From NCBI GenBank assembly GCA_965208835.1, contig OZ242358.1, forward strand, positions 448,001 through 512,000: DNA of 64,000 nt, in the 5' to 3' direction. The first letter of the stretch is position 1, and the number at the start of each line of letters is the position of its first letter. Position numbers and translations under genes: made by a program. The stretch comes from Candidatus Latescibacterota bacterium (GTDB taxonomy: Bacteria > Latescibacterota > UBA2968 > GCA-2709665). Under the pieces are notes generated by a model that saw only the letters and a list, made by a program, of their open reading frames with translations, was not told the origin of the DNA and did no database searches. Below, piece by piece: positions 1-64,000 of this stretch.

Positions 1-990
1 ATAGAGGCGGTCCATCCCCTGTGTCGGCATGGCCGATCCGGTTGCATCCGTCAGCAGCTTGATCGCATCGTAGACCCGCTGCCGGTTCCAGTAGGCCTCC
101 GGAGGTTCGATCCTTCCGTACATCCGGTAGAGCAGTCCCAGGCTGGCCACTGACTGTACCCCCGAAGCGGTGTAGCCCGGGTGAACCATTCCGTGGTTCT
201 CGGCCATGTAGTCCGGCAGCGTGGTGAACGTCTTCCCCGTCAACGCCGCGGCCTTGGACCCCGATTCCAGCGCGCCCTCGTTGAACCGGTCCTGCGGCAC
301 CGCGCAGGCCGAAAACATCCATCGACGGGCGCAGGCTTCCCACGCTTCCGCCCGCCCGTGTCCGGACAGAAACAGATAGCATGCCGCCAGGCCGTGCGCC
401 GTCCACGCGTTCTCCTCCATCTGCGTATCGGCGAATACCCCGCTCTTCGGCGCCATCTCTCCGAACCGTTCGAGATAATCCAGGCAGATTCCAGCCAGCA
501 TCATCCGCGTTTCCTCGTCCACGTACGGCTGCAACATCAGGGCGGCAGAGGTCATATTCGCAACGGTCCCGCCGCACTGGCTTTCAGGGAAGAACCCCCG
601 GCCCCGTTCCCCCCATTTCGTGCCCCAGGACCTCGGCATTCCCAGCCCCGTGTTCGGCCGCAGACACTCCCCGGGGCCCGTATCGTGCGTGAAACACAGG
701 TATCGTATGGCCTTGATCACAACTTCACGGAGGCTGTCAATTGACAATCCCGTGGTATTCTCGTCGTATTCCGGCGACGTACCCACCGCGGCCAGGGCGT
801 GCAGAGGGACCGCGGTCTCGATACCGTACCAATGGACGCCGCCAAAGAAATGCCCGCAGTTGGGGCGCCCGTCCCAATCGTCAAAATAGCTCAGCGCGGT
901 GGGACACCACTTCTGCGCAATCCGCAGATAGCGCCGGCTCATTGGCGTCTCGAGAGCGGGTATGCAGGCGCCGTCCAGCTCGGTTATCAT
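1..990 (-). CDS. Hypothetical protein, truncated by the window edge; possibly polysaccharide lyase/heparinase-like alpha-toroid
   Basis: Not in the ORF track. Open frame from ATG 990 to base 1 (MITELDGACIPALETPMSRRYL...ENAWTA...DYMAENHGMVHPGY). ATGA overlap with the upstream ORF. Confidence 0.7.
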   Translation of the reverse strand, partial: MITELDGACIPALETPMSRRYLRIAQKWCPTALSYFDDWDGRPNCGHFFGGVHWYGIETAVPLHALAAVGTSPEYDENTTGLSIDSLREVVIKAIRYLCFTHDTGPGECLRPNTGLGMPRSWGTKWGERGRGFFPESQCGGTVANMTSAALMLQPYVDEETRMMLAGICLDYLERFGEMAPKSGVFADTQMEENAWTAHGLAACYLFLSGHGRAEAWEACARRWMFSACAVPQDRFNEGALESGSKAAALTGKTFTTLPDYMAENHGMVHPGYTASGVQSVASLGLLYRMYGRIEPPEAYWNRQRVYDAIKLLTDATGSAMPTQGMDRLY

Positions 991-1271
991 GTCGGCGGTG
1001 ACCATGCGTCGATGTCCTTAGACAGAAACTCATGCTTGTTTTTTCGGAATTCTCTGAACCCGCGACCTGATGTCCTGTCGCGAAAATCGTCTCGCCATTC
1101 TAAGGCCGATTCATCCATCGGCGAAAAGTCGGTGTTCATTGAGCTTTCCGATACGTGGTCATTGAGCTTGTCGAAATGCCCGTGTTTCGCTAATTGCTGG
1201 GCGTATTTACTTGCCTTCGCCGGCCCTTCGACGAGCTCAGGGAGCGGCTCAGGTGCAGGGTTCTTGGCCAA
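987..1271 (-). CDS. Small hypothetical protein (94 aa)
   Basis: Fills the gap between co-oriented genes; stop overlaps the next ATG. TTG start; no recognisable motif. Confidence 0.4.
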   Translation of the reverse strand: MAKNPAPEPLPELVEGPAKASKYAQQLAKHGHFDKLNDHVSESSMNTDFSPMDESALEWRDDFRDRTSGRGFREFRKNKHEFLSKDIDAWSPPT

Positions 1272-1334
1272 TCGAAGGATGCGAGCTAGGGGACTTGAAG
1301 GCCGAATTCAGGCGATTGAATTTAGTACAGAATA

Positions 1335-2135
1335 TCAATCCAACATCCGTTCGGCGCGTCTGAAGCAGATTTCTTCCAGCGTTTCCTCATCCACCGGCAA
1401 GACCGCACACTTGACCCTGGCCGCAGAGGGATAGGAGAACGGCGCGTGCGTACCGAACACGAGGTGATCACCTCCGCCCTGGTCGATGAAATCCGAAAGT
1501 TCGCGCATCTGATTCACGTTTTGGCTCAATGAGTAATGGACTTCCGAGAGGGACAGGTCGAAATACCAGTCGCGGTCCCGGATCTCCCTGCGTTGCCAAA
1601 CGGGGGAACCCGTAATCCCTCGCGCATTCGGTATCACGATCGTCGCCCCGGTGACCGCGGCAATCAGGTTCGCCGCGCCGTTGAGGTCCAGCATCCGTCC
1701 GGGATCCATCCAGTGCTTCTGTCTGACGTCCTCGATCCGATGCGGAATGAACACAGGAAGGCCCCGCTCCCTGCAGGCCGCCACAACCCTGCGGGACTCG
1801 GGTCCGTCAACGGCGAATTCGTGATACTGCGGGAAAAGCCGCGCGCCCTTCATGCCCAGGTCCTCGTGGCACCGGCGCAGGTCGCCTTCCCAGTTCCGAT
1901 CGGCCGCATTGATCGTCGCCATCGGAATCAGTCGATCGGTAAACCCCTGCAGGTCCTCCGCCAGCCGTTCGTTGGCCGGCTGTACGCTGCGGTGTAATAT
2001 CGCCTCGATTCGGGACACGGCGGCCGTCCCGATACCGGCCCGGTCCAGCCTCCGGATCAGCGTGTCAGGCGTATTGTCCCGCAATGCCCGAAAGGGCCAC
2101 GAACCCAGCCATGCGTTGAGATCGATGTATTTCAT
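1335..2135 (-). CDS. Amidohydrolase_2 family protein
   Basis: IDLNAWLG start, GARLFPQYH, LVFGTHAPF; ATGA-coupled to the upstream amidohydrolase. Confidence 0.8.
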   Translation of the reverse strand: MKYIDLNAWLGSWPFRALRDNTPDTLIRRLDRAGIGTAAVSRIEAILHRSVQPANERLAEDLQGFTDRLIPMATINAADRNWEGDLRRCHEDLGMKGARLFPQYHEFAVDGPESRRVVAACRERGLPVFIPHRIEDVRQKHWMDPGRMLDLNGAANLIAAVTGATIVIPNARGITGSPVWQRREIRDRDWYFDLSLSEVHYSLSQNVNQMRELSDFIDQGGGDHLVFGTHAPFSYPSAARVKCAVLPVDEETLEEICFRRAERMLD

Positions 2136-2974
2136 GCCGAAGCCTCCTTCCCCGTCCGGATCGGCGACGCGCCCTGAGCCGCCAGGATCCGTTTCGCGTT
2201 GCCCCAGAAAATCATATCTTTTTCCTCGTCCGTCAGCGTTGCGTCGATGACCTTCCCAACGCTGCCGGTCATGGTCCCGTCCGTTCCGAACAGCACCCGG
2301 TCCGCGCCCATTTCCGCCACGGCGAGTTCGACCTGTCCATCGTCCAGATTGCTGCCGGCGACGTCGCAGACCAGGTTGGGGGACGTACCCCGCATCGCCC
2401 GGATGGTATTCTCCCAGTCGCCGCCGCCGCCGATGTGGGCGTGGATAACCATCGCCTCAGGATACCGCCGATTCATCTCCGCAAAGTGTTGTCCGTTGGA
2501 AATCAGCGGTTGAGCATCGAGGAATTCCCTGGCGGTGGGAAGGCCCGCGTGCTCCAGGAGCGGCACCTTGCGCTCGATGATGCGTTCGAGAACCGGATAC
2601 ACCGCCGGATCGTCGATGCGATACTGGTTGTAGAGTTTGAGGCCGATCATCCCCGCGTCCAGGCAACGATCAATCTCGTCCAGGGCGTGCTGATAATGTC
2701 CGGGAATGACGAAACACAGTCCCCGGATATGGTCGGGAAACCGCTTCATGGCCCTCAGCACGGCATCGTTCTCCGCTCGAACTTCCTCGATACTGGCAAG
2801 CCGCCCGCCCGTAATGGGCGACGAACACCAGTATTCGGTGATGCCCAGCAAATCGCCCGTCCAGATCAACTGCTCGGCGGACGTCACCTCGTCCGCCTCG
2901 TTGTCCAGATTCCAGACGTGGGCGTGTACGTCGATCTTGGGCCGGCGGAGCCATCGTTCGATATCCAGACTCAT
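2132..2974 (-). CDS. Amidohydrolase_2 family metal-dependent hydrolase
   Basis: IDVHAH, HAHIGGGG, RVLFGTD. Start reset to MSLDIERW behind a GGAGG RBS. Confidence 0.85.
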   Translation of the reverse strand: MSLDIERWLRRPKIDVHAHVWNLDNEADEVTSAEQLIWTGDLLGITEYWCSSPITGGRLASIEEVRAENDAVLRAMKRFPDHIRGLCFVIPGHYQHALDEIDRCLDAGMIGLKLYNQYRIDDPAVYPVLERIIERKVPLLEHAGLPTAREFLDAQPLISNGQHFAEMNRRYPEAMVIHAHIGGGGDWENTIRAMRGTSPNLVCDVAGSNLDDGQVELAVAEMGADRVLFGTDGTMTGSVGKVIDATLTDEEKDMIFWGNAKRILAAQGASPIRTGKEASA

Positions 2975-3020
2975 TTCGAATCCTCCGTATGTATGAAAGC
3001 GATAAAAGCTATCAGCTAAA

Positions 3021-3246
3021 AGCGGGTAGACGTAAGACGGGAGAGGGTAGAGAACCACACTCGCCCCACCACCTGGTGAGAAGGAAGACGAAAGAGGGGA
3101 GAGATCGAATGCCGTAAAGGGATTCTTTTTATGCCGCAGGCAAGTCGGAGGAACAAATCGGCAAGGGCTTCTTCTCCCGTCTACCCTCTTCCCTCTACCC
3201 GCATTTTTTCTCCCGTCTACCCTCTCCCGTCTCACCGCCTTTTGGC
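3021..3246. repeat. Heptamer-armed intergenic repeat, copy 1
   Basis: Purine-rich GGTAGAC/GGGAGAC-type arm, TGCCGCAGGCAAG core, pyrimidine-rich arm; homologous to 31385-31530 and 62459-62635. Confidence 0.65.
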
Positions 3247-3285
3247 GACCTTTCCTCCGTCCCCGCGAAAAAAGTTGCCAGCTAT

Positions 3286-5052
3286 CTATTCCCGATCCCA
3301 CGGAAACACGAACGTCGGTTGATTCGCATACCGCTTCGTGGTGACCACGAGCCGGCTTCCGCTCCCGGGCGCCAGTCGAACCGTGAAGAACGGACAGTCC
3401 AATGTATGGGAGTCGCCGTTGGTCTGAACCTCGGTCACCTGATGCTCGCCATAGGCCCCCGCCTGGACGATCACGGTTCGATGATCCACCGGATTCACGT
3501 TCACCAGCGATACCGTGGCCGTCTCGTCCGTCAGCCCTTCCACCAGCGCCCCGACGTCCTCCGGAATTCCCGCCCGCCGCCTCACAGGGTCGAAATACCG
3601 CAGGCGGCAATGCAGCGGCTCGCCGTACCGGGGGTTCAATCCACCCAGCATCAACTGGGTCAGACAGCTGTTGATGGCGGGGTTGAATTTCAGCGTATCG
3701 TCTGACATCCGGGTATCGGGCGAACCGGCATCCCGGCGCATGCCGTTCACCTTTTCGCGGATGGACGCGAATTCCCTGCGCAGGGCAGCCTCCGCATATC
3801 CGTCGTTTTCTCCATCCAGGTATTTCAGCCACGCGTCATCGGGAACGTATTTCAGGTCCTTCCGGTCCATCGACCAGTAGTAGACGTCCAGCGCACCCTG
3901 GCTGTAGGGCGATTCCTTGTAGTCGTACCAGCCGTCGTCGCCGTACATGTGCGGGTACATCGTTCTGCCGTCCACCGTGCGGGTATTCGCGTTTACGGCT
4001 GCCAGCATCCCGCGCCAGACGTCCACGTATTTCTGTTGTCCCGTCAGCAACAGGGCGTTCCCGAAACCCGCCACCCCGCGGGAAATTGCATTCCTGTTGG
4101 ACAGTTCGCCCGTCTGGGGGACGACTACCGTGAACCCCCAGCCATAACACCCGCCATACCACTTGCCGTCGCATTCGCCTCCGATTGTGCCTTCCAGTCC
4201 GATGTTGCTGGGGAGGATGCCATTGTTCGCGGCCGCCCGCTCCGCCCATGCATCCACGTATTCCAGTACCCATTCCCTGTATTTCCGCTCGCCCTCCACC
4301 ATAAAGGCGTTGAGGCCGAGCGTCGTGGCCGCCAGATTGATGGGGTGGTCGCCGACCACGTCGGTATAGTCCTCGAAATGCGCCAGCATCTCCTCGAAAT
4401 TGCGCTCGCCATGCGCCGGGTCGAACCGCCCCTCTATCTCGATCGGGTCTCCCGCCCAGTCCAGCGCCGTCGCCTTCCTCAGCAGGGGCCCCCTGCTTCC
4501 GGTAAACAGGCTGCGGATGATCCTGTGCTCCGGATCGTAATTCTTCGCCTGCGGGTCCTCATCCATATAGAAGCCCGCGTAACGGCGCGACCGGTGCCGA
4601 AAGCGGTTATCGTACGGATCCGACAGTCCCTGCAAATTGAAGACGGCCAGGCTCTCGCCGTGGTGAAACCAGTCCAGGCTTACCGGGAACTCTTTATATA
4701 TCATCCCGTCCCGCGCCAGCGGCACCTCCACTGTTTTCGCCTCCGTATACTGCAGCAGGTGCCCCTCCCACCCCAGCTTGTACATCTCCAGAATGCTATC
4801 CGGCGCTCCTATCGCGTGCAGAATGGGCCAACCGGTCAGGTTCTCGATCGCGTCGTCCGGGCCGTCGTTGCCGCCCCACCGTGGGACGCACTGAAGATAG
4901 CCCCGCGAGTCAAAGTAACGATGGAAGAACTCATTGCACGCCCGTGTCTGCGCCCGGATCAACGCCCTTTCGAGTAACGCCCATTCCGGCGGCGGCATGG
5001 GCGCCTCGATCGAAACGGTCAGTGCATTGGGATTGACTTTTGACATTGCCAT
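3286..5052 (-). CDS. Conserved hypothetical protein (~588 aa), possible alpha/alpha-barrel enzyme
   Basis: Long ORF with natural composition (PPEWALLER...RWGGNDGPDDAIEN...DWFHHGE). Confidence 0.75.
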   Translation of the reverse strand: MAMSKVNPNALTVSIEAPMPPPEWALLERALIRAQTRACNEFFHRYFDSRGYLQCVPRWGGNDGPDDAIENLTGWPILHAIGAPDSILEMYKLGWEGHLLQYTEAKTVEVPLARDGMIYKEFPVSLDWFHHGESLAVFNLQGLSDPYDNRFRHRSRRYAGFYMDEDPQAKNYDPEHRIIRSLFTGSRGPLLRKATALDWAGDPIEIEGRFDPAHGERNFEEMLAHFEDYTDVVGDHPINLAATTLGLNAFMVEGERKYREWVLEYVDAWAERAAANNGILPSNIGLEGTIGGECDGKWYGGCYGWGFTVVVPQTGELSNRNAISRGVAGFGNALLLTGQQKYVDVWRGMLAAVNANTRTVDGRTMYPHMYGDDGWYDYKESPYSQGALDVYYWSMDRKDLKYVPDDAWLKYLDGENDGYAEAALRREFASIREKVNGMRRDAGSPDTRMSDDTLKFNPAINSCLTQLMLGGLNPRYGEPLHCRLRYFDPVRRRAGIPEDVGALVEGLTDETATVSLVNVNPVDHRTVIVQAGAYGEHQVTEVQTNGDSHTLDCPFFTVRLAPGSGSRLVVTTKRYANQPTFVFPWDRE

Positions 5053-5293
5053 TCCTTTCGATCGACAACAAACATGGATACAGAGGATAGGCAGGATTAA
5101 AGGCGAAATTCGGAAAAGCCGCCGTAAAATAGGGAATCACACTCCCGCATACAACGCAAAAGGACCAGGCCGCGAAGTGTACGTCGCGAGTCTGAAGAAC
5201 GAAAATCTTGACCGCGAAACAGGGCTTTCCTAATTTATCGCCGCACTCATTTGCATCCGCCAAGGGCTGATATCGCAATTCACCGGAGGTTTC

Positions 5294-5686
5294 GTGAAAG
5301 AACAGATCGAACACTACGAAAACAAGCTGAAGTACGAGATCGATTCGTACGATGTTTTCGAGGCGCTGAAACTCGGAAGGGATATTGTTGTCGTGGACGC
5401 GAGGTCTACCGAAGCGTACGCCGAAAGACACATTCCGGGCGCAATAAGCCTGCCCCACCGCACGATGGGCGAGGAGACCACGTCCAGGCTGGACGAAAAC
5501 ACGCTCTATGTGACCTACTGCGACGGCATCGGCTGCAATGCGTCGACCAAAGGCGCGCTCAAATTGGCCAGACTGGGTTTCAGCGTCAAGGAACTCATGG
5601 GCGGGTTGGACTGGTGGATCAGGGACGGCTATGCAACCGAGGGTCTCCAGGCCACCGAAGGGAAAGCGCCGGACTGCGGATGCTGA
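5294..5686 (+). CDS. Rhodanese-like domain protein
   Basis: VVDARS..AYAERHIPGAISLP, TYCDGIGCNAS, LMGGLDWW; GGAGG RBS. Confidence 0.9.
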   Translation: MKEQIEHYENKLKYEIDSYDVFEALKLGRDIVVVDARSTEAYAERHIPGAISLPHRTMGEETTSRLDENTLYVTYCDGIGCNASTKGALKLARLGFSVKELMGGLDWWIRDGYATEGLQATEGKAPDCGC

Positions 5687-5740
5687 CCAGCCGGTCTGGT
5701 CGGCAATGGCTTCATCTTCGGGCTCTGCTGTACGAAAAAT

Positions 5741-5769
5741 TTGACTTAAGGGTCCAGCTTATCTATCTT
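5741..5769 (+). promoter_or_regulatory. Sigma70-type promoter of the his leader
   Basis: TTGACT(5741-46)-N17-TATCTT(5764-69). Confidence 0.6.
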
Positions 5770-5778
5770 ATGAGTCCT

Positions 5779-5922
5779 ATGACACAACTGAACAACATCC
5801 AGGTCATTCCGAGGGAACCGAGCGTCAGCCCATCCGGCTCCCAGTGTGTCTATACGGCCCATCGCCACACTCATCATACGGGTTCCGCGACTTTTCGCGC
5901 AATCTGCTCGGCGGTGGACTAG
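5779..5922 (+). CDS. Putative His-rich attenuator leader peptide
   Basis: MTQLNNIQ...YTAHRHTHHTGSATFRAICSAVD*; four His codons at 5860-5877, upstream of hisI-hisG. Confidence 0.65.
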   Translation: MTQLNNIQVIPREPSVSPSGSQCVYTAHRHTHHTGSATFRAICSAVD

Positions 5923-5946
5923 ATCTGGATCCAAGTGTTGAAAATG

Positions 5947-5979
5947 AAAGCCCGCTGTCGAGAGACGGCGGGCTTTTTT
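5947..5979 (+). terminator. Intrinsic terminator of the putative his attenuator
   Basis: AAAGCCCGCTGTC-GAGA-GACGGCGGGCTTT plus T tract; its 5' arm can alternatively pair with 5907-5920. Confidence 0.75.
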
Positions 5980-6054
5980 GATGGCAGCGCCAATACACGG
6001 ATTCGCCGATGACGGCGAGATCACAGGTCTGGCCTATCTCTGAGGGTAAGGGAA

Positions 6055-6777
6055 ATGGGAAACGATAACGACGCATACGGACGGATGATGTGGGACTACC
6101 ACCGCGGCATACCCGCCCGGGAAATCGTGGAGCGCGACGACGGGTTTATTTCCGCCGGCAAGTCGCGCGATTATTTCGAGCCCTTCAGCGAATGGCCGCC
6201 TCAACAGCAGAAGTCGATGGACTGCGTGTCGGGGCGCGTACTCGATATCGGCTGCGGGCCCGGACGGCACGCCATCCACCTGCAGCAAGAGGGATTCGAC
6301 GTCCTGGGCATCGATGCCTCGCCCCTGGCCATCAGGGTTGCCCGCGAGCGCGGCTTGAGGAAGGCCGACGTTCTGAGCGTGACGCGGTTATCCTTTCGGC
6401 TCGGCGAATTCGACACCCTGCTGATGATGGGCAACAACTTCGGTCTGTTCGGTAACTTGAAACGCGCCCGGTGGTTGTTGAGGAAGATGCGCAATATGAC
6501 GTCGTCGAACGGGAGAATCATCGCCGAATCCCGGGACCCTTATGCGACCACGAGCAGAGCGCATCTGGATTATCACGAGACCAACCGGAGACGCGGCAGG
6601 TTTTCGTGCCAACTCAGAATCCGGATCCGGTACGGACAACACATCGGCAACTGGTTCGAGTATCTCATGGTTTCCCGAAATGAGATGGCGTTCATTCTGG
6701 AAGGTACCGGATGGCGGATTTCACGATTTATACCCGAAACGGGAACCGTCTACGTCGCGATTATCGAAAAAGCCTGA
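6055..6777 (+). CDS. Class I SAM-dependent methyltransferase
   Basis: VLDIGCGPGRH motif I, GIDAS, FDTLLMMGNN. Confidence 0.9.
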   Translation: MGNDNDAYGRMMWDYHRGIPAREIVERDDGFISAGKSRDYFEPFSEWPPQQQKSMDCVSGRVLDIGCGPGRHAIHLQQEGFDVLGIDASPLAIRVARERGLRKADVLSVTRLSFRLGEFDTLLMMGNNFGLFGNLKRARWLLRKMRNMTSSNGRIIAESRDPYATTSRAHLDYHETNRRRGRFSCQLRIRIRYGQHIGNWFEYLMVSRNEMAFILEGTGWRISRFIPETGTVYVAIIEKA

Positions 6778-6811
6778 ATATCAGCAAATCCCATGCAGGA
6801 AGGAAATCGTC

Positions 6812-7240
6812 ATGGCCGCGAATCACGAAATTGAAGAAGGCACTGAGGTCCAACTCGACTTCGAAAAGCTGTCCAGGGTTGCGAAAACCGGCCACTCGGT
6901 CATTCCCGCGGCCGTGCAGGACGTGGACAGCAAAGCCGTTCTCCTGATCGGCTATGTCAACAAACAGGCGCTCGAACACGCGCTCGAACACCGCGTGGCG
7001 ACGTTCTGGAGTACGTCGCGAAACGAACTCTGGATCAAGGGCGCGACGTCGGGGGATATGCTAGACCTGATCGACGTGCGCGTCAACTGCGAACAGAACT
7101 CGCTGCTCTATATGGTGCGCCTTCGCGGCGAGGGGTCGTGCCATACGAAAGTCGGCGATCGACCGCGTTACGGCTGCTATTACCGCAGCATCGTCAACGG
7201 CAAGCTCGAATTCGTGGAACCTGAAACCATACCGGAGTAG
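6812..7240 (+). CDS. hisI: Phosphoribosyl-AMP cyclohydrolase
   Basis: IPAAVQD, FWSTSRNELWIKGATSG, NCEQNSLL, SCHT..CYYR. Start reset to MAANHEIEE. Confidence 0.9.
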   Translation: MAANHEIEEGTEVQLDFEKLSRVAKTGHSVIPAAVQDVDSKAVLLIGYVNKQALEHALEHRVATFWSTSRNELWIKGATSGDMLDLIDVRVNCEQNSLLYMVRLRGEGSCHTKVGDRPRYGCYYRSIVNGKLEFVEPETIPE

Positions 7241-7243
7241 CCC

Positions 7244-8104
7244 ATGAACTTTACGCTCGGTCTGCCCAACGGCAGCATGCAGGATCCGCTGTGCGACCTG
7301 CTCTCCCGAATCGGTCTAGACGTTCGCCCAACGGGACGAAACGGACAGGTCTCCGTGGACGGCCTCGATCTTTTCAGTCAGGCCGTCTATATGCGTCCCC
7401 AGGACATTCCCGCCGCCCTGTTGAAGAGACAGATCGACTGCGGCATCTGCGGACTGGACTGTGTGGTCGAAGCCGAACTGGCGCAAGCGGGCGAATTCGA
7501 CACCCGGGTCCAGCGGCTTCAGGAGCTGCGCTTCAGCCGCGATACCCGAGACCCCGCCCGCGTCGTCCTGTTCGGCCGCCCCGATAGCCCGCGAATGTCG
7601 CAAAATGCGACAGTTACGATCAGTTCCGAATATCCCGCGATCACCCGCGACCGATATCCGAATGCGGACGTTGACTTTTCACACGGCAGCACGGAAATCA
7701 AGGTGGCGATGAAGCTCTTCGACTACGGCGTAGGCGTCACGATTACGGGCATCAGTCTGCGCGAAAACGGTCTCGAGATCGCCGATGAGTTCATGGTGTC
7801 ACCCATCGTCGTGATCGCGCGCAACCGAATTCCCGAATTCGTCGCCCTGGGAGACCTGATGGCCGGCGCGCTGGAGGCCGAAAACCAGCAACTCATCAAA
7901 CTGAATGTCGACAACCTTCAGAGAATTGCGGTCCTGGAGGCGCTGCCCGCCCGTCGCGCCCCCACGCTCAGCCGGTTATCGGACTGCGCCAGCGCTATCG
8001 AGGCCGTGGTGCCCAGATCGCAGACGGCCGGCCTTCTGATACGCCTCCGGACCCTGGGCGCGACGGACATTGTCGTGCAAGACATCAATGCCATTGTGGG
8101 ATAG
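7244..8104 (+). CDS. hisG: ATP phosphoribosyltransferase (long form)
   Basis: LGLPNGS, RPQDIP, DCGICGLD, SEYP, HGSTE, TGISLRENGL, C-terminal PTLSRL..LGATDIVV domain. Confidence 0.85.
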   Translation: MNFTLGLPNGSMQDPLCDLLSRIGLDVRPTGRNGQVSVDGLDLFSQAVYMRPQDIPAALLKRQIDCGICGLDCVVEAELAQAGEFDTRVQRLQELRFSRDTRDPARVVLFGRPDSPRMSQNATVTISSEYPAITRDRYPNADVDFSHGSTEIKVAMKLFDYGVGVTITGISLRENGLEIADEFMVSPIVVIARNRIPEFVALGDLMAGALEAENQQLIKLNVDNLQRIAVLEALPARRAPTLSRLSDCASAIEAVVPRSQTAGLLIRLRTLGATDIVVQDINAIVG

Positions 8105-8229
8105 CGGTGGCTGGTCCTTCGGGCTGAGCAGGGGATGCCGCGAGAGCGTGGCGGGAACGTGTAGCGGCGGGATGGTAGGGGTTGATAGCGGGAAAGTAGG
8201 GACACGCGAAGCGTCGTGAGGATCCGCGA

Positions 8230-9390
8230 CTACGTCGGCGGGACGATCGCCCCGCTCCACAGCCGGTCGAGGAAATCCCGCCAGGGCAGGATCAGAATAC
8301 CGTCCGCGGTCCGGCGGGGACTCGCCTCCCGCGAAACGACGAGAAACAGGGCTACGTTGAACTCTTCTTTGAATGCGCGAATCCCCTTCAGGTGCCTGTC
8401 CTGGATCCGGGACGTGGACTTGACCTCGAGTGCGACGTCGCCAAAGATGAAGTCGACTTCGCGGCCTGACGTCGTACGCCAATAGGATATCGGGAAAAAT
8501 GTCCCGGAATAGCTGGAATACGCGGACAATTCCATGAATATGAAATGTTCGAAAGCGCGTCCGAACAGCTCCGAACCCGGCTGGACATGCCCACGTCCTG
8601 TCAGGTGCGCCACCACGCCAATATCGAAGAAATAGAACCGGGGCGCGCTGACTACGCGGCGCTTGGCGCGTCTGCGAAACGCCGGTACGAAGCTCCCGAT
8701 CAGAGTATCTTCCAGGATCTGGAAATAGCCCTTCGCGGTGGGCGCGCTCACACCGCATTCCGCGGCGATCGTGTTGTAATTGATCAACTCGCCGTTCGAC
8801 AGCGCAGCCACCTCGAGGAACCGGCTGAACGCGGGGATATTCCGCGTCAACGCTTCGGCCGCGATTTCCTCCCGAAGGTAATCGCCGACATAGGCCTGAA
8901 TCAACCGGCGCGGCCGGGCGCTCCGGTAATGCCGGGGCAGCAGACCGGCATTCAGTGCCTTTTCGAGCGAAAATTCCGGGATCTCGGCAGCAACAAATGG
9001 ATGCAGCTGATATCGGACCGCCCGTCCGCCGAGCAGATTGCCGCCGCCGCGTTTCAACTTCCTCGCGCTCGAACCACACAAGAGAAAACGCAGCCCCCTG
9101 TTTTCCCCGAGCCAGTGCACCTCATTCAGTAGGTCGGGAATCCTCTGCACTTCGTCGATCACAATGGGATCGTCCTGCGAGTCGCCGTCCAATCCTGCAG
9201 CGAGACATTCCTCGCGAATCAACTCGGGGCGGTCGACCAGCGCACGATACACGTCTGCCAGCAGGAGGTCGTAACGCCTTGCCCGGGGAAACAACGAACG
9301 GATGAGCGTGCTCTTGCCGGTCTGCCGCGGCCCCCACAGGAAGCACGTCTGTTCTCCCGTCAAATCTAAATTTAATATTCGATTATACAT
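8230..9390 (-). CDS. AAA_14 ATPase with DUF4143 and C-terminal PD-(D/E)xK-like domain
   Basis: GPRQTGKST, IDEVQ, LCGSS, RFYFFDIG, YWRTTSGREVDF..LEVK. Confidence 0.9.
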   Translation of the reverse strand: MYNRILNLDLTGEQTCFLWGPRQTGKSTLIRSLFPRARRYDLLLADVYRALVDRPELIREECLAAGLDGDSQDDPIVIDEVQRIPDLLNEVHWLGENRGLRFLLCGSSARKLKRGGGNLLGGRAVRYQLHPFVAAEIPEFSLEKALNAGLLPRHYRSARPRRLIQAYVGDYLREEIAAEALTRNIPAFSRFLEVAALSNGELINYNTIAAECGVSAPTAKGYFQILEDTLIGSFVPAFRRRAKRRVVSAPRFYFFDIGVVAHLTGRGHVQPGSELFGRAFEHFIFMELSAYSSYSGTFFPISYWRTTSGREVDFIFGDVALEVKSTSRIQDRHLKGIRAFKEEFNVALFLVVSREASPRRTADGILILPWRDFLDRLWSGAIVPPT

Positions 9391-9779
9391 GAATATCTAA
9401 AATAGATATTTGGATATTCAATGTCAATCCGAATTTTCGATATCGTGTCCGGAGCGGCTCTGTCAGGTTCTACCGTACCGGAAACTGTTACGCCAGGATA
9501 TGAATGAAGCCACCGGCAACACAATCGCACGGACACCTTGCAGCCCGGAAGCACATTCAACCTGACCGCGGGGTTTACCTCAACCTGGACCTGGACGCCG
9601 CCGCAGGCGATCTGTCTGTCTCCCCGCTCGGCCTCCTTCCCATAGATCCGACCCCATCGTCCTGAATCTCCGCAGGGTCACTGAAGGTGAGTCACAGGAA
9701 TAAGGCATATAGACAATAGCACGAACAGCATTCCCGCCTCGTCAGTCGATTCCACTACCCCTCCGACTCCGTAACCGCG

Positions 9780-9925
9780 GTCTTGCGCTGCGGCGGCCCG
9801 AGCGGCTAACTTCACTTGGGTCTCTTCGTCTTCCGCCGTGAAGGCCCTGCCCGCCTCCTTCTCCGCCAGAAAAACCGCACCCACTCCCTCGTCTCGATGG
9901 CAGATCGGCGTCACCAGACGCGTCA
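9780..9925 (-). pseudogene. GAF-domain sensor fragment
   Basis: LVTPICHRDEGVGAVFLAEKEAGRAFTAEDEE..KLAARAAAA resembles a GAF C-terminal half; no flanking domains. Confidence 0.5.
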
Positions 9926-10709
9926 GTTTCGGACTCACCGGCATTGCCGGATGAGATTCGGACAGACCAAGGCGCCGTACGCGACAGTGCGTATCTCCAC
10001 GCCTCAGCGGTTCGTCTATGAAGGCGAAGTATCCAAACAGGGCCTCGTCTTACCTGCCGTTGAACCGGCACTTGCGAGTCCCATCTGGACTGGGCAATGG
10101 GATCGTCATGAAAAACTCATATATTGTATCTTAAATCTAAGTAAAAAATCACAAATAAATCCGAAAATTTCATTATTATTGTGTACACTTACTTCGGTCC
10201 AGGAACGGACGGTCACTGAGGCATACGGGTGGAAAAATGGCGCATTGTGCGAATGATCGACCATAACCGCACACAATATTCCGTGTTCGTCCGCCGGGCC
10301 CTGAATCCTGCCGATCAAGCTATTATTCGTACCTCATATCGAAAAAAATGTAGCCAGTGACAAATACAGGACGATTCGACAATCATTCGTTATTGACCTG
10401 ATCGGCACAACCAGAGCATTCTTTATTTATGCGTTCGACACGTAATCCACAGCTCACTCGATAGTGAAAGCCACGCGACGCATCTGAATTGACTTCATTC
10501 AGGATTACTCGAATACGGCCTCAGGGCGACTCACGAGGGGACAGGAAAGACCGTTCATTGCACGTGATGGGAGCGGTCGAAAGGCGGCCTTGCCGTTGGG
10601 CGTCAGCCGCCTGAAGGGCAACGGCGTGCCGGCAGAGGTGGCAACCGAGTTGCCGGTATTGCCCTGCCGCTCCCACGCTTACCCCGGCTGATTCCTAAGG
10701 GCTGCCTTG

Positions 10710-13700
10710 ATGAATTCGTTGGTTAAAAATCCGGCTTTTCATTTGCTGTTTGGGCTGTTTCTCGTCTCGCCCGCGACCGCCGACGATGCCAGCGAGAGCC
10801 GATGGCCCTCGGCCGAGCGCCCGCTGGGCAGGTCTGAAGCGGCGGCCCGCAAGGCGGTGATGCAGTTCGTACAGCAACATCTCCGCACCCCGCCCGCGTC
10901 CGTGCGTGCGCACCCCGCGGCCGCAGATTTTCCGGGCTCCGTCCCGGCTGATGCCCCGCGCATCACGCGCACCGTCACCATTCACGCCACCGAACCTGTT
11001 GGGCACGCCACGAGTCCATATTCGGAGCCGCATGAGTCTCGCTGGCATTCCACCGGCCTCTACGCCGCGCCGGGCGAACTTGTCAAGGTGACTGTGCCGG
11101 CCGCGGTCGCAAGTGCCGGGCGATTCCACGTGCGCGTGGGCGTCCACAAAGGGGATATCTCGGTCCGCGAAGAATGGACGCGCATGCCCGTGATCAGCCG
11201 CCGCTTCCGGGTCGTCTCGGTCACAACCCTGGTCGCCAATGCGTTCGGTGGCCTGATCTACATCGAAGTTCCGCATAGAGCCGACCTCGGAGAAATCGCC
11301 GTCACGATCGAAGGCGCCGTGGCCGCGCCCCTGTTCGTGCTGGGAGAGACGGACCCCGCACAATGGCGCAACGCAATCCGCCATGCACCCGGTCCGTGGG
11401 CGGAGATCGCGGGGAGAAACATGATCGTCACCACGCCTTCATCTGAAGTACGCGGTCTGGACGACCCGGCAACTGTGGCGGAGACCTGGGACCGCATACT
11501 CGACCTGAACGCGGATCTGGCCGCCTGGCCATCGCCCGCGCGCTTGAGACGGGAGCGGTTCGTCGTGGACCGGCAGCTCCCGCGGGGCTATATGCTTTCC
11601 GGCTATCCCATCAGTGCGCATATGGATCAATCGGCCCACCTCGTCGATGCGCCGCACATTTCCACAGGCAAGTACGATCGGACACAGAGCAATTGGGGTT
11701 TCTTCCACGAGGTGGGCCACAACCACCAGAGTGCTGACTGGACGTTTAGAGGCACGGTCGAAGTGACCGTCAACCTGTTCACACTGTACGTTTACGAGTA
11801 CCTGTGCGGAATCCCGGTCACCGAAAGCTACTACGGCTGGGCCGATGTGCGATCGCGGGAGATGATCGCGCGTTACGACTACGAAAACCCGGACTTCGAG
11901 CAGTGGAAACGAGCGCCGGCATTCGCCCTGTTCACGTACATCCAGCTGCAGCAGGAGTTCGGCTGGGACGCCTTCCGGCAGGTGTTCGCCACGTACCGCG
12001 CCCTGCCGGACGCCGAGCGCCCGAAGAGCGACGACGAGAAGCGCGACCAGTGGCTGGTCCGGTTCTCCCGGCAGGTTGGCCGCAACCTCGGGCCGTTTTT
12101 CGAAGGGTGGGGCGTCCCAACGTCGCAGGCCGCACGGGCCTCGATCGCGAACCTCCCCGTGTGGCTGCCGCCCGGTTCTCCTTCCAAACTGGAGATCATC
12201 TCCGGCGATGGACAGCAGGGCCCGTCCGGGAAGGCACTGCCGCGGCCCCTGGTGGTGGAAGTGCGCGATCAGTACGGCAATCTCATGCCGGATGCGGTCG
12301 TCACCTTCACGGTGACGGCCGGCGACGGCAGGCTCAGCGGCCGTTTCAAGGTCGAACACGTGAAAACCGATACCAACGGAAGGGCCGAAACGCCGCTGAC
12401 TCTGGGTCCCCATCCGGGTCGAAACATCGTCATCGTGACCCTTGGCGATCGGGAAATGGGGACAATTACCGCCGAGGGCGTGGGCGCAGGCGTGACGGAA
12501 CTGGATGGAGACTATCGCACCTGGCATCTGCCGGCGCAGGCGACGGCGCGTCTGGGAAAGGGCGCCATGGGGGAAGGCGATCGTGCGGTGGCCCTTTCGC
12601 CGGACGGCCGCACACTGGCCGTTGCCAGCCACGTTGGCGTGTGGGTGTACGAAACGGGTACATTCCGGCCTCGGGCGCTGCTGCCCACGAGGCTTCCGGT
12701 ATTCTCGGTGGCGATTTCGTCCAGAGGCGTCCTTGCGGCCGGAACGCAACATGGCGGGGTTTTTTTGCGGTCTGTGGCAACGGGCTCGCGAGTCGGGACA
12801 CTCAGGCATTCGGGATACGTCACCTCTGTCGTTTTTTCGCCGGATGGAACTCGCCTGGCTTCCGGGTCGTGGGACCATACCATCAAGATATGGGACGTCG
12901 AGTCGAGGCGCGAGTTGAGCGAATGGGAAGTGCAGCAGACGAACGAAATTCATTCCTTCATCTCGGTGGACTTCTCCCCGGACGGGAGGCTGCTGGCCTC
13001 CGGGTTTCAGGACGGCACCGTCGGACTCTGGGATGTGGCCGCACAGGCGGAAGTGGGCACTCTGAAAGGGCACACGGACCGGGTCACTTCGGTGTCGTTT
13101 TCCCCCAACGGCGCGCTGGTGGCATCGGGTTCGGGCGACCGTACCGTCAGGCTATGGGACGTGGGAGGACAGACCGAGGTCGCCGTAATGAGAGGGCACG
13201 CGGGTCCGGTACACTCCGTGTCGTATTCTCCTGCCGGCGACGTTTTGGCCTCGGGGTCGTGGGACCGTACGGTCCGGCTGTGGGACGTTTCGACTGGAGA
13301 CCTGATCTCAACCTTCGATAAACACAAGGGCGCGGTTCGTTCGGTTTCGTTTTCCTCCGACGGCGCCACCCTCGTCTCCGGGTCGGCGGACGGCATGGTA
13401 CTGCTGCGAGACCTGAAGACGGGCAATGCAGCCGGTCTCTCCGGTCACGAACCCTTGAACTCGATGACGCTCTCCAGTGATGGGGTTACTCTGGCTATGA
13501 GCTATCGGGACGGCACGATCAGGCTGTGGGATGCGGTCACGATGGCGAGGATTGCCACGCTGCAGGGGCATAGTTCCTGGGTCACTTCCGTTTCGTTTTC
13601 CTCCGACGGCGCCCTCCTGGCTTCCGGGTCGTGGGACAACAACGTGAAGTTATGGGACGTCGGATCTCGAGACCTGATCGGTACTCTGGAAGGGCATAGT

Positions 13701-14492
13701 TCCTGGGTGGCTTCCGTTTCGTTTTCCTCCGACGGCGCCCTCCTGGCGTCCGGGTCATCGGATAAAACCGTGAGGTTATGGGACGTGAGATCGCGAGTGC
13801 AGGTCGGTACACTTGAAGGGCACACAGATGCGGTATACGGGGTGTCCTTTTCCCCGGACGGTGCGGTCCTCGCTTCGGCGGGCAGTGGAGACAAGACGGT
13901 GAAGCTGTGGGACGTGCGCACGAGAAATCTGATCGAAACCCTGGAAGGACATCAGTCCCCGGTCGATGTCGTGTCGTTCTCGCCCGATGGAGGGATACTC
14001 GCTTCCGGTTCGCGCCGCACCCTCAAGCTGTGGGACACGGGTACCTGGGAACCGATCGGCGACATGGAAGGGGGCAGGGCCGCGGCTTTGTCGTTCTACC
14101 GCGACGGGACGATACTGGCTTCCAGTTCATCAGGCGCAGTCCGGCTGCGGGACGTCGCTTCAAGACGGATCCTCGCCAATCTGTACGGACACACCGGCCA
14201 CGTCCATTCTGTGGCGTTTTCAGATGACGGCCACGTCCTGGCCTCGGGCGCATCGGATGGTACCGTGCTACTGTGGGATGTTTCCCGGTATATCGCGCCA
14301 TCCGTCCCCAATCCGGACTTCGACGGCGACGGGACCGTGGGCTTTTCCGACTTTCTGCAATTCGCGGAACATTACGGACTACGTAATTTCGACGACGCAT
14401 TTGACGCTCGATTCGATCTGGACGGAAACGGAACCATCGGGTTCAGCGACTTCCTGATCCTGGCGGAAAGCTTCGGCAAGAGCTCGAACTGA
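10710..14492 (+). CDS. Secreted M60-like (enhancin-type) metallopeptidase + Ig-like (Big_1) + WD40 propellers + EF-hand/dockerin-like tail
   Basis: Signal peptide; STGLYAAPGE; WGFFHEVGHNHQ..GTVEVTVNLF; ISGDGQQG..VEVRDQYGN; GH..WD repeats; PDFDGDGTVGFSDF..DLDGNGTIGFSDF. Confidence 0.85.
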   Translation: MNSLVKNPAFHLLFGLFLVSPATADDASESRWPSAERPLGRSEAAARKAVMQFVQQHLRTPPASVRAHPAAADFPGSVPADAPRITRTVTIHATEPVGHATSPYSEPHESRWHSTGLYAAPGELVKVTVPAAVASAGRFHVRVGVHKGDISVREEWTRMPVISRRFRVVSVTTLVANAFGGLIYIEVPHRADLGEIAVTIEGAVAAPLFVLGETDPAQWRNAIRHAPGPWAEIAGRNMIVTTPSSEVRGLDDPATVAETWDRILDLNADLAAWPSPARLRRERFVVDRQLPRGYMLSGYPISAHMDQSAHLVDAPHISTGKYDRTQSNWGFFHEVGHNHQSADWTFRGTVEVTVNLFTLYVYEYLCGIPVTESYYGWADVRSREMIARYDYENPDFEQWKRAPAFALFTYIQLQQEFGWDAFRQVFATYRALPDAERPKSDDEKRDQWLVRFSRQVGRNLGPFFEGWGVPTSQAARASIANLPVWLPPGSPSKLEIISGDGQQGPSGKALPRPLVVEVRDQYGNLMPDAVVTFTVTAGDGRLSGRFKVEHVKTDTNGRAETPLTLGPHPGRNIVIVTLGDREMGTITAEGVGAGVTELDGDYRTWHLPAQATARLGKGAMGEGDRAVALSPDGRTLAVASHVGVWVYETGTFRPRALLPTRLPVFSVAISSRGVLAAGTQHGGVFLRSVATGSRVGTLRHSGYVTSVVFSPDGTRLASGSWDHTIKIWDVESRRELSEWEVQQTNEIHSFISVDFSPDGRLLASGFQDGTVGLWDVAAQAEVGTLKGHTDRVTSVSFSPNGALVASGSGDRTVRLWDVGGQTEVAVMRGHAGPVHSVSYSPAGDVLASGSWDRTVRLWDVSTGDLISTFDKHKGAVRSVSFSSDGATLVSGSADGMVLLRDLKTGNAAGLSGHEPLNSMTLSSDGVTLAMSYRDGTIRLWDAVTMARIATLQGHSSWVTSVSFSSDGALLASGSWDNNVKLWDVGSRDLIGTLEGHSSWVASVSFSSDGALLASGSSDKTVRLWDVRSRVQVGTLEGHTDAVYGVSFSPDGAVLASAGSGDKTVKLWDVRTRNLIETLEGHQSPVDVVSFSPDGGILASGSRRTLKLWDTGTWEPIGDMEGGRAAALSFYRDGTILASSSSGAVRLRDVASRRILANLYGHTGHVHSVAFSDDGHVLASGASDGTVLLWDVSRYIAPSVPNPDFDGDGTVGFSDFLQFAEHYGLRNFDDAFDARFDLDGNGTIGFSDFLILAESFGKSSN

Positions 14493-14712
14493 TCGTTGAA
14501 CGTGACAACCAACCGCCTTTGGCTGTTGTCGAATTTCCGCGCAGGAAATGACGGTGGGCGGGTCGGCGGCGAAGCCGGACGTCTGGCGGTTGCGCAGAAA
14601 CGTCTCCACTGCGACAGGCATCGGCAGTGCTTTTGCCGTGCAACGGGGGCTGCACTGGTCGCTGACCGGACCAGAGTGTTTTTATCGAAATTGATAAATG
14701 GGAGGATTCGCT

Positions 14713-16752
14713 ATGAATCCCGTATTTCGCCTGTTGTTGATTGCAGTTGTTAGCCTATTCGTGTTAACAGGTGCAGTTCTCGTCGTGTCCGGCGAAGACG
14801 GGGTTTCGTCTCTTGCCCTGATTGCCGGCGGTGGGTCGGCTACCGGCGGGGATGGCGACTCCGTCGAGGGTACGTTGCCCGGACGCGGCGCGAAAATCGC
14901 GTTGGGCAACAATGCGAATGCGGTCTTGTCGCTTGACCTGATCGCCGACGGCGGGGCGGGCAACCGGGTGGATGACGGCCTGACCACAGGCGCAGTGGCG
15001 GGGCGCGGCACGAAGATCGCCCTGGAAGTCTTCGCCACGGGGGTCACGACGACTCTGCGCGGCGTCATCCTCAGATTCGACTTCGATGCCTCTCTCGTGT
15101 CTTTCGTCAAAGCCGAAAACAGCGCATTTTCCTTTTCGCTGCCCGAGGGATCCGTCGGCGCAGCCCTCGCAGCCACTGCGCCCGCGACATTGGCGTCCTC
15201 GGGATTCCTGGCGCGCGCGGAGTTCGAGACGGTCGCGGATGTGTCTGGTCGGGTGTTTTCCATCGGCATCGAGTCCGTCACCCTCGCCGAAAGTTCGACG
15301 TCCAGCGACGTACTCAGGACAAGCAGTGAGATCTCGTTCAACTCAGCGCCGTCCCCCGACTTCGACGGCGACGGGACCGTCGGCTTTTCGGACTTCCTGA
15401 CTTTCGCGGGCGCGTTCGGGTCGAGTCAGGGCGATGAGAAGTACAATGCCGCACAGGATTTGAATTCCGATGGTTCTGTCGACTTTACGGATTTTCTCAT
15501 CTTTGCCGGCGCCTTCGGTAGTCAGGTCCCGCCCTCCGGCGGCGGTGGGACGCCTTCCGACGGCGGAGAGACTGTGACCATTGCGGATGCCAATCTGCGT
15601 GCTGTGATCGCAGATAGCCTGGGCAAGCCGCCGGATGCGCCGATTTCCCGTTCCGAGATGGCGACCTTGAAACGTATTGATGCGCCCAATATGGGGATTC
15701 GTAACCTCAGAGGTCTCGAATTTGCCACCGGTTTGCGGGGCCTGAACCTCGGTCGAGTGCGGGCGGAAGGAGGGGGGAAGTGGGTCAACAGCAACGATAT
15801 ATCCGACCTCTCGCCCCTCTCCGGCTTGACAAACCTGGCATATCTGGATCTCTATAAAAACAGCATCTCGGATATATCCGACCTCTCCGGCTTGACCGGC
15901 TTGACAGACCTGTTCCTTAACGAGAACAGCATCTCGAATCTATCCGCGCTATCCACTTTGACCAACCTGGCGAGGCTGGGACTCAGCCAGAATAGGATCT
16001 CGGATATATCCGCGTTATCCAACTTGACCGGACTTTTCTATCTGGATCTTTTCGAAAACAGCATCTCGAATCTATCCGGGCTATCCACCTTGACCAACCT
16101 GACCTGGCTGTATCTGGATTACAACAGTATCTCTGATATTTCTCCGTTGTCCACCTTGACCAACCTGACACGGCTGGGTCTCGAAAACAACAGTATCTCG
16201 AGTGTTTCCGCACTGTCCAACTTGACCGACCTCGTGAATCTGGTTCTCTGGAACAACAGCATTTCAGACATCTCCGCACTGTCCAACTTGACCGGCATCA
16301 AATACCTGTACCTCAACCAGAACAATATCTCTGGTATATCTGCGTTGTCCAACTTGACCAACCTGGAAATCCTGGGCCTGGAAGACAACCGCATCTCGGA
16401 TGTTTCGCCATTGGTGGCAAACACGGGTCTGGGTACCGGAGATATAGTAAATTTGAAGAGCAATCCCTTGAGCAATACATCGCGAAACACGCACATTCCA
16501 ACCCTTCAGCGCCGAGGCGTCAAAGTAGAATTCGATGGCGGCACGTCCAACCTGGGCGCTTGCCGCGTCGGGCTGGTCGTACAGCCCAACCAGAGCTGTA
16601 CCGTCAGCGGCGGGTCGCTTACAAATGTCGGCAGCGGATGTGTCAACTATTCACCGTTCGGCACCGGTAGGATTTGCAGTGCGAGTTTCAACCTGAACGG
16701 TTTGCAGGGCACACGTGTCGGTAGTGATTTTCGAATCACTGCTGTGCCTTAA
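14713..16752 (+). CDS. Secreted protein: cohesin-like sandwich + dockerin-like pair + internalin-type LRRs + Cys-rich C-terminus
   Basis: GGAGG RBS, hydrophobic N-terminus; DFDGDGTVGFSDF/DLNSDGSVDFTDF; DANLRAVI cap; 22-aa LSxLTNLxxLxLxxNxISDIS repeats. Confidence 0.8.
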   Translation: MNPVFRLLLIAVVSLFVLTGAVLVVSGEDGVSSLALIAGGGSATGGDGDSVEGTLPGRGAKIALGNNANAVLSLDLIADGGAGNRVDDGLTTGAVAGRGTKIALEVFATGVTTTLRGVILRFDFDASLVSFVKAENSAFSFSLPEGSVGAALAATAPATLASSGFLARAEFETVADVSGRVFSIGIESVTLAESSTSSDVLRTSSEISFNSAPSPDFDGDGTVGFSDFLTFAGAFGSSQGDEKYNAAQDLNSDGSVDFTDFLIFAGAFGSQVPPSGGGGTPSDGGETVTIADANLRAVIADSLGKPPDAPISRSEMATLKRIDAPNMGIRNLRGLEFATGLRGLNLGRVRAEGGGKWVNSNDISDLSPLSGLTNLAYLDLYKNSISDISDLSGLTGLTDLFLNENSISNLSALSTLTNLARLGLSQNRISDISALSNLTGLFYLDLFENSISNLSGLSTLTNLTWLYLDYNSISDISPLSTLTNLTRLGLENNSISSVSALSNLTDLVNLVLWNNSISDISALSNLTGIKYLYLNQNNISGISALSNLTNLEILGLEDNRISDVSPLVANTGLGTGDIVNLKSNPLSNTSRNTHIPTLQRRGVKVEFDGGTSNLGACRVGLVVQPNQSCTVSGGSLTNVGSGCVNYSPFGTGRICSASFNLNGLQGTRVGSDFRITAVP

Positions 16753-16780
16753 TCCCGCCGCACAAAAGGAGAACGTCCGG

Positions 16781-19033
16781 ATGAAAAAGAACCGATCGTG
16801 TGATCTCGCGCTCTTGTTGTTCGTGTTTCTATTCACGCAGGATAGCTTGGCTCAGACAACCCTGGTAGGGCATTTGGATTCTGGCAACTCAATGGTGTTT
16901 TCGTCTGCTGGAAATGTCTTATCTACCGGGTCGTTGGATGGCGAATATCTAACGTGGCATCTCCCGGATGGCGCAATCATGCGTATTGGTAAAGGAGCCA
17001 TCGGTCGTGGGGATCGAGCGGTGGCCTTCTCGACCGACGGCACACAGTTGGCAGTGGCCAGTGGGATCGGAATCTGGCTTTACGATGTCCGGACTGGCAC
17101 CGAAGTCGCCCTGCTTGGTGGAGGGAGTGTAACTTCGGTCTCGTATTCACCCGATGGAACGCTCCTGGCTTCCGGGGCAAGGGACCACACGGTGAAGCTG
17201 TGGGACGTGGCCACAGGTGCGAATGTCGCCACGCTCGAGGGCCATACCGATGGAGTCAGAGCGGTGGCGTTTTCGCCCGATGGAAGAACGCTCGCGTCGG
17301 GTGCAGGGGATCCGACAATTCACTTTCCAGCGGACAATTCGATCAGGCTATGGGACGTGCCAATGAAGACGCATTTCGCCACGCTCGAAGGCCATGAGGG
17401 GATGGTGGCTTCCGTGGCGTTTTCGCCCGATGGAAAAATGCTCGTTTCAGGATCTAATGATGAGACGGTGAAGTTGTGGGACGTGGCGTCGAGGACGAAT
17501 GTCGCGACGCTTAAGGACCATTCCGACGGGGTCGCTTCGGTGGCGTTCTCGCCTGATGGAAAGACGATCGCCTCTGGTGGTAGATTATTCGATGAGACGG
17601 TGAAGTTGTGGGACGTGGCGTCGAAGACGAATATCGCCACGTTCGAAGACCATTCCGACGGGGTTGCTTCGGTAACGTTCTCGCCCGATGGAATTCACCT
17701 CGCAGTCGGGGTAGGAGATGCGTTTTTCCCCGTGTTTTTTCCAGAGCCAAGTGAGAATACGGTGAAGCTTTGGGACGTGGCCAGCGGTGAACAGACCACC
17801 GCCCTCGAAGGTAAGACGGAGACGGTTTATTCGGTGGCGTTTTCGCCCCCCGACGGGAAAATGATCGCGGCCGGAGCGCGGCTTTTCAGTGATTACACGG
17901 TCCGGCTGTGGGACACCGCCAGTGGAAAACAGACAGCCGCTTTCGAAGGGCATACCCAGGCGGTCAATACGGTGGCGTTCTTGTCCGATGGAACCCGTTT
18001 GGCTTCCGTGTCCGGCACTACGATTCAGCTGTGGGACGCGGCCGGCGGAGACCGGATCACCTCCCTCGAAGGCTCTCTGCTTTCCCCCGATGGAACCCTT
18101 CGGGCTACGCTGGCATGGGATAGCGCGATTCAGGATGGCGTGATTCAGCTGTGGGACGTGTCCAGCGGAGATCAGATCGCATCTCTTGAAGGCCATCAGG
18201 GAAATGTCGTGTTGGCGTTTTCGCCCGATGGAAAAATGGTAGCGACTGTGGCAGGTGAGTGGAGTAAATATAAGGTGCGGCTGTGGAACGTGGTTGGCGG
18301 TGAACCGATTGCCACGCTCGAAGGGTATGAGGATGGAGTCACTTCGTTGGCATTTTCGCCAAATGGAAGCGTGCTCGCGACCGGATCGTGGGAATTCGGT
18401 GATCACACGGTACGGCTGTGGGGCGTGCCCGGGGGTGAGCCGATCACTACGCTCGAAGGACATGATGGGGGTGTCAATTCCATGGCGTTTTCACCCGATG
18501 GAGCAGTACTCGTGTCTGGATCAAGCGATGAGAGTATCAAGTTGTGGGACGTCGCCGGTAGTGAACTGATCGCCACGCTTGATGGGCATGATGGAGGTGT
18601 CAATTCAGTGGCGTTCTCGCCCGATGGAAAAGTGCTTGCGTCCGGGTCAGGGGATGAGACGATCAAGTTATGGGACATAGCGGGCACAGAACCGATTGCC
18701 ACACTCAGAGGGCATTGGAGGGCGGTTTATTCAGTGGCGTTTTCGGACTATGGAACCCGACTGGCTTCAGGGTCGGCTGATGGCACGATTCTGCTTTGGG
18801 ACATGTCACCATATATCTCAATACAACCTCCGATTCCGTCTGGACCTCCGACGCCCGACTTCGATGGCGACGGGATCGTCGGTTTCGGCGACTTTCTGCT
18901 GTTTGCCGCCGCATTCGGGCGAAGTCAAGGCGATGCAGGGTACGATGCGCAGTACGACCTGGACGGCAACGGCGCGATCGGGTTTAGCGATTTTCTGGTC
19001 TTTGCCGGCGCATTCGGCAAGAGTGCCTCGTGA
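16781..19033 (+). CDS. Secreted WD40-repeat protein with EF-hand/dockerin-like tail
   Basis: Signal peptide; many LEGH..VAFSPDG..LWDV repeats; PDFDGDGIVGFGDF. Confidence 0.85.
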   Translation: MKKNRSCDLALLLFVFLFTQDSLAQTTLVGHLDSGNSMVFSSAGNVLSTGSLDGEYLTWHLPDGAIMRIGKGAIGRGDRAVAFSTDGTQLAVASGIGIWLYDVRTGTEVALLGGGSVTSVSYSPDGTLLASGARDHTVKLWDVATGANVATLEGHTDGVRAVAFSPDGRTLASGAGDPTIHFPADNSIRLWDVPMKTHFATLEGHEGMVASVAFSPDGKMLVSGSNDETVKLWDVASRTNVATLKDHSDGVASVAFSPDGKTIASGGRLFDETVKLWDVASKTNIATFEDHSDGVASVTFSPDGIHLAVGVGDAFFPVFFPEPSENTVKLWDVASGEQTTALEGKTETVYSVAFSPPDGKMIAAGARLFSDYTVRLWDTASGKQTAAFEGHTQAVNTVAFLSDGTRLASVSGTTIQLWDAAGGDRITSLEGSLLSPDGTLRATLAWDSAIQDGVIQLWDVSSGDQIASLEGHQGNVVLAFSPDGKMVATVAGEWSKYKVRLWNVVGGEPIATLEGYEDGVTSLAFSPNGSVLATGSWEFGDHTVRLWGVPGGEPITTLEGHDGGVNSMAFSPDGAVLVSGSSDESIKLWDVAGSELIATLDGHDGGVNSVAFSPDGKVLASGSGDETIKLWDIAGTEPIATLRGHWRAVYSVAFSDYGTRLASGSADGTILLWDMSPYISIQPPIPSGPPTPDFDGDGIVGFGDFLLFAAAFGRSQGDAGYDAQYDLDGNGAIGFSDFLVFAGAFGKSAS

Positions 19034-19103
19034 ACCGTTGGCTCCTGCGTTTCCGTCGCACAAGATGGCTGTAAGACGTTCATTCAGTTTCGTGATTACC
19101 GCC

Positions 19104-22100
19104 ATGAGACGACGTTTATTTCATCCATTCCTGTTTGTGCTCGGCTTTGCTGTCTTTCCGCTGTCGTCTGCACATGCGTCTTCCCAGCCGACTGACAGCC
19201 TTCATATTTGCGCCTTCGACGACTACGAACCGTGGCGGCGCGATCAATCCCGGCCGGCGGCCAAGCGGCCGGCGAATCTGAACGTGGGCGAATCCCGCAC
19301 GGTGCGAATGATCTACTTCCTGCCGAACGACTGGCCGTACCGCGCGGAAGTGGTCGATTCGATGAAGGCGGTAGTCGTGCAGAGTCAGACCTTCTATCGA
19401 GAGCAGATGAAGGCGCACGGCTACGGCGATTGGACCTTCGGCATAGAGACCGATGCCCAGGGCGAGCCGCTGGTACATCGCGTGGATGGACAACACCCGT
19501 TCAGCCACTACGACAACACCCTCGGCAACGCGGTGGTTACTGAGCTTGAACAGTCGTTCGACCTGGATGCCAACATCTATTTCATCGTCCTCGGCACCGA
19601 TGCGCTTCGTCAGGGTAACGGTCAACCTGCCGGAGGCGTCGGACGGCGAAGGACGAAAAACGGCGGCGCCTTGGTCGTGCCGGACAGATTCAGTTTCTTT
19701 ACGATAGCACATGAATTGGGACATACCTTCGGGCTGTACCATGATTTCCGGGACAACCGGTACATCATGTCGTATGGCGGAGACGCACGCGGAACTCTGT
19801 CTGCGTGCGCTGCGGAATTCCTGTCCGCGCATGCGTATTTCAATACCACAGTCCCGATTGCAGAAGGGGAGCCGCCCAGGGTTGAAATCATCTCGTCCAC
19901 GAGATATGAACCCGGCTCGACAAGTGTCCGGGTCCAACTCCGGATCGGCGACTCGGAGGGACTTCATCAGGTGGGAATGATCGGTACATCAAGGTGGTGT
20001 CGTGGACTGACCGGCGAAAGTGATGCAGTCGTTGAGTACGACTATGACGGCAGCTATGGGCAACGGGGCTATACGCGACTTTCGGATCAGGCCAAGCATC
20101 ACCTTCTCGTCGTCGCTGTCGATACCGACGGGAACATAAGCGAGAACTGGTTTTCGCTCGTGGAGATTTCGCCGTATGAGATCGACAGGGTAAGAGGACC
20201 GCTGGATATCATCACTTCGGTGGCGTTTTCGCCCGATGGAGCCCTCCTCGCCTACGGGTCTAAATCCAAACCCCCTCGTTCTGATGCCACGGTCGTGCTG
20301 TGGGACGTAGAGACACGCGAAGATATCGTCAAAATGGATGCGACGTCGGTTCCGAAGGTGGCGTTTTCCCGGGATGGGACGCTCGCCTTCGAGGCTGGGG
20401 ATAGGGTCGCACTTTGGGACGTGGCCACTCGACAAGGGATCGCCACCCTCAAGGCGTATTCTTCGGTGGCATTTTCCCGCGATGGTACCCTGCTCGCGAC
20501 CAGGGGGTGGTGGCAAGATCCTCCGCATTCGATCAAGCTGTGGGACGTTGCGAGCCGAACGCTGCGTGTCACCCTGGAAGGACACACGGATCAGATCAAC
20601 GCGTTGGCCTTTTCGCCCGATGGGGCCCTGCTCGCCTCCGGGTCAGGGAATGGTAGGTTAGGAGATGATGGGGTCAGGCTCTGGGACGTGGCGAGCAGGA
20701 AGGAGATCGCCGCCATCGAGGTTACGGGGGACGGGGTCTGGTCCGTGGCGTTTTCGCCCGATGGAACCATCCTCGCCTGGGGGTCATCACGTGGCGGGGT
20801 CACGCTGTGGGACGTGGCGAACCGAAAGGAGATCGCCTTCGTTGGGAACGGCGGACCTCCCGTGGCGTTTTCCCCGGCCGGGGCTACCCTGTTCTTCGGT
20901 TCGGGAGGGGGCGCGATCACGCTGTGGGACGTGGGGAGCCGGGAAGAGATCATCACCCTGGCAGGTGAGTCTCCTGATGTCCATTCAATCTCGATATCGC
21001 CGGATGGAACCATGCTCGCAGCCGGGTCGTGGTGGGCCGGCACGATCACCCTCTGGGATGTGTCGGAGTGGACGGGACCCCGTCCCTTTGCGCTGGAGAT
21101 CGTCTCCGGCGACGGCCAGCAGGGTGCGCCAGGCGTCGCCCTGCCCCATCCCCTGTTAGTGGAAGTTCGGGACCAGTACGGCAATCCCCTGCCGGATGCG
21201 GACGTCACCTTCACGGTGACCGCCGGGGAGGGCCAGCTCAGCGGCCGGTTCACGGTGGAGCACGCCACCACCGATGCCGACGGCCGGGCCGAGTTGATCC
21301 TGACTCTAGGGCCTCAGCCGGGACCGAACATCGTGGGCCTTTCTCTCGGGGGGCGCGAGTTGGCGGCGTTTACCGCACATGGGGTGGGAGGGGCCGTGGT
21401 GGAGATGGAGGGCAATTACCAGAGCTGGCATCTGCCCAGGTTCGCAACGGCGCGACTGGGCAAAGGCGCGATGGGGCAAGGCGACCGGGCCGTGGCCCTT
21501 TCGGCGGACGGGCGCTGTCTGGCCGTGGCCAGCGGCATCGGCGTGTGGCTGTACGAGGCGGCCACGTCCCGGGCCCTGGCGCTGCTGCCGACGGAGAGGG
21601 CGGTGCATTCGGTGGCGTTCTCCCACGGCGGCACCCTGGCGGCTGGGCTCGACAACGGCCGGGTCGACCTGTGGAAGGTGGAGACCGGGGAACGGATCAC
21701 GACCTTCAGGCACGGGGACTGGGGCGGGGTCACGGTGGTGTTCTCAACGGACGGCACGAAACTGGCTTCGGGATCGGGACATCAAACCATCAAGCTTTGG
21801 GAAATTGAGACGATGCGTGAGTTGGGCGCCTGGGAGGTACAGCGGGGGAGCGACAACTATTGGGATATCTCGGTGGATTTTTCCCCTGATGGGACCAGAC
21901 TGGCGTCGGGGTTTCAGGATGGCACGGTCCGGCTGTGGGACGTGGCGACCCGGACGAAGGCAGCAACTCTGGAGGGGCACACGGACCGGGTTGCCTCCGT
22001 GTCGTTCTCACCGGATGGCTCGCTTCTGGCGTCGGCAGGCGGAGGACGGGATGATCGCACGGTCAAGTTGTGGGATATGGGTACCCATACCGAGGTCGCC

Positions 22101-23714
22101 ACACTGAGGGGGCATACCGATCGCCTGCAATCGGTGGCTTTCTCCGGGCCACACGGCGACACCCTTGCTTCGGGATCGTCGGACCGTACGGTCCGGCTGT
22201 GGGACGTGACTGAACACGAAGAGGTGGCAATCCTGAAGGAACAGGGCGCCGGGATTCGTTCGGTGGCCTTCTCCCGCGAAGGGGCCACCCTCGTCTCCGC
22301 CGCTGCAGACGGCACGGTGCTGCTGAGGGACGTGGAGACCGGCAACGCCGCCGGTCTTTCCGGTCACGGGTCCTTGTCCTCGATGGCGCTTTCTGCCGAT
22401 GGCGTTACTCTGGCTATAGCGTCTGCCGATGGCACGATCGGGCTGTGGGACGCAGCCCGGAAGGCAAGGATTGCCACTCTTGAAGGACATACGTCCGGGG
22501 TCATCTCCGTTTCATTTTCCTCCGACGGCGCCACACTGGCTTCCGGTTCGTGGGACCGCACGGTCAGGTTATGGGACGTGAAGACCCGGGAACCGGCGGG
22601 AACGCTGAAAGGGCACACAAGTTGGGTCAATGCGGTGTCGTTTTCGCCGGACGGCGCCATTCTGGCTTCGGCTGGAGGGCGGGATGATGCCACGGTAAGA
22701 CTCTGGGACGTCAGGACTCTCGCGCATGTCGGCAGCCTTGAAGGGCATAAGAGTGATGTAATCTCGGTGTCATTCTCCTACAACGGCGTCCGGCTGGCAT
22801 CTGGCGGCGGTTACGAAGACAAGACGGTCAGGCTATGGAACGTAGTCACGCGTGAACTGATCGGCGTCCTGGAAGGGCATACGGGTTCGGTCGGCGCCGT
22901 GGTGTTTTCACCCAACGACGGTCTACTGGCCTCGGGATCTCAAGACGGTATCACGTTATGGGATACGGGTACGCGGCAACGGAGGTCCTCTCTGAACAAC
23001 CGGCGTTCTGTCAATTCATTGGCGTTTTCGGCGGACGGGACAACGCTTGCTGCAGGGTCCTGGGGCGGCGCAACATTGTGGGACGTGGAGACACGGGAAC
23101 AGATTGTCTACCTGGAGGGTCACACGCGATCGGTCCATTCGGCGGAGTTTTCAGCTGACGGCGACGTCCTGGCCACCGGCGCATCGGATGGCACGTTGTT
23201 GCTGTGGGATCTGCAGCGTCTCCATTCCCTTCCCGGCACATTCAAGTCCGTCACCCCACAACAACAGCAGGGACGCGCGGGAACCCTTTTAGCCGAGCCC
23301 TTTGTCATAGTGGTGCTTGACCTGAATGGGGTTCCGCTGTCCGGGGTCACGGTTACTTTCAATGTCACGGCCGGCGGCGGGACGCTGTCCATTACCAAAG
23401 CCACCACGGATGAGAATGGCCGCGCTGCCACGACTCTGACTCTTGGACGCCAACCCGGGACGAACAGGGTTGTGGCAACTGTATCCGATCTTCAACCGGT
23501 GACGTTCACCGCCATTGGCAGACCTCACGCCGACTTCGATGGCGACGGGACCGTGGGCTTCGCCGATTTTCTCCAATTTGCGGCGCAATTCGGGACGAGT
23601 CAGCGAGACGAGGGGTATGACGTGCGATTCGACCTGGACGGCAACGGCACGATCGGGTTCAGTGATTTCCTCATCTTTGCCGGTGCGTTTGGTAAGAGTA
23701 CTGGGTCCAGTTGA
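19104..23714 (+). CDS. Secreted metzincin-like protease + WD40 + two Ig-like domains + dockerin-like tail
   Basis: Start reset to MRRRLFHPFL (signal peptide; 19065 also possible). AHELGHTFGLYH..YIMSY gives HExxHxxGxxH plus Met-turn. ADFDGDGTVGFADF. Confidence 0.85.
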   Translation: MRRRLFHPFLFVLGFAVFPLSSAHASSQPTDSLHICAFDDYEPWRRDQSRPAAKRPANLNVGESRTVRMIYFLPNDWPYRAEVVDSMKAVVVQSQTFYREQMKAHGYGDWTFGIETDAQGEPLVHRVDGQHPFSHYDNTLGNAVVTELEQSFDLDANIYFIVLGTDALRQGNGQPAGGVGRRRTKNGGALVVPDRFSFFTIAHELGHTFGLYHDFRDNRYIMSYGGDARGTLSACAAEFLSAHAYFNTTVPIAEGEPPRVEIISSTRYEPGSTSVRVQLRIGDSEGLHQVGMIGTSRWCRGLTGESDAVVEYDYDGSYGQRGYTRLSDQAKHHLLVVAVDTDGNISENWFSLVEISPYEIDRVRGPLDIITSVAFSPDGALLAYGSKSKPPRSDATVVLWDVETREDIVKMDATSVPKVAFSRDGTLAFEAGDRVALWDVATRQGIATLKAYSSVAFSRDGTLLATRGWWQDPPHSIKLWDVASRTLRVTLEGHTDQINALAFSPDGALLASGSGNGRLGDDGVRLWDVASRKEIAAIEVTGDGVWSVAFSPDGTILAWGSSRGGVTLWDVANRKEIAFVGNGGPPVAFSPAGATLFFGSGGGAITLWDVGSREEIITLAGESPDVHSISISPDGTMLAAGSWWAGTITLWDVSEWTGPRPFALEIVSGDGQQGAPGVALPHPLLVEVRDQYGNPLPDADVTFTVTAGEGQLSGRFTVEHATTDADGRAELILTLGPQPGPNIVGLSLGGRELAAFTAHGVGGAVVEMEGNYQSWHLPRFATARLGKGAMGQGDRAVALSADGRCLAVASGIGVWLYEAATSRALALLPTERAVHSVAFSHGGTLAAGLDNGRVDLWKVETGERITTFRHGDWGGVTVVFSTDGTKLASGSGHQTIKLWEIETMRELGAWEVQRGSDNYWDISVDFSPDGTRLASGFQDGTVRLWDVATRTKAATLEGHTDRVASVSFSPDGSLLASAGGGRDDRTVKLWDMGTHTEVATLRGHTDRLQSVAFSGPHGDTLASGSSDRTVRLWDVTEHEEVAILKEQGAGIRSVAFSREGATLVSAAADGTVLLRDVETGNAAGLSGHGSLSSMALSADGVTLAIASADGTIGLWDAARKARIATLEGHTSGVISVSFSSDGATLASGSWDRTVRLWDVKTREPAGTLKGHTSWVNAVSFSPDGAILASAGGRDDATVRLWDVRTLAHVGSLEGHKSDVISVSFSYNGVRLASGGGYEDKTVRLWNVVTRELIGVLEGHTGSVGAVVFSPNDGLLASGSQDGITLWDTGTRQRRSSLNNRRSVNSLAFSADGTTLAAGSWGGATLWDVETREQIVYLEGHTRSVHSAEFSADGDVLATGASDGTLLLWDLQRLHSLPGTFKSVTPQQQQGRAGTLLAEPFVIVVLDLNGVPLSGVTVTFNVTAGGGTLSITKATTDENGRAATTLTLGRQPGTNRVVATVSDLQPVTFTAIGRPHADFDGDGTVGFADFLQFAAQFGTSQRDEGYDVRFDLDGNGTIGFSDFLIFAGAFGKSTGSS

Positions 23715-23948
23715 GGATCTGAGGGGCCTGGGTTTAGCCTGAATTCTCCACGCCGGCCAGTCGAAAAAGCGAAAGAACGGCAGAGAAATGGTGCCATTAT
23801 AATGCTACGAATTTGCTTTTTCTCCGATCACAGCCTCCGCTCAATGTACCGTCAGATTGCGAAATTAATTCGCCTTCAATCCGCCAGGCAGACGAGATTC
23901 TACGTCGCCAGGAAATCACGAATCAAGGTCCATTCAAAGGGTATGCAA

Positions 23949-26900
23949 ATGAACATCAGGATAGATTTCCTCATTAAGTCCTGTCTGGCGATGCTCTGTT
24001 TCATCGTAGTCGGGTCAGCGTCTTCCCATCCACCTGAGAACGTGCATTACCTTGAGCCATTCGATTACGAACAGTGGCGGCGCGATCACCCACTTCCCGC
24101 GGCAAAGCGTTCGGACGACCTTAACGTGGGCGAACCACGCACGGTGCGGATGATCTACTTTTTGCCCAACGACCGTTCCTTTCGGCAAGAGGTGGTCGGT
24201 TCGATGAAGACGGAGATCAAGCGGGTGCAGACCTTCTATGCCGAGCAGATGGAGGCGCACGGGTACGGCGCCAGGACCTTCCGGGTCGAATCCGATTCCG
24301 ACGGCCAACCGCTGGTGCATCAGGTGGATGGGCAACACCCCGATAGCCATTATTACAGGAATACGTTATCGCTTGTCGATGGCGAGCTTGCACCAACATT
24401 CGACTTGGCAACGAATGTGTACGTCATCGTAGTCGATAACAGTTCGGGGAAAATTGGCGTCAGCCCTCACGAAGAGCCGTGGTCGATAGGGAGGGCACGA
24501 CGGGTCGGGAAAGTCGGCGGGGCCGTGTACATAACCGGCGAATTCCGGAGCACCCACGTAGCTCTCATTGGACACGAAATTGGACACGCGTTCGGTCTCC
24601 TGCACGATAACAGCAATTTTGATTACGTCATGTCCCAGGGACCGGGACAGACTCGGCTTTCTGCGTGCCACGCTGAATTCCTCGCTGTGCATCCCTATTT
24701 CAATGCCGCTATCCCGATTGAACAGGCGTCCCCACCCACCATCACAGTTACATCGCCCCTGAAGTATCCTCCAGGATCTACCAAGGTCCCTATCCGAGTT
24801 GAAGTCGGAGATTCAGACGGGGTCCATCAAGTGTCGCTACTCTACACATCGTGGGATTTATACGCTTGTGTTGGAGTGAAGGGCGAAGAAAATGCCGTCG
24901 TAGAATTCGACTTCAGCGGCAGCACCTATGCTCGCGTTACCAATAGTCTCCATGAGGACCCAACGCAACCGTTGACGATCATTGCAGTTGATACCAGGGG
25001 AAACACAGGACACCACCGGTTCCAGCTTGTGAGGGATTCCCCTGAACAGATCGCCACACTTGAAGGGCATACGCGTGCAGCCAACTCAGTGGCGTTCTCC
25101 CCTGACGGCGCTACCCTGGCTTCCGTATCGGACGACGGCACGCTCAAGCTGTGGGACGTGGCCACGCGAACCGGGGTCGCCACACTGGAAGGACATACGG
25201 GTGCGGTGAACTCAGTGGCGTTCTCCCCCGACGGCGCCACCCTGGCTTCCGGATCGGACGGCGGCACGCTCAAGCTGTGGGACGTGGCCACGCGAACCGG
25301 GGTCGCCACACTGGAAGGACATACGGGTGCGGTGAACTCAGTGGCGTTCTCCCCCGACGGCGCCACCCTGGCTTCCGGATCGGACGACGGCACGCTCAAG
25401 CTGTGGGACGTGGCCGCAATACAGGAAAAACACACCCTCACAGGACATGCGGCTTCCGTCAGTTCCGTGGCGTTTTCGTCGGATGGGAACACGCTGGCCT
25501 CCGCGTCCGGGGATGGAACGGTGCGGTTGTGGGACGTGGCCTCGCGTACCGAGGTTGTGACGCTTGAAGGGGATACCCGCGGGATGACGTCGATCGCGTT
25601 TTCGCCTGACGGTACGATGCTGGCTGCTGGCTCCAGGGGTAGCACGATCATGCTGTGGGACGTGGCCTCGCGGGTTCGAATTGCCAACCTCGAGTATCAA
25701 TGCGGTGGGTGGCAATCGGTTGCGTTTTCTCCCGGCGGTGCGATTCTGGCCGGCGCTGCGGGTAATTCAGCGGTTTATCTTTGGGACGTGAGAGCTCGGG
25801 AACGGATCGCAACGCTGACCGGACAAACGGGTTCCGTGTTAGAGGCGGTCTTTTCCTCTGATGGCGCCACCCTGGCCGCCGGCTCGCGGGACAACACCGT
25901 CAACCTTTGGGACACATCCCTGTGGACGCGTCCCCGTCCCTTTGCGCTGGAGATCGTCTCCGGCGACAGGCAACAAGGCACGCCAGGATTGGCGCTTGCC
26001 CAGCCGCTGGTTGTGCTGGTCAAGGATCAGCACGGCAATCCTCTTTCCAATGCGTCGGTGACGTTCATTGTCACGGGTGGCGATGGCAGGCTCAGCGGCC
26101 GGTACACGTCGCAGCGCGCAGTCAGCGATGCAAGCGGCCTGGCTGCAATTGCGCTCACGCTGGGCCCGCGTCCCGGAACATACACCGTGGGGGTATTCGT
26201 CGGCAGCGTGGAAGACGCAAGTTTTCAGGCCGAAGGCGTGGAGACCGGGGTCACCTCACTTGTGGGAAACTACGTGGGGTGGTATCTGCCGGAAGGCGCC
26301 GCCGCGCGCCTGGGCAGAGGAACCATGGGATCGAGTGACCGTGCGGTATCCCTAACACCGGATGGACGTACGCTGGCGGTCGCCTCCTCCATCGGCGTAT
26401 GGCTGTACGAGGCGGAGACGTCCCGGGCACTGGCGCTGCTGTCTACGACGAGACCGGCCCATTCGGTCTCTTTCTCCCCCGACGGAACCCTGGCTGCGGG
26501 GCTGGCCGATGGGAGTGTCGAGTTGTGGGGCGTGGAATCGGGCGCACGGATCGCCACGCTGAGGCATTCGGATCGGGGCCGGGTCACGGTGGTCTTCTCT
26601 CCGGACGGAACGAGACTGGCTTCCGGTTCGGACGACGGTACGCTCAAGCTGTGGGACGTGTCTGCGCGTACCGGGGTGGCCACACTCGAAGGACATACGG
26701 GTGCGGTGAACTCAGTGGCGTTCTCCCCTGACGGCGTCACCCTGGCTTCCGGTTCGGACGACGGTACGCTCAAGCTGTGGGACATGGCCACCCAAGCCGA
26801 GGTCGCTACCCTAAGAGGACATACGAAGGGAGTCTCATCGATGGCGTATTCGCCCAAGGGAGACCGCCTTGCGTCCGCAGGCCGCTACGGAGATGGCACA

Positions 26901-28301
26901 GTGATTCTGTGGGATGTCACGGCGCAATCGCAGGTCGCCACGCTGGACCCCCCTGGTGTACGGTATGCCCAGTCGGTGGTGTTTTCCCCAGATGGGGCCG
27001 TCCTGTTTACGGGGTTGGGGGTGGGGGGTAGCGGTGCGATTCTCGTCTGGGATGTGGAAACAGGGAGTCAGATTGGCTTGATTGGAGGACATGAGCATGT
27101 GAGGGGCGGTGTCAACTCGATGGCGGTTTCACCGGACGGCGCCACTCTCGCCTCCGCCTCCTCACAAGGGATATTGCTGCGGGATCTGGAGACGGAAAGT
27201 TCCGTCACGCTCTACGGGCATGTGCAAATCAACGCGATTGCGCTCTCCAACGACGGCAACATCCTCGCCACGGCATTGGCAAACAGCCAGGTCGATCTTT
27301 GGAACACATCAACCAGGTCGAGGATCGCCACGCTCTCGTGGAATGCCAGCTTGGGCACGCCGCATAGTTTTTGGTCTGTTGCGATTTCCCCCGACGGCGG
27401 TACCCTGGCTGCCGGGTCGCTTTACCGGCTCCATCTGTGGGACCTTGAGACGCGAAGGGAGATTGCCACGCTCAAGAAGCATCCTGGTTGGATCCCATCG
27501 GTGGCGTTTTCGCGGGACGGTGCGCTGTTGGCGACTGGGGGTGGGCATATACCTGATGGGGGGCAGGATCGAACGATCAGGTTGTGGGACGTGATCTCGC
27601 GGACCGAGGTCGGTATGCTGGAAGGACACACGAATGATGTGATGTCCCTGTCGTTTTCGCCAAATGGGAGTACGCTGGCCAGCGGCAGTCGTGACAATAC
27701 GGCGCGGTTGTGGGACGTGGCCTCGCGAACGGAGATTGCCACGCTGGCCGGACACGGGTCCGCTGTGCGTGCGGTGTCGTTTTCGCCGGGCGGCTCTACT
27801 CTTGCATCCGGGGCAGAGGACCACACGATCAAGCTGTGGGAAGTGGGGACCCGGTCCCTTATCGGTACGATGGATAATCGGGGTTCTGTCTATTCGGTGG
27901 CGTTCTCACCTGATGGGGAGACCTTCGTTTCGGGGTCAAGGGGTTCGGTCCGGTTGTGGGACGTGGAAACCCGGAACCAGATCACCACCCTGGACGGACA
28001 TTCGAGTGAGGTCCATTCCGTCGCGTTCTCGCCGGATGGAAGAACCCTGATCAGCGGCAGCGACGACGGCACGATGCTGCTGTGGGACGTCGCGCAGTAC
28101 CTCACACCTTCAATAGCCAATCCGGACTTCGACGGCGACGGGACCGTGGGCTTCGGAGATTTCGTGCAGTTTGCCGGAAAGTTCGGATCGAAAAGAGGGG
28201 ATGCCGGGTACGAGGTGCGCTTCGATCTGGACGGCAACGGCGCGATCGGGTTCAGTGATTTTCTCATCTTCGCCGGCGCTTTCGGCAAGCGCTTGAACTG
28301 A
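23949..28301 (+). CDS. Secreted metzincin-like protease + WD40 + Ig-like + dockerin-like tail (paralog of 19104-23714)
   Basis: Start reset to MNIRIDFLIK; GHEIGHAFGLLH..YVMS; shares LNVGExRTVRMIYFLPND; PDFDGDGTVGFGDF. Confidence 0.85.
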   Translation: MNIRIDFLIKSCLAMLCFIVVGSASSHPPENVHYLEPFDYEQWRRDHPLPAAKRSDDLNVGEPRTVRMIYFLPNDRSFRQEVVGSMKTEIKRVQTFYAEQMEAHGYGARTFRVESDSDGQPLVHQVDGQHPDSHYYRNTLSLVDGELAPTFDLATNVYVIVVDNSSGKIGVSPHEEPWSIGRARRVGKVGGAVYITGEFRSTHVALIGHEIGHAFGLLHDNSNFDYVMSQGPGQTRLSACHAEFLAVHPYFNAAIPIEQASPPTITVTSPLKYPPGSTKVPIRVEVGDSDGVHQVSLLYTSWDLYACVGVKGEENAVVEFDFSGSTYARVTNSLHEDPTQPLTIIAVDTRGNTGHHRFQLVRDSPEQIATLEGHTRAANSVAFSPDGATLASVSDDGTLKLWDVATRTGVATLEGHTGAVNSVAFSPDGATLASGSDGGTLKLWDVATRTGVATLEGHTGAVNSVAFSPDGATLASGSDDGTLKLWDVAAIQEKHTLTGHAASVSSVAFSSDGNTLASASGDGTVRLWDVASRTEVVTLEGDTRGMTSIAFSPDGTMLAAGSRGSTIMLWDVASRVRIANLEYQCGGWQSVAFSPGGAILAGAAGNSAVYLWDVRARERIATLTGQTGSVLEAVFSSDGATLAAGSRDNTVNLWDTSLWTRPRPFALEIVSGDRQQGTPGLALAQPLVVLVKDQHGNPLSNASVTFIVTGGDGRLSGRYTSQRAVSDASGLAAIALTLGPRPGTYTVGVFVGSVEDASFQAEGVETGVTSLVGNYVGWYLPEGAAARLGRGTMGSSDRAVSLTPDGRTLAVASSIGVWLYEAETSRALALLSTTRPAHSVSFSPDGTLAAGLADGSVELWGVESGARIATLRHSDRGRVTVVFSPDGTRLASGSDDGTLKLWDVSARTGVATLEGHTGAVNSVAFSPDGVTLASGSDDGTLKLWDMATQAEVATLRGHTKGVSSMAYSPKGDRLASAGRYGDGTVILWDVTAQSQVATLDPPGVRYAQSVVFSPDGAVLFTGLGVGGSGAILVWDVETGSQIGLIGGHEHVRGGVNSMAVSPDGATLASASSQGILLRDLETESSVTLYGHVQINAIALSNDGNILATALANSQVDLWNTSTRSRIATLSWNASLGTPHSFWSVAISPDGGTLAAGSLYRLHLWDLETRREIATLKKHPGWIPSVAFSRDGALLATGGGHIPDGGQDRTIRLWDVISRTEVGMLEGHTNDVMSLSFSPNGSTLASGSRDNTARLWDVASRTEIATLAGHGSAVRAVSFSPGGSTLASGAEDHTIKLWEVGTRSLIGTMDNRGSVYSVAFSPDGETFVSGSRGSVRLWDVETRNQITTLDGHSSEVHSVAFSPDGRTLISGSDDGTMLLWDVAQYLTPSIANPDFDGDGTVGFGDFVQFAGKFGSKRGDAGYEVRFDLDGNGAIGFSDFLIFAGAFGKRLN
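25136..25415 (+). repeat. Near-perfect 126-bp tandem WD40 blade duplication
   Basis: 25136-25260 is identical to 25262-25386; a related copy lies at ~26617-26782. Confidence 0.9.
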
Positions 28302-28423
28302 TCGTTGAACTTAACAACCGACAGCCTGTGGCAGTTAGTGGATTTTCCGCGCTCGGATTCGGAATCACACCCTGGACAGTTCCGGACCTCCTGGCTGATC
28401 CCTCCCGGCGTTTATTCAACCCG

Positions 28424-28966
28424 CTATACCGCCCTGTAGAACAGCCTGAGCGTATTGTCGCCACCGAACAGAATATCCAGAAGCGCCTGTATATCCGGGT
28501 CAACCTCGTCCGTACCTCCGGACTGCCGGATCAGGTTCAGGTATCGCTCCTTGTTCACGATGAGCGTCAGGTCGGCGCCGTCCACAGAGTACTGGCATTG
28601 GATGGTATATCCATCCTCGGCGACAATCGTAAGCACGTCGCCCTGAACCGACCAGACGCCGGAACTTCCGGAATTATCTTCGAAGGTCCCGTCCGCGTTG
28701 AACCGCAGCACCGACAACCCGGTATGCCGGAACCCTGCTTCCATCTCGTTCCGGAATCCATCCACCATCCGCTGCGCGGACGCCAGATTCCAGCCCTGCC
28801 CCAGCAGGTAATCCCGCAGGTTGGCCGCCGCGGTCGAAGCGAAATCGGTGCCCCTGTACGTCCACGAGCCGACAAGGTCGCGGACCGGTTCCGTGGGTTT
28901 GTCTTCACCGCAGGATATCGCAAGACCGAACAACACCGCCAGGCCGAAAACCGACCGCCGGCTCAT
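28424..28966 (-). CDS. Lipoprotein, lipocalin-like (180 aa)
   Basis: Lipobox LAIS-C; LVGSWTY; start reset to MSRRSVF. Confidence 0.75.
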   Translation of the reverse strand: MSRRSVFGLAVLFGLAISCGEDKPTEPVRDLVGSWTYRGTDFASTAAANLRDYLLGQGWNLASAQRMVDGFRNEMEAGFRHTGLSVLRFNADGTFEDNSGSSGVWSVQGDVLTIVAEDGYTIQCQYSVDGADLTLIVNKERYLNLIRQSGGTDEVDPDIQALLDILFGGDNTLRLFYRAV

Positions 28967-29040
28967 CAGGACGCCCTCCGTCTTTGTCGCCACCTGAGCT
29001 TCGCGCATCCATCAGTCAGGCGCGAGCGTATTCCCATGGG

Positions 29041-29583
29041 TCATCTGGCCCTGTAGAAGAGTCTCAGGGAGTCGCCGTCGCCGAACAGGATATCGAGAAG
29101 CGCCAGCGAATCCGTGTCGAGCTCGGCCGCGCCCTCCGTCTGCCTGATAATGTTAAGATATCGTTCCTTGGTCAGGATGAGCGTCAGGTCTTCGCCGTCT
29201 ATAAAGTACTGGCACTGAATGGTAAACCCGTCTTCCTCCACCATCGTGAGTACGTCGCCCAGGACCGACCACACGCCCGAATTGCCTGAATTATCTTCGT
29301 AGGTCCGGTCCTCATTGAATCGCACGATTTCCAGGCCGGTCTCGCGGAAGCCTCTATCCATCTCGTTCCTGAATTCTGCGACGAACTGCTGCGCGGCCGC
29401 TGCGTCCACCCCCTGACTCAGCAGGTAATCCTGCAGGTTGGTCGCCGCGGTCGAACTGAAATCGGTTCCCTGGTACGTCCATGATCCCACCAGATCTTGA
29501 CCCGGCGCCGTTGGTTTGTCGTCACCACACGATATCGCAAATACCGCAATGACCGCCAGAGCGAAAACCGTCAGCCTGTTCAT
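29041..29583 (-). CDS. Lipoprotein, tandem paralog of 28424-28966 (180 aa)
   Basis: FAIS-C lipobox; LVGSWTY; collinear with the neighbour. Confidence 0.8.
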   Translation of the reverse strand: MNRLTVFALAVIAVFAISCGDDKPTAPGQDLVGSWTYQGTDFSSTAATNLQDYLLSQGVDAAAAQQFVAEFRNEMDRGFRETGLEIVRFNEDRTYEDNSGNSGVWSVLGDVLTMVEEDGFTIQCQYFIDGEDLTLILTKERYLNIIRQTEGAAELDTDSLALLDILFGDGDSLRLFYRAR

Positions 29584-29678
29584 CGTTATGCCCTCCCTCC
29601 GTTGAATGGTAGATTCGTTGTTGTTTCAGGGTAAGTCGCTGACGCGCCGAGGGAAACGTTTCTGTATGTCCGACTGGA

Positions 29679-31313
29679 TCAGAAGAGCGAGAACTCGATC
29701 TCCTTGGCCGTGATGAACTCCAGCAGCACCGGAACCCCCTCCTCCGTCTTCCTGATTCCCCGCTCGATTGCCGGGACGATATCGTCGGGCGATTCGACGC
29801 GCTCTCCGTAGCCTCCAAACGCTTTGGCCATGTCCGCGTAGTGCCCGGAAATATCCGTGCTGCGGTATTTTTCCGTGGACACCGGCATTATCGGCAACTC
29901 GATTGCCATGCTGAAATTGTTGAAGAGTACCGACAGGATCGGGATCCGCTCCCGTACGGCCGTCTCGAAGTCCATTCCCGTAAAGCCGATGGCGGCATCG
30001 CCCCACACGTTGATACACAGCTTTTCCGGGCAGGCGAGCTTGGCGCCCATCGCCAGGCCAAGCCCGTAACCGAGCTGTGTGGTTTTGCCCCAGCCGATGT
30101 AGGAAAGCGGCGTATGGGATTCCCAGAAGGGTGAGAGTTGATCACGGGGGCTGCCGGCGTCGTGGGTGATGATCGTATTGGGCACGTCCACGGTTTGCAT
30201 CAGGTCCCGGATCACCCGATACGGTGAGAGGGGCGCCTCGTTCAGCGTCAGCTTGGGCATCCACTGAGACAGCCATTCGCGCTTCACAGACGCAATTTCC
30301 TTCGCTACAGGATCCGCACGACCCCGCGTCTGTCCGTCCAGGCGCGCACGAACCTCCTCCGCCAGGGCCTCCAGGGTGAGATTCGCATCGCCCACCAGGG
30401 CGTGTTCGACTTCCACGTCCTTGTTGATATCCCCCGGGTCCAGCGTGGCGTGGATCACGCGCTTCCCCTCGGGCATGGCTACCCCGAAATTGGTGCGCGT
30501 AAAACTGCATCCGATCCCGAAGATTAGGTCCGCCTTCTGAAGAAAGTGGTGCACGGTTCCGGGAATGGACCTGCCGCCGGAACCCAGGGACAGTCTGTGG
30601 TTTTCCGGAAAAGCGCTTTTCCCGCCCAGGCTCGTGGTGACCGGCGCTTCGAGGAGTTCCGCCAGGTCCCGCAGGGCATCCCAGGCCTCGGCATAGTGCA
30701 CGCCCTGTCCGGCGTAGATAACGGGTCGCTCGGCTTCCAGGAGCACGATTGCCGCCTTCTCGACCTCGCGCGGGTCCGGACCGGTTTTCAACGATGGCAC
30801 GGGACGGTAGTCGAAAGGACCGGCAATCTCCTCGTCGAACACGTCGCCCGGAAACTCCACCAGCACCGGGCGCGGGCGTCCGTTGCGCACCTGCGTAAAT
30901 GCCCGCCGCATCACTTCAGGCACAGTTTCCGAGAGGATAACCTGCTCGGAGTGCTTGGTGACGTGCCGGTAATTCAGCGCCGAGTTGAAATTCGGCTGCA
31001 CATTGGTCAGCGTTCTATTATATCCCAGCGGCAGCACCAGGATGGGCGCCGAATCCCCGTACGCCTGCGCGACGCCGCCAAAAGCATTCTCCGACCCGGG
31101 GCCGCTCTGCATGCAGAAGACACCGATCTGCCTGCCCGACGTCATGCGGCTCAGCGCGTCGGCCATATGCAGGCCGATACGTTCCTGCCGGACGAGAATG
31201 GGCCGGATGTCCACCTTCGCCGCGGCCTCGATGAGAGGATTTACAGGATAGGCGAACAGGTACTCCACGCCCTCCGCCTTCATGATTTGGGCTACCACAT
31301 CTGATACGTTCAT
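29679..31313 (-). CDS. Thiamine-diphosphate-dependent enzyme (acetolactate synthase-like)
   Basis: RQERIGLHMADA, QSGPGSEN, WGDAAIG..FNN TPP motif. Confidence 0.9.
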   Translation of the reverse strand: MNVSDVVAQIMKAEGVEYLFAYPVNPLIEAAAKVDIRPILVRQERIGLHMADALSRMTSGRQIGVFCMQSGPGSENAFGGVAQAYGDSAPILVLPLGYNRTLTNVQPNFNSALNYRHVTKHSEQVILSETVPEVMRRAFTQVRNGRPRPVLVEFPGDVFDEEIAGPFDYRPVPSLKTGPDPREVEKAAIVLLEAERPVIYAGQGVHYAEAWDALRDLAELLEAPVTTSLGGKSAFPENHRLSLGSGGRSIPGTVHHFLQKADLIFGIGCSFTRTNFGVAMPEGKRVIHATLDPGDINKDVEVEHALVGDANLTLEALAEEVRARLDGQTRGRADPVAKEIASVKREWLSQWMPKLTLNEAPLSPYRVIRDLMQTVDVPNTIITHDAGSPRDQLSPFWESHTPLSYIGWGKTTQLGYGLGLAMGAKLACPEKLCINVWGDAAIGFTGMDFETAVRERIPILSVLFNNFSMAIELPIMPVSTEKYRSTDISGHYADMAKAFGGYGERVESPDDIVPAIERGIRKTEEGVPVLLEFITAKEIEFSLF

Positions 31314-31384
31314 GAATATCTCCTCACTGTTACGTTTTTTACGATAGAACCTGCACCGTTTATTCTCTATTGCTTAGAATCGGA

Positions 31385-31530
31385 TAGAGGGAAAAAGGAA
31401 GAAGGAAGAACGAAAAAGGAAGAGATCGCCTGCGTTGTAATGTTCCAACTCAGGCCGGAGGCAAAAAGGAGGACCCTGTAGGGCAAGGATTTCTTCTACC
31501 GTCTACCGTCTCACGTCTTCCCGCTCTTCC
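31385..31530. repeat. Heptamer-armed intergenic repeat, copy 2
   Basis: GAAGAGATCGCCTGC...GCCGGAGGCAA...GGCAAGGATTTCTTCTACCGTCTACCGTCTCACGTC. Confidence 0.6.
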
Positions 31531-31541
31531 GGAAACGAGTA

Positions 31542-32939
31542 TTATCGAATCTCTCCCCGAAACGCGTGAGCGCCATCCTCCCATTCCCCTCCGACCGGCC
31601 GCTGTTGGCCGCCGCCCGTGACGCCCCGCTCGCGTCCGTCCTTTTCGGGGTCCACGTAGGTCGCGAACCAGTCTTCCAACATTCCACTCATCTCCGCAAC
31701 CCGCGATGCATGAAGGGCTTCACCAATCCGATTCTCGCGTTCATCCGGATCGTTCACCAGGTCGAAGAGTTCGCTCGGCCCGTCCGGGTACCGGTGGATA
31801 TATTTCCATTCCGCGGTCCGGACCATTCTGGTGGGGCCGTATTCGTCGTAAATTATCACGGAATCCCGACCGGAGTTCCCGGAGCCAAGCAACGCGGGCA
31901 GGAAACTCTCGCCCGGCAGATTCCGTCCTACGGGAAGCGGCAGGTCCAGGTACTCAAGCAGCGTGGGCATGAAGTCATACGCGCTCACCATCGCGGGCTG
32001 CACGAGTCCTGCGGGGATTCGTCCCGGCTGGCTCATCACGGCCGGCACTTTGACGGAATTCTCGTACATGTTGAGGGGGCGCGTGCCGTTCCCCTTGCCC
32101 CAGAACCCGTGGTGACCGCAACTGAACCCGTTGTCGCTGACAAAGACCACCAGCGTCTGTTCGCGAATTCCGTGCGCTTCGAGCCTGTCCAGAATCCGCC
32201 CCACGTCCGCGTCCATCGCGGTCACCGCGGCGAAATACCCCTTCAGCATTTCCCGGTTGCCCAGGCATTGGTCCGTCAACCCGATGGCCCAGGGATGCCG
32301 GGCTTCCTGCGGGCAGGAATCGAACGCGCAATCGTCGTACGAATCCACGACCTCCTGCGGATGGCCTGTCCACGGGCTGTGCGGCGCCGTATAGTGCACG
32401 CTGAGGTAGAACGGGTCTTCATCGTTCGCGTGCCGGTCGATGAATGCCAGGGCGTCGTCCGTAATGACGTTGGTCACGTATCCCGGCGCATCGATCAGCC
32501 TGCCGTCGCGTACCATTGGCGCATCGTTGTATTTGCCGCCGCCCCGCTGGTGTACGAACCAGTGTGCGAACCCGTGCTGCGGTATCCGGCTGTTGCCGAG
32601 GTGCCATTTGCCGCTGATTCCGCACGTCCATCCGTGTTCCGCCAGCACATCTGTGTAGGTGACCTCTTCCGCCAGGTAGGATGCAGCGTCCTCCCCCACG
32701 TTTCCGCCGCTGATCCAATCGTGCACGCCGTGCTGCGAGGCGATGCGCCCGGTAAGAAACGTCGCGCGGCTGGGGGAACAGACGGGTGTGGCCACGAAGA
32801 AATTCTCGAACCGCACGCCAGCATTCGCGATCCGGTCTATATTGGGGGTACGGATCTCCGGATTTCCGTAGCATCCCGCCGCCCAGACCCCCTGGTCGTC
32901 CGTAAGAATAAACACGACGTTCGATCTGCCGGAAGCCAC
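31542..32939 (-). CDS. Cys-type (formylglycine) sulfatase
   Basis: NVVFILTDDQ, CSPSRATFLTG, GKWHLG, APHSPW, SDNG. GTG start chosen by RBS (32981 also possible). Confidence 0.92.
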   Translation of the reverse strand: MASGRSNVVFILTDDQGVWAAGCYGNPEIRTPNIDRIANAGVRFENFFVATPVCSPSRATFLTGRIASQHGVHDWISGGNVGEDAASYLAEEVTYTDVLAEHGWTCGISGKWHLGNSRIPQHGFAHWFVHQRGGGKYNDAPMVRDGRLIDAPGYVTNVITDDALAFIDRHANDEDPFYLSVHYTAPHSPWTGHPQEVVDSYDDCAFDSCPQEARHPWAIGLTDQCLGNREMLKGYFAAVTAMDADVGRILDRLEAHGIREQTLVVFVSDNGFSCGHHGFWGKGNGTRPLNMYENSVKVPAVMSQPGRIPAGLVQPAMVSAYDFMPTLLEYLDLPLPVGRNLPGESFLPALLGSGNSGRDSVIIYDEYGPTRMVRTAEWKYIHRYPDGPSELFDLVNDPDERENRIGEALHASRVAEMSGMLEDWFATYVDPEKDGRERGVTGGGQQRPVGGEWEDGAHAFRGEIR

Positions 32940-33176
32940 GATCCGCTCCCTCTTTTCAAAGACTCCAGCCCGCCGGGGCATCGCTTGAAATGCCGCAATT
33001 CATACGGAATATTCGATTCCGCAATCTAATGAGACTGCCCGGAAAAATCAACGCGAATGCCCTGCGACCCCCGCGTCATTTGTCCTTGCCTTCCATCGGT
33101 TAAGGGCGGTATTCTACAAAAGCGGGGAGACGGGAGTCGCGGTTGACGGAAGGTGTTCCGACCGCCGCCGAAGGCA

Positions 33177-33201
33177 GGGCGCCCACAAGGGACGCCCCTA
33201 C
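33177..33201 (-). repeat. Solo GTAG-family REP
   Basis: Reverse complement is GTAGGGGCGTCCCTTGTGGGCGCCC, the same family as the 40.3-46.0 kb REPs. Confidence 0.85.
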
Positions 33202-33288
33202 GAACCATTGACAAGGCCGGGAATCTACGTCGTAACGGTCGATGATCCTGTCGAGACTGAAGCACATGTATAAGCTGGGGAAATCGCC

Positions 33289-34197
33289 ATGGATATCACA
33301 TGTCTTAACCACTGCATGACGGACGAACAGCGGGAACATTTCGATCAGCAGGGCTTTCTGATCGTCGAAGATGCGCTGGATTCGGGAATGCTGGAAAGGC
33401 TCCTGGACGCCGGTGACCGCGTGGATGCGCGTGAACGGAAAACACAGGGCGTCGGAGCCGGTCAAATCATGAACAAATTTCGAAGCATCGTCGAAGATGC
33501 CGCGTTCCTGGATCTGCTGGACCTGCCAAAGACGTTTCCCCTAATCTGGGACATCCTGGGCTGGAACGTCCAGCACTACATTTCCCACCTGGTCTATTAC
33601 CCGCCGGAGCACCCGGACAGGGCAGATTCGAAAACGGGCGGTTGGCATCAGGACGGCGGCCGTCCCGTACCCGAGATGGAGCGCCCGCATCCCCGGCTGT
33701 CCCTGAAAGTCGCGTTCTGGCTGACTGACACGAGCGCACCGGACCGGGGCGGAATTCGCATTGTTCCGGGCAGCCACAAGCGCGACATCCCACCGGAACG
33801 CTGGCCTGAAGGCGGAAACGGGTCGCCCGGAGCGTCGGGGTTCGAAGACATGGTACAGGTCAGGGTAAAGGCCGGAACAGCGGTCCTCTTCGACAGGCGT
33901 CTGTGGCATTCGCGGGGGTTCAATACCTCCGATATCACGCGAAAAGTGTTGTTTCTGGGTTACAGCTACCGCTGGCTCAGAGGGTTGGACTACAACCTGA
34001 TTCCGGACGAAATCCTTGAGGGATGCGATCCGATTCGACGCCAGCTTCTGGGAGACGGGGTGGACGTCAAGGGATGGTGGCAGCCGACGGATGCCGACGT
34101 GCCGCTCAAGGGATGGCTACTGGAGCACAAGGGCGAGTCCTACGTGGAAAAGATCGGACAGAAGCAATGGGAACGGGAAAAATGGGCTGTGTCCTGA
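33289..34197 (+). CDS. Phytanoyl-CoA dioxygenase (PhyH) family Fe(II)/2OG oxygenase
   Basis: GWHQDG (HxD), IVPGSHK, LWHSR..N..R. Confidence 0.9.
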   Translation: MDITCLNHCMTDEQREHFDQQGFLIVEDALDSGMLERLLDAGDRVDARERKTQGVGAGQIMNKFRSIVEDAAFLDLLDLPKTFPLIWDILGWNVQHYISHLVYYPPEHPDRADSKTGGWHQDGGRPVPEMERPHPRLSLKVAFWLTDTSAPDRGGIRIVPGSHKRDIPPERWPEGGNGSPGASGFEDMVQVRVKAGTAVLFDRRLWHSRGFNTSDITRKVLFLGYSYRWLRGLDYNLIPDEILEGCDPIRRQLLGDGVDVKGWWQPTDADVPLKGWLLEHKGESYVEKIGQKQWEREKWAVS

Positions 34198-34228
34198 TTC
34201 CCGACCCGCATTTCAGGGAGGAAGAGCA

Positions 34229-35998
34229 ATGGACCAGGAATCCATGAGCCACGAAGAGAATTACTGCTTCGACGTTGGAGGTTACCTCGTTGTCAGGGGT
34301 GTCCTCGGAAGGGGCGAGGTTGCCGCCCTGAATTCGGCGATCGATACCAGCGGGAGGAATGAGGGCATGCTGGGTTGGCCGCATCCGTTGCGCGAGCCCT
34401 TTCGCGACCTTCTCGTCCACCCGCACCTCGTTTGGTACCTGAACCAGATTGTCGGGCAGGGCTTCCGCCTGGAAACCGAACCGGAGCTGCTTTGCGACGA
34501 CACCTGCGAAACGAATGCGCCCCTTCAGGGTGGCAACGAACCGCGCGATCCAACCCGGGCGTACTACTACCAGAACGGACGCCGCTTCAGTGAAACGGTC
34601 CGGGCGGTGTGGGCCCTTGCGGACGCGGAAGCGGGCGCGGGCGGCTTTGTCATGGTGCCCTGCTCTCACAAATCCAATGTGGAGACCCCGGACGACGTGC
34701 TTACCGGCAATGACGATATGGGTGTCACGCTGCAGCCCGCGCTGGAGGCGGGCGACCTGCTTCTGGTCGCAGGCGCCCTGCTGCAGGGCATGCGACCATG
34801 GAAGGGGGCAGGACCGCAGCGCCTTCTGTCGTATGACTTCGCGGGCCGGGGCGCCATCCGCTGTGCGGGGACAGGTCCGAAAACCAGAGAAGCCCCCACG
34901 CCTGAATGGATGTCCGCCATTTCACCCGAGCAGAGGGCATCGATCTGGCGGCCCGGCTACCGGAGCACGTCGCCGCCGCCAACGGTCCGCACGGACGGAA
35001 AGACGGCGCGCCTCGACGAATCCCGGGAAATCTACCATCCGTCCATCTATATCAGAAATCCCGATTCCCGCATCGACGAGAAGGAGTTCTATTTCTGGGA
35101 CCTCTGCGGTCATCTCGTCCTCCGGAACGTGATGGACGAAGCGTGGCTGGAACAGGCCAACGCCGCAATCGACCGGTTCGACGACAGGATCGAGGTGGGC
35201 GGCGAGCTCTCCCGCGGATCGAAGGCGCTGGCCGGAACCGGCCGGCCGCTGCTGCCCAACCTGCTGCGCCTTCCGGAACCCTATTGCAATCCCTTCCGGC
35301 GCATGGTCGCGCACCCCGTTGTGGAGCACCGTCTCAACTGGATGGGCGCCAGTGGCGTACGGTTTGGCGACGCCACCGCCTTCTGTTCCGTGAAGGGCGG
35401 TTCCGGCCACTCCCTGCACGATGCGAACGAACCGCTCAATCCCGGGCGCGGCTATGTCTACCAGAACGGCCGCAGCTATTGCGAGGCCGTGACGGTGAGT
35501 TGGCAGCTGCGGGACGTGCCCGCGGGACTGGGCGGATTCGCATGCGTGCCCGGAAGCCATAAAGCCCAGTACCGCGTGCCGCCGGGGGTGCGGTCGTGCG
35601 ACGACGACATGGGGCTGGTCGTGCAGCCCGAAATGAAGGCCGGCGACGTGCTCTTCTTTATGGACGGGGGTCAGACGCACGGCGCCCTGGCGTGGAAGAA
35701 CGAGATCGCCCGCCGTGCGATCCTGATCAAATATTCCTCCCGCAACTTCAACCGCAGCGGCGGCGAGATGGTGCACCCGGAGAACCGGTGGGGTGAGCTC
35801 GTTGACGAGATGACCGACGCGCAGTTGGCGGTCATGCGCGGACCGGACCGGGATGTCTTCAACCAGAACGTCCCCCGGCTGGAAGTCAGCGACGGGCAGG
35901 TTTCGGTGTCGTACGAGCGGGGCGGCGCCCTGTACAGCAAGGATGCCCCAACCGGGCCGCTCGCCTCGAAAGACAGCAGCACATCCAAACAGCGTTAG
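34229..35998 (+). CDS. Tandem two-domain PhyH-family protein
   Basis: Two homologous halves (FDVGGYLVVR../WDLCGHLVLR..; VPCSHK/VPGSHK); start at MDQESMS behind GGAGG. Confidence 0.85.
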   Translation: MDQESMSHEENYCFDVGGYLVVRGVLGRGEVAALNSAIDTSGRNEGMLGWPHPLREPFRDLLVHPHLVWYLNQIVGQGFRLETEPELLCDDTCETNAPLQGGNEPRDPTRAYYYQNGRRFSETVRAVWALADAEAGAGGFVMVPCSHKSNVETPDDVLTGNDDMGVTLQPALEAGDLLLVAGALLQGMRPWKGAGPQRLLSYDFAGRGAIRCAGTGPKTREAPTPEWMSAISPEQRASIWRPGYRSTSPPPTVRTDGKTARLDESREIYHPSIYIRNPDSRIDEKEFYFWDLCGHLVLRNVMDEAWLEQANAAIDRFDDRIEVGGELSRGSKALAGTGRPLLPNLLRLPEPYCNPFRRMVAHPVVEHRLNWMGASGVRFGDATAFCSVKGGSGHSLHDANEPLNPGRGYVYQNGRSYCEAVTVSWQLRDVPAGLGGFACVPGSHKAQYRVPPGVRSCDDDMGLVVQPEMKAGDVLFFMDGGQTHGALAWKNEIARRAILIKYSSRNFNRSGGEMVHPENRWGELVDEMTDAQLAVMRGPDRDVFNQNVPRLEVSDGQVSVSYERGGALYSKDAPTGPLASKDSSTSKQR

Positions 35999-36082
35999 CA
36001 GCCCGTTGAAGAAGCCCATCCGGGCCGGGACACCAAGCCTCGTCTTCAGAGCGACTCTTCCAACGGACTGTTAGGGGAACTG

Positions 36083-36760
36083 ATGCCGACAGACGTCACC
36101 ACCATATTCTTCGATGGCTACGAGACGCTGTTCGCTGGCGCTATGGACAAACTGCATGCGATGTGCGGCCGCATCGTCCGTGAGCAGAAACTCGGCATGT
36201 CCGCAATGGATTTCTTCAACACGTGGGACCTGTCGTTTTTTCCGCTCCTCAGGGGCGAGACGTTTTACACGATGCGGCAGGCGCATCTCATCAGCCTCGA
36301 GCTGACGCTTGAGAAACTGGACAAACGCGTCTCCTTCGAACATTACGTCGACGGCCTGTTCGAGGTTTTCGCCGACGCGCCTCTCTACGAAGATGTCAAG
36401 CCCGCGGTGGCCGGGCTCGAGTCCTTTCGGACAGGCGTGATATCCAACGCGGACGAGGACCATCTGAACATCGCGCTCCGGAAAAACAACCTGTCATTTC
36501 CGGTGGTCGTCAGCTCGGAATCCGCCCGCGCGTACAAACCGGCGCCGGAGATCTTCCATGAAGGCCTGCGCCTGATCGGCAGCCGCCCGGATGAGACCCT
36601 CTACGTGGGGGATTCCCAGGACGACGACATCGTCGGCGCGCGGCGGGCGGGCATCAGGGTCGCCTGGCTGAACCGCAAGGGCGAGACGCTCAAGCCGAAC
36701 GTCCCGCAGCCGGACTACGAGATATCCAGCCTCCGGGAGGTTGCCGGACTGGCGTCATAG
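36083..36760 (+). CDS. HAD-family hydrolase
   Basis: FFDGYETL, ISNAD, YKPAPEIF, YVGDSQDDDIVGA. Confidence 0.9.
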   Translation: MPTDVTTIFFDGYETLFAGAMDKLHAMCGRIVREQKLGMSAMDFFNTWDLSFFPLLRGETFYTMRQAHLISLELTLEKLDKRVSFEHYVDGLFEVFADAPLYEDVKPAVAGLESFRTGVISNADEDHLNIALRKNNLSFPVVVSSESARAYKPAPEIFHEGLRLIGSRPDETLYVGDSQDDDIVGARRAGIRVAWLNRKGETLKPNVPQPDYEISSLREVAGLAS

Positions 36761-36893
36761 TTCAAGTCCTCCCGCAACCGATTCCGGACTCTTCCGGTAC
36801 CGGACCAGCCGTCGACCGAACAAAAAATAGCCCGCAACGCATCTCCTGAGGAGGTGCATCGCAGGCTGAGAGGTATCGATACCTGGAGGCGCG

Positions 36894-37529
36894 CTATTTG
36901 TTCGGTTGCGGGGTGTACCTCAGGTAGGGTTTGATGGTTGTAAACCCCTTGGGGAATTTCTCGGTCGCCTCATCGTCAGTCACTGCCGGAACAATGATGC
37001 AGTCCTCGCCGTCCTCCCAGTTGACGGGCGTTGCCACCTGGTGGTAGGCCGTCAACTGCAGCGAATCGATCACCCGCAGGATCTCGGCGAAATTCCGCCC
37101 GGTAGAAGCCGGATAGGTCAATGTCAGCTTGACCTTCTTGTCCGGCCCGATCACGAACACGGACCTGACCGTGGCCTTGTCGTCCTCGTTCGGGTGAATC
37201 ATATCGTACATGCTGGCCACCGATTTGTCCGGGTCCGCAATCAGCGGGAAGTTCATCGTGGTATTCTGGGTCTCGTTGATGTCGCTGACCCAGCCGTGAT
37301 GAGAGTCCAGCGGGTCCACGCTCACCCCGATTACCTTTACATTCCGCTTTTCAAACTCCGCCTTCAACTTGGCAACCGCGCCCAGTTCGGTGGTACAGAC
37401 CGGCGTATAATCGGCGGGATGAGAGAACAGGATACCCCAGCCGTCTCCAAGCCATTCGTGAAAGCGGACCGTGCCCTCGGTCGTCTCGGCCGTAAAATCG
37501 GGTGCGTCGTCCCCCAGTCGCAACGGCAT
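36894..37529 (-). CDS. 1-Cys peroxiredoxin (Prx6)
   Basis: FSHPADYTPVCTTE, YPASTGRNF..LRYTPQP. Confidence 0.95.
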   Translation of the reverse strand: MPLRLGDDAPDFTAETTEGTVRFHEWLGDGWGILFSHPADYTPVCTTELGAVAKLKAEFEKRNVKVIGVSVDPLDSHHGWVSDINETQNTTMNFPLIADPDKSVASMYDMIHPNEDDKATVRSVFVIGPDKKVKLTLTYPASTGRNFAEILRVIDSLQLTAYHQVATPVNWEDGEDCIIVPAVTDDEATEKFPKGFTTIKPYLRYTPQPNK

Positions 37530-37757
37530 AGCAGACCTCCTTATATTTGTGAAACTTCGGGACGCTCCGGTTTACCGGGCGTTTTCGGGTAACCGAAACC
37601 CTTCCAACGCTTTTGCGAATACTGAGACCGGTACCGGACAGGATAATAAAGAAAGGAACTGGAATATCGATGTCAAGGGATTTATCGAAAACAGGCGCAT
37701 CATTTGTCTGGCAGTGTTCGGACGGCGCCGATGCCTGAAGTAAAGAAAGAGGCCGCC

Positions 37758-40208
37758 ATGCAATCCCATGCGCGCCTGGTTGTGATCGGCGCCGGCATCG
37801 TTGGCTGCAGCGCGGTCTACCATCTTACGCGAATGGGCTGGAAGGACATTGCGGTCCTGGACCAGGGGCCGCTGTTCGATACCGGCGGCTCGACGTCCCA
37901 CGCGCCGGGGCTGGTCTTCCAGACCAACTTTTCAAAGATGATGACCGGCCTGTCGGGAAAGACCGTTTCGTTGTACAACTCCCTGGACCTGGACGGGGAT
38001 CCCTGTTTTTATCCTGTCGGGAGCTTCGAAGTCGCTTACACCCCCGAACGCTTGGTAGACCTGAAACGCAAACTGGGCGCCGCCAGATCCTGGGAGCTGG
38101 AAGCCCATCTCATGTCGCCTGAAGAGGCCGGATCCAGGCTCCCTCTGCTCGATGCGGATCGGATTCATGGCGCGTACTATGTTCCCTCCGACGGCATCGC
38201 CAAAGCCGTACGCGCCTGCGAGGCAATGGCGCGCGCGTCGGAACCCGGCGCCGCGTTTCACGGTAAAACCACAGTCACCGGTATCGAGGTCGCCAACGGC
38301 ACGGTGAGGGGGGTAAATACCGACCGGGGCCGCATTGCCGCGGACCACGTGTTGATCTGCGCGGGAATCTGGGGCCCTCGCATCGGCCGCATGGCGGGCA
38401 TTTCCATTCCGCTCACCCCTGTGCAGCATCTCTACGCCCTCACCGCGCCGCTGCCGGAACTGGCGGGAGAAACCCGCGAAGTCGTCCATCCCATCCTGCG
38501 CCACCAGGACTCCGCCATGTATTTCCGGCAGCATGGCGACCGGTATGGCATCGGGTCCTACAGACACGAGCCGCTTCTGGTGCGTCCGGACGACCTGGTC
38601 AGCCCGGATGAAGCCAGGCTTTCACCCTCCATCATGGAGTTCACCCCGGAGCACTTCGCGGCGGCTCGCGAAGCGGCGGACGAACTCCTTCCCGCCCTCC
38701 GGAACGCTATGTTCGACTACCGGATCAACGGTCTCTTCTCCTTCACGCCGGATGGGCTGCCCCTTCTCGGAGAGTCCGTTGACGTTCGCGGTCTCTGGGT
38801 TGCGGAGGCCGTGTGGATCACGCATGGCGGCGGCGTCGGGCAGGCCGTTGCGGAATGGATGGATTCCGGCGCGTCCGAAATCGATCTGGGTGACGCCGAC
38901 CTGAACCGCTTCGGTCCGCACGTCCACACCCGGGAATATGTCGAAGCCCGGGGGGCGCAGCAGTACCGCGAGGTGTATGATATCATCCACCCGCTGGAAC
39001 AGATGGACCATCCGCGCGGCCTGCGTGTGAGCCCGTTTCATCCGCGGCTTGAGAAACTCGACGCGGTGTTCTTCGAAAACGCCGGATGGGAGCGCCCGCA
39101 GTGGTTTGGCGCCAATGGCGTCCTGGTGGACGTGGAAGACGACCTGCCATCGCGCGCCGGGTGGGAGGCGCGGTACTGGTCTCCCATCCAGGGTGCGGAA
39201 CACCGGGCCACGAGGCGCGGCGCGGGGCTGTGCGACATCACCCCGTTCACGAAGATCGAAATCGCCGGCGCGGGCGCCATGGATTTTCTGCAGCGCATCG
39301 CCGCCAACCGGATCGACCGGCCGGTTGGAACGGTGATCTATACGGCGCTGCTCAACGCGAGGGGCGGCATTGTCGCCGACCTGACCGTCACCCGCGTGGC
39401 CGCGGACCGGTTCCTGGTTCTCACCGGCGCCGCGTCGGGGATTCGGGATCTGGCGTGGATTTTCCGCCACGCCCGGGATGAACGCGCCGTTCACGTCGCG
39501 GACGTGACCTCCGCCCGTTGCGGCGTGGGCCTCTGGGGGCCCGAAGCCCGAAGGATTCTCCAGCGGGTCTGCGGTGACGATCTGACGAACCGAGCGTTCC
39601 CCTATTTTTCAGCGCGGGAGATCCGGATCGGCGCCGTTCCCGCCCTCGCGCTGCGGCTGTCCTACGTGGGAGAACTGGGTTGGGAGCTCTACGCCCCGGC
39701 TGAATTCGGGCTCCGCCTGTGGGACACGCTCTGGGAGGCCGGCGGCGACCACGGGCTCGTCGCGCTGGGCGGCGGGGCATTCGACTCGCTCCGCCTTGAA
39801 AAGGGATACCGGCTGTGGGGCGCGGATATCCACACGGAGTACAACCCGTATGAAGCCGGCCTCGGATGGGCGGTCAGACTCGATAAGGGCGACTTCACGG
39901 GGCGGGACGCCCTGCTGAGAATCCGGGAAGAGGGAATCCAACGGAAGCTCTGCTGCCTTACCCTGGACGATCCGGAAGCGGTTGTGATGGGCAAGGAACC
40001 CATACTGGACGGCAGCCGCGTTCTCGGGTACGTCACCAGCGCCAATCACGGTTACACCGTCGGCCGATTCATCGCCTATGGCTACCTGCCGCTGGAATAC
40101 GCGCAGCCTGGCACATCCGTGGAAATCGAATACTTCGGCGAACGCAATCCGGCCACGGTCTCGCGCGAACCGCTCTACGACCCCCGCGGGGTGAAAATGA
40201 AATCGTGA
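37758..40208 (+). CDS. Dimethylglycine oxidase/dehydrogenase-type FAD oxidoreductase with GcvT domain
   Basis: VVIGAGIVG, GSTSHAPGL, FSFTPDG, AVWITH, SYVGELGWE, SLRLEKGY. Confidence 0.9.
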   Translation: MQSHARLVVIGAGIVGCSAVYHLTRMGWKDIAVLDQGPLFDTGGSTSHAPGLVFQTNFSKMMTGLSGKTVSLYNSLDLDGDPCFYPVGSFEVAYTPERLVDLKRKLGAARSWELEAHLMSPEEAGSRLPLLDADRIHGAYYVPSDGIAKAVRACEAMARASEPGAAFHGKTTVTGIEVANGTVRGVNTDRGRIAADHVLICAGIWGPRIGRMAGISIPLTPVQHLYALTAPLPELAGETREVVHPILRHQDSAMYFRQHGDRYGIGSYRHEPLLVRPDDLVSPDEARLSPSIMEFTPEHFAAAREAADELLPALRNAMFDYRINGLFSFTPDGLPLLGESVDVRGLWVAEAVWITHGGGVGQAVAEWMDSGASEIDLGDADLNRFGPHVHTREYVEARGAQQYREVYDIIHPLEQMDHPRGLRVSPFHPRLEKLDAVFFENAGWERPQWFGANGVLVDVEDDLPSRAGWEARYWSPIQGAEHRATRRGAGLCDITPFTKIEIAGAGAMDFLQRIAANRIDRPVGTVIYTALLNARGGIVADLTVTRVAADRFLVLTGAASGIRDLAWIFRHARDERAVHVADVTSARCGVGLWGPEARRILQRVCGDDLTNRAFPYFSAREIRIGAVPALALRLSYVGELGWELYAPAEFGLRLWDTLWEAGGDHGLVALGGGAFDSLRLEKGYRLWGADIHTEYNPYEAGLGWAVRLDKGDFTGRDALLRIREEGIQRKLCCLTLDDPEAVVMGKEPILDGSRVLGYVTSANHGYTVGRFIAYGYLPLEYAQPGTSVEIEYFGERNPATVSREPLYDPRGVKMKS

Positions 40209-40302
40209 CGGGCTAAACCGGGTGTGCGGGAATAAGGGTACCCGCGAGGGGTGCACGGCGTTACCGAGGCGGGGATCTGTTGTGCCATCGACAGAGAACC
40301 CA

Positions 40303-40488
40303 GGGCACCCACAAGGGGTGCCCCTACGACGTCGTGGTCGGTCGTGGGGGATTGCGTTGGAGAGGTACAGACGAATTCGGGGAACACGTCGAATGGAATC
40401 TTGTACGTTGAATTGAGGACATATGTTGCGATGTCTGACCACCTGGGTGGGATTGTTCCAGGTGTAAGGGCGCCCCTTGTGGGCGCTC
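40303..40488 (+). repeat. Junction J1: REP(-) 40303-27 / 136 nt / REP(+) 40464-88
   Basis: GGGCACCCACAAGGGGTGCCCCTAC ... GTAAGGGCGCCCCTTGTGGGCGCTC. Confidence 0.9.
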
Positions 40489-40526
40489 TTACGTTTTGCC
40501 ATTGCCGCGCAGTGAAACGCGTTTTC

Positions 40527-40570
40527 AAAAAAGACAGACCCCCTGGGGAAACTGAATCTCCCAGGGGGTC
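40527..40570 (-). terminator. Probable terminator of the RDD gene
   Basis: GACCCCCTGGGGA...TCCCAGGGGGTC hairpin with an A-tract to its left. Confidence 0.6.
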
Positions 40571-40596
40571 ACATGTGTGTTGTCCGGAAATTCGTT

Positions 40597-41058
40597 CTAA
40601 TTCTCCTCGCGATCTTCTTTATTAACGATTATACAACCAGCAATCATATCGTGAAGGGTCTGCTTTCGTTCAGTAAACGCCGCCATAACATAACCAATAT
40701 AGGCAGTCATTCTGGAGATCATCTTTGCAAAATGACGACCGGAAGCTCGCGCAAACGAAATACGGTTTCCCTTGAGATCGGTAACTACAATGCCGAGAGC
40801 CAACTTGCCTAACGTGGCTTGTAGACTGGAAGATTCCATTATGGCATAGTATAGCCAATCAATGGAGAGATAGCAGATCAGGAAGCCGATCATCACAGTA
40901 ACAAAAAATGCATCTCCTGCGAGAAATGCACCCGCCGTACGCGTACCGAAGTCATAGAACCAGGCGCCCAAAGCAGCATATATTCCAGCAAATGTCCCGG
41001 TAATCAACACGTCAACAATAGCTGCTGCAAAACGCTTCCAGAATCTTGCAAGGGTCAT
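40597..41058 (-). CDS. RDD family membrane protein
   Basis: FWKRFAAAIVD, QATLGKLALGIVV, KQTLHDMIAG; AGGAGG RBS; lower GC than the flanks. Confidence 0.9.
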   Translation of the reverse strand: MTLARFWKRFAAAIVDVLITGTFAGIYAALGAWFYDFGTRTAGAFLAGDAFFVTVMIGFLICYLSIDWLYYAIMESSSLQATLGKLALGIVVTDLKGNRISFARASGRHFAKMISRMTAYIGYVMAAFTERKQTLHDMIAGCIIVNKEDREEN

Positions 41059-41429
41059 CTTTCGCCTCCTGCGGTATCTAACCTTGATTTGTAAGTCTTC
41101 GGGAACGATAATTCGAATATGTGCTTGTAAATAAAGGCGATTAAACGGCGGATTACCAGGATACACCAGGTCACTGGACGTCAAGGGAAAAGACGTCATT
41201 CCATACGTCGATATTGCCCCGTTTAGGAGGGTTTTATCGCGTCGCCGCGTTGCAGTTTTTTTCGGATTGAGGATGATGCCACCTCAAACCACGGTTACCG
41301 TGAGTTTAGACAACAAGGTATCTTCGTTTGTTTCAAGATCAAAACAGCTCCGACACCTGCTGAACCAGGTACCGTCCCGTTCCACGGATCCGACGGAATG
41401 GAAATCCGCAGGATTGACGTCTTAGCGGG

Positions 41430-41465
41430 GACGTCGACGTCATCAGTCCTTGGGAACCGCAGTGA
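41430..41465 (+). pseudogene. 3' relic of a vapC/PIN gene
   Basis: DVDVISPWEPQ* matches DVRVINPWERR* of 42889-43308, with the same 15-nt distance to the next REP. Confidence 0.6.
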
Positions 41466-41480
41466 CCTGGAGAGAAACCA

Positions 41481-41667
41481 GGGCACCCACAAGGGGTGCC
41501 CCTACACCATCACGGTCGGTCGTGGATGAATGAGGAGGAGAGGTACAGGCGAATTGGGGGAACATTCTGCACCGATTGAAATCCGCTGGATTGACAACAA
41601 ATGTTGCGATGTCTAACCACCTGCGCGGAATTGTACGAATTGTAAGGGGCGCCCCTTGTGGGTGCCC
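41481..41667 (+). repeat. Junction J2: REP(-) 41481-505 / 136 nt / REP(+) 41642-67
   Basis: Same layout and core as J1, J3 and J4. Confidence 0.9.
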
Positions 41668-41693
41668 GCCTGTCTTTTGCCTCGCTTGAGAGC

Positions 41694-41728
41694 TTGACAT
41701 CGCCCGATAAAGTAATTACTATAATTAC
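41694..41728 (+). promoter_or_regulatory. mazEF promoter with overlapping palindromic operator
   Basis: TTGACA-N17-TACTAT; GTAATTA-CTA-TAATTAC at 41712-41728. Confidence 0.7.
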
Positions 41729-41770
41729 ATAACGTCCTTCATAGTTTAAATCCAACCAGAGGTCAGCAAT

Positions 41771-42013
41771 ATGGCAATCCGGGATGTCAAACTTATCGCT
41801 ATTGGCAACTCCAGGGGTATTCGGCTACCGAAAGCTGTGCTGCAGAAATACGGATGGGGAGACTCGCTCGTAATGGAAGAGACCGAACGAGGGATTTTGC
41901 TTTATGGGAAAGAACGTAACAAGCTGTCCTGGAAGGAAACATACCGCGAGATGGCCGCTGAGAATGAAGACTGGAGCGACCTCGATGCGACGATCTCCGA
42001 TGGTCTGGACTGA
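41771..42013 (+). CDS. mazE: AbrB/MazE-family antitoxin
   Basis: KLIAIGNSRGIRLPKAVL; acidic C-terminus; TGATG coupling to the toxin. Confidence 0.88.
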   Translation: MAIRDVKLIAIGNSRGIRLPKAVLQKYGWGDSLVMEETERGILLYGKERNKLSWKETYREMAAENEDWSDLDATISDGLD

Positions 42014-42345
42014 TGTCCACATTTCCCCGCCGATACACGATATATTTGGCCGACCTCAATCCCACCGTCGGTGGAGAAATCCGAAAGGTTCGCCCGGTTG
42101 TGGTCGTCAGTCAGGATGAGATGAACAGGTTTCTGGATACGGTAGTCGTCTGTCCTCTTACCTCGTCGCTCCATCCTCATTGGCGGGCTCGAATGCAGGT
42201 CGAATGTGCAGGCCGAGAGGCTGAGATTGCTGTGGACCAGATTCGCACCATTAGCAAACAGAGACTTAAGCAACGAATTGACAATCTGTTCGCCGACGAA
42301 GCGGCGCAACTCCGCCGCCTCATCACCGAGATGTACGGGGAATAG
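42013..42345 (+). CDS. mazF: PemK/MazF-family endoribonuclease toxin
   Basis: LADLNPTVGGEIRKVRPVVVVS..VCPLTS..DQIRTISKQRL. Confidence 0.92.
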   Translation: MSTFPRRYTIYLADLNPTVGGEIRKVRPVVVVSQDEMNRFLDTVVVCPLTSSLHPHWRARMQVECAGREAEIAVDQIRTISKQRLKQRIDNLFADEAAQLRRLITEMYGE

Positions 42346-42551
42346 CGACAATCATGGGAAGCTGTGGATTCAACTGGAGCAGTCAACACAGTCGCTCGAA
42401 CTGAGATTGGGGTTCTCCTGCGATATAAGGGCTCGTGTATACCGCAGCGAATCTGACGTAAGAAAATCGGCATGGTCGATTCGTCGACTGGTCTGGCCGG
42501 TCCTCATTGATCGAGGATCGGCTTTTATGTGGTTCTCCTGCACAGACCGCC

Positions 42552-42589
42552 TTGATTTTAGGATGAACATAGACTATATTGGACTATAT
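42552..42589 (+). promoter_or_regulatory. Promoter/operator of the phd-vapC pair
   Basis: TTGATT-N17-TATATT with GACTATAT direct repeats at 42572 and 42582. Confidence 0.55.
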
Positions 42590-42607
42590 CTGTCGAGAGG
42601 AGATAAA

Positions 42608-42892
42608 ATGACCATAGAATATGGCAAGCCAGGCCGGGTCTGGACGGTCGCGGAGGCCAAGGCGCGCCTGTCGGAAGTCCTCCGCCTTTCCGTAGACGAA
42701 GGCCCGCAGCGCATCGGTGTGCGAAGGGGGTACGTTGTGGTGCCGGAGCACGTATGGAAGGCTCAATCGTCACCGCGCAAGCCGCTCGGCCAGTGGTTGA
42801 TCGACAACATGCCGCGCGGCGCGAATCTCGACATTCCTTCCGATCGAATGTCCCGGCGGGAGATCCCGTTCGCCGACGGAGGCGCAGTGTGA
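42608..42892 (+). CDS. Phd/YefM-family antitoxin
   Basis: WTVAEAKARLSEVLRLSVDEGPQRI; start reset to MTIEYGKP. Confidence 0.85.
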   Translation: MTIEYGKPGRVWTVAEAKARLSEVLRLSVDEGPQRIGVRRGYVVVPEHVWKAQSSPRKPLGQWLIDNMPRGANLDIPSDRMSRREIPFADGGAV

Positions 42893-43308
42893 ACGGGTTT
42901 CTCCTGGATACCAACGTTGTCTCGGAACTGACCAGGGCCGAGCCGGACGGGAACGTTATGGCATTCCTGGCTGCGCATCATGATCTGTGGCTGTCCGCCA
43001 TCGTGGCGCATGAACTGGAATTCGGATTGCAGTTATTGCCTCACGGTCAGCGGCGTGACCTGTTGAGCGCCGCGCTGTCGGGGATCTTCACCGAATACGA
43101 GGACCGTGTCCTTCCTGTCGACAAGGAAGTGGCAGAGTGGGCCGCTGTCTTTCGATCGCAGGCGCATCGAGACGGACGGATGCTGGATCTTGGGGATGCA
43201 CTCATCGCCGGGACCGCCCGGGCCCACGATCTGTCGGTTGCAACCAAAAACATCGCCGACTTCATCGGCCTGGACGTCCGCGTCATCAATCCCTGGGAAC
43301 GGCGGTGA
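42889..43308 (+). CDS. vapC: PIN-domain (VapC) toxin
   Basis: FLLDTNVVSE, ELEFG, DALIAGTA, TKNIADF..INPW; GTGA overlap with the antitoxin. Confidence 0.92.
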   Translation: MNGFLLDTNVVSELTRAEPDGNVMAFLAAHHDLWLSAIVAHELEFGLQLLPHGQRRDLLSAALSGIFTEYEDRVLPVDKEVAEWAAVFRSQAHRDGRMLDLGDALIAGTARAHDLSVATKNIADFIGLDVRVINPWERR

Positions 43309-43323
43309 ACAAGAAATAAACCA

Positions 43324-43643
43324 GGGCACCCACAAGGGGTGCCCCTACACCTTCACGGTCGGTCGTGGATGAATGAGGAGGAGAGGTACAGGCGAATTGG
43401 GGGAACATTCCGCACCGATTATCATCCGATGATTTGATAACATATGTTGTAAATCCCAACCACCTGCGCGGAATTCTTCCAATTGTAGGGGTACCCCGTG
43501 TGGGTGCCCGCCTCCCCCGACATCCGTAAAATTACCTGGGAATACACGTTGGTAGGGGCACCCCTTGTGGGTGCCCGCGTGTCTCGACATCCGCATAATT
43601 GCCTGGGACAATACATCCGTAGGGGCGGCCGTTGTGGGCGCCC
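43324..43643 (+). repeat. Junction J3 plus three direct REPs at 67-bp period
   Basis: REP(-) 43324-48, 136 nt, REP(+) at 43485, 43552 and 43619 with mutually similar linkers. Confidence 0.9.
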
Positions 43644-43767
43644 TGCCTTTTTTTGTGCCAACGAATCCTTGACATCATGCAGTAAAGTAACTATATGAAT
43701 TCTGTAGCCGAAAGAATTCAGCAGGGGTCCGCAGAAGTTGCGGGCTAATCCAGTGTATGGAGGAAAT

Positions 43768-44052
43768 ATGATTCGACCAACCGATGTCGAACCGCGAAGC
43801 GGCCACCGAATCTGGCTTCGTTTCTCGGACGGCGCCGCCGGAGAAATCGACCTGTCTGAACTCGCCGGCCGTGGTGTATTCGAGTCCTGGAACAGCCGAA
43901 CCTTCTTTGAGAATGTGCAAATAACGAAGAACGGGGGTGTCGCCTGGGGTAAGGATGTCGAACTGTGTCCGGATGCTCTTTATTTAAAGCTTACCGGCAA
44001 ATCCGTAGAGGATGTAATGCCGGATGTAAAGGCTCTGCTGGAAGATGCCTGA
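43768..44052 (+). CDS. DUF2442-family protein (putative antitoxin)
   Basis: IWLRFSDGAAGEIDLS..GVF..VAWGKDVELCPDALY. Confidence 0.85.
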   Translation: MIRPTDVEPRSGHRIWLRFSDGAAGEIDLSELAGRGVFESWNSRTFFENVQITKNGGVAWGKDVELCPDALYLKLTGKSVEDVMPDVKALLEDA

Positions 44053-44305
44053 GCTCTGCCGCTTCTACGGAATTATCATACGAATATACTTCGACGATCA
44101 CGCACCTCCTCACTTCCACGCAACCTATGGCCAAGAGGAGGCGGTCGTCGGCATTGATAGTTTGACCGTTTTGCAGGGGCGTCTACCGCGTCGGGCTATT
44201 GGGCTGGTTGTGGAGTGGGCGTCACTTTATCAGGACGAGCTACGGCAAGCCTGGATTCGGGCGAAGCGCCTCGAATCGCCGGGAAAGATCGCACCTCTGG
44301 ACTGA
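44045..44305 (+). CDS. DUF4160-family protein (putative toxin)
   Basis: MPELCRFYGIIIRIYFDDHAPPHFHA..VVEWA..IAPL. Confidence 0.9.
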   Translation: MPELCRFYGIIIRIYFDDHAPPHFHATYGQEEAVVGIDSLTVLQGRLPRRAIGLVVEWASLYQDELRQAWIRAKRLESPGKIAPLD

Positions 44306-44379
44306 TCTGGCGCTACCTTTTCTACACATTTGCCACGATCTTTGTACGTCCGATTTTCGGCAGCTCTGACTTTGCGGCT

Positions 44380-44555
44380 TCCGCGGGGTTTGCTGACAGG
44401 ACTGCACGGCGGATTCTGGTTGTCTTGTGCGAAGGGGATGTGGACTTGACCCGATTTGGTGGAGCGAGCGCGATGAGGTACGCATTGAGCTTGCCGCATA
44501 ACTGTCGGAGCTATTTTTCTCATACCAGGCAATTGCCAACCGGAAGCCTTCAATT
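44380..44555 (-). pseudogene. Possible decayed ParE/RelE-type toxin
   Basis: FRLAIAWYEKNS..LHQIGSSP then, after a frameshift, RIRRAVLS; weak resemblance. Confidence 0.35.
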
Positions 44556-44598
44556 CGTCCCCTACTCCACGCACGTGTACTATATTATCCCGACGATT

Positions 44599-44636
44599 TA
44601 CTCAATACGTTGAGTATTTTTTCTCAATGCATTGAG
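44599..44636. promoter_or_regulatory. Tandem palindromic operator-like sites
   Basis: TACTCAA-TACG-TTGAGTA (44599-616) and CTCAATGCATTGAG (44623-36). Confidence 0.5.
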
Positions 44637-44696
44637 TAATCCGTCATTTTGGCGTTTGCGAGGCGGAGACCTGTTGTGCCATCGGCATAGAAACGA

Positions 44697-44948
44697 GGGC
44701 ACCCACAAGGGGTGCCCCTACACCATCACGGTCGGTCGTGGATGAATGAGGAGGAGAGGTACAGGCGAATTCGGGGAACATGCCACACAGATTATCATCC
44801 GATGAATTGAGAACGAATGTTTCAATTTCTGACCACCTGCGCGAAATTATCCCGGTCGTAGGGGCGCCCCTTGTGGGCGCCCGCCTGCCTTGACATCCAC
44901 ATAATCGCCTGGGATGTGCATTTGTAGGGGCGTACCTTGTGGGTGCCC
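44697..44948 (+). repeat. Junction J4 plus a second direct REP
   Basis: REP(-) 44697-721, 136 nt, REP(+) at 44858 and 44924. Confidence 0.9.
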
Positions 44949-45106
44949 TGTCTTACCCAGAAACTGGTGAAAATCCTACATGTCGGCACGTTGCTTGCAA
45001 CACCGAAAACAGGTCCACGAGATGATTGGATTTGCAGGAACGCCCCATGTAGCCGCCACAGCGAAAACCTGGTCAAACCCGAGGGTCGCCCTTTCACGGG
45101 AGAATC

Positions 45107-45715
45107 GTGTACGATCCGGAAATCCACCATCGCCGGTCGATGAGACTGAAGGGATACGACTATTCACAGGCAGGGGCGTACCTTGTAACTGTTGTCGCAC
45201 AGGGCCGGATGACGCTGTTTGGCGACGTGGTTAAAGGTCGGATGCAGTTGAACCCGGCCGGAGAAATGGTCCAACGAATATGGATTGAAATGCCTACTCG
45301 ATTCCCACCAATCGTTATCGACACATTTGTCGTCATGCCAAACCACTTACATGGAATCATCATTCTGGCAGGTGTGGACCTTGCGGGCACCCCAAATACC
45401 AACGAATGTTCGGACGTCGATATAAAAACCAGGGGAACAACATGGGTCGCCCCTACAGAGGATGGTCGCACAAGACTGGGGAATGTGGTCGGCGTATTTA
45501 AATCACTGACAACGTTGGGATATACGCGTGGCGTGCGCGATATGAACTGGCCGCCGTTCCACCGACGGTTGTGGCAGCGGAACTTCTACGAACATATCGT
45601 TCGGACCGACGCGTCATTACAGAAATATCGCAAGTATATTGTCGACAATCCCGTACAATGGCCATTTGACCGGGAGAACCCGAGGGCCGCAAGTCCCATG
45701 TTGCATTCGCCATAA
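45107..45715 (+). CDS. rayT: REP-associated tyrosine transposase (RAYT/TnpA-REP, Y1 HUH family), apparently intact
   Basis: HHRRSMRLKGYDYSQAGAY, VVMPNHLHGI (HUH), LWQRNFYEHIVR, YIVDNP (catalytic Tyr); flanked by REPs. Confidence 0.9.
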   Translation: MYDPEIHHRRSMRLKGYDYSQAGAYLVTVVAQGRMTLFGDVVKGRMQLNPAGEMVQRIWIEMPTRFPPIVIDTFVVMPNHLHGIIILAGVDLAGTPNTNECSDVDIKTRGTTWVAPTEDGRTRLGNVVGVFKSLTTLGYTRGVRDMNWPPFHRRLWQRNFYEHIVRTDASLQKYRKYIVDNPVQWPFDRENPRAASPMLHSP

Positions 45716-45754
45716 TCATCGATATTCCGGCTATCGCCTCAATACGCGCAACCA

Positions 45755-45992
45755 GGGCACCCACAAGGGGCGCCCCTACACGGTACGGGGTATACAATTT
45801 TCGACCAGATCGGATGAACGAATGAAATTGTAGGGGCGTCCCTCGTGGGCGCCCGTCCTTCCAGGATGCAAACGTCGCCACCACGAAAACCAGGGCACCC
45901 ACAAGGGGTGCCCCTACACGGAACGTGTAATACAATTACCAACCGGATCGTATGGATGATTGAAATTGCAGGGGCGTCCCTTGCGGGCGCAC
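45755..45992. repeat. BIME-like alternating REP array (138-bp period)
   Basis: REP(-) 45755, REP(+) 45830, REP(-) 45893, REP(+) 45968; the two 50-nt linkers are similar. Confidence 0.9.
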
Positions 45993-46032
45993 GGTCTTCC
46001 GATTATCTTTTTTGAAAAACGGAGAAATTTCG

Positions 46033-47022
46033 ATGCCCGAATCGATATTGGAAAGACTGAATGAGGGGGTGGTGCTGGGGGACGGGGGGTACCTGCTCGC
46101 CCTGGAGAACCGGGGCTACGTTCAGGCCGGGCCGTTCACGCCGGAAGTGACGATTGAGAATCCCAACGCGCTTCTGGCCCTGCACGAGGAATTCGTGCAC
46201 GCCGGCGCGGAGGTGCTGCAGGTACTCACGTTCTACGCCAGCGAAAACAAGCTGGCGCAGACCGGCTACGCGGGGAGGCTGGAAGAGATCAACCGCGCGG
46301 CCGTCAGGATCGCCCGCGAGGCCGCGGCCGGCAAGGCCTTGGTGGCCGGAAATATCTGTCTCACGTGGAAGTACCCCGAATCCGAGGACGAATGCCGGCG
46401 GCTGTTTGACACCCAACTCGGCTACCAGATGGCCGAAGGCGTCGACTTCATCATCGGCGAGACGTTCCTCCACGTGGGCGAGGCTCTCATCGCCCTCGAA
46501 TGTGCCCGAAAAACCGGCCTGCCCGCGGTGATCACAATGGCATTCGAAGGCCCCGAGACGCGGGACGGAAAAACTCCGGGTGAGGCCGCGCGCATGCTGG
46601 AGGGCGCGGGCGCCGACGTCGTGGGCGCAAACTGCTGGCAGGATCCCACTTTCATGCTCCCCGCCATCGAGCAGATGCGAGAGGCGGTAACCTGCCACGT
46701 GGCCGCCCAGCCGGTCGCCTATCGATGCACGCCCGAAGTGCCCTTCTTCACCGGCCAGCCGGGCTTTCCGGACAAGCTCGATTCGTTCAAGATCAGCCGC
46801 TACGAAATGGGCGATTTCGCCCGCAAAGCCTTGGACCTCGGCGTGAATTTTATCGGCGGTTGCTGCGGCTGCGAGGGTTCGCACGTCCGCCAGATGGCGC
46901 GCGCAATCGGCAAGATGCCCGCTGAAGAGCGCGAATGGGACGCGGACTACGGGAAACCCCAGTCGGCGACAGAAGCGTACAGAGATATCCGGGAGCAGTC
47001 CGGCGCCGCTCCCGGGGGATAA
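46033..47022 (+). CDS. Homocysteine S-methyltransferase family, betaine-homocysteine methyltransferase-like
   Basis: GDGGYLLALENRGYVQAGPFTPEV, GANC, IGGCCG. Confidence 0.85.
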   Translation: MPESILERLNEGVVLGDGGYLLALENRGYVQAGPFTPEVTIENPNALLALHEEFVHAGAEVLQVLTFYASENKLAQTGYAGRLEEINRAAVRIAREAAAGKALVAGNICLTWKYPESEDECRRLFDTQLGYQMAEGVDFIIGETFLHVGEALIALECARKTGLPAVITMAFEGPETRDGKTPGEAARMLEGAGADVVGANCWQDPTFMLPAIEQMREAVTCHVAAQPVAYRCTPEVPFFTGQPGFPDKLDSFKISRYEMGDFARKALDLGVNFIGGCCGCEGSHVRQMARAIGKMPAEEREWDADYGKPQSATEAYRDIREQSGAAPGG

Positions 47023-47061
47023 TCCGGGCGCATTGCTACGACCGGGTCAAGCCCGGCCGAT

Positions 47062-47826
47062 TCAACGGGCCCGCCACTCCCAGCAGGTCACCCTGTATCC
47101 CCTTCCCTTCAGCGCGACGGCCCCTACAAAGCCGTTCCCGGGCGCCAGTGCGCGCATGAACCATTCGGACGGCGCCACCGGATTGTCGTCGATGCGCAGC
47201 ATCGCCGCGGGCGCTCCCGGAGTCAGGGAGACTTCGAATCCGTCCAGCGGGCAGGCCAGTCCCGCTCCCAACGCCTTGATATACGCTTCCTTTCGGGTCC
47301 AGCAGTTGAAGAACGCCTCGTAGTGGACCTCCCCTGGCAGCGCCTGGATCGCGGCGACTTCACCCGGTGCAAAATAGCGCCCCGCCAGCCGCAGGTGCTC
47401 CTTCACCTGACGGATGCGTTCCACGTCCACACCGATTTCCCTCGCTTTGATCACCGCGAGTAGACCCAGTTCGCCGGAGTGGGAGAGGTTGAAGCGCAGC
47501 CGGTCGCCATCCGAACCCTTTTTCAAGTAAGGTTTGCCCCGCCATCCATAGCCGAACTCCAGCCGCCGGGGGGCGAGCCCGACGTACAGCCCCAGGATGC
47601 TCCTGAGCGACGCACGGCCGACAATAAAACGCGCCCGGTGTCTGTCAAAGACAAACCGGGCGGCGCGGGCGGTTTCGTCTTCGGAAAGCACGCCCCGCAT
47701 TTCCTGGACCTCTGCAGCCGGCCGGTCCAGATTCATGCGCCAGACCTGAATCTCATCGTGCGACGCCACCGGACACCCGGGCGGCCGGCGCCAGATATCG
47801 GATGTCGATCGGTTGAGCCGGGTCAT
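47062..47826 (-). CDS. Sfp-type 4'-phosphopantetheinyl transferase
   Basis: [28 protein letters not shown]; ATGA overlap with the upstream gene. Confidence 0.9.
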
Positions 47827-49811
47827 GGTGTTGTACCGCCGTTCAACCGCTGCACAATCGCCTCCACGTCGTAGACGCATCCCCCCCAGGTTCCGCCGCC
47901 CACGTTCTGAAGGGCCGCCCAAAGCCGGGTGTCGTCGGGCAGGTCCGCGTCTGGCGCCAGATCGGACCGCGAGGGCCGGTCCTCCAGAATGCGGCGACCC
48001 TCTTCGGGACCAAAACGGGTCTCGCCCACACCAACAAAGTGGATGCTGCCGGAAAGCTCCTTCCGGTCGATTACAATCTCCACGACGTCACCGTCCACCA
48101 GCTTGCCGATCGGGCCCCCGGCCAGCGCCTCCGGTCCGATATGACCGATGCAGGCTCCGGTAGAAAACCCCGAAAAACGCGCGTCCGTGAGAACGGCGAC
48201 GTGTTTCCCGAAGTCCAGGTACTTCAACGCGGTGGTGATTTGTGCGATCTCCTCCATCCCGGCGCCCATCGGGCCGCGGCCGATCAACACCATGACGTCT
48301 CCCGGCTTTACGCCCTTCGGACCGGAGTCCTTCAGCGCGGCGGCAGCCGCCCTCTCGGTGGTGAACACTTTGACCGGGCCGGTTATCCGGTAGATGCCAT
48401 CTTCGTCGACAACCGTCGGGTCGATTGCCGTACTTTTCACCACGGACCCTTCCGGCGCGATATTTCCTGTGGGGAAACAGACGGTGCTGGTCAGCCCCCT
48501 CGCACGCGCGCGGCCCGGGTCCATGATCACGTTGTCAGGGTCGACTCCGTCCTGATCGCGCAGCGCCTGCCTGAACCTGACTCGCCGTTCGGATCCCTCC
48601 CACCAGTCCAGGTTTTCGCCCAGCGTTCCTCCGGATATCGTAAGAGCGCCCGTTTCCAGCAGCCCCAGTTTCCGCAGGTGCAGCATGACTTCCGGAACGC
48701 CGCCCGCCAGAAACGCCCGGACCGTGGGGTGGAACTCCGGACCGTTGGGCAAGACGTCGACCAGCCGCGGTACCTGCCGGTTCACGTGGCTCCAGTCGGC
48801 AACGGTAGGCCGGGAGCGCCCGGCCGCATAAGCGACAGCCGGAATGTGCAGGAGCAGGTTTGTGGATCCGCCGAACGCGGCATGCGTGACCATCGCATTT
48901 TGAAGAGCGGCATCGGTTATCACGTCGGCCGTGGTGTGTCCGGCGGCCTGCATCGCGAACACCGCACGGGCGGAACGGAGCGCCATATCCAGCCAGACCG
49001 CCTCACCCGAAGGCGCAAGGGCTGTATGGGTGAGCGCAAATCCCAGAGCTTCGGCCACCACCTGTGAAGTGGCCGCGGTACCCAGAAACTGGCAACCGCC
49101 CCCGGGCGTTGCACAGGCCCGGCAGCCCAGATCCTGCACATCCGAAAGCGACATCTCTCCGTGCGCCAGCCTGACGCCGACCGACTGGATCTTGCCGGCG
49201 TCCTCCCCGTCTTCCGGCGGAAGCGTCACACCGCCCGGAACGATCGCGGTGGGCAGCGAATGCATCGCTGCCAGCGCGATCATCATCGCCGGCAATCCCT
49301 TGTCGCAGGTTGCAACGCCAATCACGCCTTTCCGCGTGGGAAGCGATCGGACCAGGCGCCGGAGCACGGTCGCCGCGTCATTGCGATAAGCCAGGCTGTC
49401 CATCATCCCCGTCGTGCCCTGCGTACGTCCGTCGCAGGGGTCGGAGCAGTACCCCGCAAAGGGTATACCGCCCAGGCGGTGAATCTCCAGGGCGGCCTCC
49501 CGCATCAGCAACCCGACTTCCCAGTGTCCGGTGTGGTATCCGAGCGCGACGGGTCGTCCGTCCGGTTCGCGGATTCCCCCCATCGTACTCAGGATCAGGA
49601 CCTCGGGCCGGCCCAGTTCCGCAGGATCCCATCCCATGCCCGCATTCTGGCTATAACCGAAGATATCCCCGCTGGGTGACTCAACCACCAGCTCTTCGGT
49701 CAGGGAAATCAGCCGGCCTTCGGGTCCCGGCGCGCGCGTTCGGACCTCAAAGACCGATTCGTCTCCCGACTGCAGTACTGATTGCGGGGATGGATTGCTT
49801 ACGTCAGGCAT
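47823..49811 (-). CDS. yagF: YjhG/YagF-family sugar-acid (D-xylonate) dehydratase (IlvD/Edd)
   Basis: [46 protein letters not shown]. Confidence 0.88.
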
Positions 49812-49860
49812 GAAAACTCCTCAATTCAGCGCAGACGCCTTGTTGCGTACCGCTCGTCGT

Positions 49861-50631
49861 TCATTCCAGGCCCATTGCTTTCAGATTCCGGAGACTGATG
49901 CCAAGGCTCTCGAACGGGTCCCCCTGGCACGTGTCCTGCTCCACGATGTACCACCGGGTGCCGGCCGCCGTACACGCATCCAGAATGGCCGGCCAGTTCA
50001 GGTTGCCCTCGCCCACCTCTGCGTAGAGCTGCTCCCGGCCGCGCATGGCCATGTCTTTCACGTGAACCAGGTCCGCCCGGCCGGCGGCCTTCCGAATCCA
50101 CGCGGCGGGGTCCCCGCCTCCGTGCTGTATCCAGTAGGTGTCGATTTCGAGCTGGAAGGTCTCGGGGTCGCTTTCTTCGAACAGGATCTGCAGCCCCGTT
50201 CGATCGCCGAATCGCTCCAGTTCGAAACTGTGATTGTGATACCCGAACGTGAGTCCGGCCGCCGCGAGTTTTCGCGCGACACCGGATGCCTCGCGGGCAA
50301 ACCGCCTGTAACCTTCACCGCCGTCTTCGCGATAACTCTGGGGAAGCCCGCCGATTGCCGGGTATCTGCACCCCCACAACAGGTGTTCGTCGATCACAGC
50401 CTGGGTTTCATCCCTCATGCGTTCGTAACTGGTGTGGGTGGCACAGATCTCGAGGCCCTCGCCATCCGCCAGGTCTTTGAGTTCCCGGGGGCTGATGTCT
50501 CCGAATGCCGACACCTGCATGGCGTCGTATCCCAGCGCCTTCACCTTCTTCAGACTGACCGCGACGTCCGCGGGTGTCTGTGTGAATTCGCGCACCGTAT
50601 ACATCTGCGCAGCCAATACCGTACCGGCCAT
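49861..50631 (-). CDS. Sugar phosphate isomerase/epimerase (xylose-isomerase-like TIM barrel)
   Basis: AQMYTVR, YHNHSFE, EIDTYW, HVKD, IVEQD. Confidence 0.88.
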   Translation of the reverse strand: MAGTVLAAQMYTVREFTQTPADVAVSLKKVKALGYDAMQVSAFGDISPRELKDLADGEGLEICATHTSYERMRDETQAVIDEHLLWGCRYPAIGGLPQSYREDGGEGYRRFAREASGVARKLAAAGLTFGYHNHSFELERFGDRTGLQILFEESDPETFQLEIDTYWIQHGGGDPAAWIRKAAGRADLVHVKDMAMRGREQLYAEVGEGNLNWPAILDACTAAGTRWYIVEQDTCQGDPFESLGISLRNLKAMGLE

Positions 50632-50895
50632 CTTCCGCTCCTTTCCACAATCGCCAAGGCATCACTTATTTGCTCGATTTCAAGTACAAAATACCACAGG
50701 ATCGAGGATCTTCCAAGCCAAGATTTCCTGCCGGGAATCTTGCGTCCTTCCGCGATAGCAGGAACGATTTTTAACTGGTATTTTTCCGAAACCACTGTAT
50801 TTTTAGACCGAAGTTTCCGCTCCCCGCTACCTCCCCCGTATTGCACCATCCTCCCGTTTCAATCGAACCCGCCTCCCTCGCAGAGGAGCCCGTTT

Positions 50896-53160
50896 ATGTC
50901 CGCATTGCAGCACGCGACGTCGCAACAGGAGCGCCGCAACCGCACGCTGCTGGACGGTTCGCGATATCTGTCCGACGCCGTTTCGTCGGAAGTTCTCCCA
51001 ATACACATCGACATCCGCCAGACAAAAACGTTGACGGAAGCGCAGGTCAACCACTTCACCGCCCTGCAGATCGAGGGCGCTCGCACGGCCGTGCGTTCCC
51101 TGGCGTCCCTGGCCGAAATCGGCGAGGCCGACCACCTGGGCGGCGGCATCGGCCTGATTCCGCCATTGCTGCTCACCCTCGCGGTTGTCGACTTCGAGCG
51201 AATCGAATACACCATTGAACACGCCCACACCAGCGTCGGGTATTTCGCCGCGCTTTCCGCCGTCGGATTTGTGGATCCCGACCACGTCGTTACCGACTTT
51301 CGCCGCGGTCTGGATCTTCCCGGCCACGTTTCCTGGCTGCCGGGAGGCACGCAGATGAACGGCGGACGCTTGGGCGTGATGATTCCCGTTGCGGTTGGCA
51401 ACGCGCTGGGCAAACGCGGCACGTACGGCGACGGATGCTGGGTTGTCGCCCATTGCGGAGACGCCGGATGGATCTCGGGCCAGGCGTTGAACGGCTTCAA
51501 CGCTGCACACGTTCACGGCGCGCCCATCACGTTTGTAATGGACCGGAACGGCATCCAGCTTTCCGGCAGCACCAGAAGCATTCTGGACAAGGACCCGCGG
51601 TCCATCATCGGCGCAATGGGGGTCGAGATTCTCGAAATCCCCACGCTTCTGGATCCCGCCGGCCTTTTTAGCGCGTACCGCGAGGCGTACGGATTGGCGC
51701 AGGAAGGCCGTCCCAGTCTGATTTATCCGGTCGGCTACCGATCGGGGAACGGAAAACGGATCGACCTGTCGCATTTCGGCAGATATCACGGTATTCTCGA
51801 AGAAGTCGAAGCATTCGCCGGACGGCACGACGTTCCTCTGGATCGGGAGATCTGGGTTCCCGGATCGCTGATGAGCTATAGAGACGTGGAACCCATGCTG
51901 GAGTGTCTCTTTCTCGTGAACGACCTCCCCGGTGGCGCCGGCCACCACGACGGGAGCATGAAGGATCGAGACGCGGCGGACGTACTCGCCAATCCCATGT
52001 TCAGGTCCACGCCCGGCCAGGCGGAAGCGCTGGAGGATCTGAAGTCGCGGCCGTCCCGGAGGGTCACGACCCGCGCGCGGCCGTCCCCGGGAAGCCCCAA
52101 TCTGATATTGCCCGACGGTACGGTGAAGCGTGTCGCATTACCGGGACCGGGTGAGATGAAGAGCGCGCGCGACGGCTCGGAAGCCGGTTACGCGCTGGTG
52201 GCCGAGACCTTTCCGGAACAGGTCTTCGTGGTCAGCTGCGACCTGGACGCTTCCACCAAGCTGGCGAAGGCGCGGAGTCACCTGGCTGAAAACCACCAGT
52301 TCGAGATCAGCATCGAAGAGCAGGCGGCCACGCTCATCGCCAACGGCCTGGCCACCAGTACCCCGAACCCGCAGCTGAACGTGGTGTCCACCTTCGCGGC
52401 CTTCTTCGAAGGCATCGCCCGCGAAGGCTTCGACATGTGGCAGTACCAGCGCAACCTCACGGGCGTAAACGAGGGTCTGAACGTTACGTTCCATCTCTCC
52501 CACGTTGGCGCGTGCACGGGCCGGGACCATTTCTCCGGATGGGGACTGGACTGGATCAACGTGGGGCTCAGCTACCTTCCGTACCTGCACCGATTCTATG
52601 CCCCGGCCGACGCGCGGTCCGCCTTTCTTGCCGTGATCGACCTGGCCGCCAGTTACGGCGGGCATATCATCGGTATTCCCCGCGACAACCTGCCCGTCCT
52701 CGAAAAACAGGACGGCTCCGGCCCGCTCTGGTCAGCGGATGAGGGATGGCAGCCCGTCACACCCCTGCGGTCCTTTGCCGGGGCCCGTCGCGCGATCCTT
52801 GCATTTGGCGCGCCGGCCTTCCTGGCGGCGGAAGCCGCTGACATCCTGAACGAGCGGGGCGAAGCCGCGGACGTGCACGTCGTCAACGGACTGCCCCTGC
52901 CGGCCGGGCGCCTGGAATCGTTGGTTTCACGGTATACGGGGGGAGTCGTCACCGTCGAAGACGGAAAGATCGGCACGCCCGACACCGGATTCAGGGGTTT
53001 TGCGGGCCTGGTGGCCACCGCGGCATCGTCCTCGGGCATTGCCCATGCGCACGTGGGCCTCACAGATCCGAAAATCGCCCCTTCCGACGGGCATATGGAG
53101 ACCTGGGCGCACTTCGGCATCACCACCGGCGCGCTGGTCGATGCGGTTGATCGTCTGTAG
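50896..53160 (+). CDS. Divergent single-chain transketolase-like TPP enzyme
   Basis: DHLGG, EHAH, LPGH, GDAG..DRNGIQLSG, DLDASTK, ISIEEQ, STFAAF, SHVG; GAGGAG RBS. Confidence 0.8.
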   Translation: MSALQHATSQQERRNRTLLDGSRYLSDAVSSEVLPIHIDIRQTKTLTEAQVNHFTALQIEGARTAVRSLASLAEIGEADHLGGGIGLIPPLLLTLAVVDFERIEYTIEHAHTSVGYFAALSAVGFVDPDHVVTDFRRGLDLPGHVSWLPGGTQMNGGRLGVMIPVAVGNALGKRGTYGDGCWVVAHCGDAGWISGQALNGFNAAHVHGAPITFVMDRNGIQLSGSTRSILDKDPRSIIGAMGVEILEIPTLLDPAGLFSAYREAYGLAQEGRPSLIYPVGYRSGNGKRIDLSHFGRYHGILEEVEAFAGRHDVPLDREIWVPGSLMSYRDVEPMLECLFLVNDLPGGAGHHDGSMKDRDAADVLANPMFRSTPGQAEALEDLKSRPSRRVTTRARPSPGSPNLILPDGTVKRVALPGPGEMKSARDGSEAGYALVAETFPEQVFVVSCDLDASTKLAKARSHLAENHQFEISIEEQAATLIANGLATSTPNPQLNVVSTFAAFFEGIAREGFDMWQYQRNLTGVNEGLNVTFHLSHVGACTGRDHFSGWGLDWINVGLSYLPYLHRFYAPADARSAFLAVIDLAASYGGHIIGIPRDNLPVLEKQDGSGPLWSADEGWQPVTPLRSFAGARRAILAFGAPAFLAAEAADILNERGEAADVHVVNGLPLPAGRLESLVSRYTGGVVTVEDGKIGTPDTGFRGFAGLVATAASSSGIAHAHVGLTDPKIAPSDGHMETWAHFGITTGALVDAVDRL

Positions 53161-53362
53161 CGGGTTTATGTTCGGATGAATCGCGGAGGTCGGGGAAGGG
53201 GCCAACGAGAGGCAGGCGGGACAGACGGCGCCATCAGGCGCACGTTACATCGGTAGGCGGAAAGAGGCTTCTTTCGCGTGTGTCTTTGTGTGAAACAAGG
53301 AATCCGCAACACGCGTCAGCTTGTCGGTACGACCCGGTTTCCGGACAACAACACTTCCGGCG

Positions 53363-54691
53363 TCAGAAAATCCTGTAGCTCAAGCCCATATTGAAGCTTT
53401 GCCTTGACTTTTCGCCCCTGGCGACGCGAAAGGACTCGGAAAGCGTCATGTTGATTTTGTTTTCGATGTAGAAGCTGAGCGCAAACGCGATATCCGAGAT
53501 GATCTCTGCTTGTCGATCCTCGCGCTTCCTTGCACGGATCGTCTTCAGTGTCGTGAAGCGGATCCTGTTCGTCACCTCGTAGATGAAATCCGTATTCCAG
53601 CGCAGGTTGTAGTCGCTCCCGAAGGTCTTGGAAAACGGCGTATCGTAGTGGAAGTCGGTGTTGATCTGCGTACTCCAGCTGATCGGGTGGGAATATCGAA
53701 AGTTAATCAGCAGGCCGGGCGGCGGGCGGTCCGTATCTTCATAGGGATTCAACACCTGAAACTGTACGCCGGTGGTGATGTCCCATCCGTAGAATCTCTT
53801 GCTGATCTGCTCCTGTGTCAACACTTCCTGTATCCGCACGAGGCCGAATCCGATCTCTTCTCCCAGGACCTTGCGGGACTTCCTGATCTCGGCCAGCATG
53901 TCTTCGAACCAGTAGTTCTCGTACCGGTCACCGTGCTGTTCCTTGTATTCCCTTTCCCTGTCTATTATATGCGCCAGTTCTATCATGGTCTCTTTGGAGA
54001 AATGCTCGCCGATGATGCCCTCCTCCAGGAAGAATTCCTCGATTCTCCCGGCCTTCCGAAGCGCGGTGGCGTCGATAAACCGACCGTGTCCGAAGCCGAG
54101 CGTCATCTCGATGTTGGGACGGTCGTATCCGGAATCCAGGTCCGAGTCCGTGCCCCACGAATAGAACAAGCTGCCCTCGTTCCGGTGGTACTTCTTGAGA
54201 TTCGTCCTCATGGTGGTCAGGGCGTCGCGCTCGTTTTTCTTTGTGATGATATTCTTCCTGATCGAACCCCGGCCGGTTGCGTCCACGGAATAAGCATACG
54301 GCAGCGACTCGTAGAACTTCTTGTATACGACGGTCACGTTGCCATTCTGTACAACGGTTTCGTCACCTTCCGTGACATAGTTGAAGCTGAGCGCGTCCAC
54401 CCGCAGGTTGTGCGCCCGGCTGACCGGCACCACGTAGTCCGTAATCGATACGTTTTGCGCCGTCGCTGCAGAAGCCGTCAGCAGGCAGAGCGCCGCCGTC
54501 CGGACAAGCGCTACCCGGAGGAGAATTTGTACGTATCCCGCCACTGCGCACGGCCAGCCCGCCGGCGCCAGTCTGTGCAGATACGGGTATCTTGCATTAT
54601 AACCTCGTGCCGGACCGCAGCCGGGATCCGCCGGCCGACCCCTATTTGCTTTTTGCAACTGCTCCCGCCTCGCTCCCATTTTTGCTGTCAT
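53363..54691 (-). CDS. Putative outer-membrane beta-barrel protein (start uncertain)
   Basis: Signal-like segment before AQNVSIT; alternating strands; C-terminal MGLSYRIF. Confidence 0.6.
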   Translation of the reverse strand: MTAKMGARREQLQKANRGRPADPGCGPARGYNARYPYLHRLAPAGWPCAVAGYVQILLRVALVRTAALCLLTASAATAQNVSITDYVVPVSRAHNLRVDALSFNYVTEGDETVVQNGNVTVVYKKFYESLPYAYSVDATGRGSIRKNIITKKNERDALTTMRTNLKKYHRNEGSLFYSWGTDSDLDSGYDRPNIEMTLGFGHGRFIDATALRKAGRIEEFFLEEGIIGEHFSKETMIELAHIIDREREYKEQHGDRYENYWFEDMLAEIRKSRKVLGEEIGFGLVRIQEVLTQEQISKRFYGWDITTGVQFQVLNPYEDTDRPPPGLLINFRYSHPISWSTQINTDFHYDTPFSKTFGSDYNLRWNTDFIYEVTNRIRFTTLKTIRARKREDRQAEIISDIAFALSFYIENKINMTLSESFRVARGEKSRQSFNMGLSYRIF

Positions 54692-55467
54692 TTCTCTTCC
54701 CCCCTGTCTTCGTGTAAGGCATCGGCCTTCGATGAATCGGGTGGCTCCATCAAGAACGCTATATCGTCGTAGTCCGCCTTTACGAGTGTTCTTGTGTTGT
54801 CCGAATCCGTCAGCACGGCAACGGCGCCGACGAGTCGCGGATCACTACCGAAAACACGTTTGTAGTCTTCGTATGCGTTGACCTCTTCCCATATCCATTT
54901 GCCTGCATTTTTGCTTCCCGATTGCAGGACGATCACTTTGGTGTTTTCATGTTGCGGGCTCTCCGTCTCGGTACCTGCAGGCAGCGTCGCGCTCCACACG
55001 TACTTGAGTGTCTTGGGAATGAATAATCGACCCTTGAATACCAGCCTTACCGCCGCCGCACTATCGTTCTTCTTCTTTATTGATTCATCCCCACCTTCGG
55101 GAAGCTTGTGCACACGCCAGCGCCACCTGAACTTCTTGAAGACACGGAGGTTGATATTTCTGCCTTTTATTTTCGCAGCACGACCCGCATTGGTGGACCT
55201 GCCCACGGTCTCCGCTCTCAGAAAATGATCGCCGTTCTCAGCCTGAATCGTGTAATACAGGTCCTCTTTCTTCTTTGTTTTCTTGTGGCGCCAGCCCACC
55301 CTTCCTTCCCAATTTCCGGGAAATCGCCCGAGCTGCTCGGGGTATTCGAATGTCTCCAGAACGAGGATGGAATCCCCTGAAGGCGTATGGAACTCCGGGG
55401 GCGGATCACCCGCATACGCCGACGATCCGATCAGGACCCCGATGATGATTTTCTGGAATCGTCTCAT
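54688..55467 (-). CDS. DUF3047-family secreted protein
   Basis: WRWRVHKLP..DSAAAV..LKYVWS..LTDSDNT..YDDI; start reset to MRRFQKII. Confidence 0.75.
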   Translation of the reverse strand: MRRFQKIIIGVLIGSSAYAGDPPPEFHTPSGDSILVLETFEYPEQLGRFPGNWEGRVGWRHKKTKKKEDLYYTIQAENGDHFLRAETVGRSTNAGRAAKIKGRNINLRVFKKFRWRWRVHKLPEGGDESIKKKNDSAAAVRLVFKGRLFIPKTLKYVWSATLPAGTETESPQHENTKVIVLQSGSKNAGKWIWEEVNAYEDYKRVFGSDPRLVGAVAVLTDSDNTRTLVKADYDDIAFLMEPPDSSKADALHEDRGEEK

Positions 55468-55727
55468 AGGAGATTGGGTCAGTTCAACTTCACGGAACGC
55501 CGTGGGAACGGAAAACCGGCAGGGGAATCGACGTTGATCCGGACCACCCGGTTGTAACCCACCGCGTATTCTGAAAATATAGGAAATAGACTCTTCATGG
55601 TGTACAAAAAAGCCCGAAACCACAGCCTTCGGCCCGCCTCGTGGAACAGACATAAAGATACCGCCACGGAACCCATTCCCGTGGCGGTGACGATACCTCT
55701 CTTCACCACAAAGTATCCACTTCTGTG

Positions 55728-56858
55728 CTACGCGCCAAATTCCCGTGCGAATCGGATAAAATCGTTGAACCCGATGCGTCCGTCTCCGTCGAGGTCAAAT
55801 CGGGTTTCAAAATCCACGTCCCCGGCCTCGGAACCAAAGGCCTTTGCAAACAACAGAAAATCGGCAAAGTCCACCTGGCCGCTGCTGTCGAAGTCCGCGG
55901 GCCGTTGCCGGATGCTGACGCTCAAGGCGGGCAGTATGCCCTCACCGTAGTTCCAGCCCGTCCCCCAGTCCACATTCCTCGTTTCCGCATCGACAAGACC
56001 GACGTGATACCAGAGATCGTTACTGTTGTGGGACTGATGCACCTCCATCACGATTCCGTTGCCCAGTGCGACGTTGGGAGCAAGGCCCCTGTCGAATTCC
56101 ATCGCCTCGCCCCAATCGACGATCTTTCGTTCCACGTCCAGAACGCCCACGTTAAACCATAGCCGCAGCCCGCCGATCGACTCATGCATCTCCACCACCA
56201 CGCCGTCGTCCATATCCACGGAGGGCGTCTGGCCGCCGTCGTATACCTGCGCATCACCCCACGCAATAGACTTCGACGTGGTATCCACGGTACCCACATT
56301 GTACCATAGACGTTCGTCCTCTTCGGACTGGTGGACTTCCACGACCATCCCGTCAGACAGCGCCACCGACGGGAACCGCCCCCCATCGAACTTCCCCGAA
56401 ACGCCCCAGACAATCGAATAGGCCGCGGTATCCACGATGCCCACGTGATACCAGAGATTCGTCCCGACATGCGACTGGTGAACTTCCACAACCACCCGGC
56501 CGTCCAGCGCCACCATCGGGTACTGGCCCCCGTCGAACTTTCTACCCCCGCCCCACCGGATCGACTTCGTCACCGCGTCGACCTTGCCAACCTTGTACCA
56601 CAGGTTCGTTCCCTGGTGGGACTGGTGTACCTCCACGGCAATTCCGCCGTCCACGGCAACGGACGGGAACCGTCCGTCGTCGTGCGCCCCCACTTCTCCC
56701 CAGTCGACCGTGCGGGTTGCCGCGTCGATCACGCCGACGCGGTACCGCAATTCCGCCTCTTCTTCCTCCTGGTGCATCTCCACGACCACGTCGGCTGCCG
56801 GAATCGAAATCCCCCAAAGGCACGCGCACAGAAAGATCGTGAATCGAACGATTTGCAT
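55728..56858 (-). CDS. Secreted ~46-aa-repeat beta-propeller with EF-hand/dockerin-like tail
   Basis: Repeats WG....DGG..PSVA.DG..VVEVHQS....LWY.VG.VD; ADFDSSGQVDFADF..DLDGDGRIGFNDF. Confidence 0.8.
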   Translation of the reverse strand: MQIVRFTIFLCACLWGISIPAADVVVEMHQEEEEAELRYRVGVIDAATRTVDWGEVGAHDDGRFPSVAVDGGIAVEVHQSHQGTNLWYKVGKVDAVTKSIRWGGGRKFDGGQYPMVALDGRVVVEVHQSHVGTNLWYHVGIVDTAAYSIVWGVSGKFDGGRFPSVALSDGMVVEVHQSEEDERLWYNVGTVDTTSKSIAWGDAQVYDGGQTPSVDMDDGVVVEMHESIGGLRLWFNVGVLDVERKIVDWGEAMEFDRGLAPNVALGNGIVMEVHQSHNSNDLWYHVGLVDAETRNVDWGTGWNYGEGILPALSVSIRQRPADFDSSGQVDFADFLLFAKAFGSEAGDVDFETRFDLDGDGRIGFNDFIRFAREFGA

Positions 56859-56946
56859 AACGTCACATTTCGGGAAATAGAGAACCGGGTGACGATCGGC
56901 AGTTCCGTAAGATTTGCCTTACCGCGGCCGGATGGAAATCGGGTGC

Positions 56947-57702
56947 CTATTTCAGGCACAACCCTCCGTCCACTTTCAAAATCGTCCCGGTAATGTAATC
57001 CGCGGCGTCGGAACACAGAAACGTGGCCGCTTTCCCAAGGTCCTCGATGGTGGCCAGCCTTCCCCATGGCATGCCTCTTGCCGCCTCCCTGATCTGCTCG
57101 TCCGTGGCGAATTGCCGTTCTCCCGGCGTGTCGGTGTAACCGGGTTCGATCACGTTTGCACGGATGCGATGGGGTGCGAGTTCGGCCGCGATGGTGCGGC
57201 ACATCTGGTTGATGCCGGCCTTGGCCGAATTGTACGGCATGGACGTCGGCATCGGTACGTGCGCCAGCACGGAACTGATGAACAGGATGCTGCCGCCACC
57301 GCCCTGGTCCACCATCTGCCGGGCGCCTGCCTGCGCGGCGTGGAAGCTGCCCCACATACAGACCTCCCAAGTCCGCCGCACAGCCTGTATGGAGAGATCC
57401 AGAAAGGGTTCACGCTTGCTGTAATAGGCATTGGCCACGACGATATCGAGCCTGCCAAAACGGTTTACCGTTGCTTCGACCATCCGGTCCACGGCGCCCC
57501 GGTCCGAAACATCGGCCTGTACGACCAGCGCCTCGCGACCCACTGCACGGACCTCGTTCGCAACGTCCTCCGCGTCGTCAGGATGCGAATGGTAATTAAC
57601 CGCAATATCGGCGCCCGCACGGGCCATCTCTACGGCACATCCACGTCCGATGCCCCTGGAAGACCCGGTTATCAGCGCCGCCTTGCCTGTCATATCAACC
57701 AT
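56947..57702 (-). CDS. SDR family NAD(P)-dependent oxidoreductase
   Basis: TGSSRGIG, ISS, YNSAK, PGYTDT, VDGG. Confidence 0.93.
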   Translation of the reverse strand: MVDMTGKAALITGSSRGIGRGCAVEMARAGADIAVNYHSHPDDAEDVANEVRAVGREALVVQADVSDRGAVDRMVEATVNRFGRLDIVVANAYYSKREPFLDLSIQAVRRTWEVCMWGSFHAAQAGARQMVDQGGGGSILFISSVLAHVPMPTSMPYNSAKAGINQMCRTIAAELAPHRIRANVIEPGYTDTPGERQFATDEQIREAARGMPWGRLATIEDLGKAATFLCSDAADYITGTILKVDGGLCLK

Positions 57703-57752
57703 AAGGACCCTTCCTCTTCAATATAGCCGGCGTAGACTAACGGGACCGACCG

Positions 57753-60700
57753 CTATTCCCCGCCGGAACCGCCGGATGCTCGCATTCGCGCGTGAACAGG
57801 GTCGCCTTCCGCGATTTCCGATGTCCGCTTTTCGCGCTGGTCCTGCGCTTTATGCCTTCGGGTTTCCCGATGTGTTTCGCGGTATCGGTCCGGAATGACC
57901 AGTTCGTCGCCGAGGTCGGGCGCATCCGGGGTCACCTTCCAGAATTTGGGCAGGAATTTCTCCCATCGGGCGATAATGTCGCTCGCGCGTCGGCTGTTGG
58001 TGTTTTCGAGGTGTCGTCCGATCATCTTCTTCAGCAGGCCGACGTCGTCAGCCTGGTTGATACGATGGATGCGCACGAGTTGCGGGTTGTATCTGCTTTC
58101 AAACGATCCCTCTTCGTCCAGCACATACGCGACTCCGCCCGTCATTCCGGCGCCGAAATTCCGCCCGGTGCCGCCCAGCACAATCACCACGCCGTCGGTC
58201 ATGTACTCGCATCCGTGGTCTCCCACACCCTCTACCACCGCACGACCGCCGCTGTTGCGCACGCAGAATCTCTCGCCGGCAACGCCCGCCGCGTAGAGTA
58301 CGCCTCCGGTGGCGCCGTACATGACGGTGTTTCCGACGATGGCATTCCTGTGGCTCGGAAATCCGGCGTTACCCGGCGGTCGCACAATGAGTTCTCCACC
58401 GTGCATGCCCTTGCCGACGTAGTCATTTGCCTCGCCGGTAAGGACCAGCCGCAACCCGCGTATGCAGAATGCCCCGAAGCTCTGTCCCGCGCTGCCCCGA
58501 AACCGGCACTCGATGGTACTGTCGAGGCCGCCGTCTCCATAATGAAACGCGATCTCTCCGGCCAGCTTGGCGCCAACCGCCCGACGCGTATTCTGAATAT
58601 CGTAACTCAGTGTAATCGAGCTGTCTTCCTTGATGGCATCCATTGCGTCCTGAAGCAGCAGGTCGTCAATCGATGCATCGGGCCGGTCGTTGCGTTCGCG
58701 GGTATGCAGCCGCGGACGGGTGCCGGCCGAGTCCGGATCGGCCAGCAGACCGCCCAGGTCGATACCCCGCCACCGATGTTTCTTCGGATCGACGCTGGAT
58801 TCCAGAATTTCCGGGCGGCCGATCAGGCTCTCAATCGACCGATACCCCAGTCCCGCGATGACTTCACGGACCTCTCCGGCGAGATTGGTAAAATAGCGAA
58901 CGACGTTCTCGGGGGAGCCATTGAATTTCCCGCGCAATTCGGGCTTCTGCGTGGCCACGCCGACCGGACAGGTATTCAGGTGGCATTGCCGTGCCATCAC
59001 GCAACCCATTGCCACCAGCGCCGCCGTGCCGAATCCGTACTCCTCTGCACCGAGAGCTGCCGCGACAACCACGTCCCTGGCGGTTTTCAGACCGCCGTCC
59101 ACGCGAAGCACAACCCGTCCGCGCAGGTCGTTCATCACCAGCGTCTGCTGCACCTCGGCCAGGCCCAACTCCCAGGGCCCGCCCGAATGTTTGATGGCGC
59201 CCAGGGGCGAGGCGCCGGTACCGCCGTCGTGCCCGCTGATGTGGACCACGTCCGCGTAGCCTTTGACGACCCCCGCCGCGATGGTACCGATTCCTGCCAC
59301 CGAGACCAGCTTGACGCACACCTTTGCCCGGGGATTCACGCGTTTCAGGTCATAAATGAGTTGTGCGATGTCTTCGATACTGTAAATGTCGTGATGTGGC
59401 GGCGGCGAAATCAGCGTTACCCCCGGAACGGAATGCCGGATCAACGCGATCTCCGCGGAAACCTTGTGCCCCGGCAGCTGCCCGCCCTCGCCCGGTTTGG
59501 AACCCTGTGCCATCTTGATCTCCAGTTCCTTTGCCGAAGCCAGGTACTCGGGCGTGACACCAAACCTTCCGGAGGCCACCTGCTTGATGGCGCTGTTGGG
59601 CCGGTCTCCGTTGGGCAGGCGCCGATACCGGGCGGGGTCTTCGCCGCCCTCCCCGCTGTTGCTCTTGGCGCCAAGCCGGTTCAACGCAATCGCCAGCGTT
59701 TCGTGTGCCTCGCGCGAGAGCGCACCGTGCGACATCGCGGAGGACACAAAGCGTCGACAGATGGCTTCAGTCGGCTCGACCTCCTCTATGGGGACAGAAG
59801 GCCCTTTCTGAAACGTCATGAGATCACGCAGCGAGGCCGCCGGACGCCCCTCGACCAGCCGGGAATAGGCCGTAAAGTCGTCGTAATTCCCGGAGTTGGC
59901 CACATTTCGGATGGCCTTGAAGACCGGGGGATTGAAGGCATGGAACTCGCCGTCCCGCCGGAACCGGTAGATTCCAGCGTCCGTCATCGCGGGTGACTCT
60001 TCGGGCTGGAACGCCAGCCGGTGCCGGTCGGCCGCGTCGTCGGCAATTTCGGCAAGTCCGATCCCGCCAACCTGGGATACCGTACCGGAGAAATACCGGT
60101 CCACCACGTCCGGATGCAGACCGACCGCGTCGAAAATCTGAGCGCCGCAGTAGCTGCTCAGGGTGGATATTCCCATTTTACAGATCACCTTCAGGATACC
60201 CGCTTCCAGCGCGCGCCGGTAATTGTCCAGCGCTTTTGCGTAGGTGATTTCGCCTTCCAGGTCGCCGGTCCGGATCAGTTCATACAGACCTTCGTAGACC
60301 AGATATGGATTTACGGCGCTGGCGCCGTACCCAATCAGCGCGGCGATGTGGTGAACTTCCCTTGGCTCCCCTGACTCCACAATCAGGCTCGCCTGCATCC
60401 GCTTCCCTTCCCGGATCAGATGATGATGTACAGCGCCCACGGCCAGCAGCATGGGGATGGGGGCGTGATTCGAGTCCACGCCACGGTCACTCAGAACCAA
60501 CAGGGCCCTGCCCGACTCGACTGCGCGCGACGCCTGGAGACACATCCTGTCCAGGGCCGTTCGCAGACCTTCGACCCCCTCCGACGGATTGAACAGCGCC
60601 GGCAGTTTTTCAGATTCAAATCCCGGCAGACCGGAGCTGGAAAGCCGCCGAAATTCAGAATCCAGCAGGACCGGGGAAGGGATTCGGATCAGCCGCGCGT

Positions 60701-62363
60701 TGGCCGCCTTTTCCCTGAAGATATTCCTCCGGCGACCCAGCAATACATCCAGCGACATCACCAGTTCTTCCCGCAACGGATCGATTGGCGGATTTGTGAC
60801 CTGCGCGAATCGCTGCGTAAGGAAGTTGTATAGGAGCTGTGGCCGTTCCGACAACATCGCAAGGGGGGTATCGTCACCCATGGATCCCACGGGTTCCTTG
60901 CCGTCGTTCGCCATAGGTACCAGGACATATTCAATTTCGTCGGCGGTGTATCCGAATGCCACCTGCCTCCTTGCCAGGTCCGTCCGTTCTCCAACCGGCA
61001 TGGGCTCGTTACGGGCTTCCGACTGATCCAAAAAAGCCAGATTGTCCCTGACCCACCGCCTGTAGGGTCGGCGGGCCGCAAAATGAGATTTGATCTCGTC
61101 GTTTTTCAACAACACGCCCCTGCCCGTGTCTACCGCGATCATCTGGCCCGGCCCCAGGCGGCCCTTCTCCACGACCTGGCGGTCGTCGATCTCCAGCATC
61201 CCGACCTCCGAACCCATAACGATCAGACCGCTATCCGTGATTTTGTAACGAGCCGGCCGCAACCCGTTCCGATCCAAAGAGGCGCCCACGACCGTACCGT
61301 CGCTGAACGCGACCGCGGCGGGTCCGTCCCAGGGTTCCATCAGACAGTCGTTATATTCATAAAAGCCACGCAGATCCTTTGGCATGTCGGGTATTTCCCG
61401 ATACGCCTCGGGAATCAGCATCATCATCGCGTGCATCGGATTCCGTCCGGCCACCACGAGCGCTTCGAAGACGTTGTCGAGCATCGCGGAATCACTTCGG
61501 GTCGCGTCGACAATGGGCTTGATTCGATCCAGGTACCGCCCCCAGCCCCTGGATTTGAGCTCCGCTTCGCGCGCACGCATCCAGTTCACATTACCCCGAA
61601 GCGTGTTGATCTCGCCGTTGTGGGCGAGGTATCGAAGCGGCTGCGCCAGAAACCAGTCCGGCAGCGTATTTGTGCTGTATCGCTGGTGAAAGACCGCCAG
61701 CGCGGTATCGAAGTCAGGATTCTGCAGGTCCCGGTAAAACCGCGCAAGCTGCGGCGCCACCATCATTCCTTTATAGACGATGGTCCGGTTGGACAGCGAG
61801 CAGATATAACATCCCTCTATTCCGTGCCGCCGCACGGACCGCTCCACCTGACGTCGAACCAGGTAAAGCGCACGCTCGAACTCCGCATCGGACATCCGTT
61901 GGCCCCGGGCGATCAGCACTTGCTGAATGTCGGGCATCAGTTCCGCGGCCCGGTCGCCCAGGACCGTCCGGTCTACCGGTACCGTTCGCCAGCCGATAAG
62001 TACAAGCCCGTAATGGTCCGTTGCTTCGTCGACGATGATCCGGTACCGGTCGTTCGTCACCTTGTCCTGCGACAGGAACAGCATGCCGATGGCCAGATCC
62101 TCGGCGCGCAGCCCGCCGTATCCCAGTCTCTCCGCCTCCCTCACGATCAACCGTCCGGGAATCTGTGTGAGCACACCGGCCCCGTCGCCGGTTTTCGCAT
62201 CCGCGTCCATCGCGCCCCGATGGGTCAGATTGGCCAGCCCGAGCACCGCATGGCGCATGATTTCGCTGTTACGGTTGCCCCGGATATCCGCGACAAAGCC
62301 CACGCCGCAGGCATCGTGCTCGAATTCGGGCCGGTACAGCCCGGTTTTGGTGGTTGCTTGCAT
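57753..62363 (-). CDS. gltB: Glutamate synthase large subunit
   Basis: EHDACGVGF, HQRYSTNT, HNGEINT, EPWDGPA, KPGEGGQLPGHK, CVMARQCHLNTCP. Confidence 0.97.
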   Translation of the reverse strand: MQATTKTGLYRPEFEHDACGVGFVADIRGNRNSEIMRHAVLGLANLTHRGAMDADAKTGDGAGVLTQIPGRLIVREAERLGYGGLRAEDLAIGMLFLSQDKVTNDRYRIIVDEATDHYGLVLIGWRTVPVDRTVLGDRAAELMPDIQQVLIARGQRMSDAEFERALYLVRRQVERSVRRHGIEGCYICSLSNRTIVYKGMMVAPQLARFYRDLQNPDFDTALAVFHQRYSTNTLPDWFLAQPLRYLAHNGEINTLRGNVNWMRAREAELKSRGWGRYLDRIKPIVDATRSDSAMLDNVFEALVVAGRNPMHAMMMLIPEAYREIPDMPKDLRGFYEYNDCLMEPWDGPAAVAFSDGTVVGASLDRNGLRPARYKITDSGLIVMGSEVGMLEIDDRQVVEKGRLGPGQMIAVDTGRGVLLKNDEIKSHFAARRPYRRWVRDNLAFLDQSEARNEPMPVGERTDLARRQVAFGYTADEIEYVLVPMANDGKEPVGSMGDDTPLAMLSERPQLLYNFLTQRFAQVTNPPIDPLREELVMSLDVLLGRRRNIFREKAANARLIRIPSPVLLDSEFRRLSSSGLPGFESEKLPALFNPSEGVEGLRTALDRMCLQASRAVESGRALLVLSDRGVDSNHAPIPMLLAVGAVHHHLIREGKRMQASLIVESGEPREVHHIAALIGYGASAVNPYLVYEGLYELIRTGDLEGEITYAKALDNYRRALEAGILKVICKMGISTLSSYCGAQIFDAVGLHPDVVDRYFSGTVSQVGGIGLAEIADDAADRHRLAFQPEESPAMTDAGIYRFRRDGEFHAFNPPVFKAIRNVANSGNYDDFTAYSRLVEGRPAASLRDLMTFQKGPSVPIEEVEPTEAICRRFVSSAMSHGALSREAHETLAIALNRLGAKSNSGEGGEDPARYRRLPNGDRPNSAIKQVASGRFGVTPEYLASAKELEIKMAQGSKPGEGGQLPGHKVSAEIALIRHSVPGVTLISPPPHHDIYSIEDIAQLIYDLKRVNPRAKVCVKLVSVAGIGTIAAGVVKGYADVVHISGHDGGTGASPLGAIKHSGGPWELGLAEVQQTLVMNDLRGRVVLRVDGGLKTARDVVVAAALGAEEYGFGTAALVAMGCVMARQCHLNTCPVGVATQKPELRGKFNGSPENVVRYFTNLAGEVREVIAGLGYRSIESLIGRPEILESSVDPKKHRWRGIDLGGLLADPDSAGTRPRLHTRERNDRPDASIDDLLLQDAMDAIKEDSSITLSYDIQNTRRAVGAKLAGEIAFHYGDGGLDSTIECRFRGSAGQSFGAFCIRGLRLVLTGEANDYVGKGMHGGELIVRPPGNAGFPSHRNAIVGNTVMYGATGGVLYAAGVAGERFCVRNSGGRAVVEGVGDHGCEYMTDGVVIVLGGTGRNFGAGMTGGVAYVLDEEGSFESRYNPQLVRIHRINQADDVGLLKKMIGRHLENTNSRRASDIIARWEKFLPKFWKVTPDAPDLGDELVIPDRYRETHRETRRHKAQDQREKRTSEIAEGDPVHARMRASGGSGGE

Positions 62364-62458
62364 TAACGCCTTCGTCCTTCCGTGTCAAATTCGTTTTGGG
62401 TCAAATACTGCTTCTGCTCCCCATATACTTTAGGAGAGGGTGTTGGTGTAGAGGTTCC

Positions 62459-62635
62459 TAAAAGGCGGTGAGCGGGTAGACGGTAGACGGTAGAAAAAAT
62501 GCGGGGAGACGGAAGAGGTGAGACGGTAGAAGAGATCCTTGCCATGTATGTTTTCCCTCCTTGCCTCCGGCACGAGAAGAAACCTCGCAAGGCAGGCAAT
62601 CTCTCCCGTTTTGCGTCTCCCCTCTCCCCGTCTTC
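62459..62635. repeat. Heptamer-armed intergenic repeat, copy 3 (inverted relative to copies 1 and 2)
   Basis: AAAAGGCGGTGAG..GGTAGAC..AAAAAATGCGG..AGAAGAGATCCTTGCC aligns with the reverse complement of 3160-3246. Confidence 0.65.
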
Positions 62636-62651
62636 AGGTTGTTCCAAATTC

Positions 62652-62684
62652 AAAATGCCAGGATCGGCAGGATCCTGGCATTTT
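62652..62684. terminator. Hairpin downstream of ferredoxin (bidirectional-terminator-like)
   Basis: AAAATGCCAGGATC-GGCAG-GATCCTGGCATTTT. Confidence 0.6.
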
Positions 62685-62722
62685 CTCCACGTCGTATGAA
62701 CGAGCGAAGAGTTCGAAACGCC

Positions 62723-62986
62723 CTACTCGAAAGCCTTCGCATTGATTTCGATATATTCCTTCCACTCATCAGGTGTATCGTCTTCTTCAAAAATCGCCTC
62801 GACCGGGCACTCGGGTTCGCAGGCCCCGCAATCGATGCACTCATCCGGGTGGATGTAGAGCATCTGGCGTTGCTCGTCCTCCGGCAGATTGGTTGCATCG
62901 GGCTCGTAAATGCAGTCGACCGGGCAGACTTCCACGCATGCCCTGTCCATTACGTCGATGCATGGCTCGGCGATAATGTACGTCAT
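62723..62986 (-). CDS. fdxA: Dicluster (7Fe-type) ferredoxin
   Basis: [37 protein letters not shown]. Confidence 0.9.
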
Positions 62987-63176
62987 TCTGTTCACCCCTT
63001 TCCTTGTGTCTGTCTATACATCCTTCATCTTAGAACATTGACTTCGTGAAATCAAAGCCGACTGAATACAGACGGATATGGCAAACCATCACGAAGTCCA
63101 CGTCACTGCCACCCGATCCCGCGTCAATCTCATTCGAAATATAGAACTTTCTTTCCTTTTGTCAAGGCACAAAAAG

Positions 63177-63758
63177 CTAAGAATCCCCTTTGATATTCCG
63201 CAGCAGATCAGAGGCGCTTTTCCGGCTGTCCGAACGAATTCTGACGGTGAATCGCTGTCCGGGATCCGGATCGCGAGCGATGGAAATCGCGTCGCCATCG
63301 TATAGTCTGCCAATCACGCGGTCCAGGTCCGCCCGAACGGCCGCGAGCGTCTCTTCCGAATTGGGGGCCAGCAGCCGGTCGTTCAATGCGATCAGGACTT
63401 CATCCGTCCTGAATCTCGCGGCGCCTGCCAATATGGAGTTCCCTTCGAGCTTGCGGCACGCCTTCAATGCAAAGACAAGCGCCATCCGCAGCCGGTCCGC
63501 GAAATTTCCGCCGGACGGCTGCTTGCGGTCGTACAGGAGACCTGCCTTCCCGTCAGTGCGGTCGATACTGTAGTTCGCCTCGTGCCCGACCAGCAGGGTG
63601 ACCGGTCCCCGATGCACGTGGCTGTAGTCCGCGACATCAACGAGCACTTCGTCCGTGGTCTCCGGAATCCAGGTGTTGAAGACCCGGAACCAGGTGTCCG
63701 GAGCCACGTCCTGCCCGCTCTCGAGGTAAAACTTGATCTGAATTCGATACGCGTTCAT
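63177..63758 (-). CDS. Conserved hypothetical protein
   Basis: VFNTWI..LVDVADYSHVHRGP..NDRLLAPN. Confidence 0.7.
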   Translation of the reverse strand: MNAYRIQIKFYLESGQDVAPDTWFRVFNTWIPETTDEVLVDVADYSHVHRGPVTLLVGHEANYSIDRTDGKAGLLYDRKQPSGGNFADRLRMALVFALKACRKLEGNSILAGAARFRTDEVLIALNDRLLAPNSEETLAAVRADLDRVIGRLYDGDAISIARDPDPGQRFTVRIRSDSRKSASDLLRNIKGDS

Positions 63759-63801
63759 AGATCAGCCACGCGAAGACCGCTGGGGATTTTAAAACAGCTT
63801 C

Positions 63802-64000
63802 TCAATTGCTGACGACGTTCATCCGCCCGTAGCAGGCGTACGCGGCTTCGATAAAGAGCTGCGTCTCCTCGATGAACCGGTGCGCCAGGTCTTCGCCGTA
63901 GGACTCGACGTTTCGCCTCTGGGCATGGAAGAGATAGTTGGCGAACTTGCCGCGGGTTACCGGGTTGTCGTGCAACAGGCCCGAATCGACGATCCTGGTG
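63802..64000 (-). CDS. C-terminal end of a truncated gene, possibly a nitrite/sulfite reductase
   Basis: ...RGKFANYLFHA..LAHRFIEETQLFIEAAYACY...* is open to the window edge; family call from recollection only. Confidence 0.45.
   Translation of the reverse strand, partial: TRIVDSGLLHDNPVTRGKFANYLFHAQRRNVESYGEDLAHRFIEETQLFIEAAYACYGRMNVVSN

Follow-up and report, generated by a model that had tools for sequence, protein, structure and literature searches.

Among the closest described counterparts of the locus analysed here are the REPtrons. According to the sections of PMC3333891 considered here, the E. coli REPtron occupies one fixed locus, and its enzyme TnpA-REP cuts single-stranded DNA at CT dinucleotides hundreds of nucleotides from the REP and rejoins the strands. 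The same sections describe seven strains in which tnpA-REP has been excised with the BIMEs remaining, and 24 strains in which the hicAB toxin-antitoxin (TA) genes replace the REPtron.

We analysed a window of 64,000 nucleotides from a Candidatus Latescibacterota bacterium (assembly GCA_965208835.1, contig OZ242358.1, positions 448,001 to 512,000). It contains four copies, J1 to J4, of a junction unit, J, which consists of a REP(-) ending CTAC, 136 nt, and a REP(+) starting GTAG or GTAA. The features of the locus are as follows, in window coordinates.

37704..40208, +, left core flank, DMG-oxidase/sarcosine-dehydrogenase-like gene (Pfam DAO, FAO_M, GCV_T, GCV_T_C)
40297..40493, +, J1, long-spacer REPIN (sequence, repeat finder, alignment and 25-mer scan, as for J2 to J4)
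40597..41058, -, RDD-family membrane protein (Pfam PF06271, E 5.6e-24)
41079..41272, no strand, unrelated MITE insertion of ~195 nt (BLAST, 91 hits; ~90 genome copies)
41429..41474, +, vapC 3'-end relic, duplicated with J (self-comparison)
41475..41671, +, J2, long-spacer REPIN
41694..41722, +, mazEF promoter-like site, TTGACA, 17 nt, TACTAT (consensus scan)
41771..42345, +, mazE-mazF, MazE antitoxin and PemK/MazF toxin (Pfam)
42495..42523, +, terminator-like hairpin after mazF (consensus scan)
42608..43308, +, phd-vapC, Phd/YefM-like antitoxin and PIN toxin (Pfam Phd, PIN)
43318..43514, +, J3, long-spacer REPIN
43552..43643, +, two extra REP(+) copies in a 67-nt tandem unit, REP plus 42 nt (repeat families D3 and D4, 25-mer scan)
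43668..43731, +, shared promoter/5'-UTR block (repeat D7)
43768..44305, +, DUF2442-DUF4160 gene pair, putatively TA-like (Pfam)
44311..44442, +, 3' remnant of a Fic/SoFic gene (tblastn to the Fic of genome G009)
44587..44690, +, conserved region downstream of the Fic gene (BLAST to G011, G009, G007)
44691..44887, +, J4, long-spacer REPIN
44924..44948, +, extra REP(+) copy (REP 25-mer scan)
45107..45715, +, RAYT (REP-associated tyrosine transposase) with HUH and Tyr motifs (NCBIfam NF047646, motif alignment)
45368..45459, +, in-frame REP(+)...REP(-)-like pair within the RAYT ORF, aa 88-125 (repeats D2, D9 and I10, alignment)
45750..46000, +, two ordinary REPINs in tandem (45750-45862 and 45888-46000), 50-nt spacers, 138-nt period
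46033..47022, +, right core flank, homocysteine S-methyltransferase family (Pfam; orthologs found)

The four J units, each of ~190-197 nt, are co-oriented within 40297-44887. Their fixed architecture had been proposed in a first-pass annotation of the window and is confirmed by the sequence, the repeat finder and alignment. The right REP begins GTAA in J1 and J2 and GTAG in J3 and J4. The spacer is 136 nt in all four by the earlier counting, and 136 or 137 nt by a fixed 25-mer scan. The repeat finder places the copies in one family (D1; four copies, 224 nt, 67-85% identity to the reference copy), and their alignment has a mean column identity of 83%. A BLAST search of the whole genome (5,180,620 bases) with the spacers gave four matches, all within the locus, and no J copy elsewhere. 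In addition, 15 of the genome's 93 REP 25-mers (five or fewer mismatches) fall in these 6 kb. Because the spacers match only these four sites and the REP 25-mers cluster here, the array is far from chance. Among 41 related genomes, seven gave a total of 20 spacer matches, all inside the corresponding hotspot stretches. Local BLAST identified 23 J units, all co-oriented, in the islands of 8 of the 15 genomes of the genus; each time they lie in the interval from the DMG-oxidase-like gene to the methyltransferase gene. Thus junctions are not scattered genome-wide but are restricted to the hotspot in every genome that has J. This confinement, together with the dispersal of short REPINs, hints at a locus-specific role.

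The ordinary REPINs of this genome comprise 14 doublets with the order CTAC, 50-55 nt spacer, GTAG, which is the polarity of all four J units. As single-stranded DNA, J4 is predicted to fold with its REP arms paired around a large loop (-41.9 kcal/mol, z -3.74), and the arms of an ordinary REPIN are also paired in its predicted fold. Because polarity and fold match, J is best described as a long-spacer REPIN, and the cargo genes lie between REPINs, not inside them. The cargo blocks have the opposite polarity (GTAG-REP to REP-CTAC), so the earlier likening of each cargo to an enlarged REPIN is not supported. The first of the short REPINs beside the RAYT has a twin at genome position 3160545, 2.67 Mb away, with 49 of 50 spacer positions identical, suggesting that the short form dispersed recently.

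The J and REP arrays might instead be kept as cis-acting elements (terminators, mRNA-stabilising hairpins or insulators of TA operons), the RAYT being only their historical source. Consensus scans found 15 terminator-like sites, compared with 6.0 +/- 2.7 in shuffled sequences. REP(+) copies with T-runs score as terminator-like just before the next promoter (41647-41667 and 43634-43648), and left REPs do so on the minus strand. Moreover, the J positions downstream of vapC and of the RDD-side relic are conserved in several genomes, J persists in islands that lack the RAYT, and attenuation roles for REPs are discussed in the sections of PMC3337134 considered here. However, a 25-nt hairpin would be enough for such functions, leaving the conserved 136-nt length without explanation. 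An Rfam search with the spacer gave nothing significant (best E 0.07). A consensus fold of the 23 J units predicts 28 pairs, of which the outermost 20 link one REP arm to the other, and only three of the 28 show compensatory change. J copies diverge from one another by ~15-30%, a range similar to that of RAYT dS between these genomes (0.26-0.40); with divergence in the synonymous range, there is little sign of constraint outside the REP arms. We consider cis-acting function an unlikely explanation for the array.

We compared the 15 genus genomes, G000 (which carries the studied locus) and G001 to G014. The left-flank ortholog borders the island in G011, G009, G007, G006, G004 and G008. No DMG-oxidase-like gene, cargo or J was found in the 6.5-12.3 kb fetched beside the methyltransferase gene in G001, G003, G005, G010, G012, G013 and G014, nor in the equivalent stretch of G015, from a neighbouring genus. 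Islands range from 4.8 to ~17 kb between relatives, and their cargo differs (TA modules, SoFic, HEC-01, MmeI, other R-M, SIR2). GC content in the island is 47-59%, versus 62-68% in the flanks. PADLOC models matched all ten relatives' cargo proteins tested (SoFic, HEC-01A/B, type IIG and type II R-M, PDC-S01, PDC-S65, PDC-M02B and PDC-M24B).

Pfam bears out the cargo identities originally assigned in G000: RDD on the minus strand, MazE with PemK/MazF, Phd with PIN, and DUF2442 with DUF4160. No cargo has a second copy elsewhere in the genome. mazEF is found in G000, G007 and G008, with its promoter-like site kept in the latter two; a tblastn search of the islands fetched from G011, G009, G006 and G004 gave no match. 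phd-vapC is present in seven of eight islands (G002 is the exception), and DUF2442 also occurs in G007. The MITE is missing at its site in G011, G009 and a second-strain contig. The reported vapC relic is real, with a frame resembling the VapC C-terminus, but amounts to just ~52 nt of the 3' end directly left of J2. The possible parE relic at 44311-44442 is instead the end of a Fic gene, not of parE: it matches the intact G009 Fic by tblastn (73% over 44 aa), and the G009 protein matches Pfam Fic_N and Fic and PADLOC SoFic (E 2.7e-110). The region downstream of Fic always lies directly left of the RAYT-side J.

The first-pass annotation had interpreted the locus as an HUH-driven platform for gene capture or shuffling. 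The RAYT would use J hairpins as single-stranded recombination sites to capture, excise or reshuffle blocks, J being likened to the attC of integrons with a Y1-HUH enzyme instead. Two outcomes named beforehand as contrary to it, identical cargo in relatives and scattered junctions, were not observed, so both checks came out in its favour. J is locus-restricted, co-oriented and predicted to form a long hairpin as single-stranded DNA. J or REP copies bound the RDD+J block (J at either end of the indel between G008 and G000) and both sides of the RAYT indel, and the RAYT itself, like every cargo block, lies between a GTAG-REP and a REP-CTAC. In addition, the CT sites at which E. coli TnpA-REP cleaves can lie up to more than 400 nt away from a REP, and the enzyme transfers strands, as described in the relevant sections of PMC3333891, so that imprecise breakpoints would be compatible with such a platform.

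However, cargo content varies while module order does not: common modules are collinear in all eight islands, and differences consist of presence or absence without shuffling. Most cargo breakpoints lie away from REPs, each swap having at most one nearby. For mazEF, the right breakpoint is at the terminator-like hairpin 42495-42523, where there is no REP; the exchange of DUF2442-DUF4160 for mazE'-Fic has one breakpoint within the Fic gene; and that of HEC-01 for Fic beside MmeI has at most one close to a REP. Defence blocks of 9-12 kb with up to ten genes contain no REP, and content varies even in the RAYT-less islands of G009, G007 and G004. Neither cargo nor J has been copied elsewhere in the genome, cargo polarity is reversed relative to genome REPINs, and a crude tblastn test at 76 RAYT homolog loci outside the genus gave no more than three weak matches resembling cargo (27-30% identity). 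Capture and shuffling by the RAYT is thus unsupported and would be improbable, leaving the earlier interpretation partly supported overall. RAYT-mediated rearrangement near REPs may nevertheless be compatible with the data, given the behaviour of TnpA-REP in those sections of PMC3333891.

The flanks of the J units also bear on this platform. A 52-nt piece of the vapC 3' end accompanies both J2 and J3 (41429-41480 versus 43272-43323, 79%), J1 has 42 nt on its left in common with J4, and REP+42-nt units stand to the right of both J3 and J4. Because J was duplicated with flanking DNA, segmental duplication or recombination fits better than precise excision and insertion. The number of 67-nt REP+42-nt units differs between genomes. 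The site of J1, between the DMG-oxidase-like and RDD genes, is empty in G011, has a single REP in G009 and a doublet with a 78-nt spacer in G007, and the positional ortholog of J3 in G006 has a 99% identical spacer. Same-position J copies are often not nearest relatives (3 of 20 inner branches of the J tree are well supported). The J+REP+promoter block stands before different genes in different genomes, 43668-43731 preceding a second mazE in G011 and G009. The J-bounded indels, the tree and this block fit recombination at J and passive accumulation equally well.

Chromosomal integrons typically carry TA-rich arrays, and the locus might be a decayed classical integron with overlooked attC sites, later invaded by REPs. 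However, only two tyrosine recombinases (PF00589) occur genome-wide, both more than 3.4 Mb distant. The intergenic DNA of 40209-46032 is fully explained by J/REP units, promoters, terminators, the MITE and gene relics, RDD runs in the opposite direction, and every operon has its own promoter-like site. An integron origin is extremely improbable.

Across the genus the RAYT is a single-copy gene in conserved synteny, and its own REPs flank it; the two RAYT paralogs of G000 have REPs of another family at their sides. The RAYT of the locus matches NF047646 at E 1.2e-15 (57.6 bits, below the cut-off of 80), weakly matches the TnpA-REP structure 4er8, and has a core dN/dS of 0.17-0.55. The array had been described as ending at an intact RAYT. 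The ORF is indeed open and carries the HUH and Tyr motifs, but two REPINs lie beyond it and it contains a 38-aa in-frame insert of REP-like DNA. No RAYT match was found in the fetched island stretches of G009, G007 and G004, where J units are kept.

We favour, with a probability of roughly 0.6, a REPtron that lies in a core defence and TA hotspot and whose REPIN array has been amplified locally, not a new gene-capture machine. The single-copy, vertically inherited RAYT and its own REP/REPIN cluster would form the REPtron, situated in a genus-wide hotspot flanked by two conserved metabolic genes. J would belong to the REPIN family of this RAYT as a long-spacer member (136 versus 50-55 nt) whose amplification was confined to the locus, gave direct repeats, often took in pieces of adjoining DNA, and likely proceeded by TnpA-REP-type cut-and-rejoin or tandem amplification, unequal homologous recombination, or both. 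Cargo turnover would mainly follow ordinary hotspot dynamics, with low-GC, horizontally acquired modules coming and going through deletion and recombination in conserved flanks. Co-oriented J copies may provide portable homology that lets RDD+J, the RAYT and extra REP units enter or leave. Judging from the consensus scans, REP(+) copies with T-runs probably also act as terminators or insulators of adjoining operons.

Compared with the REPIN-RAYT systems of E. coli (TnpA-REP and BIMEs) and Pseudomonas fluorescens SBW25, as covered in the sections of PMC3333891 and PMC3337134 considered here, the locus is alike in having one RAYT per REP family at a fixed site flanked by cognate GTAG-footed REPs. 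REPs also occur genome-wide as inverted doublets folding into long hairpins, with variable spacers and tandem arrays adjoining the RAYT; loss of the RAYT with retention of the REPs is seen in some relatives, as it is in E. coli B2 strains, and the E. coli locus likewise alternates with the TA operon hicAB. In contrast, here a separate 136-nt-spacer doublet is restricted to the RAYT's own locus and interleaved with gene-sized blocks (5-17 kb, at least eight genomes of one genus), an in-frame REP pair is present within the RAYT gene, and the locus belongs to an uncultured lineage that is Latescibacterota-like. Confinement of J to the hotspot is not predicted by those sections of the REPtron literature.

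The locus also resembles core defence hotspots (cDHS1/cDHS2 of Pseudomonas aeruginosa, E. coli defence islands), as presented in the sections of PMC10250203 considered here, in being a low-GC region of variable size and content between core genes, with TA, R-M and other defence systems and no integrase. However, here a REPtron shares the hotspot and REPINs punctuate its TA end, which does not appear in those sections. Chromosomal integron arrays are similar in that small, often TA modules are split by a repeated imperfect palindrome folding as single-stranded DNA and differ among relatives, but here there is no IntI nearby (PF00589 search), a GTAG-footed REP doublet serves as the repeat, modules lie on mixed strands with their own promoters, their order is conserved, and most breakpoints are off the repeat. 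IS200/IS605 transposons with passenger genes share the Y1-HUH enzyme and hairpin ends, and here the RAYT and the cargo blocks each lie between a GTAG-REP and a REP-CTAC; unlike such transposons, no block or J is copied elsewhere in the genome, and the RAYT is single-copy and syntenic.

The proposal of the first-pass annotation that four fixed junctions separate unrelated cargo blocks was borne out by a reading of the sequence from 39800 to 46800 (window positions), by a repeat finder, by alignment and by Pfam. The junction, here named J, is a unit of about 197 nucleotides, and its four copies are co-oriented. They lie between two core genes, one matching DAO/GCV_T-type oxidases (a DMG-oxidase-like gene, DMGO) and one of the homocysteine S-methyltransferase family (MT). 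Each J consists of a 25-nucleotide REP ending in CTAC, a spacer of exactly 136 nucleotides, and an inverted REP with a GTAG start, which reads GTAA in two copies. The spacer is conserved; its copies match the reference copy at 67-85% identity, and mean column identity is 83%. The array had been described as ending at the gene for a REP-associated tyrosine transposase (RAYT), an HUH enzyme; in fact two ordinary REPINs, that is, inverted REP doublets (repeat family D5), continue beyond it.

Repeat units and the RAYT gene of the array (REP(-) ends in CTAC, REP(+) starts with GTAG or GTAA)
40297-40493: J1, REP(+) starting with GTAA
41475-41671: J2, REP(+) starting with GTAA
43318-43514: J3, REP(+) starting with GTAG
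44691-44887: J4, REP(+) starting with GTAG
44858 and 44924: REP(+) copies left of RAYT
45107-45715: RAYT gene, an open frame of 202 codons
45755-45854 and 45893-45992: REP(-)/REP(+) doublets right of RAYT

The cargo, as identified by Pfam, comprises an RDD gene on the minus strand, MazE with PemK/MazF, a Phd-like protein with a PIN protein, and DUF2442 with DUF4160. The PemK (E 3.9e-26) and PIN (E 1.1e-13) matches are above the Pfam cut-offs, and those to MazE (24.6 versus 24.7 bits) and Phd (17.7 versus 29.8 bits) are below. As judged from sequence, the adjacent antitoxin and toxin genes fit predicted type II toxin-antitoxin (TA) modules, MazEF and Phd-VapC, and promoter-like sites are present upstream of mazE and phd. 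Gene relics were named by comparison with relatives, and a Pfam search of the putative relic ORFs at 41267-41425 and 44215-44613 and of overlapping minus-strand ORFs gave no match at E values up to 10. The annotated vapC relic is real and amounts to about 52 nucleotides of the vapC 3' end directly left of J2. What had been annotated as a possible parE relic (44311-44442) is instead a remnant of a Fic gene, with 73% identity over 44 amino acids to an intact protein of the relative G009 (378 amino acids; Pfam Fic_N and Fic; PADLOC SoFic, E 2.7e-110).

Several smaller features accompany the array. An unrelated MITE-like repeat of about 195 nucleotides (41079-41272; about 90 genome copies, 89-95% identical among the best matches listed) lies just upstream of the RDD gene, between it and the vapC relic. 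It is missing at this site in G011, in G009 and in a second strain of the source sample, represented by a 990-nucleotide contig (X22 record 17). Another dispersed repeat, of about 165 nucleotides (near 50824, and at 14406-14572 of the relative's stretch L017), has about 100 copies in the source genome, G000, up to 97% identical, and marks a break in synteny between G000 and G002. Two short perfect palindromes at 44587-44650, directly left of J4, could be a terminator or operator; they lie in a region 3' of the Fic gene or relic that is conserved in G011, G009 and G007. Rfam candidates at E values up to 1 within 39500-46500, namely ylbH leader on J3 and J2 (E 0.07 and 0.085) and psaA (E 0.29), are below threshold and were put down to chance. 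A small minus-strand ORF in the J spacer ('MFP.FACTSPP...') was also rejected; its start codon is not conserved among 23 copies, and it was treated as non-coding.

We compared J with the REP sequences of the whole source genome (5.18 Mb, one contig), scoring as a REP any match to the 25-mer with up to five mismatches. There are 93 such sequences, 15 within the 6-kb locus and 78 outside. Ordinary REPINs, in which a REP ending in CTAC is followed after 50-55 nucleotides by a GTAG-REP, number 14, with 12 outside the locus and two just right of RAYT. The polarity of J is exactly that of these ordinary REPINs. When folded as single-stranded DNA, J4 and an ordinary REPIN each pair their two REP arms around a loop (z -3.7 each; -3.66 for the ordinary REPIN), and a consensus fold computed from 23 J units predicts 28 pairs, of which the outermost 20 link the two arms. 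Because both polarity and fold match, J is a REPIN with a long spacer. Spacer lengths are reported to vary within one genome, from 34 to 110 bp in SBW25 (PMC3337134). The cargo lies between REPINs and has the opposite polarity, which contradicts the earlier description of each cargo block as a REPIN enlarged to 1-1.7 kb; what stands is that each block, like RAYT, sits between a GTAG-REP and a REP-CTAC.

The two REPIN forms differ in their distribution. The REPIN at 45755-45854, next to RAYT, has a near-identical twin 2.67 Mb away at genome positions 3160545-3160644, with 49 of 50 spacer bases shared, so the short form disperses. The pair likely records a recent transposition of a REPIN out of the REPtron (a RAYT with its own REP/REPIN cluster). 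The J spacer has four matches in the source genome, all within the locus. Across 41 genomes (G000 and 40 relatives) we found 20 matches in seven genomes, all of the same genus and all within the stretches examined around this hotspot, and a finer local BLAST search raised the total to 23 J units in eight islands, co-oriented inside each. No match was found in G001, G003, G005, G010, G012, G013, G014 or G015. A scatter of the junction over the genome had been named beforehand as refuting the proposed array, and in the genomes searched J occurs only at the hotspot. We consider this confinement to the home locus unusual.

The RAYT gene has one copy in G000. It matches NCBIfam REP_Tyr_transpos with E 1.2e-15 (57.6 bits against a cut-off of 80, the match being split by an insert) and Pfam Y1_Tnp with E 0.12, and weakly resembles E. 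coli TnpA-REP (PDB 4er8, E 0.007). The H-x-H motif after 'VMPN' and the tyrosine in 'WQRNFYEH' are conserved in an alignment of four orthologs, two paralogs and six distant homologs. Orthologs occupy the same hotspot in G011, G008, G006 and G002, and the four full-length proteins (G000, G011, G008 and G002) are 72-83% identical with HUH and Tyr motifs intact. The dN/dS ratio is 0.17-0.55 in two core parts of the gene and about 0.8-4.2 in residues 88-125. These residues form the insert (45368-45459), located between the HUH and Tyr motifs, and consist of REP-like DNA read in frame, with a REP(+)-like stretch at 45368-45392 and a REP(-)-like stretch at 45430-45457 (repeat families D2, D9 and I10). 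A recognizable REP is present at the same place in orthologs (L001 889-913, L017 9984-10008 and L015 110-134), and RAYT homologs from other phyla carry translated-REP peptides there (L020-L025, L031 and L037, near 8256-8386). Two RAYT paralogs in G000 (genome 3110093-3110605 and 4005870-4006382; sharing 44% and 40% identity with the RAYT of the locus) both have flanking copies of a second REP family, whose palindrome is centred on CGGCCG and which has about 15-20 genome copies by BLAST coverage, and thus G000 has at least two RAYT/REP systems. One of these paralogs has a copy of its own REP family at the same relative ORF position. Intragenic REPs are known in other genes (PMC3733652). We found no description of REPs inside RAYT genes in the papers searched, and the supplementary list of intragenic REPs in PMC3733652 could contain cases.

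To compare the locus among relatives, we located MT orthologs and examined 14 neighbourhoods; four further stretches completed the islands, as we term the DNA between DMGO and MT. The hotspot is at one and the same chromosomal site in all eight genomes. It is bracketed by DMGO and MT in seven, and in G002, which lacks MT, the DNA beyond the MT site is syntenic.

Islands in eight genomes, in order from DMGO to MT (relics in brackets)
G000: J, RDD, J, mazEF, phd-vapC, J, DUF2442-DUF4160, (Fic relic), J, RAYT
G011: RDD, J, phd-vapC, J, second mazE, (Fic 3' relic), J, J, J, RAYT, J
G009: REP, RDD, J, phd-vapC, second mazE, SoFic, J, J; without RAYT
G006: RDD, J, phd-vapC, J, second mazE, Fic, MmeI-type restriction-modification (R-M), more genes, J, RAYT
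G004: J, RDD, phd-vapC, J, second mazE, HEC-01A/B (AAA_21 and DUF4276), MmeI, HATPase, Dcm, Vsr, PDC-M02B, SIR2, DUF1828/1829, DUF4143 ATPase; no RAYT match
G008: J-like doublet, mazEF, phd-vapC, doublet, second mazE, HEC-01-like, MmeI, R-M genes, DUF4268, J, RAYT
G007: 78-nucleotide doublet, (RDD 3' relic), mazEF, phd-vapC, REP, MNT, DUF2442, HEC-01, J; without RAYT
G002: other defence-type genes, J, J, RAYT, J

The islands range from about 4.8 to about 17 kb and have a GC content of 47-59%, compared with 62-68% in the flanks, and all ten cargo proteins of relatives that were tested had PADLOC matches. By the definition used in PMC10250203, the island counts as a core defence/TA hotspot. Content differs across the eight islands, so the identical cargo in all relatives that had also been named as refuting the proposal is not observed. 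In the eight genomes listed above as free of J spacer matches, the 6.5-12.3 kb examined at MT contained no DMGO, cargo or J. Two further observations concern individual islands. The DMGO ortholog of G009 (L002 5689-8190) is in three pieces in different frames (amino acids 1-152, 153-404 and 405-834), which suggests frameshifts or assembly errors. A block comprising a REP, a promoter and a 5' UTR with a GAATTC-type inverted repeat (43668-43731) precedes DUF2442-DUF4160 in G000 and the second mazE homolog in G011, G009, G006 and G004; in G007 an inserted MNT gene separates DUF2442 from the block. The pattern suggests that unrelated small operons share promoters or swap them.

The first-pass annotation had interpreted the locus as an integron-like platform in which RAYT captures or shuffles TA cargo. 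For E. coli TnpA-REP, binding, cleavage and rejoining of single-stranded REP DNA are known; the enzyme needs the GTAG foot, acts on single-stranded DNA only, cuts CT dinucleotides at distances of up to more than 400 nucleotides from the REP and carries out strand transfer, and models of tandem BIME amplification have been proposed from these activities (PMC3333891). The interpretation is borne out in part: cargo variability and restriction to one locus are real. Capture of genes by RAYT is unsupported, and collinear modules, REP-free breakpoints and duplicated flanks count against it. Modules common to at least two islands have the same relative order in all eight, and differences consist of presence or absence. 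The mazEF difference extends from about 25 nucleotides right of the J2 REP(+) to 42495, where the mazF terminator hairpin begins and no REP is present. The difference between DUF2442-DUF4160 and second mazE/Fic begins in the shared 5' UTR near 43731 and ends within the Fic gene. Neither the exchange of Fic and HEC-01 beside MmeI nor the loss of RDD in G007 has a REP at either end, and the defence blocks of 9-12 kb in G004, G006 and G008 are without REPs. Copies of J share flanking DNA, namely the vapC 3' end (J2 and J3), 42 nucleotides on the left (J1 and J4) and REP+42-nucleotide units on the right (J3 and J4), and thus were copied as larger segments. Elsewhere in G000 no cargo paralog exceeds 45% identity, and every distant paralog lies more than 1.8 kb from any REP. 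Most of the variation, then, does not resemble cassette traffic at J, and we regard an HUH-driven cassette platform as improbable.

Some events do fit exchange at J. The site between DMGO and RDD is empty or holds a single REP, a 78-nucleotide doublet or J, depending on the genome; a single REP is the reported leftover of REPIN excision (PMC3337134). The RDD+J block of G000 occupies the place of one J-like doublet in G008, J or REP copies lie on both sides of RAYT, which three islands lack, and the number of 67-nucleotide REP units varies. In a tree of these short sequences, in which three of 20 inner branches are well supported, J copies do not group by position, though support this weak is compatible with positional orthology, gene conversion or movement; the three G002 copies group together, as do the post-vapC copies of G000 and G006. 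On the boldest reading, J would be a locus-bound recombination site of RAYT, with cutting and rejoining of single-stranded DNA at or near co-oriented J copies adding, deleting or exchanging 'module + J' units (RDD+J, TA operon+J, even RAYT+J) during replication. The events listed can all be explained, without RAYT, by homologous recombination among co-oriented repeats. We hold the RAYT-dependent alternative to be improbable. Public reads (four runs, all giving short-read contigs that break at REPs) contained REP-to-REP joints whose shorter side is 21-31 letters and which may stem from any REP of the metagenome. In a further sample (X23), contigs contained a joint without mazEF (43653 back to 42494, side 102) and one without RAYT (44914 to 45972, side 57), both resembling arrangements in relatives. 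An E. coli mobilome preprint reports that REP regions gave no circular DNA (10.1101/2024.07.17.603846).

We favour, with a probability of roughly 60%, a REPtron whose long-spacer REPIN subfamily was amplified locally inside a core defence/TA hotspot. Co-oriented J copies would then provide recombination homology at most, and would probably act as terminators. A role of the J and REP arrays mainly in cis, as regulatory elements or insulators, we think unlikely.

One open question is by what route core defence hotspots acquire and shed systems when no mobile element is evident; another is what RAYT/REPIN systems do for the organisms that carry them. The locus unites both, placing a REPtron within a defence/TA hotspot, with one REPIN subfamily amplified there only, in eight or more genomes from a lineage without cultured members. 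Were RAYT to move gene blocks, it would represent a gene-capture system of a new class, and the REPtron would be a Y1-HUH-based analogue of an integron that builds and edits a defence/TA island. Even on the conservative reading, the islands form a natural series in which to ask whether REPIN arrays are portable homology or RAYT substrates that accelerate the turnover of islands, and what makes one REPIN form disperse and another stay home. The confinement of J, the association of REPtron and hotspot across the genus, and the in-frame REP inside RAYT are the notable features.

Among known systems, an integron would have IntI beside the array, and the two PF00589 matches in G000 are at 3.90 and 4.95 Mb, more than 3.4 Mb from the locus at 0.49 Mb. 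The repeats here are GTAG-footed REP doublets, and in place of promoterless, co-oriented, shuffling cassettes there are a minus-strand RDD gene, cargo with its own promoter-like sites and eight collinear islands out of eight; a decayed integron is extremely improbable. An IS200/IS605 transposon with passengers would occur in several places and contexts, whereas the J spacer and hotspot are at one site. A tblastn search for TA or defence neighbours at 80 RAYT homolog loci with 12 cargo proteins, a crude search that detects similarity to those proteins only, gave three weak matches (27-30% identity) outside the genus islands. The locus agrees with core defence hotspots in its bracketing by the same core genes in seven of the eight islands, and in its defence- and TA-enriched content and atypical composition (Pfam, PADLOC and GC). 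Its anatomy, as read from sequence, matches a REPtron: a Y1-HUH RAYT with HUH and Tyr motifs and cognate GTAG-footed flanking REPs, REPs dispersed genome-wide largely as hairpin-folding inverted doublets, and, for each REP family, a single vertically inherited RAYT with a fixed chromosomal position. Tandem REPIN arrays are on record, and PMC3337134 gives no accepted mechanism for them. The E. coli REPtron likewise resides at one locus, yafL-fhiA, where tnpA-REP has been excised in seven strains, leaving BIMEs, and is replaced by hicAB in 24 strains (PMC3333891), so that there too a REPtron alternates with a TA operon.
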